Source: a virus
Taxonomy: Duplodnaviria > Caudoviricetes
Reading direction: 5' to 3' (one strand)
Length of the DNA stretch: 33,718 nucleotides
Virus record (IMG/VR): IMGVR_UViG_3300027744_000006
Coordinates: 1-33,718 of that record
Shown here: positions 1-33,718 of the stretch, one piece after another
How the letters are laid out: each line of letters begins with the position of its first letter
Numbering within the stretch: the first letter of the stretch is position 1
Translations under genes and position numbers: made by a program
The notes under the pieces: model-generated
Seen by the model: only the letters and a program-made list of their open reading frames with translations
What the model was told of the DNA's origin: nothing
Database searches by the model: none

Positions 1-127
1 TCGGAACACATTGGGCGCTGGCCTTCCATGTGAACTGACCAGCGTTTGGGGCATCCTGGCACACTGCACATCAGGCGCTGAACATCGTCTAGCGGGTCTT
101 TTTTGGTGTCTGGTTTTACAAAGTTCA
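1..127. repeat. Terminal direct repeat, copy 1 (circular assembly overlap)
   Basis: 1-127 is identical to 33592-33718, and an ORF reads through the junction. Confidence 0.97.
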
Positions 128-889
128 TTTTTGGTACTTTCCATCAATTATCTTGGCGAAATTGGTTGCGTTCACTATCCACACCAGATCAGGTCGCCAT
201 GTCCTGTCCTTGGTTTCGAACCCGTTTGCCAGCTTGGTATCGTTAGCAATGTAGGCAAAAAACGAATCCCACCACGCCAACCCATCCGATTGGCTTGCAT
301 ACCCCTGTGGGCTAAATACAGACGGTTTGGCGGCTTGCAACCACCTTTGCCGTAGGTTGGTCTGCCTGACCCCATCCCACACCCTTGGCTGGGCAAGCTG
401 TGGCAAATGCTTTTTGTAAAGATTCAAAATGTCCTGATGGGGGCAAGTCGGCAACCCTGCCGACAAAGAATCTTTAGATTCTTTATATATATTGGTTAGT
501 GGTTTATGGTTAGTGGTTAGTTGAACGTCTGTTGAACTGCTGTTGAACACCTGTTCATCACCTGTTGAACTGTTGTTCTTTCTGCGTTCAGCAGATGCTC
601 GACCAGCGTTGGATTTTTTCTCAAGAAATGCGCGGTAATCGGCAATTTCTTGATCGCATCTTGTGTGATGCCAACCGCTTTCTGCCAACCAAAAAAATGA
701 ATCCAAAAGCAAATCTATTTCTTCAACAGTTGTGCCAATCTGAAAAGCCAAAACTTTAGTGTCAGTCTTCAGTGGTTTTTCTGTGTCGTAATACATCCAC
801 AAAAGCCGCAAATAGGCCATTGATTGACCATCAGTAAGCCTTGCCGTGGCTTTGATAAAGTCACCAATGTGGTGCTGGTAATAGTGCAT
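125..889 (-). CDS. YdaU/DUF1376-family replication initiator (lambda O-like)
   Basis: N-terminus MHYYQHHIGDFIKATARLT..AYLRLLWMYYDTEKPL is typical of DUF1376. It lies downstream of a Cro-like gene and contains iterons. ATG889 is preferred because AAGGT precedes it. Confidence 0.85.
   Translation of the reverse strand: MHYYQHHIGDFIKATARLTDGQSMAYLRLLWMYYDTEKPLKTDTKVLAFQIGTTVEEIDLLLDSFFWLAESGWHHTRCDQEIADYRAFLEKKSNAGRASAERRKNNSSTGDEQVFNSSSTDVQLTTNHKPLTNIYKESKDSLSAGLPTCPHQDILNLYKKHLPQLAQPRVWDGVRQTNLRQRWLQAAKPSVFSPQGYASQSDGLAWWDSFFAYIANDTKLANGFETKDRTWRPDLVWIVNATNFAKIIDGKYQK
481..574. repeat. Putative replication origin: iterons, 7-mer repeats and an AT tract
   Basis: GTTGAAC at 520, 531, 542, 553 (variant GTTCATC) and 564, an exact 11-bp period. 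Four TGGTTAG-like units at 493-520. AT tract at 482-492. All lie inside the initiator gene, as in lambda O. Confidence 0.75.
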
Positions 890-895
890 TTTTTT

Positions 896-990
896 ACCTT
901 TTTCACGCACCTTTGAAAAGAAACGGCGGCAGGGGAAGGTGTAACCCTTTTCGGTCTGCTCATGACTTCAGACCTAGCCGTGTTTCAAAC
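896..990 (-). ncRNA. Candidate structured cis-regulatory leader RNA of the initiator gene
   Basis: Nested stems GAAAC/GTTTC, CGGC/GCCG, GGTCTG/CAGACC and GGG/CCC. The loop CACCTT is complementary to downstream AAGGTG/AAGGT. A -10-like TAAGAT sits at 992-997. Confidence 0.55.
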
Positions 991-994
991 AATC

Positions 995-1150
995 TTACAT
1001 TGAAAACCACTCAGGACGCAATACCATCAATTGCCAAATCCTCGCTTGGGGGACAGTTTTCCATTGGGAAACCGCCGATTGGTGGATGCCCAAGATTCTG
1101 GCAAGCTCAGTCTGTGAGCCAGCCAATGCAATAAATTTGTCCTTGTTCAT
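995..1150 (-). CDS. cro: Cro/YdaS-like HTH regulator, 51 aa (not in ORF track)
   Basis: Manual translation MNKDKFIALAGSQTELARILGIHQSAVSQWKTVPQARIWQLMVLRPEWFSM shows the HTH signature ELARILGI-QSAVSQW. Confidence 0.88.
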   Translation of the reverse strand: MNKDKFIALAGSQTELARILGIHQSAVSQWKTVPQARIWQLMVLRPEWFSM

Positions 1151-1177
1151 TCTTGGATTCTACATTAGGGCACTAAT
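1151..1177 (-). promoter_or_regulatory. Leftward (cro) promoter, probably leaderless, with operator O1
   Basis: TAGAAT (1162-1157), then 6 nt, then ATG, with no SD. Palindrome ATTAG-GGCA-CTAAT at 1164-1177. Confidence 0.6.
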
Positions 1178-1187
1178 ACCCTTACGC

Positions 1188-1217
1188 TTGACTGGGATAT
1201 ATCAGTTAGCTGATAAT
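1188..1217 (+). promoter_or_regulatory. Rightward sigma70-type early promoter with operator O2
   Basis: TTGACT-N18-GATAAT. Palindrome TATCAG-TTAG-CTGATA at 1200-1215 overlaps the spacer and the -10. Confidence 0.7.
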
Positions 1218-1266
1218 CACGCCATGCCCTAGCACAACGCATAAGGGTCTTTTCGAAAGTATCAAG

Positions 1267-1485
1267 ATGATTACAGCAATTGAAACCCAAGCAATTTATG
1301 CAAAGTATGACATTGACTTGTCACCAGCAGAAATTATTGAATTTACTGCTGACGCAAATGAATGGGAAATTAAAGACACGCGCAACCTTACTGCCCATGA
1401 ATGGGTCATGCGTTGGGCAAAATCTGACGCTTTTGAAAATGGTTGGAATCCATCTTTTTCTGAGCGCCTTGAATACGAATATTGA
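1267..1485 (+). CDS. Hypothetical early protein, 72 aa
   Basis: First ORF after the rightward promoter, with plausible composition. Confidence 0.7.
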   Translation: MITAIETQAIYAKYDIDLSPAEIIEFTADANEWEIKDTRNLTAHEWVMRWAKSDAFENGWNPSFSERLEYEY

Positions 1486-1487
1486 CC

Positions 1488-1607
1488 ATGTACGACCTTG
1501 ATTATGAGGAATGGCGGTGGGGACAAATCCTCACCCGCCAAACAGATTACAACCCCGACAACCAACCACAGGATGAAGAAGATGAAATACCCCAGAACAA
1601 TGAATGA
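1488..1607 (+). CDS. Small acidic protein, 39 aa (not in ORF track)
   Basis: MYDLDYEEWRWGQILTRQTDYNPDNQPQDEEDEIPQNNE starts 2 nt after the previous stop and fills the gap. Confidence 0.55.
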   Translation: MYDLDYEEWRWGQILTRQTDYNPDNQPQDEEDEIPQNNE

Positions 1608-1749
1608 GGCATTTCCCCACACCGTGGAGTATGGCGCAGCCATAGAAATCCACGTTGCCCAACATTCCACTGGCGACAAAGTTATCAGGGTTTTGGCCTT
1701 GGTTGCTTTGGTTGTGCTTTGCCTTGATATTTTTATTTGGAGACCGTAA
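1582..1749 (+). CDS. Small membrane protein with C-terminal TM helix
   Basis: MKYPRTMNEAFP...VIRVLALVALVVLCLDIFIWRP. TAATG coupling to the next gene. Start codon uncertain. Confidence 0.7.
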   Translation: MKYPRTMNEAFPHTVEYGAAIEIHVAQHSTGDKVIRVLALVALVVLCLDIFIWRP

Positions 1750-1946
1750 TGAACGCCAACGAAATCATTGACAACATCAAATTTGTTGCTGACAAACAGT
1801 ATGAAGGCGAACCCGCACGAAACCGCTTGGCCTATCACGTTGGGCTTTTGGAGTCGCACTTGCGTACGCACATCAACCTTGTGGAAACCGCCCAGGAATA
1901 CATCAAAGAACTGGAAATGCGCTTGATTGCAAAGGAATCGGAATGA
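1749..1946 (+). CDS. Hypothetical protein, coiled-coil C-terminus
   Basis: Coupled to neighbours at both ends (TAATG, ATGA). Confidence 0.75.
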   Translation: MNANEIIDNIKFVADKQYEGEPARNRLAYHVGLLESHLRTHINLVETAQEYIKELEMRLIAKESE

Positions 1947-2209
1947 AGATGATCACCTATTCACTTTTGTGCTGGATGGCCTGGGTAACCGCTGGTTGCT
2001 CAAGTCTGTCAGCGCCACAAGCGCCCAATCAGGATTTGATTGTTGACAAACAAGTGCAGCCGATGGGCAGAAATGAGGTGATTGATGCTGTGCGCCAGTG
2101 CGAATCCTCTGGCCTCCGCGCCATCCCGCTATACGCCAAACGCAAGATCAATGGCTACACAGTTGAGACTGTTGTTGAAGTCACTTGCGGCCCCAAATAC
2201 GCTTACTAA
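1943..2209 (+). CDS. Predicted lipoprotein
   Basis: Signal peptide with lipobox-like VTAG-C, plus two further Cys in the mature part. Confidence 0.72.
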   Translation: MKMITYSLLCWMAWVTAGCSSLSAPQAPNQDLIVDKQVQPMGRNEVIDAVRQCESSGLRAIPLYAKRKINGYTVETVVEVTCGPKYAY

Positions 2210-2218
2210 GGAAACATC

Positions 2219-2848
2219 ATGAAAGTTTATAAAGCAATTAACGCTGTCCAGGCTGAATTGTCATCTGTTGGCATTACAAAAGACCGCAGGAATATGCAAG
2301 GCAGCGGTTATAACTTTAGGGGGATTGACGATGTTTACAACGCAATTGCGCCCCTATTGGCAAAGCACAGCCTTTGCATTCTGCCTCGTGTGCTTGCGCG
2401 AGAGTGTATTGAGCGCATCAGCAAGTCGGGTGGCGCATTATTTTATGTGACTGTTGAGGTTGAGTTTGATTTTGTCTCAGCAGATGACGGGTCAAAACAC
2501 ACCGTTAAAACATTTGGTGAGGCAATGGATAGTGGAGACAAAGCCACCAATAAAGCTATGTCAGCCGCGTACAAGTATGCAGCCTTTCAAGCCTTTAGCA
2601 TCCCCACAGAATCAGACAATGATGCAGATGCCCATACTCATTCTGTTTCTGCATCTCGCCCTGCGCCACAGATTGACGCTGGAATGATGGCAGACCACAT
2701 TGCAGCCATTGATGCCAGCGCAAACAAAGAAGAACTGCAAGCCGCTTACAAAGCCGCCTATGACGCTTGCAATGGCGACCAAACATGGATTGCCAAGGTC
2801 ATCAAAGCAAAGGCAGACCGCATCGCAAAAGCAAAGGAAAAAGCATGA
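2219..2848 (+). CDS. erf: ERF-family ssDNA annealing protein
   Basis: YNFRGIDDVYN...GEAMDSGDKATNKAMSAAYKYAAFQAFSIP..DND motifs. It sits near an exonuclease. Confidence 0.9.
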   Translation: MKVYKAINAVQAELSSVGITKDRRNMQGSGYNFRGIDDVYNAIAPLLAKHSLCILPRVLARECIERISKSGGALFYVTVEVEFDFVSADDGSKHTVKTFGEAMDSGDKATNKAMSAAYKYAAFQAFSIPTESDNDADAHTHSVSASRPAPQIDAGMMADHIAAIDASANKEELQAAYKAAYDACNGDQTWIAKVIKAKADRIAKAKEKA

Positions 2849-3024
2849 GAAAAAAGAAAGAAATCGGTCTTGAGGAAATAACCCTCAAAGACTTTATCGC
2901 TATCTTTGCCATGCAAGCACTGTTGTCTGATTCTGATTGGCGCTCTGATATGGATTTTAATGATACGGCAGTTGCCGCTTTCACAATGGCTAACGAAATG
3001 ATGGAGGCACGAAATGGAAACTGA
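2845..3024 (+). CDS. Conserved small phage protein (TLRDYFAAxAMQ-like family)
   Basis: ITLKDFIAIFAMQALL...AFTMANEMMEAR. ATGA overlap with erf. Confidence 0.72.
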   Translation: MRKKKEIGLEEITLKDFIAIFAMQALLSDSDWRSDMDFNDTAVAAFTMANEMMEARNGN

Positions 3025-3643
3025 AATTATCCAAGGGTCTAGTGAATGGTTTTACCAACGTTTGGGAAAAGTCACCGCCAGCAGGGTGGCAGATGTAATC
3101 GCCAAGACAAAAACGGGTTACAGCACCAGCCGCGACAACTACATGGCCCAGCTTGTGGTGGAACGCCTGACCTTTACCAAACAAGAGTCATACACGAATG
3201 CCGCCATGCAATGGGGCACAGAACAAGAACCATTTGCACGGGCAGCTTATGAGGCCGCACAAGGCGTTATGGTTGAGGAAGTGGGGTTTGTGCGTCATCC
3301 AACAATTGAGTGGGCTGGTGCGTCCCCTGATGGGCTTGTGGGGGACAATGGATTGGTGGAGATCAAATGCCCAAATACGTCCACCATGATTGAAACGCTG
3401 CTATCCCAAAAAGTGCCTAGCAAATACATCACCCAGATGCAATTTCAAATGGCTTGCACAGGGCGCAAATGGACTGACTATGTTTCATTTGACCCCAGAA
3501 TGCCAGCCAAGGCGCAAATGTTTGTCAAACGGGTTGACCGTGATGACAAATACATCGCAGAGATTGAAGCAGAGATTGTCAAATTTCTTGCCGAAGTTAA
3601 ATCCCAAGTTCAACAACTCAACGCAATCATTGAAAGCAAATAA
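3014..3643 (+). CDS. YqaJ/lambda-exonuclease family protein
   Basis: QGSSEWFYQRLGKVTAS, AMQWGTEQE, GASPDGLV, EIKCP and YITQMQFQM motifs. Confidence 0.95.
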   Translation: METEIIQGSSEWFYQRLGKVTASRVADVIAKTKTGYSTSRDNYMAQLVVERLTFTKQESYTNAAMQWGTEQEPFARAAYEAAQGVMVEEVGFVRHPTIEWAGASPDGLVGDNGLVEIKCPNTSTMIETLLSQKVPSKYITQMQFQMACTGRKWTDYVSFDPRMPAKAQMFVKRVDRDDKYIAEIEAEIVKFLAEVKSQVQQLNAIIESK

Positions 3644-3885
3644 TGTCTAAAGTCAAAAAAGAAATTACCGCCATCGTGGGCCAGTACACCAACAAAGAGG
3701 GCCAGCAAAAGAACCGTTATCAGCGCATTGGGTCAATCATTGAAACCCGCAATGGCGAAATGCTCAAACTGGACGTTATCCCTTTGAAGGAAAACGGCTG
3801 GGACGGGTGGGCATATTTGAATGACCCCAAGCCCTACGAACCCAAGGGCTTGCCAGCAGATAACGATGACGATCTGGCGTTCTAA
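3643..3885 (+). CDS. Putative single-stranded DNA-binding protein
   Basis: Beta-rich small protein with an SSB-like acidic tail (DNDDDLAF), located in the recombination module. Confidence 0.65.
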   Translation: MSKVKKEITAIVGQYTNKEGQQKNRYQRIGSIIETRNGEMLKLDVIPLKENGWDGWAYLNDPKPYEPKGLPADNDDDLAF

Positions 3886-3887
3886 CC

Positions 3888-4187
3888 ATGTTTGATTTCA
3901 TATTCCCGCGAGTGCGTAAATCTGACCCGCTGACCTCGTTTGTGGCAGCGGATTCAGCCAAAGAATTGGCTAAAAAGCACGGTTCAATCATTGTTCAATG
4001 CCTTGTCCAGCACGGGCCATTGGGCAAGGATGGAATTGCTACCCACACGGGTCTGGATGGCAATCAAGTGGCACGGCGTTTAAAAGAACTTGAAACGCTG
4101 GGCTGGATTGAGTTAACAGGCAAAACAGTTGCATCTAAATCAAAGCGCCAGGAAAGGGAATGGCGCACAACTTTAGTGAGGGTTTGA
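3888..4187 (+). CDS. Winged-HTH DNA-binding protein
   Basis: RKSDPLTSFVAA motif followed by IATHTGLDGNQVARRLKELETLGWIE. Confidence 0.75.
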   Translation: MFDFIFPRVRKSDPLTSFVAADSAKELAKKHGSIIVQCLVQHGPLGKDGIATHTGLDGNQVARRLKELETLGWIELTGKTVASKSKRQEREWRTTLVRV

Positions 4188-4188
4188 C

Positions 4189-4488
4189 ATGAATGAAGAA
4201 GATGAAGCATTTGAGGATTTAGCAAAACGACAAGGGGATTGGGGTATGCAGGGGTCACGCAAGCACCAGATCATGCGGTACGCTGAAAATGTTGAACCAA
4301 AGGAGAATATGAATAAACCAATTACATCCAAAAAATTTGCATCAGACCTGTGGGGCGTAATTCAAATGGCGATTGAAGAAGCAGTCTTGGCAGAGCGTGA
4401 GGCGTGTGCAAAGGTGGCAGATGGATGGCCCGACTACGATGTACAGGGATTGGCGGAAGCCATAAGAGCAAGGGGAGAACAAGCATGA
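4189..4488 (+). CDS. Hypothetical protein (EREACAKV motif)
   Basis: AEREACAKVA..LAEAIRARGE is common in proteobacterial phage early regions. Confidence 0.7.
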   Translation: MNEEDEAFEDLAKRQGDWGMQGSRKHQIMRYAENVEPKENMNKPITSKKFASDLWGVIQMAIEEAVLAEREACAKVADGWPDYDVQGLAEAIRARGEQA

Positions 4489-4559
4489 CAAGCTATTGCG
4501 TGTACTGCAAACGCCCTGTTTTTACCATATTGACCAAGTGTAGGAGTTGCGGAAAATGA
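4485..4559 (+). CDS. 24-aa CxxC-CxxC micro-protein (not in ORF track)
   Basis: MTSYCVYCKRPVFTILTKCRSCGK. SD GGAG upstream, ATGA overlaps at both ends. Confidence 0.6.
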   Translation: MTSYCVYCKRPVFTILTKCRSCGK

Positions 4560-4702
4560 CTGACAAAGAAGTAATGAAAGAGGGCTACTACTGTGTGATA
4601 TGCGGCAGGTTTCTACCAGCAGATGAACATGGTGTCATCGTGCATGATGACATTGAGCACCCACAAGAGATTGATTTTGGAGATGAGGAGAAACCACAAT
4701 GA
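4556..4702 (+). CDS. 48-aa CxxC..HxxxxH protein (not in ORF track)
   Basis: MTDKEVMKEGYYCVICGRFLPADEHGVIVHDDIEHPQEIDFGDEEKPQ. ATGA overlaps at both ends. Confidence 0.65.
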   Translation: MTDKEVMKEGYYCVICGRFLPADEHGVIVHDDIEHPQEIDFGDEEKPQ

Positions 4703-4950
4703 TTTTTAAGTCTCAAACCATGCGTCAAATCATGGCAACCATGATGGAGGTAGAAGATAAGTGGCAACACAGCAAGTGGGTAGACAAAAGCGAACTGATA
4801 AACCCGGATGCACCTGTTGTCATTCAAGTTGGTGATTATGGATATGAGGTTCAAAGCATTGGAGGTGACGGTGACATTGATGGATTCGTCATCATGTGCA
4901 AAGAAGAACCCGTGTGCAAGTGGGAAGACATGGAGTTCATCAAGTTATGA
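4699..4950 (+). CDS. Hypothetical acidic protein
   Basis: SD GAGGAG upstream, ATGA coupling. Confidence 0.75.
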   Translation: MIFKSQTMRQIMATMMEVEDKWQHSKWVDKSELINPDAPVVIQVGDYGYEVQSIGGDGDIDGFVIMCKEEPVCKWEDMEFIKL

Positions 4951-5153
4951 GCATAGAAGCAATGAAGCTGGCGCTTTTTGCATTGGACATTGTGAAAATA
5001 CATTACACACAAAACCGCCACATAAATGAAGCCATCGCCGCACTCAAAGAACGATTGGCACAGCCAGAGCAAGAGCGCAACTTTTGCTCACGATGCGGCA
5101 AGCGCACCAAAGACTTGACCCACATTCACACTTGCACACCACCAAAGGATTGA
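4947..5153 (+). CDS. Hypothetical protein with C-terminal CxxC..HTC zinc motif
   Basis: MSIEAMKLAL...ERNFCSRCGKR..IHTCTPP. ATGA overlap. Confidence 0.72.
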   Translation: MSIEAMKLALFALDIVKIHYTQNRHINEAIAALKERLAQPEQERNFCSRCGKRTKDLTHIHTCTPPKD

Positions 5154-5154
5154 C

Positions 5155-5250
5155 ATGATGGGTTTGTTTTTGGTCTTGTGCCTAGGCGCTGCCGTTGTGG
5201 TGGCAGTCGCCTGGGTATTCGTTCAGATACTGCTATGGATGGAGGAATAG
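5155..5250 (+). CDS. 31-aa single-TM peptide (not in ORF track)
   Basis: MMGLFLVLCLGAAVVVAVAWVFVQILLWMEE. AAGGA upstream. Its 3' end overlaps the 3' end of the lysozyme gene. Confidence 0.55.
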   Translation: MMGLFLVLCLGAAVVVAVAWVFVQILLWMEE

Positions 5251-5712
5251 CGCCCGTTCATCTTGGCGGCGTTTAACCAGCCCTGGCAGGACTTTGCCGC
5301 CGCCCTTGGTGTACTTTAGAAATTCATCCGCAGCACCCGCCTTGTCGCCTCTAAGAACCTTCTGGCGTAGCGTTGAACGCTGGGTTGTTCCCAGGCCGCA
5401 GTTAAAAGAAAAACTAACAAGGCTATCAAACATCCCTTGGCTGAGATCGACAGGAAATAAAGTGTGTACTCCACGTTCAAACCTTGTGAGATCGTTTCTG
5501 AGAATGGCATTTACTTCTTCTGCTGAAAACCTGCGATTATCTTCTGGGCGTAGCTGATAACCATCTCTTTGATCAACAGGCATCTTGCCTTGATCTGGGT
5601 AAAGTACATGACCAACTCCAATCGTCCAAAGTTTTGCTGGGCAACGGTAAGGCTTAAACCTCACCCCTTCATGGTGTTTGACCATCTCAACAGCTTCAAG
5701 GCTGATGTTCAT
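5233..5712 (-). CDS. Endolysin, GH24 phage lysozyme
   Basis: HEG..KPYRCPAKLWTIGVGH (E-x8-C-x5-T), FDSLVSFSFNCG and LPGLVKRRQDE. ATG5712 overlaps the upstream stop. Confidence 0.95.
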   Translation of the reverse strand: MNISLEAVEMVKHHEGVRFKPYRCPAKLWTIGVGHVLYPDQGKMPVDQRDGYQLRPEDNRRFSAEEVNAILRNDLTRFERGVHTLFPVDLSQGMFDSLVSFSFNCGLGTTQRSTLRQKVLRGDKAGAADEFLKYTKGGGKVLPGLVKRRQDERALFLHP

Positions 5713-6212
5713 TTTTTGAACGCTTGACCGCCAAACCAAAAACTGACAATGCAAGCCCAGATGATTTGTGTTTCATCATCCCACAAGTGGTTTAGCGCCA
5801 CATCAAAAGCCACATCGGTATGCCAAGCATAGTAAAAACCAAAGATTTCAACAAACATAAACATCACAAACATCCCGTAAGTAATGACCGAACGGGTTGC
5901 CGCCCTCATGTTGATCACCCAGGTTGATGCACCTTGGCCCAGCGCCACATCATGGGCGTACAGGGCTTGGCGTTCTTGCATGGCGGTCTGGGCATTGGTG
6001 ACTTCTGCGTTGATTTGTATCTGCTCAGTCTGAATGTGTTCGATGCGCTCTTGCGCTTCTAGGCCAGCTTTTTTTAGGGTCAGTTCCCGTTCTGTCTGCA
6101 TTGCCGCCAGCGCCAGTTCATGTTTCTTGTCGGCACGGTCTTGAATAAATTCAAGAATTTTGGGCAGACCGCCCATCAGAAAACTGACTAGGGATGAAAA
6201 CAGGGTTAGCAT
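5709..6212 (-). CDS. Holin-like membrane protein (3TM-holin-like C-terminus)
   Basis: Two C-terminal hydrophobic segments with RAATRSVITY and IVSFWFG, adjacent to the endolysin. Confidence 0.6.
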   Translation of the reverse strand: MLTLFSSLVSFLMGGLPKILEFIQDRADKKHELALAAMQTERELTLKKAGLEAQERIEHIQTEQIQINAEVTNAQTAMQERQALYAHDVALGQGASTWVINMRAATRSVITYGMFVMFMFVEIFGFYYAWHTDVAFDVALNHLWDDETQIIWACIVSFWFGGQAFKK

Positions 6213-6215
6213 TTT

Positions 6216-6671
6216 TTAACCTTTTAAATCAAAACTTAGATTTGCATGGCGGGGGTACTGCACAACACGCTCACCCTCGGGGCATTTGTATTTGATGGTT
6301 GCCAACAAAGTTGCCTTGCCTTCAGCAATTTTTTCTTTTTTCACCATTGTGAGTTGATAGGTAAAGGTGTCAATCTCTGGCCCTGCTGGGCCGCTGAATC
6401 GGCTTGCCGTGGTGGTAGCCTCATGCACCATACCCGCCGCATCCCGAATGCTTGGCGTAAAACTTTCAACAGAGCAGTCATCCCGCTTTTTGATTCGTGC
6501 AACAGTAACGTTAATGGGTTGCCCAGCCTCTGCCACAATTTTAAAATGCTCTGGTGACCATTCAAGAATGGCCCGATCAAACCAGCCAAACTTGTCGGCT
6601 AACGTGTAACTGCCACCCAGTGCGGCAACGCTTGCGGCAACAGCGCCAATGGCTTTGGTTAAGTCAATCAT
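6216..6671 (-). CDS. Membrane-anchored protein of the lysis cassette
   Basis: N-terminal hydrophobic anchor followed by a beta-rich domain with 2 Cys. Confidence 0.7.
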   Translation of the reverse strand: MIDLTKAIGAVAASVAALGGSYTLADKFGWFDRAILEWSPEHFKIVAEAGQPINVTVARIKKRDDCSVESFTPSIRDAAGMVHEATTTASRFSGPAGPEIDTFTYQLTMVKKEKIAEGKATLLATIKYKCPEGERVVQYPRHANLSFDLKG

Positions 6672-6683
6672 GCTTTTCCCAAA

Positions 6684-6914
6684 TTAATTTGATTTGCCAA
6701 TCCAATGGGACACATAGCCCATTGCACTAGATATGGCAGACACCAGCGCCATGCCAGCCCAGAACCCGCCTCGACCCTGATTGGCAAGGGCCACTAGTTG
6801 TTCTAGCTGGCCCTCCATCTTGGTCATCTTCTTGTCCATGTCATCAAATCGGCGCTCGTAATCCTCGACCTTTTGCCAAAGTACGCCATATTTAACAAGG
6901 TCAATGTCTGCCAT
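6684..6914 (-). CDS. Coiled-coil plus C-terminal TM protein (holin/XhlA-like)
   Basis: Heptad N-terminus, then RGGFWAGMALVSAISSAMGYV. TGATG overlap. Confidence 0.65.
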   Translation of the reverse strand: MADIDLVKYGVLWQKVEDYERRFDDMDKKMTKMEGQLEQLVALANQGRGGFWAGMALVSAISSAMGYVSHWIGKSN

Positions 6915-9526
6915 CACTTGTTCAAATCTTCAAGTTTGTTTTTGCCTGTTTGCTTGCCAAGGGCAGATGCTTTTTCCATTTCTTTTTCCATTTTTTTTAC
7001 GGCTTTAGCTTCTGCTTTAGCGGCTTTTGCTGTTTGAACTTTTGTGCCAATTTCACGACCGACATATGCACCAGCACCTATTGCCAACGGGCTACCTTCA
7101 CCTAACACGCCACCAATTGCAGCACCCGCAGAAGCCCCCGCACCAGGCAAGCCTTTTTCTAACAAACTAACGCGCCTTGTTTGTTGTCCAGCGCCTTCAT
7201 ATTTCAACGGCGGCGTAAATTGACCAACCAAATTTAATTTCACATATTTTTGCACTTCATTTGGTGGGAATGTTTCTAAAATCTTTTCACCAACAACTGA
7301 AGTCATTGTTTTGTTAACAGAATTAGAATTCCATTCGCCAACTTTGTCAGCGCCAGCTTTGTAAACTTCACGGGCTAATGCCCCATCCATTTCTGCAACA
7401 GCGCCAGCGGCAGCTTGACGCAACTCAGGGGGTACTGGCGGCAATCCCTCTGGCGCACCTCTGACCCGACCATTAGCCAATTCATTAAAAGTATCACGAA
7501 TGTGTCGCCATTCATCTTTTCGCAAATTGTTTAATGATGACAACATTTTTTCGGGGGCAACTTTTGATGTGACATTACCATTTGCATCCACTTCGCCAAA
7601 CAAACGCTTGAATCCAGTTGAACCCAAAATAGTTTTTTCAACTTGATGTATTTTGTCCCCAAGTTTATACATTGCAGGGTCAGCAACCGCCGCAATGTCT
7701 TTATCAATTGCTTGATTAATTGTTCTGATTGATTCTGCTTTTTCGGGTGTCCAAACTCTTGGGCTATTAAAAATTTTACGCACTCTGTCATAAGCGGCAA
7801 CAGACCCAGGTGCTGCAATTTCGCCATTAGGTAATTTGAAACCAGCAGTTTTTGCTTCATTAATTAAATCTTTAGCCGCTTCTAAAAGTTGTGATGTTCC
7901 AGCAGCTTTAAATGTTGCAATTTCTTGAGGGTTTACAAATAACTCATCAACGTTACTTGTATTAATTTTGTTATTCCCTGCATTTTTAAAAGCAGAGTTA
8001 TAGGTCTCTTGTTTAACTTGATTTAAATATCCCGTCAAACTTGATGATGTTAAATCATCAGGTGATTTTCCATATGCCACATCATTGACAAAATTGCCAC
8101 GTTGTTCATCATTTGTAAAAGAACGGCTTGCGCCAGTAGCGTTTACACGTTCTTCAGCAAATTTAGAAAGACCCACTTGCTCGTTGGCAATTTGTTCTTT
8201 TAGCTTTAATCCCAATGGAGAAGGTTCAGCCATGTTTGCCAAACCATGCTCATTGCGTAATAGATTGTCGTTTCCCGTGACCACCCCAGGCCGTGGCTTG
8301 AGTCCAGGCAAAACATCTTGAAAAAGTTGTGACCGTAATTGTTGTTCAACAACAGGCACATCTTTAGGAATTTTTGTAAGTTTTATTTGTGGAAAGGTTG
8401 CGCCAACTCCAGCGCCACGGACAGTTTCCTCGCCTGTAATTTTTCCCAAATATGGGTTGTTTTGCACAGCGGCTGCGCCAGCACTACCTACTGGGGCTTG
8501 CTTGGCCTCAAACTGGGCTTGCGCTTGTTCTTTGGTTAGCTGTCCAGGCTTAACAATTTGCAACTCGGCAGCGGCTTGCTTGATTGGTGTGGTAACAGCT
8601 TGTACCGTTTTTTTAACAACAGGGGCAACTTCTTTAATTGCTTGCGGCACAGCAACAGACCCAATGACCACCATGTTTTTAATGTCTTGTTCGGGTATGC
8701 CTGTCTTTTCAGAAATCTGTTTGGGAGTCATGCCCAACTGTTCAGCCATTTTTTTGACTTGCTCAACAATTGGCTCAGTAACACCGCCCAATGGCTTTTG
8801 ATATGTTTCTTTACCAGTAAGGCCAAAGAATTTGCCCACGGGCTTGTCAATGCTTGCAGCGGCTGCTTGCCCTGTTTGTTCTGCTCGTTCGGGGCTTTGT
8901 GCTGTCCTTGCCAATCCTTGTACAAACGCACCATACGTTGCAGGGACAACCCCATAAAGGGTGTCAATAGCGCCAGCCACACGCTCGGGCATATCGCGCT
9001 TGGTTTCTAACGCACCTTTTAAGAACTTGCCAACCAATTGGCGAACGCCCCCAGGTTCAGTAAATTGTGCCGCTGTTTGTGCAATGGCTTGCCGTGCGCC
9101 ACTTGTGGGCGGTTGTTCAATCGTGGCAGCGGGGGCGGCTTGTGGGGCGACAGGGGCGGCTTTTGCCGCAACGGGTGCGGTGGCAGTCTTACCAGACAAA
9201 AAGGCTTCTAGCGGGTCACCAGAGGCGGCAATTGGTGCGGATGGTTGTGCCGCAGGTTGCGCGGTGGGTTGTGCCTTACTTGCTGGCGCACGGGATATTT
9301 CCCTAGTCAATCCAGCAATGTCGGCTTCCAACCGCAGTTTTTGTTTTGGGTCAGTTGCTTTTGTCAGCGCCGCCTGTGCTTTGCTTAATTCAGATTGCAA
9401 GATAGACAGCGAATCTTTATCCCTCTGGGCCTGTACATCAGACGCAACTCGGGTTGATTCGGCTGGCTTTTTTGGCGGTTCTGCCACCGCTTGACCACCA
9501 AAGAATTGTTCTAAAACGTCATTCAT
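6914..9526 (-). CDS. Large DNA ejection protein (P22 gp16 position)
   Basis: 870 aa, Ala/Gln-rich and helical, last of three ejection-type genes. Call is by synteny. Confidence 0.65.
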   Translation of the reverse strand: MNDVLEQFFGGQAVAEPPKKPAESTRVASDVQAQRDKDSLSILQSELSKAQAALTKATDPKQKLRLEADIAGLTREISRAPASKAQPTAQPAAQPSAPIAASGDPLEAFLSGKTATAPVAAKAAPVAPQAAPAATIEQPPTSGARQAIAQTAAQFTEPGGVRQLVGKFLKGALETKRDMPERVAGAIDTLYGVVPATYGAFVQGLARTAQSPERAEQTGQAAAASIDKPVGKFFGLTGKETYQKPLGGVTEPIVEQVKKMAEQLGMTPKQISEKTGIPEQDIKNMVVIGSVAVPQAIKEVAPVVKKTVQAVTTPIKQAAAELQIVKPGQLTKEQAQAQFEAKQAPVGSAGAAAVQNNPYLGKITGEETVRGAGVGATFPQIKLTKIPKDVPVVEQQLRSQLFQDVLPGLKPRPGVVTGNDNLLRNEHGLANMAEPSPLGLKLKEQIANEQVGLSKFAEERVNATGASRSFTNDEQRGNFVNDVAYGKSPDDLTSSSLTGYLNQVKQETYNSAFKNAGNNKINTSNVDELFVNPQEIATFKAAGTSQLLEAAKDLINEAKTAGFKLPNGEIAAPGSVAAYDRVRKIFNSPRVWTPEKAESIRTINQAIDKDIAAVADPAMYKLGDKIHQVEKTILGSTGFKRLFGEVDANGNVTSKVAPEKMLSSLNNLRKDEWRHIRDTFNELANGRVRGAPEGLPPVPPELRQAAAGAVAEMDGALAREVYKAGADKVGEWNSNSVNKTMTSVVGEKILETFPPNEVQKYVKLNLVGQFTPPLKYEGAGQQTRRVSLLEKGLPGAGASAGAAIGGVLGEGSPLAIGAGAYVGREIGTKVQTAKAAKAEAKAVKKMEKEMEKASALGKQTGKNKLEDLNK

Positions 9527-11028
9527 TTACTAACCCCAGTTTCCGACAGTCTCTTGATGTTTTGATATTTTTTCAAAAAATCATTAAATTGTGCGGGATT
9601 TGGGAAAAGGCGATTTAACTCTGCTTTTTGTTTTGCGGGGTCAGTTATGTCCCGCGTGATGTTTATAGCTTCAAAAATCTTGCTGTCAGCATTAGCGTTC
9701 CATGCTTGCTGATAAGCCTTCATGTTGTTGTCGCCAAATTTTTGGGAAAACTGTTGTGCGCCTGTGGCTTGCATATCCAGATTGGTTTGATCAGCTTGCA
9801 CCCTACGGGCAATTTTTATAAGCACTTCTGGCGGCACTTTAATTGTGCCGTTAGCCACCGCTTGCATATCCAATCCAGCAACAGTATTGCCAGCACCACC
9901 CATTGCCGTGGCATTAGATAACGCAAGGTTTGCCAAGTCTTTGGCAAGCATATCGTATTCACTGCTTTTCATTGCAGACAAAACTTTTTGCTCTAATCGA
10001 CCCATCACGCCACCGCCTGGAAAAAGTAAATTTTCCCCAATGCCAGATGCCGTCTGGATAACTTCTTCCACGTTTCTGCGCCCTTGAGTCAATTTGCCTT
10101 GGGCTTCCACTAATCTATTTCTGTATTCTTGACCAGCCAATTGATCTTTTTGCTCGGTTGGTTCGGCAATGTAAGGTTGATCTGCCCTGCGAACAGGGAA
10201 GGGCAAACGCATACCTGGGGCAACTTCAGCGCCAGCAGTAGGCAACCCGCCAGCACTTGGCCCACCAGTTGGGACGTTGGCTTGCAAACCGCCAGCCATG
10301 CCAATGGTTGATGTGGGTGGTGCAATACCAACTCCAGGCGTGGTGGTGACTGTCTTGCCTTCTGCTGTTGTTGAAATGGTTGGCGCAAATGTGGTTTGTT
10401 GCTGCGTAGGTGTCATGATGGCCTGACTTGCTTTGATCAGCGCATCAGTAACACCTGGGCCTTTTTGCATTTGCGAAAACATAGGCACATAGGCTTTTTC
10501 AACCAAGTTTTTCATTTCTTGATCGTTGGGATTTGTGGCAAGAAAATTTTGCAATTCTCTATTTACAACTGCGGGGTCATCTACACCAAAACGACCAGCC
10601 GCCCCTAAAAAGGATGAAATCAACGCCTTTTTATCTTGGGTTAAATTTTGCTTTGCTCTTAATCCCTCAGTTTGCGCCGTGCCCAAAGTTGTGATTTTTT
10701 GGACGTAATCAGGGCCAGTTAAAGGCGCAATCTTTGGAACTGCGGCGTTGATTTTGTCAATGTCAATGCGCCCATCAGTTTGGAAATTGTTGGGGTCTGC
10801 AAAAAATGTTTGTAGATTTCGGCGCTCAATGTCGCCTTGTTCAACAACGCCTAATTGAATCTGACCAGTTCTGGCGGCTTGTTGTTGTTGCTGTAAAGCC
10901 AGCGGGTTAATTTGTTCGGCTTGCTGATAGGCTTGCGCCCCCCTTGCAATGCCCAGCATATCGGAAAGGGACGTTTGCTGTGGCGGCTTAATGTTTAAGC
11001 CAATTGGTGGAACGTCAAAAGTTGCCAT
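9523..11028 (-). CDS. DNA ejection protein (P22 gp20 position)
   Basis: 501 aa, Gln-rich. Call is by synteny. Confidence 0.65.
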   Translation of the reverse strand: MATFDVPPIGLNIKPPQQTSLSDMLGIARGAQAYQQAEQINPLALQQQQQAARTGQIQLGVVEQGDIERRNLQTFFADPNNFQTDGRIDIDKINAAVPKIAPLTGPDYVQKITTLGTAQTEGLRAKQNLTQDKKALISSFLGAAGRFGVDDPAVVNRELQNFLATNPNDQEMKNLVEKAYVPMFSQMQKGPGVTDALIKASQAIMTPTQQQTTFAPTISTTAEGKTVTTTPGVGIAPPTSTIGMAGGLQANVPTGGPSAGGLPTAGAEVAPGMRLPFPVRRADQPYIAEPTEQKDQLAGQEYRNRLVEAQGKLTQGRRNVEEVIQTASGIGENLLFPGGGVMGRLEQKVLSAMKSSEYDMLAKDLANLALSNATAMGGAGNTVAGLDMQAVANGTIKVPPEVLIKIARRVQADQTNLDMQATGAQQFSQKFGDNNMKAYQQAWNANADSKIFEAINITRDITDPAKQKAELNRLFPNPAQFNDFLKKYQNIKRLSETGVSK

Positions 11029-11031
11029 TTT

Positions 11032-11808
11032 TTATCCTACAACAAACTGGCTAAACCCTGCATCGTTATAACCTGTGGGCAAGTTCATCATTCCAGCAGT
11101 CCCCCCCTGTGGGCGCAATAGTGCCCCCAAAGTTGCGGCATTGCCAATGCCTTGATAACCCCCTGCCATAGCGTTTGCAGCGCCAATTTGACCAGCGCCA
11201 AGGGCAGATGCACCCCCAATGCCCAGTTGCCCAATATTGGCAGCAGTGCCTGTGCCAAGGTTTGCGGTCTGCCCCGTGGCGGTTTGCCCAATGCCAGCAA
11301 TACCTGCCAATCGGTTGTAAACGTTTCCAAGGCCAGTTTGCTGTTGGTTAAACTTTTGCGCTTCTTGCGTCATGTAATTTTGCAAGGCGTTTTGGTAGGC
11401 ATTGCTTGCGTAATCCTCGGCAAACTTAATTCCGCCTCGCTCAACGTTAGACCCGCCTCCGCCAACGTTTAAGGCTTGACGGGTTGCGCCTAAACCTTGA
11501 CCCTTCATAAACTCATAGTTTGGGGCAAGATTTGTTTTTAGATCGGCGGCAGTAAATGGCCTGTACCCTGCTGGCAATTCTGTCAATTGCGGCAACATTT
11601 GCCCAATTCTGGTAAGCGCACCAGTTCCAGCAACGCGATATGGTTCTTGTTGCTTGTTCAGAATGTCAAACATTTCCCGTTGTACACGGGCGGCATCCTG
11701 AGTGGCTGCATATTGTTGACCAGCGGCAGATGTTGCAGCACCCGCTTGCTGTTGAGAACCCATGTACCCTAATAACGCTGCACCGCCGATGGCCCATGCT
11801 AATGGCAT
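11032..11808 (-). CDS. DNA transfer/ejection protein (P22 gp7-like)
   Basis: Gly/Ala/Gln-rich with a hydrophobic N-terminus, plus QEPYRVAGTGAL, PNYEF and YNRLAGIAGIGQTA motifs. Confidence 0.75.
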   Translation of the reverse strand: MPLAWAIGGAALLGYMGSQQQAGAATSAAGQQYAATQDAARVQREMFDILNKQQEPYRVAGTGALTRIGQMLPQLTELPAGYRPFTAADLKTNLAPNYEFMKGQGLGATRQALNVGGGGSNVERGGIKFAEDYASNAYQNALQNYMTQEAQKFNQQQTGLGNVYNRLAGIAGIGQTATGQTANLGTGTAANIGQLGIGGASALGAGQIGAANAMAGGYQGIGNAATLGALLRPQGGTAGMMNLPTGYNDAGFSQFVVG

Positions 11809-12161
11809 GATGTTTCCTTTCGAATCAAAACTTCGTCAACCTTGGCTGCATCAGTTTCATCTGTTGCATGGATGCAAAACCATTCACAATCTTCAAGTGC
11901 CTCAATTGTGTGGTGAATGCCTGATTTTATTTCTAAACAGGCTGGCGCGGTGTATTCTTTTTGGCCTTCGTCTGTCCGCACAATTACCCGCCCTTTGGCA
12001 AGAATACTTAAATGACTGTAATTGTGGGCATGAGTGCCAGCCACAAACCCCGCTGGGATACGCATCCGCTTGGCATATAGGCCATCAGAAAAGTGATGTT
12101 CAACGCCTAAATCAGCCTCAAACTTGCCTTGGTGGGCAACAAACAAATCAGCATTGTTCAA
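11799..12161 (-). CDS. Cupin (RmlC-like) domain protein
   Basis: HHFSDGLYAK..IPAG...HAHNYSHLSILAKG...GIHHTIEALED..WFCIH. Confidence 0.8.
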   Translation of the reverse strand: MNNADLFVAHQGKFEADLGVEHHFSDGLYAKRMRIPAGFVAGTHAHNYSHLSILAKGRVIVRTDEGQKEYTAPACLEIKSGIHHTIEALEDCEWFCIHATDETDAAKVDEVLIRKETSCH

Positions 12162-12436
12162 AACGTACCCCCTTTGACCCCATTCAAGGCCGTGAAATCG
12201 GTAAACTTACCCGCCGCAGGGGTTGTCAGTCCAATGGTGGAACTGTTGATTATGCTGTTGGTAATGGTCACGTTGGTGATCGACCCACCCGTGATGTTGG
12301 TGTTTTGTACGTTTAGCGTAATGATGTTGGGATTCATCAACCATTGCATCCAAGGAATGCTGGGCCGTCCCGTAGTCGGGTCAAGAAATGACGAATACGG
12401 GATATTGATATTGCTGTTGGGGATTGCGGTTGCCAT
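12158..12436 (-). CDS. Small tail protein with fibre-like repeat (gp26/needle position)
   Basis: Follows gp10. NITGGSITNVTI..IGLTTPAAGKFT and a C-terminal GGTF. Confidence 0.6.
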   Translation of the reverse strand: MATAIPNSNINIPYSSFLDPTTGRPSIPWMQWLMNPNIITLNVQNTNITGGSITNVTITNSIINSSTIGLTTPAAGKFTDFTALNGVKGGTF

Positions 12437-13914
12437 CAGTTGTCCCCAGCAGACATTTTGAGTTCAGCAGACACAATGACCACCTTCACAGGGTCACTAA
12501 TCGCCACTTCAAAAATTCTATCCCGTGCCCAGCCCAGCCGCCGCCAAAGGGCGCGATTGACATAGTTGCCGATCTTTCCCATGCTGACCCAATGCTCATT
12601 TGACCAAGTGCTACCGCCATCATTTGACCAACGCAACATGGCTTGGGGGTCTTGTCCTTGACCAGTATTTAAGCCAACCCCTGGCTGAAACTGAATCTGG
12701 AAAGAATCAAAATATTGGCGCTGGAGGTCTTGGGTCAGGTGAATGGCTCGGCGCAGTCTGCGGATTGTGTTGCCGTTGTCTGTATATACAGCGTTATCTA
12801 AGCTGTAAATCTTGCCGTTTTCAAAGTCACCAACAAGATTTTTATTGCCAAAAAATGCCGCACAGTTTGATCTATGGCGCTTGTAAACCCCTAAATCAGA
12901 ATCCCAAGATAACCATTTGTGCCAGCTTTTTGTGGTTAAGTCATAAACCCAAGTAAGGCCATATTCCCCAACGCTGGGGAAGGTGACCACATACATTTCA
13001 TGGCCTTCAATCTGGTAAGTGTAGGCAATAGCATCATCAGTCACAGAATCTACCAAAGACTGTTCAACAGCGTGGGTGCTGATTCTGACCCAGGTGTAAC
13101 CCTGCATCATTTCAATGGTTGCCGAACCCCTTGTGTCTTTTGCTACACAAGCAAATGTTTCACCCAATCGGGAAAGGGAAAACTTGGCATCAATACCTGA
13201 TTGGCTTGAAGTCCCTGGCACACGCTGGAATGGGAAACTGGTAATCCCTGCGATTACGTTGCCCACATCTGTCCAGACCTCGGTGGTGATTTCACCAATC
13301 AAATACACCTGTCGCTGGTTAACAATTAGCGTCACCAACAGGTCAGATGCCCCATCAGCCGTGCCGTACAGGTCTTGGGTGGATAGACTAGACCCAAGGT
13401 CAGTACAAGCCCAGTTCTGTGTTCCTGGCTCGTTGTAAATGTTGTAGTTGTCAACCACATCAACCACAGATGCGCCCTGCCAAGGGCCGTCTGATGGGGG
13501 TAAGGCGGTAAATGTATTGGTCGCCACAACCCATGTATACCGATTAGGGCCATCCACAATATAGGCGGTCAAGCCATTGGTTGTGTCAATGTTGTCGGAT
13601 ATGGAAACTTGCCCTGCGCTGGTTGTTAGAGTCCCGATTTGCGTGGCAACAAATGCTGTGGTGACCTGATAAACAGCACTTCCTGCCACCGCAATTAGGA
13701 TGGTTTCGCCTGACATGGTGTGCAAGCCCCGCACCTCTGCCGCCGCAAGTTGTACTTCCTCAGTCAGTCCAGGCGTGGGGTATAGCGCCACAATGCCCCT
13801 GTCCCCAGGTTGCTTAGATGTGTCAATCTCAGCAAAGAAATTGATACATTCTTGGTCACCTTGGTAGATAGATGGCGCAACGTAGGATGTGCCGACAAAG
13901 CCAAAATCAGGCAT
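12436..13914 (-). CDS. Packaged-DNA stabilization/tail hub protein (P22 gp10-like)
   Basis: RISTHAVE, YTYQIEGHEMYV, TWVYD..WH and MLRWSNDGGSTWS..WRRLG..RDRIFE motifs. Confidence 0.9.
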   Translation of the reverse strand: MPDFGFVGTSYVAPSIYQGDQECINFFAEIDTSKQPGDRGIVALYPTPGLTEEVQLAAAEVRGLHTMSGETILIAVAGSAVYQVTTAFVATQIGTLTTSAGQVSISDNIDTTNGLTAYIVDGPNRYTWVVATNTFTALPPSDGPWQGASVVDVVDNYNIYNEPGTQNWACTDLGSSLSTQDLYGTADGASDLLVTLIVNQRQVYLIGEITTEVWTDVGNVIAGITSFPFQRVPGTSSQSGIDAKFSLSRLGETFACVAKDTRGSATIEMMQGYTWVRISTHAVEQSLVDSVTDDAIAYTYQIEGHEMYVVTFPSVGEYGLTWVYDLTTKSWHKWLSWDSDLGVYKRHRSNCAAFFGNKNLVGDFENGKIYSLDNAVYTDNGNTIRRLRRAIHLTQDLQRQYFDSFQIQFQPGVGLNTGQGQDPQAMLRWSNDGGSTWSNEHWVSMGKIGNYVNRALWRRLGWARDRIFEVAISDPVKVVIVSAELKMSAGDN

Positions 13915-14467
13915 TGGTTTTCCTTCTGATCAAGGATTTAACGGTTGATTTGTTGGCATTCATTTTTTCGGCAATCAAACTCATGGTGATGCCATTGTTA
14001 CGCATAGACATGATTTCATCAATCTGTGTATTGGTAAAAACAGACCGATGGTGATCTTCACCTGTTTTGTGTTTGACCCTGCCTTTTTCATGCATATCAA
14101 GATTGTTTTCACGCAAGTTCGCCACACGCAAATGCGCTGGATTGCAACAAACACGGTTGTCGCAAAGGTGCATTAAAAACCCTCGGGCTTTTTTGTTGGT
14201 GGGCGCTCTTAATTCAATCATGCCTGGGTTTGCCAAGTTGAAGATAACCCGATGGGCATAGTAACCTTTGTCGCCAATCCAAGTGCGACCATAGCCGCTT
14301 TTTTCGATTGTTCCAATCCAAGGCCAACATTCATCAGGGTTTTTAACATCAACTTTTTTCCATAAGACTTCTGGTGTGTTTTGTAACCTTCCAGGTTTTT
14401 CACCAATTGTCCCAGCGGCAATTCTTGCTTTACGGTCTGCATACTCTTTACGGTGATCTCTTGCCAT
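13907..14467 (-). CDS. Free-standing HNH homing endonuclease with C-terminal HTH
   Basis: ECWPWIG..GYG..AHRV..HLCDNRVCCNPAHL...NNLDM..KGR. SD AAGGA precedes ATG14467. Confidence 0.92.
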   Translation of the reverse strand: MARDHRKEYADRKARIAAGTIGEKPGRLQNTPEVLWKKVDVKNPDECWPWIGTIEKSGYGRTWIGDKGYYAHRVIFNLANPGMIELRAPTNKKARGFLMHLCDNRVCCNPAHLRVANLRENNLDMHEKGRVKHKTGEDHHRSVFTNTQIDEIMSMRNNGITMSLIAEKMNANKSTVKSLIRRKTNA

Positions 14468-14502
14468 ATCAGAATTCCTTTCAGAAAACCTGATATTAAC
14501 AC
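14466..14502 (-). promoter_or_regulatory. RBS/start-sequestering hairpin with overlapping extended -10
   Basis: ATATCAGGTTTTCT-GAA-AGGAATTCTGATAT(G) pairs 13 of 14 positions. TG-T-TAATAT overlaps the 5' arm. Confidence 0.65.
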
Positions 14503-14513
14503 ACTTCCGTAAA

Positions 14514-15701
14514 TCATCTGAAGCCGCCGTCCATAATAAAGCCAGCATCCCTAGCCCTGCCAACCATCAGACTGTCAGGGTATCGGGAAATCTGGGCTGG
14601 GCGCATATTGGTGCGCTTAACCGTGGCTTTGCCTTGCCCTGCATAGGCGTTGATCATGCCGATCTGCACCTGATTGACTTTGCCAAACATAGGCAGCAAA
14701 CGTTCAGCCAAGCACCACCGCAACGCCATGTTGTAGCCTTGGGGCAGTTGGATGGTGTCGTTCAGCGTTGCGAATTCTCTGAAGATTGTCTGGGTGAACA
14801 AGTGCAATTCACCCTGGGACGGGTTGGGGTACACATAAATTGTGCCCAGCAGTTCAGAGGGTTGATAGTAGATCGCCTTTGCCCAAGGGCCATTTAATTG
14901 CTTGATGCCGATGGATTCATATTCTTCAAGGCTAAGAATCGACAAGGGATAGTCAAGATAACCCCCCGCAATGTTTGTCCCGCCTTGCTGAGTCGCCACC
15001 CGCACAAAGCCTGATTCAATTGACAATGGGCGCTCGTAGTAGGCCGTGATTGGAAAAGGAATAATAGTCCCTGTCATAGCAACGCTGCCAACGGTTTGGG
15101 AAACCGACACGGTATAGGTTCCGACCCCGCCAAGACCACTAACAAACGCTGTAATCGTAGTGCCAACGGTGACACCGCTTCCAGCAATTACAGAACCAAC
15201 GCCCAAATAACCAGCAGAAATGGCGCTGACAGTTAAAGTTGTGCCGCTAATAGACCCCGTGAAAGCTGGCGTGGGCGTGGTATTACTGCTGGATAAGGTA
15301 TATGTCCCGCCCTCGTTTACATTGCCCCCTGCGCCCGTTGTGAAGCCCACAATCCTTGTTCCTGATGTGATGCCTGTGCCTGATAGCGTCAGACCGATAT
15401 TTATGCCACCAGCGGTCACCCCATTAGCTGGGACGGTCAAAGTTGTGCCAACAATCGACCCTGTAAATGTCGCCCCCATCTGACCACCTGGGCCAATGGT
15501 GTATTGCACTTGGTTTTGCGTGGTCTGGAAAATAATCTCTGATCGATAGAAAACCATCATGTTTTCATTCGACCATTGGGCGATCATGTCGTTAAGCATA
15601 TCCAAGCCATCTTGCGCCTCATCTGCCGTTGGCACTTCACCAGCGGCAACAGCGCCAATGTCCTTCATGGCTCGGGTGATGATGTCAATCGGCTGGGTCA
15701 T
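14514..15701 (-). CDS. Head-tail adaptor (P22 gp4-like) with tandem inserted domains
   Basis: [28 protein letters not shown]-terminus and [14 protein letters not shown]-terminus, with two internal FTGSIxGTTLTV repeats. Confidence 0.8.
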
Positions 15702-15710
15702 AAATTATCC

Positions 15711-17096
15711 TTATGCGGCAATATTTGCCATTGCTTTCCATGTGCCTGGAGTTCCAGCGGTAATACACATCCACCCAGCATTACCACCAGCAGTTGCATC
15801 TTCTCTCCAAACAACATCGCCACGTTTAAAAGCATAAGTTGAAAAAAGTGACCCAGTATCACCAGGGTATACGTTATCCCAAACTACGCTGTGCCCACGT
15901 TCTTGCGTAGCAAAATAAGCGGCATTGCCATAGTAAGTGTCAAGAATTTTCCCAGCATAGGAATATGTGGTGTTGAAGTCTTTTCGCGCTTCAATGCCTT
16001 GAGTTTCATAACTGATTTGGCCTGGAGAACCACCAATTCGGTTTGTTCTATACCAAACCTGTTGTGTGCCTTGATTTATGTATGGTGATGACTGAAACAT
16101 AACCGGATTATCAATGGTTGCATCAATAAGCGATTTATTGTTTACATCAATCAAATAACCAGTACCGCCACCCGCACGAATATATGACCCACCAAAAATT
16201 TTAACGGTGTACGTTGTTTGATTTATTTTGACAAGAGAAGTCCATGCGGTTTCAGATGTGCGGCAACCAATAATATTCAAGCCCTTCATATCAGGACAAT
16301 TTTGGTAAATATGTATTGTTTGATCTTCAAAATACACACCAGTGAAATTTAATACTTCTAATGTCGCTGAGGTTGTTCCACCTGTATTCCCAATGTGAAC
16401 GCCATAGCTGACGTTGCTTGCAATTTCACCGCCCCAAAAGTTAATAACTTCACAGCTTGCGCCAGGAAGATAAACACCTATGCCACAATGAATAAAACGA
16501 CAGGAATAAAAATCTAACGAATTTCCCACATTGTCTATTACGATACCAATCGTATTAGCGTTATCTGGCCCCCATGCACCACAATGACGAAAAATATTTG
16601 AAAAACAATTGTTATCTAAGTGCCAATGGTTTGATACTCTGTAAGTGCCAGGGTTTACGCTATCATCAGTTGTAACGTTATCCCACGTTTGAAAGTGATT
16701 ATCGTTGTCAATAAAAATGCCGTTGGTATATGAGCCTGTACGGAATTGCAAATGCAATCCAGATACTGCCAAACCAGAACAACCAGTAGAAATCAACAAA
16801 CCATTGGTAAGTGTTTGCCCAGTATCAAATCGCAAATTAGTTGCTTCTCCACGATTTGCACCTACGCCAGTTATTTGGCGCACTGTGCCAGGAACTGTTA
16901 GCGTAGATATTTTATAAGTTCCAGCAGGAAAATAAATTGATTTAGCACCGCTGTCTAAAGCGGCTTGAACTGGAACGGTTACATTCTCAGCATATGTATT
17001 TGCCAAAACATCAGCAATCTGCACTGGTGTCATATAGTCAAATACATTAACGGGCGCACCCGTTATCATTGAGTAAGAGACTTTTGTTAATGGCAT
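15711..17096 (-). CDS. Tailspike / beta-helix depolymerase (pectate-lyase-3-like)
   Basis: VNVFDY..VQAALDSGAKSIYFPAGTYKI followed by Asn/Ile-rich repeats. C-terminal GWMCITAGTPGTWK. Confidence 0.82.
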   Translation of the reverse strand: MPLTKVSYSMITGAPVNVFDYMTPVQIADVLANTYAENVTVPVQAALDSGAKSIYFPAGTYKISTLTVPGTVRQITGVGANRGEATNLRFDTGQTLTNGLLISTGCSGLAVSGLHLQFRTGSYTNGIFIDNDNHFQTWDNVTTDDSVNPGTYRVSNHWHLDNNCFSNIFRHCGAWGPDNANTIGIVIDNVGNSLDFYSCRFIHCGIGVYLPGASCEVINFWGGEIASNVSYGVHIGNTGGTTSATLEVLNFTGVYFEDQTIHIYQNCPDMKGLNIIGCRTSETAWTSLVKINQTTYTVKIFGGSYIRAGGGTGYLIDVNNKSLIDATIDNPVMFQSSPYINQGTQQVWYRTNRIGGSPGQISYETQGIEARKDFNTTYSYAGKILDTYYGNAAYFATQERGHSVVWDNVYPGDTGSLFSTYAFKRGDVVWREDATAGGNAGWMCITAGTPGTWKAMANIAA

Positions 17097-17109
17097 AACA
17101 ATTCCTTTA

Positions 17110-17439
17110 TTAATTTGCCCAAGGCAAACTGCGTGTGATAACGGGAGGATTGGCTAATTTAGAAAGTATCTCATCTAATTCAGCCTCGGTGCTAGTGATA
17201 CCTTCTGCGCCCAATGCCTTTTGCACCCAGCCCAATACCGTGTCAGAGGTTAATCCTTCATATTCAATGAAATTTTCATTTTCATCATAGGGCATCATTA
17301 GCGTGTTGTTAATACTTGCAGTATTTACGCCATCTGTTGCGCTTACAGAAAAGCCAACGCTACAAACCACATTGCTTTTGCCTTCATGTATAGGCAAGCA
17401 TTGCAGATGCATAATTGTCCATGTGTATGTGTTTAACAT
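17110..17439 (-). CDS. Tail-fibre-associated protein (DUF7936-like), paralog A
   Basis: YTWTI..L..NVV..V.F...FIEYEGLTSDTVLGWV...LPW. Confidence 0.65.
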   Translation of the reverse strand: MLNTYTWTIMHLQCLPIHEGKSNVVCSVGFSVSATDGVNTASINNTLMMPYDENENFIEYEGLTSDTVLGWVQKALGAEGITSTEAELDEILSKLANPPVITRSLPWAN

Positions 17440-17448
17440 AAAAATTCC

Positions 17449-18378
17449 TTATCGTTGACCAAAAACGGTAAATCTAAATGTGGTTGTTCCAGTTGCAATT
17501 GATGATGCTTTGATTCGATAGTATCCAGTCGATGGATTTCTACCAATAGTGTATGTTCTTGCATCACCAGCAATAATTACAGTCGCATCAGCACTAGATG
17601 TTCCTACTGTTGCGCCAGAAATGTTTGTGGCGCGTACATTTAAATTCCCGCCGTCAAAAGACATACCTAGCAAAAACATTGCATCACAACCATCAACAGA
17701 AAATAACGAAACACAAAGCGCCCGTCCCGCATCTAAAGTTGATACATCAACAAATGCAGTAGATAAATCTGTAAAGGTTACCGATGTATATGGAAGATAC
17801 CCAGTAGTATTTCCAAACCCGCCATTTGCAACAGGCAAAGTACCTGATACATCTGCTGTTAAAGATACGGCACTAAACGTTGGTGCGCCAGAGGCATTGC
17901 CATGCAAAACTTGGGTGGAAGTACCAGCCGCAGTTGTCGCCATTGCTGTGGTGGTAGACCCATAAACAATGCCGTATTGGGTCAAATTGCTGGCTTGTCC
18001 AGTACCACCATTGCCAACAGGCAAAGTGCCGCTGACATGGGTTGTAAGGCCAATCTTGCCCCAGCTTGGCGCAACTCCAACGCCCCCCGAAATAAGCGCA
18101 TTACCCGTGGCAACATCTGGCAATTTAGCCAATGTTGTAGTGGTATCTGCATAAATTAGATCACCAACGGCATAAGATGTTTGCCCCGTACCGCCAGCCG
18201 TAGCTGGGACAACTTTCCACCCAATAACTTGAACCGCACTAGCATTGTCTTTATAAAACAGCTTGCCATCAGTAATGTTGATCGCCAATTCACCAGTGGC
18301 AAGATTAGCCGCTAACGGCACATTCGTTGCTGTACTAGAAGAATACAGTTGGATGGGGGTAAAACCTGTTTGTGCCAT
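17449..18378 (-). CDS. Tail fibre protein
   Basis: N-terminal LATGELAINITDGKLFYKD domain, VSGTLPVxNGG repeats and a divergent C-terminal domain. Confidence 0.78.
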   Translation of the reverse strand: MAQTGFTPIQLYSSSTATNVPLAANLATGELAINITDGKLFYKDNASAVQVIGWKVVPATAGGTGQTSYAVGDLIYADTTTTLAKLPDVATGNALISGGVGVAPSWGKIGLTTHVSGTLPVGNGGTGQASNLTQYGIVYGSTTTAMATTAAGTSTQVLHGNASGAPTFSAVSLTADVSGTLPVANGGFGNTTGYLPYTSVTFTDLSTAFVDVSTLDAGRALCVSLFSVDGCDAMFLLGMSFDGGNLNVRATNISGATVGTSSADATVIIAGDARTYTIGRNPSTGYYRIKASSIATGTTTFRFTVFGQR

Positions 18379-18385
18379 TGTTTAT

Positions 18386-18904
18386 TTAATTAAAAGAAAC
18401 TTCAATCATGGATGTAGTGGGCGGCGCAGTTGAAAACACTAAATTTGCCCCAGACAGGGAATAAGTGTTTTTTTGCTGATATACGCCATTGACATAAACA
18501 TTGGTGGTGTTTTCGTTTGTTGGCGTAGACCCCAGGCCAAATGTTGTTTGCGACCCCGTTCCAGTTGATGTGTAAATTATTGGGGTCACCACCTCTGAAC
18601 CACCAGCGGCCCCAATCCCCCAAATATTGTCGTAAGTCCCAAGAAGAATATCTGTGCTTGTATTTAAAACAAATTTGTATGCTGATGTGCTTAAAAGGAA
18701 TACTTCACCCCCTGGCACTCTGCCAGCAGAATCCAAAATGATTGGATTGGCGTGAGCAATGTTCCCCGCCGATGTTGTGTAGCTTGTTTTAGGGGTAGTT
18801 GTTCCCGCCGCATAGGTGTAGAGTTTCCCGCCCGATAACACAGTGCCATCGTTATTAAAAAACTGCCACCCAGCGCCGCCAATTGGTGATAAAAAGACTG
18901 CCAT
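18386..18904 (-). CDS. Stand-alone tailspike attachment (head-binding-like) adaptor
   Basis: QFF..G.VLSGGKLYTYAAGTTTP..NPIILDSAGR followed by one GTGSQTTF..VYVNGVYQ..LVFSTAP module. No enzymatic domain. Confidence 0.7.
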   Translation of the reverse strand: MAVFLSPIGGAGWQFFNNDGTVLSGGKLYTYAAGTTTPKTSYTTSAGNIAHANPIILDSAGRVPGGEVFLLSTSAYKFVLNTSTDILLGTYDNIWGIGAAGGSEVVTPIIYTSTGTGSQTTFGLGSTPTNENTTNVYVNGVYQQKNTYSLSGANLVFSTAPPTTSMIEVSFN

Positions 18905-18913
18905 ATTGATTCC

Positions 18914-19189
18914 TCAAATGCTCGGTGTAAATACTTGGGGCAACCAGGGGGCGACAACAACCCGTTGAGTTACCGCAGCTTGCGCGTCTAATCGGGCCTC
19001 GACCTGTGCGCCAATGTCGGCGGTTACCCAGCCAATAACAATATCCTCGGTCACATCAGCAAATGGAACGGTAAGCACAGGCTCGGCAAACTTCCACCAG
19101 CCCTCGGTTTCTACTCCATTTTTAGCGCAGAAATACCGTGCGCCTGTGATCAGATCGCCATCGGCTTGGATTTCCAAGATTTTCCACAT
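18914..19189 (-). CDS. Tail-fibre-associated protein (DUF7936-like), paralog B
   Basis: WKI...VPFADVTEDIVIGWV...APW. TGATG-coupled to the fibre gene. Confidence 0.62.
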   Translation of the reverse strand: MWKILEIQADGDLITGARYFCAKNGVETEGWWKFAEPVLTVPFADVTEDIVIGWVTADIGAQVEARLDAQAAVTQRVVVAPWLPQVFTPSI

Positions 19190-21318
19190 CAGAATGTGCC
19201 CCCTGTGACCCCGCCCGTAGCGGTTAAAACGCCCGTGGATGGATTAAATTTGAGTTTAGTGGATGATACCTTGATTGGCAAATTTCCTGTGCTTGTAGTC
19301 ACCCAGGACAGATACATTTCTGCCGCTGTGCTGGTGTCATCAGTAATCGCCACATTGGTTGCGTTTGTTGCAGTTGTTGCTGTCGTAGCCGACCCTGCCG
19401 ACCCATCAATATTCACGCCTGTCAGGGATTGGGCGCTACTTGCCCGATTGAGTGCAATTGCGGTTGTGCCAACGTACAAAGTTGAATTACCCAAAACACC
19501 GCTGGGAATCGTGCCCGATAGCTGACCCGCTGGCAAACTTGTCAGGCTCGCCCCCGAACCGCTGAACCCTGTGGCGGTCAACAATCCCGTGCTGGGGTTA
19601 AAGTTGTACTTTGTGGAACTGACCAGCGTGGTAACTAAATTACCCGTGGTTTGGTCTGCAAACAAGGGATAACGCACCGCATTGGTGGTAGTGTCATCTG
19701 TGACCGTGGCATAGGCAACAGGCGTTGTCCATGTGGGGGCGCTTGCGCCATTAGAAGTTAAAACCTGCCCCGCTGAACCCGTTGCACCCGAAACCGCCAA
19801 TGTGCTGCTGAAATCAATAGTGGTGAATTTGCCCGTTGATGCTGTGGTTGCACCAATCGACATATTGTTAATCGTGCCAAGGCTTGTTGGGGCAATTTCA
19901 ATTGCACCTGTGCCTGTGGGTTTCATGTGAACATGACCCGTACCCGTTGGGCTTATGTCAATCTGTGCATTTGCACCATTGATATTGGTAGAAACACTCA
20001 ATGTTAAGTTGTCACCACCACCAGCGCCCCAAGACAATTGACTTGTCCCGCCCGAATTACGCAAAGCCCCGCCAGCACTTGTTGCAGCCTCAAAAAATGG
20101 CCCGACAAACTTAGTCGTTGCCGTCATTGTTGTGCCTCTGACAGTGTTGGCAGTTGTACCGCCAATTGCAGGGGGTGCAGACAAATCCAATGTGCCGCCC
20201 AACGTTAAATTGCCCGTGGTGGTCACAGTGCCCGACAAACTAATGCCTGAGACCGTGCCTGTACCGCTAACCGATGTTACTGTGCCAGTTGATGCAGCCG
20301 ACCACGATGGAACGCCACTAGCCAACGTCAAAACCTGACCGTTAGACCCTGCCGCCAAAAATGCCGTTACATCTGCCGCTGTTTGGTAAGGCAATGAACC
20401 AGCCGCACCACCCGCAATGTTTGTGGCCTTGGTTGCCGTTGTAGCCGTGCCAGCGTTGCCCGATACCGACCCTGTGATGGTGTTGGTCACCGTCAAGTCG
20501 CCCAGCGTTCCCAAACCAGTTATGCCCGAATAACTACCCGACAATCTGGCGCTGTCAATCGTGCCGCTGGTTATCTGTGATGCCGCAATAGCAATACTGG
20601 CGTTTGCCGCCAAGGTAATTTGGCCTTGTGAATTGACCGTGAAAGTCGCCACTTGGGAGGCCGACCCGTATGCCGCCGCAGTCACCGCTGTGTTGGTGAT
20701 GCTGAATGTGTTGCCTGTCAGGGTTAAGCCTGTACCAGCCAAGTAAGACCCAGCCCCAGAAAACTGCGACCAAGTGATTGGGGTCACATCAATCGTGCCG
20801 CCTTGGTTTGAGGTACACACCCAGCCCGTATCAGCCAGGGTTGTGCCAGATTCAATAAAGGTGAACGCTGATGGCACTTCTGCCCATGTATTCATGTCGG
20901 CAGATCGTGCCCAAGTGCTGGCAGATGCCACATATATGCCATTGAACTGGCTCAACGTCTGATCTTTGACCAGAATCCTATCCCCAGCGGTCAGCGTGGC
21001 AACCCAATCACCCCCCGCCTGTACTGCCAAGCCAGACAACGTGATGTTGTTGGTGGTCGAATAAACACAGGATGCTTTTACATCCAAACCCTGCGCCACC
21101 GAATCCACATAGCCCTTGTTGGCAATGTCTGTGGCGCTAGTTGGGGTTGTGGTAATCGTGCCAGTTACCGTGCTGATGTTCGTGAATGAGGCGTTTTCTG
21201 GGCCATAAAAAGGCGTTCCAGCAGGGCCAACAAAATACTGAAGGGCAAAGGTAGGCTCGGGCGCAAAAACGCCCTGCACAGGGACAAAATTAGTGGTCTG
21301 GGTGACCGCTGTGGTCAT
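19189..21318 (-). CDS. Long tail fibre protein
   Basis: ANKGYVDSVAQGLDVKAS..GDRILVKDQT..NGIYV..WARSAD domain, Gly/Thr/Ser repeats, duplicated TDDT..FNPSTG unit, ends in GGTF. Confidence 0.82.
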   Translation of the reverse strand: MTTAVTQTTNFVPVQGVFAPEPTFALQYFVGPAGTPFYGPENASFTNISTVTGTITTTPTSATDIANKGYVDSVAQGLDVKASCVYSTTNNITLSGLAVQAGGDWVATLTAGDRILVKDQTLSQFNGIYVASASTWARSADMNTWAEVPSAFTFIESGTTLADTGWVCTSNQGGTIDVTPITWSQFSGAGSYLAGTGLTLTGNTFSITNTAVTAAAYGSASQVATFTVNSQGQITLAANASIAIAASQITSGTIDSARLSGSYSGITGLGTLGDLTVTNTITGSVSGNAGTATTATKATNIAGGAAGSLPYQTAADVTAFLAAGSNGQVLTLASGVPSWSAASTGTVTSVSGTGTVSGISLSGTVTTTGNLTLGGTLDLSAPPAIGGTTANTVRGTTMTATTKFVGPFFEAATSAGGALRNSGGTSQLSWGAGGGDNLTLSVSTNINGANAQIDISPTGTGHVHMKPTGTGAIEIAPTSLGTINNMSIGATTASTGKFTTIDFSSTLAVSGATGSAGQVLTSNGASAPTWTTPVAYATVTDDTTTNAVRYPLFADQTTGNLVTTLVSSTKYNFNPSTGLLTATGFSGSGASLTSLPAGQLSGTIPSGVLGNSTLYVGTTAIALNRASSAQSLTGVNIDGSAGSATTATTATNATNVAITDDTSTAAEMYLSWVTTSTGNLPIKVSSTKLKFNPSTGVLTATGGVTGGTF

Positions 21319-21321
21319 GGC

Positions 21322-21585
21322 TTACTCGAAATAAACCGTGATACTTGCAGTTCCAGAAATTACGACATACAACCCGTTTTCACAATTGATGCCATCATAA
21401 AAATTGATATTTGTCGCCGCTGTCATGGTGAATGTATCAATGATTTTCACATCTGTGCCAGGGGTCTGGGCATCGTACACAGTCACGGTGGGAGTGCTGG
21501 AAACGGTGCTAACAAAAATGCCTTTTAGTTTTCCAGGTTGATTCTTCACCATTGCGGTGGCAGAAATCTGTGCGTAATTGGACAT
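21322..21585 (-). CDS. Small virion structural protein
   Basis: Beta-rich, GKLKGIFVS..GLYVVISGTASITVYFE, lying between the capsid and tail genes. Confidence 0.65.
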   Translation of the reverse strand: MSNYAQISATAMVKNQPGKLKGIFVSTVSSTPTVTVYDAQTPGTDVKIIDTFTMTAATNINFYDGINCENGLYVVISGTASITVYFE

Positions 21586-21620
21586 GGCTTGGCCTTTCAG
21601 TTCATCAAATTATATGCTTC

Positions 21621-21659
21621 AAAAGAGAAAAAGCCACCCCTTTTGAGGGCGGCTCTTTC
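21621..21659 (-). terminator. Rho-independent terminator after the capsid genes
   Basis: GAGCCGCCCT-CAAAA-GGGGTGGCTT followed by TTTCTCTTTT. G-U pairs favour the minus strand. TATAAT follows at 21614-21609. Confidence 0.8.
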
Positions 21660-21676
21660 ACTTAGTTCATGCCGTT

Positions 21677-22099
21677 TTAAGGCAGGAACGTCAGGTCGTA
21701 ACCGTAGATAAATACATCTGCGGTTGCGGCAGCGCCTTGGGCGGTGGTGCAACGAATATACAGGGGTGTGCCCGTAATCGATGCGGTTGAGGTTGCGGCG
21801 GTTACAACAACTGCGGTGGTCGAGTTATTACCCGACAACGCATATGCTGATTTCACTGCTGTGCCAGTAGCGCTTGGGCCTGTGTACACGGCAAGTTGTG
21901 CCGTGGTCAAACTGATGCTTGCGTTTGCAACAATGATGCTTTGAACGCTGACGTTACCAGCCACCAAGATGGGGGCGATAGTGTCAGCAACAGCATTGAG
22001 GTTAACGCCTTGGGCAGAGGCAATCAAGCGCAATGCCTGATTGGTTGCCAAGTTACTGGGGTGGTTGGTGGTGGTGCTTGCTGCGCCTGGATTAGACAT
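21677..22099 (-). CDS. Putative capsid decoration protein
   Basis: Ala/Thr-rich, directly after the coat gene and before the terminator. SD AAGGA precedes ATG22099. Confidence 0.62.
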   Translation of the reverse strand: MSNPGAASTTTNHPSNLATNQALRLIASAQGVNLNAVADTIAPILVAGNVSVQSIIVANASISLTTAQLAVYTGPSATGTAVKSAYALSGNNSTTAVVVTAATSTASITGTPLYIRCTTAQGAAATADVFIYGYDLTFLP

Positions 22100-22122
22100 G
22101 ATTAAAGTCCTTTCAATGTTAA

Positions 22123-23361
22123 TTAAGCTGCAACTCGGCAAGCGAGTTCGGGGTACAAAGGGGCCCAGCCATACAGCACATCAACGCGAGTCGGAATCGA
22201 ATCGTTATTAATGGTGTACTGACGAACCACACGCATTGACAGGCCCAGTTCCTTATCGCTTGCGCGACCAGCAAACACAACGCCATCAGGCAGTTCCAAG
22301 TCAGCCGTAGCCAAGGTGAATGCGTTTTTGTGCATCACGATGTTTTGGGGCGACACAGTACCTGTGTTGTTGAAGGGGGTCACAACTGCGGTTGCGCTGG
22401 TGGTGGTAATGGTGACGTTCTGGAACTGACCACCAGTGATGATGGCAGGAGAAACGGTCACGGCAGTACCGCCGCCAGTAGCCACAGCGGTGGTCGAGGT
22501 CACGACAAAGCTACGCAACTTGCCCGAACCGTATGCGCTACGGTTTTGGGGGTTGACAGCAAACACGCCAGCGATCTGGATGGTGTCGCCTTGGTTCAGC
22601 GTCAAAGCAGAAGATGCCACCAAGGTGACGCTGCTGGTTTGTGCCCAACCCGTGCTGATGCCGATGCTGGTGGTGTTGGTGGCAAGGGTCAAACTAGCGT
22701 AAGAACCAAAGGTTTGGTTCACAACGTTTTGATCCATCTTCCAGTTCATACCAGCAGAGTCACGGCCCATCATGCCTTTTTGGTATTGCTTGCCAATCAC
22801 ATCGGATGGGACAAACAAACCCTTCAAGCTGTCCACAATGGTTGCGCCCGTGAAAGGCTCAACAATGCATGAACGGCGACCGTCACGGGGTGCGCCCTCG
22901 CTGTCCAAATACGCACCAGCGGTCAAGTAGGTGAGCAAGGAGGTTGGGGGAGTGCCAGCCGTACCAACGATGTTGGCGGTGTTGTTCTTTGCCATCGTCA
23001 GACCGTCAAAGTCGATTTTGTTGGCAACAGCAGCCACAGCGGGTTTCAGCACTCGGTCAGAGAACATATCCAATGACAAGGCCAAATCTTGCGTGGTGAA
23101 CTGGGTATCAACGTGAAACTGCGTGGTCAAAGTGACAGGCACAGAAGTCTCGTTGAAATCCTCAACGTTCAATGCTGGGCCAGTAGTTCCAATGAAACGA
23201 CCAGGACGGCGAACGTTTAGGGTGTTACCGATCTTTGCGCCGCTAACGGCAAATTGATCGTCATAGTTGCGGTCAACTTCGCTGGAGAAGGTCAACTCGT
23301 TTTCCAAGACCATCAACGCTTCGTTGGTGATCATGGAGATGGTAAGCAGATTGTTGCTCAT
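22123..23361 (-). CDS. Major capsid protein (P22 gp5 family)
   Basis: MSNNLLTISMITNEALMVLEN..KIGNTLNVRRP...HKNAFTLATADL..RVDVLYGW..YPELACR. Confidence 0.95.
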   Translation of the reverse strand: MSNNLLTISMITNEALMVLENELTFSSEVDRNYDDQFAVSGAKIGNTLNVRRPGRFIGTTGPALNVEDFNETSVPVTLTTQFHVDTQFTTQDLALSLDMFSDRVLKPAVAAVANKIDFDGLTMAKNNTANIVGTAGTPPTSLLTYLTAGAYLDSEGAPRDGRRSCIVEPFTGATIVDSLKGLFVPSDVIGKQYQKGMMGRDSAGMNWKMDQNVVNQTFGSYASLTLATNTTSIGISTGWAQTSSVTLVASSALTLNQGDTIQIAGVFAVNPQNRSAYGSGKLRSFVVTSTTAVATGGGTAVTVSPAIITGGQFQNVTITTTSATAVVTPFNNTGTVSPQNIVMHKNAFTLATADLELPDGVVFAGRASDKELGLSMRVVRQYTINNDSIPTRVDVLYGWAPLYPELACRVAA

Positions 23362-23386
23362 TTCATTTCCTTAAAAAAAGATTGAT

Positions 23387-24301
23387 TTAGCGGATTCGCC
23401 CTGCCATTCGTGCGGCTTTATAGGCTTGATATGACCCTTCAAATTTACCATCGCTGGTAAGGGGTACATCTCTGCCGTTTGCCGCCGATCTGATTGGGTT
23501 AATCGGCGCTGGCGCTTTACTTTTCCCAACAACAGTCTTAGATGTTGGCTCAGTCTTTTCATACTGGGCCTCTAGCTTTCCAATGCTTCGTAAGGCCGAT
23601 GCCACGGTCATGCCTGAGAGTTTCTCTGCAAACTCGGGATTCTCGGCAAGGTGATACAGAATTCTCGGCCCTACATCTGATTCAAAGATTGCGTCCCGCA
23701 CCTCGTTGCTCACAACAACGTCAGCAGACCCAACCATATCGTCAAAATCAGGCATCTCAGACTTGGCAGCTTTAACCCGATCAGTCCAGGCGTTTATCAC
23801 CTTTTCCCGTTCGGCTTGCTGTTTAGCCTGTGCTTCCTTCTGCTTTTCCTCGCCCATCCTCTGTTCAACTCGATAGTCTGTCAACGCCTTGGCGTATTCA
23901 TACATATCGGAGAAATTCTCTGGTTTGGGTTCACCAGTTGGTTGGGTTTCTGCTTGCGGCTTTGCCCGACCTTCTAATTCCCTGACCTTGGCCTCTAAAG
24001 ATTCCCGTGCTTCCCGTTCCCGCTTGGCTTCTTGCCTAGCTTCCTCGCGTTGCTTGGTTATCTTTTCAAACCTCAATTCCAACTTTGGATTGCGTTTTCT
24101 TTCCTCTGTCGCTGTCGCTTCATCTTCCCCAAGCGGTTCACTCTGGCTTTGCGTTTCTGTCGGCTCTGTGGGAGTTTTCTCAACCACAGCCTCGACAGGC
24201 GCTCTATCAGCTAAACCCATCTTCTTGGCGTTGAACTCAGCTAAATTTTCACTTGTCACCACGTTAGCGGCAACTTTTGGTGCTTCTTGCACTTCAGACA
24301 T
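23387..24301 (-). CDS. Scaffolding protein
   Basis: Charged coiled coil with PKPENF..YEYAKAL, GPRILYHLAENPE and SKAPAPINP, between portal and coat. Confidence 0.88.
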   Translation of the reverse strand: MSEVQEAPKVAANVVTSENLAEFNAKKMGLADRAPVEAVVEKTPTEPTETQSQSEPLGEDEATATEERKRNPKLELRFEKITKQREEARQEAKREREARESLEAKVRELEGRAKPQAETQPTGEPKPENFSDMYEYAKALTDYRVEQRMGEEKQKEAQAKQQAEREKVINAWTDRVKAAKSEMPDFDDMVGSADVVVSNEVRDAIFESDVGPRILYHLAENPEFAEKLSGMTVASALRSIGKLEAQYEKTEPTSKTVVGKSKAPAPINPIRSAANGRDVPLTSDGKFEGSYQAYKAARMAGRIR

Positions 24302-24317
24302 GGATTACTCCAAGGAT

Positions 24318-24379
24318 TTACCCAGTTGACCCAACTGGTAAGGTTTGGGCAATATTACCCGAAATCATGTCAATGTCAA
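24318..24379 (-). promoter_or_regulatory. Internal promoter and leader hairpin upstream of scaffold
   Basis: TTGACA-N16-TAATAT, palindrome GGGTAAT/ATTGCCC over the -10, and hairpin CCAGTTG-GGT-CAACTGG ahead of SD GGAG. Confidence 0.6.
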
Positions 24380-26506
24380 TTATTGCGGCATTTGTTGAAT
24401 AAAGGGATTGGGTTGGTGGCTAATATCCTGGGCGGCAATATTGGCATATTGGAATTGTTCTGCATTCAATCGCTCAATTTCGCCCATCAATTGATCAGGT
24501 GACATTCTTGCCAGCAGGATTTTGACCAGGGCATCAATTTCGGTCTTGTTTTGGCTGGTAATGCTTCGGGTATTCTGGTCATTTACCCGAACCTCTGCCA
24601 TTGTTTCTGTGTTATGCGCCCGTGCGGTCACATCCATCAGCTTGCGTCTAGTTGCGCCTTCCTCTTTGATCTGGGCCACTTGTGCCCTGTTATTGATCTC
24701 CAAACCAGCCGCTTGCAATTGCTGTTGCAGTTGCTGAATCATCTGCTCAGACTGTGCCAAGCGCATCTGGGCCTCGGGCGGTATATCGGATTTTTCGTCA
24801 ATGTTTGCCATTGGGTTCATGGCGGCAAGGCGGTCAGCGATTACATCAGCGCCTGGGAAGTCCATGTTTCTAAATACCAAGTCCCCCGCAATATTGAACA
24901 ATTCAGCGTTGCTTGTCAGCAAAGGCATCATGGATTCCACCGCTTGTTGGCGCTTTGTCTGGAATCCTGGGCCTGTGTCCATCACCACATCGTATTCACC
25001 CACAGTCACATCGTTTAAGACCTCGCCAATCTCGTTGGCCTCGTTAATCGTGGTCATGTCGGGCTGACCATCTGACCCAATAATCCGCATTACCCGTTGG
25101 GTGTCGTAAATCTTGGGTATTAGGTCAAGAATAATGCGCCCAGTTTGAGCAATGGAACGGGTCAAATTGTCGTAAAAATGGAAGTTAGACAGATCAACCT
25201 GATTCTGTTGGCCCTGCAATGCCTTGCCTGAGATATTCCCAGATGGCAATTGATTGGGGTCCATGATGCCCAGCACCATTTGCAAATCAGCAGAAATTGC
25301 CCCTGCCGCTTCCATAATTCCTGCGGGTGGCGGCTCGGGTTGCAGTCTTTGGGGTGCTGGCGCTGGTACGCCTTCTATGTCCTTTTGCTTGTATCTCAGC
25401 ACAGGCATTGACTTGATGTTAGCCATTGCCCATTCGTTTTCGTGGCCCTCGTCTTGGCCTTCTGCCAGCAACCATTTGGCTTTGGGTGCAAGCGCAACCG
25501 ATTCGGTCATGCTGGTGCGCCAGAAGTTGTACATCCGCTGGGGGTCTTTGGCAAACCTCACCAGACCGTATTTCTTGCGCTTGTCATCCACAATGACTTG
25601 TGCGCCATAACAAGGCACAACAGGGATATATTTCCCCGCCCAGGTCTTTTCCTCTAACACTTCCATTGCGGTCATCTTGACCCATTTCACGGCCTTGCGG
25701 AATGAGTCCCGTTCATCAACCACAGTCAACTTTGCGGCCTCAACCCGTTGGAAGAAGTTGGCGCTGTCCCCAAAAGACGTTGTGCCGTCACTCAACAAAT
25801 ACAGCTTGGCACGTTCACGCTCAATGTAAAAATACTCGGCAATGCGAATATCCTCTTTGGTCACCCATGCAGAGGTGTCATCCCCTGTGCTGCGTTGCTG
25901 AAAGTTAGCCCCATCGTTTGCACCTGGGTACATTTCCCGAAATATCTTCTTGTCCAGCACCGTTGTGATCAGGCATCGCTCGGCATCCGACCCATCTGGC
26001 CTGACGCTGTTGGGGTCAAAGTAGACAGTGAATGGGTTTTCAACGGCATCAATGTAGATTTCTTGGTCGAAAGAATCTTCCCGCACATACTTGTAGTTGA
26101 TGCGCCAGTAGCCCCAGCCCATCCGCACGGCATAGTCAAATGCGGTGTCGTAAGCAGTGTCGGCGCTGGAATTGACCTCAATGTGACGGGTGATGCCCTC
26201 AATGACCTGGGCAATCTTGTAGTCGGCAAGGTTATTGACGGGGTGAACCTTGATGCGTGGGCGCTGTTGGCGCTGCTGGTTGGTCACCTGTCGGATGTAG
26301 GCATCAATCTTGTTAATCGTCAGACAAGGGCGGCTTTCCAGATTGCGGCTATTCTGAATCTCAACGGGCCATTGGTCACCAGCGGCAAATTTAATGTCGT
26401 TCAGCGCCTCGGCTCGGTTTGTAGAGTCCGAATCATTGACCAAGCGCCAGAACTTGATCGCTTCGTTAATCTTGGCGTTTGCGCCGTCTGCATCTTGGTA
26501 AGCCAT
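24380..26506 (-). CDS. Portal protein (P22 gp1 family)
   Basis: 708 aa with GDQWP..RPCLTINK, IPVVPCYG, KDPQRMYN, SGKAL and YDVVMDTGPGFQTKRQ motifs. Confidence 0.95.
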   Translation of the reverse strand: MAYQDADGANAKINEAIKFWRLVNDSDSTNRAEALNDIKFAAGDQWPVEIQNSRNLESRPCLTINKIDAYIRQVTNQQRQQRPRIKVHPVNNLADYKIAQVIEGITRHIEVNSSADTAYDTAFDYAVRMGWGYWRINYKYVREDSFDQEIYIDAVENPFTVYFDPNSVRPDGSDAERCLITTVLDKKIFREMYPGANDGANFQQRSTGDDTSAWVTKEDIRIAEYFYIERERAKLYLLSDGTTSFGDSANFFQRVEAAKLTVVDERDSFRKAVKWVKMTAMEVLEEKTWAGKYIPVVPCYGAQVIVDDKRKKYGLVRFAKDPQRMYNFWRTSMTESVALAPKAKWLLAEGQDEGHENEWAMANIKSMPVLRYKQKDIEGVPAPAPQRLQPEPPPAGIMEAAGAISADLQMVLGIMDPNQLPSGNISGKALQGQQNQVDLSNFHFYDNLTRSIAQTGRIILDLIPKIYDTQRVMRIIGSDGQPDMTTINEANEIGEVLNDVTVGEYDVVMDTGPGFQTKRQQAVESMMPLLTSNAELFNIAGDLVFRNMDFPGADVIADRLAAMNPMANIDEKSDIPPEAQMRLAQSEQMIQQLQQQLQAAGLEINNRAQVAQIKEEGATRRKLMDVTARAHNTETMAEVRVNDQNTRSITSQNKTEIDALVKILLARMSPDQLMGEIERLNAEQFQYANIAAQDISHQPNPFIQQMPQ

Positions 26507-26507
26507 G

Positions 26508-26831
26508 TTATTTACCCCATGTCCATGTTTTTCGATTGCGTAAATTCGCAGATCGGGTTGTTTCTTGTAAGTTTTCGATTCTATTGTCGCTTACATTGCG
26601 GTTTATGTGATCGATTTCCTTGGGAATATACCCATGAAACATCATAAAAACAATTTGGTGATTGAGCAATCTGACCTTGTTCACGCAGGTTTGCAGATAA
26701 CCATCCTTAACCTTACGACCCGCAATGTTGCCTTTTTTGGCTCGGCCTTTTGATTTCTTCCATATCAAATTGCCATCAGAGTAATCAAACTCTGACTGTA
26801 AAACGTTTGGGGTAATGTCGTTTCGTTCCAT
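26508..26831 (-). CDS. HNH endonuclease (no C-terminal DNA-binding domain)
   Basis: DY..G.LIWK..AG..DGY...IDHINRNVSDNRIENL..TRSAN..N. Confidence 0.9.
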   Translation of the reverse strand: MERNDITPNVLQSEFDYSDGNLIWKKSKGRAKKGNIAGRKVKDGYLQTCVNKVRLLNHQIVFMMFHGYIPKEIDHINRNVSDNRIENLQETTRSANLRNRKTWTWGK

Positions 26832-28103
26832 CTAGCCCATCCATGAACCCGCTGTGGCAACCATTTGCTTTTTGCGTTTAGTGGGTTCTTTGATCATAAG
26901 TCCAATATACCTAAAGGCATCTGCCCCGTGGGAATAATGGTCGTGCAATGGGTTGCGGCTGAATTGCCCCGTGTCTGGGTCAACCTCATACCTGTAATGT
27001 CTCAGGCAAGCCAGCCCATCGGCGGTATGTTCGCGGTCAAAGTAACAGTTCGGGAATATTGTCCTGGCTGCGTTGATAGAGTCCAAAATCGGAACTCTGG
27101 GCAATATGGTGGTCTTGTACCCTGCTGCCCTCACAATGTCATCAATTGACCGCCCAGCCGCTGCCAAGGTCTTGTTTTCAGCGTCATGGGGTAGCCAAAC
27201 GGTATCGTATACATACCCATAGGTTTGCATGGTCGCCAAGTAATAACTGATGGTTTTCTGGGCATCCTCAATGTATCGGATTAGCCTTGTCTCCATACCC
27301 ACAAACTGCAAGAACCATATGGCAGTGCTATCTGACCAACCCAAGTCAAACACGGCATGAACAGGTTTGGTTGCGTCATAGGGCACTTTGGTAATGCGCC
27401 CATCCTTCTCGGCCTGTTGCATTTCCTTGGCAAAGATTGCCCCGTCTACGGTTTGGCGGCATAAACCCTCCCAAACTTGGTTATATGCTTCTTCATCCCT
27501 TTGCTTTAGCGAGTCTTTTTCCAAGCGCAGGGTTTCGGGAAACCAAGGGTTATCTGACCAATTCACCCGCATAGTGATGCAATCCTCTGGAGGATTTGCC
27601 ACAAAACGTTGGTAAGTTTCGTCTGTCTCCAACTCAGGGTTGAAGGAAATCCATATCTCTGACCCGCCTTTGCGAATGGTTGGAATTAGGATGTTCCACG
27701 ATAAACGGCTAGTGGTCTGGGCTTCTTCAACCCAGCAAATGTCCACGCCTTCATACGATTTAATGTTAGTCGGATTGTTTTTTAGGCCAATAAAGCTGAA
27801 TTCTGTGCCGTTGCGACCCCTGATGCTGGCTTGGGTAATCTCATAGAACCCCAGCAGTCCAAGGCTTTCAATCTGGTCGCACAGCAGTTTATGCACAGAA
27901 TCCCTGATGCTGGTCTGGAACTCTCGGGCGCACAGGATGCGGATGGGGTTCTTTGCCCCCAGGATAAGCAATGCCCTAGCTATTCCCCAAGACTTTGCCC
28001 CGCCCCGCCCACCATATAGAACCTTGTAACGGGACTTCTGAAACAGCCCTTGCAGCTTTACAGGGAACTCTGCCCTTGCAATTGCGTCAGAAACATCACT
28101 CAT
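26832..28103 (-). CDS. terL: Terminase large subunit (PBSX/Terminase_3 type)
   Basis: Walker A YGGRGGAKS, Walker B CWVEEA, SFNP, nuclease DLG and HGADAFRY. ATG28103 preferred. Confidence 0.96.
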   Translation of the reverse strand: MSDVSDAIARAEFPVKLQGLFQKSRYKVLYGGRGGAKSWGIARALLILGAKNPIRILCAREFQTSIRDSVHKLLCDQIESLGLLGFYEITQASIRGRNGTEFSFIGLKNNPTNIKSYEGVDICWVEEAQTTSRLSWNILIPTIRKGGSEIWISFNPELETDETYQRFVANPPEDCITMRVNWSDNPWFPETLRLEKDSLKQRDEEAYNQVWEGLCRQTVDGAIFAKEMQQAEKDGRITKVPYDATKPVHAVFDLGWSDSTAIWFLQFVGMETRLIRYIEDAQKTISYYLATMQTYGYVYDTVWLPHDAENKTLAAAGRSIDDIVRAAGYKTTILPRVPILDSINAARTIFPNCYFDREHTADGLACLRHYRYEVDPDTGQFSRNPLHDHYSHGADAFRYIGLMIKEPTKRKKQMVATAGSWMG

Positions 28104-28371
28104 TGGGCTTAATGAATGTGACTTGAATCCCACCCAGCAATGGCGACCCATCAGCGTTTTCAATGGTCGTTGCCTGTATTGCCTTGCCGTCCATCCTGTC
28201 GATGATCTCTTTAATGGCCCAGGGTTCACCCGCTTCGGCTTGGCTTACCAACTGTTCGGCAATGCTTCTTAGGCGGTGCGGCTCAGTGGTTAAGACAAGG
28301 CGCAATTTGTCATAGAACATCCTGCTTTTCGCAGCGTTCTGGTTACCTACTTGTGCGCCTCGCTCTGCCAT
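28096..28371 (-). CDS. terS: Terminase small subunit
   Basis: GAQVGNQNA motif and AIKEIIDRMDGKA. Overlaps the terL start. Confidence 0.8.
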   Translation of the reverse strand: MAERGAQVGNQNAAKSRMFYDKLRLVLTTEPHRLRSIAEQLVSQAEAGEPWAIKEIIDRMDGKAIQATTIENADGSPLLGGIQVTFIKPNE

Positions 28372-28423
28372 TTGATTCCAATCCTAAGTCTTTATAATTA
28401 AAAGTAATTTTTGTTGAGTTGGC

Positions 28424-29512
28424 TTATCTAAAAATCAATTCTTTTATGGGCACATCATAACTTTGCAATGGAAATTCTGCTTTTCTTTGCTCGTCAGTCA
28501 TGTTTCTGCGTTTTTGTACTGCCCTTGCTTCAGCCTCACCAGCCAAGCGCCTATAAGATTCGTATGGCTTGTCAGCAAGCCGTGCCGCATCCCTGGCTGC
28601 GTCCAGTTCTTTGCCCGTTCCCACTCGTTCTAGTGCGGCAAATGCCCCTGGCTCGGCGCTTCTTTCAAAAAGTTTCTCAAATCTTTGCTTGGCTTCCAAT
28701 TGGCTGAGATTTGAACCCCGCATCAACTTGTCAATGATTGCGGCATCTTCCAAAGCTTTGACACTAAAAACATCATTTGGCTGAAACAAGCCAGGATTGC
28801 CACCTCGGGCAAATCCTTCTCTTTGTTGCACACCATGTTGCAATTCATGTAAAGCCACACTTCTCTGCGCCATTTGACTTGGCCCTGCAACTGTAATTTG
28901 CGGTGTTTGAAATGTGCCACTTCTTCCTGGCATTAAATTTCCACTTGGAAGTTCATCCGCATACATCAATGTTCGTGCTTGCCCTGCTTGGGGATAGGCT
29001 TTATACAATTCTTCATGTTCTAACGCTTGGCTCATTGGCCCTTTGAATTGCTTGTTTGCTTTAATTTGGTTAAAGACTTCATCAGTGATCTTTGAGGCTT
29101 TATCGCTGATTTCTTGCCGCCATTGCTTATCTGGGCCTCTGAATGTGCCTGTTTGTTCCCAGATTTCTTCAGCGCTTTTACCCGCTTTTTCCAATTCTTG
29201 GGCTTTTACAGCGTTTATTTTGTTAAAAGTGGCTGAATTTGGGCCTACAAATATACCCGCAGGGTTATATGCCTGTGCCAAAGTGCTTCTAAGCCCCATT
29301 TCGGCTTGTGTTTGCTCTGGCGTGGGTTGCTGGCCTCTGGCCTGGGCGATTGTGTAATCAGTTGCCAGTGCGTGTTTCTTGTTGAATTCCCGTGCATTCT
29401 CGTTTGCGGCAAACAGCATCTGTTCAAGGCTTGTCCCAGGATTCTGGACAAAATCCGATGATTTGCGCTTGAACGTGTTGATTGCGCTGTAAATGTCAGC
29501 AAGGGTTGGCAT
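28424..29512 (-). CDS. LPD23-like domain plus zincin (HExxH) metallopeptidase-like protein
   Basis: IWEQTGTFRGPDKQWRQEISD, LHELQHGVQQREGFARGG and YRRLAGEAEARAVQKR. Confidence 0.75.
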   Translation of the reverse strand: MPTLADIYSAINTFKRKSSDFVQNPGTSLEQMLFAANENAREFNKKHALATDYTIAQARGQQPTPEQTQAEMGLRSTLAQAYNPAGIFVGPNSATFNKINAVKAQELEKAGKSAEEIWEQTGTFRGPDKQWRQEISDKASKITDEVFNQIKANKQFKGPMSQALEHEELYKAYPQAGQARTLMYADELPSGNLMPGRSGTFQTPQITVAGPSQMAQRSVALHELQHGVQQREGFARGGNPGLFQPNDVFSVKALEDAAIIDKLMRGSNLSQLEAKQRFEKLFERSAEPGAFAALERVGTGKELDAARDAARLADKPYESYRRLAGEAEARAVQKRRNMTDEQRKAEFPLQSYDVPIKELIFR

Positions 29513-29671
29513 TTACTTCTTCTTCTTTGTAGGCTTCTTAGCCTCTTTCATGGCTTCCCGCTGTACTGAATAGCCAATAGCCACCGCTTGTTTGGGTGGC
29601 TTGCCAGCTTCAATTTCTGCCTTAATGTTGGCCTTCAGCGCCTTGGGGGTCATTGATGCTATCAGCGGCAT
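29513..29671 (-). CDS. Small basic protein, 52 aa (KQAVAI motif; not in ORF track)
   Basis: MPLIASMTPKALKANIKAEIEAGKPPKQAVAIGYSVQREAMKEAKKPTKKKK. Its stop abuts the next ATG. Confidence 0.8.
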   Translation of the reverse strand: MPLIASMTPKALKANIKAEIEAGKPPKQAVAIGYSVQREAMKEAKKPTKKKK

Positions 29672-29831
29672 TTGCCTTCTCCTTGGATTCTTGGGCCAGC
29701 TTTTCTTGTAAGGCTTGCTTCAACTCAGTGTTTTCTCTGAAAAGGGCAGCGGCTTGCGCCATAGCGGAATCCCGCTGCCCCTCTAGCATCTCAACCAGAA
29801 GTTGTATCTCAGGGTTTGGATGCTTCAACAT
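29622..29831 (-). CDS. Small coiled-coil protein
   Basis: Abuts the upstream stop. Heptad pattern. Confidence 0.65.
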   Translation of the reverse strand: MLKHPNPEIQLLVEMLEGQRDSAMAQAAALFRENTELKQALQEKLAQESKEKANAADSINDPQGAEGQH

Positions 29832-30413
29832 TTACGCTGCGCTTGAACACATGATGTAGTAAGGCGTACCGTCTGATGCCACAACTTTCAAAGTCTTGGC
29901 AATGGTGGCAGTGCTTGTTACAAACAAAGCTGCGGGAATGTTGAACAAGTTGGGAACCGTGCCCGTGCCGCTGTTGGTGAAACGAATGAATGATGTATTC
30001 GTCCAAGTGCCACCAGATGCAAAGTTAGAGTCTGCCTGGATAGCCGCCAACGTGCCGCCTGGGTTGGTAGATGTACCGCCCAAAGTAGCCCGTAAAGCAT
30101 TGCCAGCGCCAGAAATAGTGCCAGCGCCATTAACGCTCAAACTCAGGTGTGCGCCATTGATTGTTCCACCAGTGGCAGCACCTGCGCCCGTCACAACGCT
30201 GAACGCTCGGATGGTTTCACCGCTACCAGTGCTGCTAAACGTCAAACGCTGGTAGGTCAGTCGGGTGTCGCCACTTGCGGCGCTGGTCGTGGCATAAGCC
30301 CCGTTAATGATGCCACTGGTCGTTACAGCTACTGGGACAGTTGAATTACCAACTTGAACTGAAACGAACTCTGGGTCTGCGTAAGCTACGCCTGTTGCGA
30401 TTGAATTTGCCAT
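29832..30413 (-). CDS. Gly/Thr/Ala-rich putative virion (head fibre/decoration) protein
   Basis: SD AAGGA upstream and structural-type composition. Confidence 0.65.
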   Translation of the reverse strand: MANSIATGVAYADPEFVSVQVGNSTVPVAVTTSGIINGAYATTSAASGDTRLTYQRLTFSSTGSGETIRAFSVVTGAGAATGGTINGAHLSLSVNGAGTISGAGNALRATLGGTSTNPGGTLAAIQADSNFASGGTWTNTSFIRFTNSGTGTVPNLFNIPAALFVTSTATIAKTLKVVASDGTPYYIMCSSAA

Positions 30414-30441
30414 GATATTTCCTTTATTTCTTCCAAAAGGG

Positions 30442-30714
30442 TTAACAATTCCAGCTTTTTAGACTGGCCTTAGCCCGTTCTGCTGGGCCTTTAGAGTGTT
30501 TTACCACCCCCTCCATCCTAGCGCAAAAACTGGCTTTTCGTCCAGCATCTGCCTTAGTCTTGGGGTTTGGGGCTGGCGGCTTCAAGTTTGAATTGTTCTT
30601 GGCGTTGTACTCTGCACGGCCTTTGGCGGTCATTCCCGCACCTTTTTCGGTGGGGTTGTAGGTTTTGCCCTTGCCCGTAGTCTTGTGGGGAATGGGCTTG
30701 TCGTGCTTTGCCAT
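30442..30714 (-). CDS. Basic protein, DUF6321-like
   Basis: GMTAKGRAEYN..NLKPP..RKASFCARM...SLKSWNC. Confidence 0.75.
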   Translation of the reverse strand: MAKHDKPIPHKTTGKGKTYNPTEKGAGMTAKGRAEYNAKNNSNLKPPAPNPKTKADAGRKASFCARMEGVVKHSKGPAERAKASLKSWNC

Positions 30715-30716
30715 GA

Positions 30717-30884
30717 TTATTTCTTTTTGGCAGTTTTGGCTGATTCTTTGAATGCCTGGGCAGTCGGCGCACCTTTTGCCCCAGGCGACCTCATGCGCTC
30801 TGGGGTTTTACCCGCCGCCTTTTGGCGTTCTATGCGTTCTTGTTTAGCGTGAATGTTGGCGTATAGCCCAGGTTTAGTTGCCAT
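30717..30884 (-). CDS. Small basic protein (GLYANIHAK motif)
   Basis: MATKPGLYANIHAK..MRSPGAKGAPTAQAFKESAKTAKKK. SD GGAGG upstream. Confidence 0.8.
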   Translation of the reverse strand: MATKPGLYANIHAKQERIERQKAAGKTPERMRSPGAKGAPTAQAFKESAKTAKKK

Positions 30885-30886
30885 TT

Positions 30887-31144
30887 TTAAGCCTCCACAA
30901 CGGCGCAAATGTCCGCACCTTGAATGATTTGATAATCCTGACCATCAATTTTGTGGGTGGGCCATTTCAGATAATCCCCATTCCCATACTTGATGAAGTC
31001 GCCAGCTTGAACGCCCTCCACATCTGGGCCAACCGCCACAACCGTTCCCTCGTTAAAGGGTTCTTTGTTGTCAATGTAGATGATGTCGGAAATGTGCCGC
31101 ACTTGGGGGCGCACAACCACCCTGTCAAACAGAGGCTTTAGCAT
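30887..31144 (-). CDS. groES: Co-chaperonin GroES (Cpn10)
   Basis: LKPLFDRVVV..GTVVAVGP..VQAGD..IDGQDY.I....DICAVV. Confidence 0.92.
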   Translation of the reverse strand: MLKPLFDRVVVRPQVRHISDIIYIDNKEPFNEGTVVAVGPDVEGVQAGDFIKYGNGDYLKWPTHKIDGQDYQIIQGADICAVVEA

Positions 31145-31376
31145 TTGCTTTCCTCTCGTATTTGCGCTTTGGGGGCGTGATCTGATCGGTGGTTATGTCG
31201 TACACAGGCAAGGCGACTAAATCAACCTTCACATCCTGAGTTTCAACAATCAAATGCTGACCGCACCAATCTTTTTCGTGCTTATTCACCTGTTGCGGAT
31301 TAAACCGACAGATGCCCATGATTTGCTGGGCGCGGTAAAACTTGCAGTTCCCGCAATTAGAATCCATCTCAGCCAT
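31125..31376 (-). CDS. Four-cysteine metal/Fe-S-binding protein
   Basis: CGNCKFY..GICRFNP..DWCGQH. Strong SD AAGGAGG. Confidence 0.72.
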   Translation of the reverse strand: MAEMDSNCGNCKFYRAQQIMGICRFNPQQVNKHEKDWCGQHLIVETQDVKVDLVALPVYDITTDQITPPKRKYERKANAKASV

Positions 31377-31440
31377 TCAAAACCTCCTTTTTTGTTTGGT
31401 CAGTAAGCCCTGCCGTCTCATCCACGGTGGGGTTTACGCA

Positions 31441-31647
31441 TTATTGGCAAGACTTGCGATTGTGAGTGTAGCAAACACCACTTGATTTGCCACCAGTGCA
31501 TTCATTGCCACCAGACATTTTGTTTGTCATGGCATTGGGAATGTTGTTTTTTACGCTGCCGTTTGACTTCATGTCAGGCGCAGGGTTGCCCTTCATGGAG
31601 ACTTGTGCGCCGTAGCCTTTGGGTTCGTTTTTCATCATATTTGCCAT
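31441..31647 (-). CDS. Hypothetical low-complexity protein with Cys/His C-terminus
   Basis: SD GAGG upstream. Ends ECTGGKSSGVCYTHNRKSCQ. Confidence 0.7.
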   Translation of the reverse strand: MANMMKNEPKGYGAQVSMKGNPAPDMKSNGSVKNNIPNAMTNKMSGGNECTGGKSSGVCYTHNRKSCQ

Positions 31648-31654
31648 GATTTCC

Positions 31655-32020
31655 TCATTTCAGAGTTAAAAGATACAGGGTTGAATTGATCAGATCAGCA
31701 ATTTCATCAACGATGTTTTGCAGTTCTGAATCTTGGGGGATTTCTTCTCGCGCTTCTTGCACAAACCCTTTTAACTGGGTCAGATATTCGTGCGGTGTGT
31801 CTTTGGGGTCGTGCAGTTCATCAGGAAACTTCTTCATCCTGGTGTCGTAGCGCCCTTGGTAACTCTCTGCCAGACTGTCTGCAAGGTCTACGATCTTAGG
31901 ATAAAACTTGCCCAGCGCCTTGTGGGTCGCGTATTCAGTCGTTTGCAAATGTTGAAAGTGCGTGATTGTTCCCGCATGAAACAGCGTGGCGACAAATTCG
32001 GCTACTTCTTCGTTTTTCAT
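31655..32020 (-). CDS. Ferritin/Dps-like four-helix protein (DUF5856-like)
   Basis: HFQHLQT..YATHKALGKFY..IVDLADSLAESYQG...ELQNIVDEI..LINSTLYLL. Confidence 0.78.
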   Translation of the reverse strand: MKNEEVAEFVATLFHAGTITHFQHLQTTEYATHKALGKFYPKIVDLADSLAESYQGRYDTRMKKFPDELHDPKDTPHEYLTQLKGFVQEAREEIPQDSELQNIVDEIADLINSTLYLLTLK

Positions 32021-32034
32021 GCGTTAACTATATC

Positions 32035-32060
32035 AAAAAAAAGGGGGCGAACCCCCAAAA
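32035..32060 (-). terminator. Rho-independent terminator ending the replication/nin arm
   Basis: GGGGG-TTCG-CCCCC followed by T8. Confidence 0.85.
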
Positions 32061-32084
32061 TATTGGCAACTGCTACCAACAAGG

Positions 32085-32402
32085 CTAGATTTTCGCATCA
32101 GGCAAAGGAATGTCAATAGGCCAGCAGTCACGCAAGGCATCAATTGTCCTGTGATGGGCCTTTAGCCACATTTCTTGGCGTTCTTGGCGGCTCAAATCCT
32201 TTCCTTGGTCAATGGCGTAATGGCACTGCAAGCACAGCGCAGCTACCAGATTATCGTCAGCTTTTACGCTGCGGCCCTTACCGCCTCCCCAGTTTGTGTG
32301 CGCCGCTTGCACCATATTGCCCGACCCACAGGCTTGGCAGTCAAGGCTTGCCACCAGTTTCAACAGCTTTTTTGACCTGACGTATGAATGTTTTTCGATC
32401 AA
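32085..32402 (-). CDS. YbcO/DUF1364/Ref-like zinc HNH-fold nuclease
   Basis: CQACG..QAAH..GKG..KADD..AALCLQCH..ID. Start uncertain (TTG32402). Confidence 0.75.
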   Translation of the reverse strand: MIEKHSYVRSKKLLKLVASLDCQACGSGNMVQAAHTNWGGGKGRSVKADDNLVAALCLQCHYAIDQGKDLSRQERQEMWLKAHHRTIDALRDCWPIDIPLPDAKI

Positions 32403-32526
32403 CGATTGTCTCCAATGTGGAAAACCTGTGCATATTTGCACACTCTAGCCGCCTTCTGCGGGTGTTGCCTGTGGATATTCTGGATTCTTTGACAATTGTC
32501 CATGTTCCGCATTCTGGACATTTCAT
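32341..32526 (-). CDS. NrdR-like N-terminal zinc-ribbon protein
   Basis: MKCPECG..VKESR..RRRRLECANMHRFSTLE. ATGA coupling. Confidence 0.78.
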   Translation of the reverse strand: MKCPECGTWTIVKESRISTGNTRRRRLECANMHRFSTLETIVDRKTFIRQVKKAVETGGKP

Positions 32527-32852
32527 TGGTGCGCCCTGTCTTGCATTCGGTTGGTGGCCTCTTTTGTTCGCCAAATCTCAATATCAAGCCTTGCCGCCTC
32601 AATTTCCCAGCGCAAGGTTTCTTCTTGTGCTATTGCCGCCGCCAACCCTTTCAGCAAGGTGTGATATTCGGGGTCAGCATAAGCCTCGCGTTCTTGGGCA
32701 TTTGCTGCCTCGTAGCCCATTTGCAGAGCATCTTTCATCAAAAGGGCTTTTTTAGACTTGCGGAATTCCTCAAGATACACCCGCTGGGCTTTGGCATCGC
32801 CATAGGCGCTAGCTTTAGCGCGAATGTCCTGGGCGGCTTCTTCTGGTTTCAT
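32523..32852 (-). CDS. Helical protein, UvsY-like (tentative)
   Basis: AKAQRVYLEEFRKS..AQEREAYADPEY...IWRT. Function is inferred from recalled resemblance only. Confidence 0.5.
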   Translation of the reverse strand: MKPEEAAQDIRAKASAYGDAKAQRVYLEEFRKSKKALLMKDALQMGYEAANAQEREAYADPEYHTLLKGLAAAIAQEETLRWEIEAARLDIEIWRTKEATNRMQDRAHQ

Positions 32853-33115
32853 TTCAAAACTCCAATCATTCTTAAAGCCCCATCAGGGCCGTCAATCCTT
32901 GCCAATGTACCTCCGCACCAACTTTCAAAAAAGTCGGCTTGTAGGGCCGTTAAACGCCTTTTGGGGCCATTTTTGACCTCGACCAGAAAGGTGTGCCCCT
33001 TGTAGCCAACCAAAAGGTCAACTGGTAGGCCAATGACCCAAACATCAGCGCCAGCGGCTTCCAATGCTGTGATGATTTGCTTTTGGTTGGCATCAACCCT
33101 AGCGGCATATCTCAT
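32849..33115 (-). CDS. VRR-NUC-like PD-(D/E)xK nuclease / resolvase
   Basis: RVDANQ..I..AL..G..PVDLLVG..FLVEVK..LTALQ..F..W. Confidence 0.85.
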   Translation of the reverse strand: MRYAARVDANQKQIITALEAAGADVWVIGLPVDLLVGYKGHTFLVEVKNGPKRRLTALQADFFESWCGGTLARIDGPDGALRMIGVLK

Positions 33116-33222
33116 TTTTTAAATCCAAACCAGCGCCGACCAATCTGGATGCCAAGGCCGTATCTTGGGAAAAACAAAACACCAAATCCAACGCTGTGCA
33201 TTTTTTGTACATCAATTTTCAT
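33112..33222 (-). CDS. 36-aa micro-protein (not in ORF track)
   Basis: MKIDVQKMHSVGFGVLFFPRYGLGIQIGRRWFGFKK. ATGA overlaps at both ends. Confidence 0.6.
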   Translation of the reverse strand: MKIDVQKMHSVGFGVLFFPRYGLGIQIGRRWFGFKK

Positions 33223-33449
33223 TTTGATCTTTCTTGGTTCATTCGGTTTCTGAGGTCGTTAGCAGCGGCTTCACCCCTGCGCCTGGAAATGTCGGCAATC
33301 GTGGTCTGCCACCAAGCTGATGCCTTGGTCTTGCCCAGTTCCTTGGTTTTCTGCTGGTATCTCAAAATCCATTCCCTGGCCTCGCTCTGGCGCATCTCCT
33401 GTAAGGAAAAGCGCATAGTCAATTGCGGTTCGGCTGATGGTTTGTCCAT
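33219..33449 (-). CDS. Hypothetical helical protein (overlaps next ORF in +1 frame)
   Basis: EAREW..RRRGEAAANDLR. Its stop is coupled to the downstream ATG. Start uncertain. Confidence 0.6.
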   Translation of the reverse strand: MDKPSAEPQLTMRFSLQEMRQSEAREWILRYQQKTKELGKTKASAWWQTTIADISRRRGEAAANDLRNRMNQERSK

Positions 33450-33492
33450 CTTTTGCCCTGTCTAGTAGTTTGTGTGCGTCAAAGTAGTTCAT
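33271..33492 (-). CDS. Hypothetical protein
   Basis: MNYFDAHKLLDRAKDG..IDYALFLTGD. TGATG-coupled to the upstream gene, SD GAGG. Confidence 0.6.
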   Translation of the reverse strand: MNYFDAHKLLDRAKDGQTISRTAIDYALFLTGDAPERGQGMDFEIPAENQGTGQDQGISLVADHDCRHFQAQG

Positions 33493-33718
33493 CAAAATGC
33501 CTCATCATCCATCCAATGTTTCACGGGCTTGGTGTTGGACAACAAGGCAGAAATGTCCTTTTTGGCGGGTTTACTCCCAGACCATTGGTGTTCGGAACAC
33601 ATTGGGCGCTGGCCTTCCATGTGAACTGACCAGCGTTTGGGGCATCCTGGCACACTGCACATCAGGCGCTGAACATCGTCTAGCGGGTCTTTTTTGGTGT
33701 CTGGTTTTACAAAGTTCA
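33492..33718 (-). CDS. 75-aa Cys/His zinc-finger-like protein spanning the circular junction (ATG at 128-126)
   Basis: MNFVKPDTKKDPLDDVQRLMCSVPGCPKRWSVHMEGQRPMCSEHQW...WMDDEAF. ATGA-coupled to the initiator stop. Confidence 0.78.
   Translation of the reverse strand, partial: NFVKPDTKKDPLDDVQRLMCSVPGCPKRWSVHMEGQRPMCSEHQWSGSKPAKKDISALLSNTKPVKHWMDDEAF
33592..33718. repeat. Terminal direct repeat, copy 2
   Basis: Identical to 1-127. Confidence 0.97.

Follow-up and report, generated by a model that had tools for sequence, protein, structure and literature searches.

A probable long-P2 variant of the int-alpA RNA in the leader of a phage replication initiator, and a model in which it may sense its own dose

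How might a phage set the output of its replication initiator from the leader that precedes the gene? The question is raised by a phage genome of 33,718 bases, complete and bounded by direct terminal repeats, which is the window analysed here at its full length. Its terminase, coat and portal genes are P22-like (Pfam), and its best tblastn matches among cultured relatives lie below 60% identity. The initiator (889-125, with its ATG at 889 on the minus strand) falls into PHROGs families described as primosomal and as replication initiation O-like, and it is separated from an upstream Cro-like gene by a gap of 105 nt. The original prediction had singled out this gap as one of the largest in the genome and had placed in it a structured RNA with a loop that could pair with the Shine-Dalgarno sequence. 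The gap ranks fifth among the 53 in our own gene list, and every sequence element that had been described was found in its place on the minus strand (Table 1).

Table 1. Features of the leader and its flanking genes, in coordinates of the window.
Feature	Position	Strand	Basis or detail
Replication initiator	125..889	(-)	N-terminal DUF1376, Pfam E 5e-21; lambda O-like C-terminal part
Site 2, Shine-Dalgarno of the initiator	896..900	(-)	5 bp, -4.5 kcal/mol with P3 loop
Site 1, proximal; predicted decoy/cis pseudoknot	908..914	(-)	6 bp (913-908), -7.4 kcal/mol with P3 loop
U-rich run beyond the junction; may act as a weak terminator that releases a short free form	916..923	(-)	at least 5 U in 8
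Three-way-junction RNA, int-alpA-like	920..986	(-)	RF02996 match 984-910; pair counts
P3 hairpin	933..947 (947-945/935-933)	(-)	loop 944-936 is the specificity (anti-RBS) loop
Junction strand J2/3, GAAAA	948..952	(-)	GAAA invariant in the 18-leader alignment; within Rfam consensus
P2 hairpin, long class	953..974 (974-969/958-953)	(-)	6 bp, 10-nt loop
Self-complementary hexamer UCAUGA; predicted kissing (dimer) site	960..965	(-)	self-duplex 6 bp, -6.6 kcal/mol
P1	986-977 with 930-920	(-)	sequence
Probable promoter in the end of cro	992..1021	(-)	-35-like TTGCGT 1021-1016, 18-nt spacer, -10-like TAAGAT 997-992
Cro-like repressor, upstream of the leader	995..1150	(-)	Pfam P22_Cro E 7.5e-11

A search of the genome and of 18 relatives (17 of these records are at least 90% complete) found neither a tyrosine integrase nor an S24-type repressor. 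A temperate life style was rejected on the absence of both genes here (0/1) and in the relatives (0/18); a Cro-like gene without a CI partner or integrase is thus a property of this complete genome, and the 18 relatives are alike in this. The divergent gap beside cro (1151-1266) holds a good plus-strand promoter consensus at 1188-1217. Inside the initiator gene, five overlapping 11-bp iteron-like repeats with a spacing of 11 occupy 509-577 and are followed by an A/T-rich stretch at about 482-521; together these are likely to form a lambda-type origin within the gene. Elsewhere in the genome, a 362-residue protein with an LPD23 (large polyvalent protein-associated) domain adjoins the terminase (28424-29512), and a small open reading frame at 30887-31144 matches a PHROG annotated as co-chaperonin GroES (E 2.9e-8).

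An Rfam scan of the whole window at the gathering threshold returned no match. When the scan was ranked by E-value, the leader aligned to the entire int-alpA model (RF02996, model positions 1-71 of 71) with 34.3 bits and an E-value of 2.2e-5. The gathering score of the family is 35.8 bits, and the default scan came back empty because the leader misses it by 1.5 bits. The longer P2 hairpin, which is aligned as an insertion and has 22 nt where the model has about 13, costs score through its extra length of about 10 nt. Of 20 orthologous leaders, 6 reach the gathering score. The junction letters of int-alpA (CUAG, GAAAAG and CCUG) are all present. The view that the RNA belongs to no named family was therefore wrong: the Infernal search that the original prediction had itself suggested leads to an existing family, albeit below threshold. 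The leader thus appears to be a long-P2 variant of the catalogued int-alpA family that scores below its cut-off. It shares with the model three stems, the junction letters and a U-rich tail (the model is typed 'Gene; sRNA'); as printed, the model draws no pairing of loop with tail and stops short of site 2. The association with integrase and alpA that the name implies is absent, since the downstream gene is a DUF1376 initiator and the genome has no integrase. Models for C4, c4-2, PK-repZ, antisense RNAs, ribozymes and riboswitches gave no match at E<=10.

The int-alpA motif was, we take it, first listed in a survey of 224 motifs. No functional study of it was found in a search confined largely to open-access literature, where RF02996 retrieved no paper. 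In the accessible portions of two papers the name int-alpA occurs as a gene-order label (PMC13612085) and as a table entry (PMC12370729). The main text of the survey (PMC5737381), in the part available, does not mention the motif, and its supplement may already contain the pseudoknot or palindrome discussed below.

Thermodynamic folding of the leader by itself does not exceed chance. Positions 885-1010 gave a z-score of -0.61, within chance, and the minus strand of 920-988 gave -1.50, with 16 of 200 shuffles equally good and P3 missing from the centroid. The plus strand of the same interval folded better (z -2.42). Since folding alone was not significant and the opposite strand performed better, the case for structure rests on comparison. 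In an alignment of 18 leaders hand-picked from the long-P2 class, 96.5% of the cells pair, compared with 36-60% in slid controls; 10 of the 21 pairs change on both sides, and the covariation score was reached by none of 500 shuffles, while the number of further pair types did not exceed that of shuffles (288/500). The P2 stem lies where it had been drawn and has 6 bp, one more than originally shown, and five of these six pairs carry changes on both sides. Among 52 long P2 stems, G-U pairs outnumber A-C mismatches by 30 to 4, which identifies the mRNA-sense strand as the strand that folds.

The junction is equally regular across related initiator loci. Eighty were collected, two were dropped because the start of the gene was missing, and the junction was present in the leaders of all 78 that were kept (78/78). 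A P3 stem of at least three Watson-Crick pairs was parsed in 77/78, and a P2 stem in 76/76 of those reaching that far. Judged by covariation, the predicted three-way-junction fold of P1, P2 and P3 on the sense strand is real, and the proposal of a structured 5′ leader RNA for the replication initiator is borne out. Leaders can also be exchanged between genes. The initiators of L001 and L005/L006 are 96-97% identical, with leaders that are wholly different and a switch located at the start codon; in the same comparison (150 nt before 1501) promoter, P2 and P3-plus-tail appear as separately swapped modules.

For a view of the family beyond these orthologues, four pattern scans fixing the junction letters only were run, and they yielded 482 loci with 460 distinct matches. 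A filter based solely on stems passed 245 members, and the 79 matches that failed both stems served as a chance-match control. Fifty pattern-found records were compared with RF02996: 41 match at E<=0.001 and 17 score above the cut-off, against 0/14 control genomes. The loosest pattern is estimated to occur in about 9,800 stretches of the viral collection, where the stem filter passed 60/117 in a sample. Members with distinct P3 loops number 159; a downstream frame was present in 153, and 150 were scanned for domains. Thirty-three of these frames are DUF1376 initiators, 20 are homing-type nucleases (our own grouping, some below Pfam's cut-off), and 14 gave other replication, integrase, antirepressor, ParB or Mom matches; the remainder had no telling match. 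Two integrases and no AlpA occur among the 150. The downstream genes are those of dose-sensitive proteins that act on DNA. The same leader precedes a Mom-family DNA-modification gene (L388:2-640(-)), a ParB-domain gene (L103:2-352(-)) and AntA antirepressors (L171, L236).

The P3 loop sequence CACCTT (941-936) is complementary both to AAGGTG (913-908) and to AAGGT in the Shine-Dalgarno (900-896). As candidate trans targets elsewhere, 28 AAGGT(G/A) hexamers were listed in the genome, and only those at 913 and 900 stand in tandem before a start. Whether this arrangement belongs to the family was asked by scoring runs of at least five Watson-Crick pairs between each P3 loop and the next 50 nt. 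At least one downstream site was found in 142 of 159 members (swapped loops: mean 32, maximum 53), and two sites in 130 of the 159 distinct P3 loops (mean 19.7 and maximum 34 in 200 swap permutations), so that the predicted complementarity of one loop to two downstream partners, the Shine-Dalgarno among them, stood up to the covariation check. The 40 nt upstream, taken as a control, held one site in 15/157 and two in 6/157; counted within 40 nt, the cognate target lies downstream in 141/159 and upstream in 15/157.

The two sites compete for the same bases, at least four of which are shared in 111 of the 130 members, and one loop therefore cannot hold both. Site 1 is the stronger of the two in 84 and the weaker in 40 of the 130 (p 5e-5), by a mean difference of about 1 kcal/mol. 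A start codon was picked after site 2 in 103 of the 130 (27 were dropped, and the picking is crude); in this set the -14 to -4 window is overlapped by site 2 in 82/103 and by site 1 in 7/103. The spacing between the sites is broad, mostly 9-16 nt, and correlates weakly with the length of P2 (rho -0.19) and the P3 stem (rho 0.25).

The P3 loop is also allelic. Among the 78 orthologues, 16 P3 loop alleles were parsed (one a mis-parse), and the two-site match holds for 13/16 cognate combinations compared with 33/240 non-cognate ones, many of the latter between near-identical alleles. Pairs of initiators at least 95% identical over their first 80 residues carry different P3 alleles in 31 of 47 cases, a pattern that recombination at the gene start could produce as well as selection for private specificity. 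In the two-copy records L110/L111, L393/L394 and L256/L566 each copy has its own P3 loop with cognate targets; their P2 loops, in a sample too small to weigh, are identical in one pair and different in two.

The P2 loop carries a different signature, one that the original prediction had missed. The hexamer UCAUGA is a palindrome that is kept through double changes in two of its three pairs in the 18-leader alignment. Among the 70 distinct P2 loops that are no longer than 14 nt, 48 contain a palindrome of 4 nt or more (19.8 in shuffles, with 0/2000 as high) and 19 one of 6 nt or more (2.7 in shuffles), whereas P3 loops are depleted in palindromes (10/170 against 26 expected by shuffle). Self-complementarity of the apical loop is thus maintained through sequence change, a property expected of kissing-loop homodimers. 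In 37/48 loops the palindrome is displaced to the 3′ side, and in five it is centred. A 3′-side placement suits a kissing loop, as in known loop-loop structures; such an off-axis palindrome does not suit a DNA operator. GACG, the second commonest P2 loop (26/245), is of a documented kind, palindromic loops of 2, 4 and 6 nt having been described as RNA dimer interfaces with GACG among them (PMC7357161, available text). With its palindrome, the P2 loop suggests that the trigger is a second RNA molecule and not a metabolite or protein.

The length of P2 falls into two classes, unlike that of P3, which is unimodal. In 101 hairpins the distance from the dyad to the junction is 5-6 nt in 48, 10-11 nt in 44 and 7-9 nt in 5. 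Five additional pairs per copy would make up about one helical turn in a symmetric dimer, and the junctions would keep their relative orientation. The long class is concentrated before DUF1376 genes (25/44), and because it is mostly linked to these genes the two length classes may represent few events. P2 and P3 alleles assort freely, which argues that P2 is not the specificity element. The remaining 22 of the 70 P2 loops have no palindrome of at least 4 nt; two-base CG/GC kissing was considered for the non-palindromic loops and rejected (13 against 10.1 in shuffles, 133/2000), as was a role of the P2 loop as a second target loop, with tail pairing in 7/70 only. The out-of-frame ATG at 963, to which the original prediction had drawn attention, is better seen as a by-product of the palindrome UCAUGA: ATG occurs in 25/159 P2 hairpins, and a function as the start of a leader peptide was rejected because the triplet is allele-specific.

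The stop codon of cro, TAA at 997-995, lies inside the -10-like TAAGAT, and a transcript from this probable promoter is predicted to start near 986, where P1 begins. Of 47 distinct upstream regions taken from orthologues, 43 have a TANNNT that ends 8-14 nt ahead of the core, and in 34 of these a TTG lies at -35 spacing; the -10-like hexamer persists in orthologues even where the upstream gene differs, and in the family it occurs in 95/157 members against 9/79 chance matches. The U run after the junction is present in 29/33 DUF1376-linked members, in 85/159 of the family and in 9/78 chance matches, and in only 9/20 nuclease-linked members; it may simply be there to pair with the A-rich 5′ strand of P1. 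A strict consensus scan called neither a promoter nor a terminator for the leader element, and a strict promoter scan of 700-1400 returned no plus-strand consensus that would transcribe through it. Four metatranscriptome contig sets contained scattered, low-depth pieces only, and none of 13 RNA-type runs held half of the query words.

Our leading explanation, held at about even odds, is that the leader works as a self-dimerising dose sensor, in which a second copy of the RNA docks loop to loop and blocks the RBS. According to the model, the promoter in the end of cro would start the transcript at P1, as its conservation suggests, and P1, P2 and P3 would fold on the sense strand, the step that covariation addresses directly. 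By its complementarity, the RNA's own P3 loop would be caught by the nearer and stronger site 1, so that the Shine-Dalgarno is left free and the default state is ON. Some transcripts would end at the U run that follows P1 and so retain a free P3 loop. Such a short copy could then dock on the mRNA by a kiss between the palindromic P2 loops, laying its P3 loop on site 2. As the number of genomes and transcripts rises, initiator translation would fall, a sign of control that we infer, and each phage variant would, through its P3 allele, have a feedback of its own. The dimer model covers all of the parts, and we regard it as the simplest to use every one of them. Since this phage has neither an integrase nor a CI-type repressor, its need for copy control is not obvious; a limit on origin firing at high multiplicity and a plasmid-like carrier state are guesses at the reason.

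The same parts could be read without a second molecule. In a single-molecule switch, the model of the original prediction and one that we consider unlikely but a serious contender, the P3 loop would change over in cis from site 1 (ON) to site 2 (OFF) and back, and the choice could be set by a protein or metabolite, by folding kinetics or allosterically by dimer formation. Mutually exclusive sites lying about 1 kcal/mol apart on average would serve such a switch well, their broad spacing is only weakly tied to P2 length and the P3 stem, and the highly conserved GAAAA junction is what a ligand or protein site would lead one to expect. The switch, however, leaves the palindromic, 3′-stacked and length-quantised P2 loop unexplained unless dimerisation is itself the trigger, and the downstream genes share no metabolite and have no protein partner common to them. 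A reading at the level of DNA, with the P2 inverted repeat as an operator (for Cro, for example) or a cruciform and the RNA fold incidental, draws on the position of the element next to cro and the promoter and on the better folding of the plus strand. It is largely refuted and hardly credible: the ratio of G-U to A-C in P2 stems marks the sense strand, the palindromes sit off the hairpin axis, the sequence of P2 varies freely while its pairing is kept, and covariation between loop and RBS has no reading in terms of DNA.

Two further explanations keep a trans-acting RNA and change what it does. The junction might be released as a stable small RNA, a diffusible antisense of the C4/CI kind, that binds both sites without a dimer and silences initiators of the same allele, including those of co-infecting phages. 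The C4 RNA of P1/P7 is described as having three stems and a variable specificity loop with which it covers the RBS (PMC5320573, in the portion available), and different P3 loops before near-identical initiators would be expected of exclusion groups. Nevertheless we judge this improbable: neither C4 nor c4-2 matches at E<=10, the RNA begins at the predicted promoter and so has no 5′ leader for RNase P cutting, the target within 40 nt is downstream and not upstream, a single loop is complementary to targets, and the allele swaps may be plain recombination. The polarity could also be reversed, with the P3 loop on the Shine-Dalgarno by default (OFF) and a second copy activating translation, as IsrK of Gifsy-1, a short RNA, activates its own read-through mRNA in trans (PMC4825925, available text). 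Being transcribed ahead of site 2 and in most members the stronger partner, site 1 favours a default in which the RBS is free, and positive feedback on nucleases and initiators would be harder to rationalise; we regard this possibility as very unlikely.

Among known systems, C4 RNA of P1/P7 (RF01695), c4-2 and P4 CI resemble the leader in having three stems and a variable loop over the RBS of their own operon, as far as described in the accessible text of PMC5320573 and PMC4825925. They have two target loops and are cut from a precursor, whereas the leader has one target loop and starts at the predicted transcription start; it also differs from them in its palindromic loop, the lack of an upstream target within 40 nt and the lack of a model match. 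The leader of IncI-alpha repZ is alike in that translation of an initiator is controlled by competing pairings of a leader loop (PMC8383071, part of the text). IncI-alpha repZ relies on the Inc antisense RNA, and here there is neither a PK-repZ match nor, in the strict scan, an antisense promoter across the element; unlike in that system, the loop itself would cover the RBS, and a sense copy would take the part of the counter-RNA. The parallel that had been drawn with IncI/IncB initiators thus does not extend to membership, there being no match to PK-repZ or an antisense family at E<=10.

The kissing loops of the HIV-1 DIS and of MoMuLV (GACG) are similar in joining two RNA copies by palindromic loops of 2-6 nt (PMC7357161, in the part available); the retroviral loops serve genome packaging, and no homology with the leader is implied. 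IsrK, from the prophage Gifsy-1, is likewise a short terminated RNA that acts in trans on its own read-through mRNA, and it activates translation by strand invasion, with no palindromic docking loop mentioned in the accessible part of PMC4825925; no Rfam match to it was found here. Pairing of RNA over the RBS is common to C4/CI, IsrK, IncI repZ and, by prediction, the leader (PMC5320573, PMC4825925, PMC8383071 and PMC2864571, each as far as available), which by their own membership tests falls within none of these groups. Functional natural RNA homodimers are rare, and the literature searched yielded no natural RNA homodimer that regulates translation by sensing its own concentration.

On the comparative evidence from sequence, the element is real and a variant of a catalogued orphan family, and its proposed mechanism is well constrained. 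An orphan Rfam motif that occurs on viral contigs in the thousands thereby gains a sharply testable mechanism, and if the two-site switch alone holds, it would still be the first mechanistic handle on the int-alpA family. If the dimer model is true, phages would possess a control of copy number and of replication during co-infection that needs neither a repressor protein nor an antisense promoter, and synthetic biology would gain a compact, orthogonal, loop-programmable feedback part. Our broadest suggestion is tentative, with the balance tipping slightly against it: int-alpA RNAs may be protein-free repressors that count their own copies by kiss, decoy and RBS closure, a 70-nt cassette placed before genes that are harmful in excess, such as those of initiators, homing nucleases, integrases and antirepressors, and the P3 alleles may define replication incompatibility groups in an abundant group of freshwater phages.
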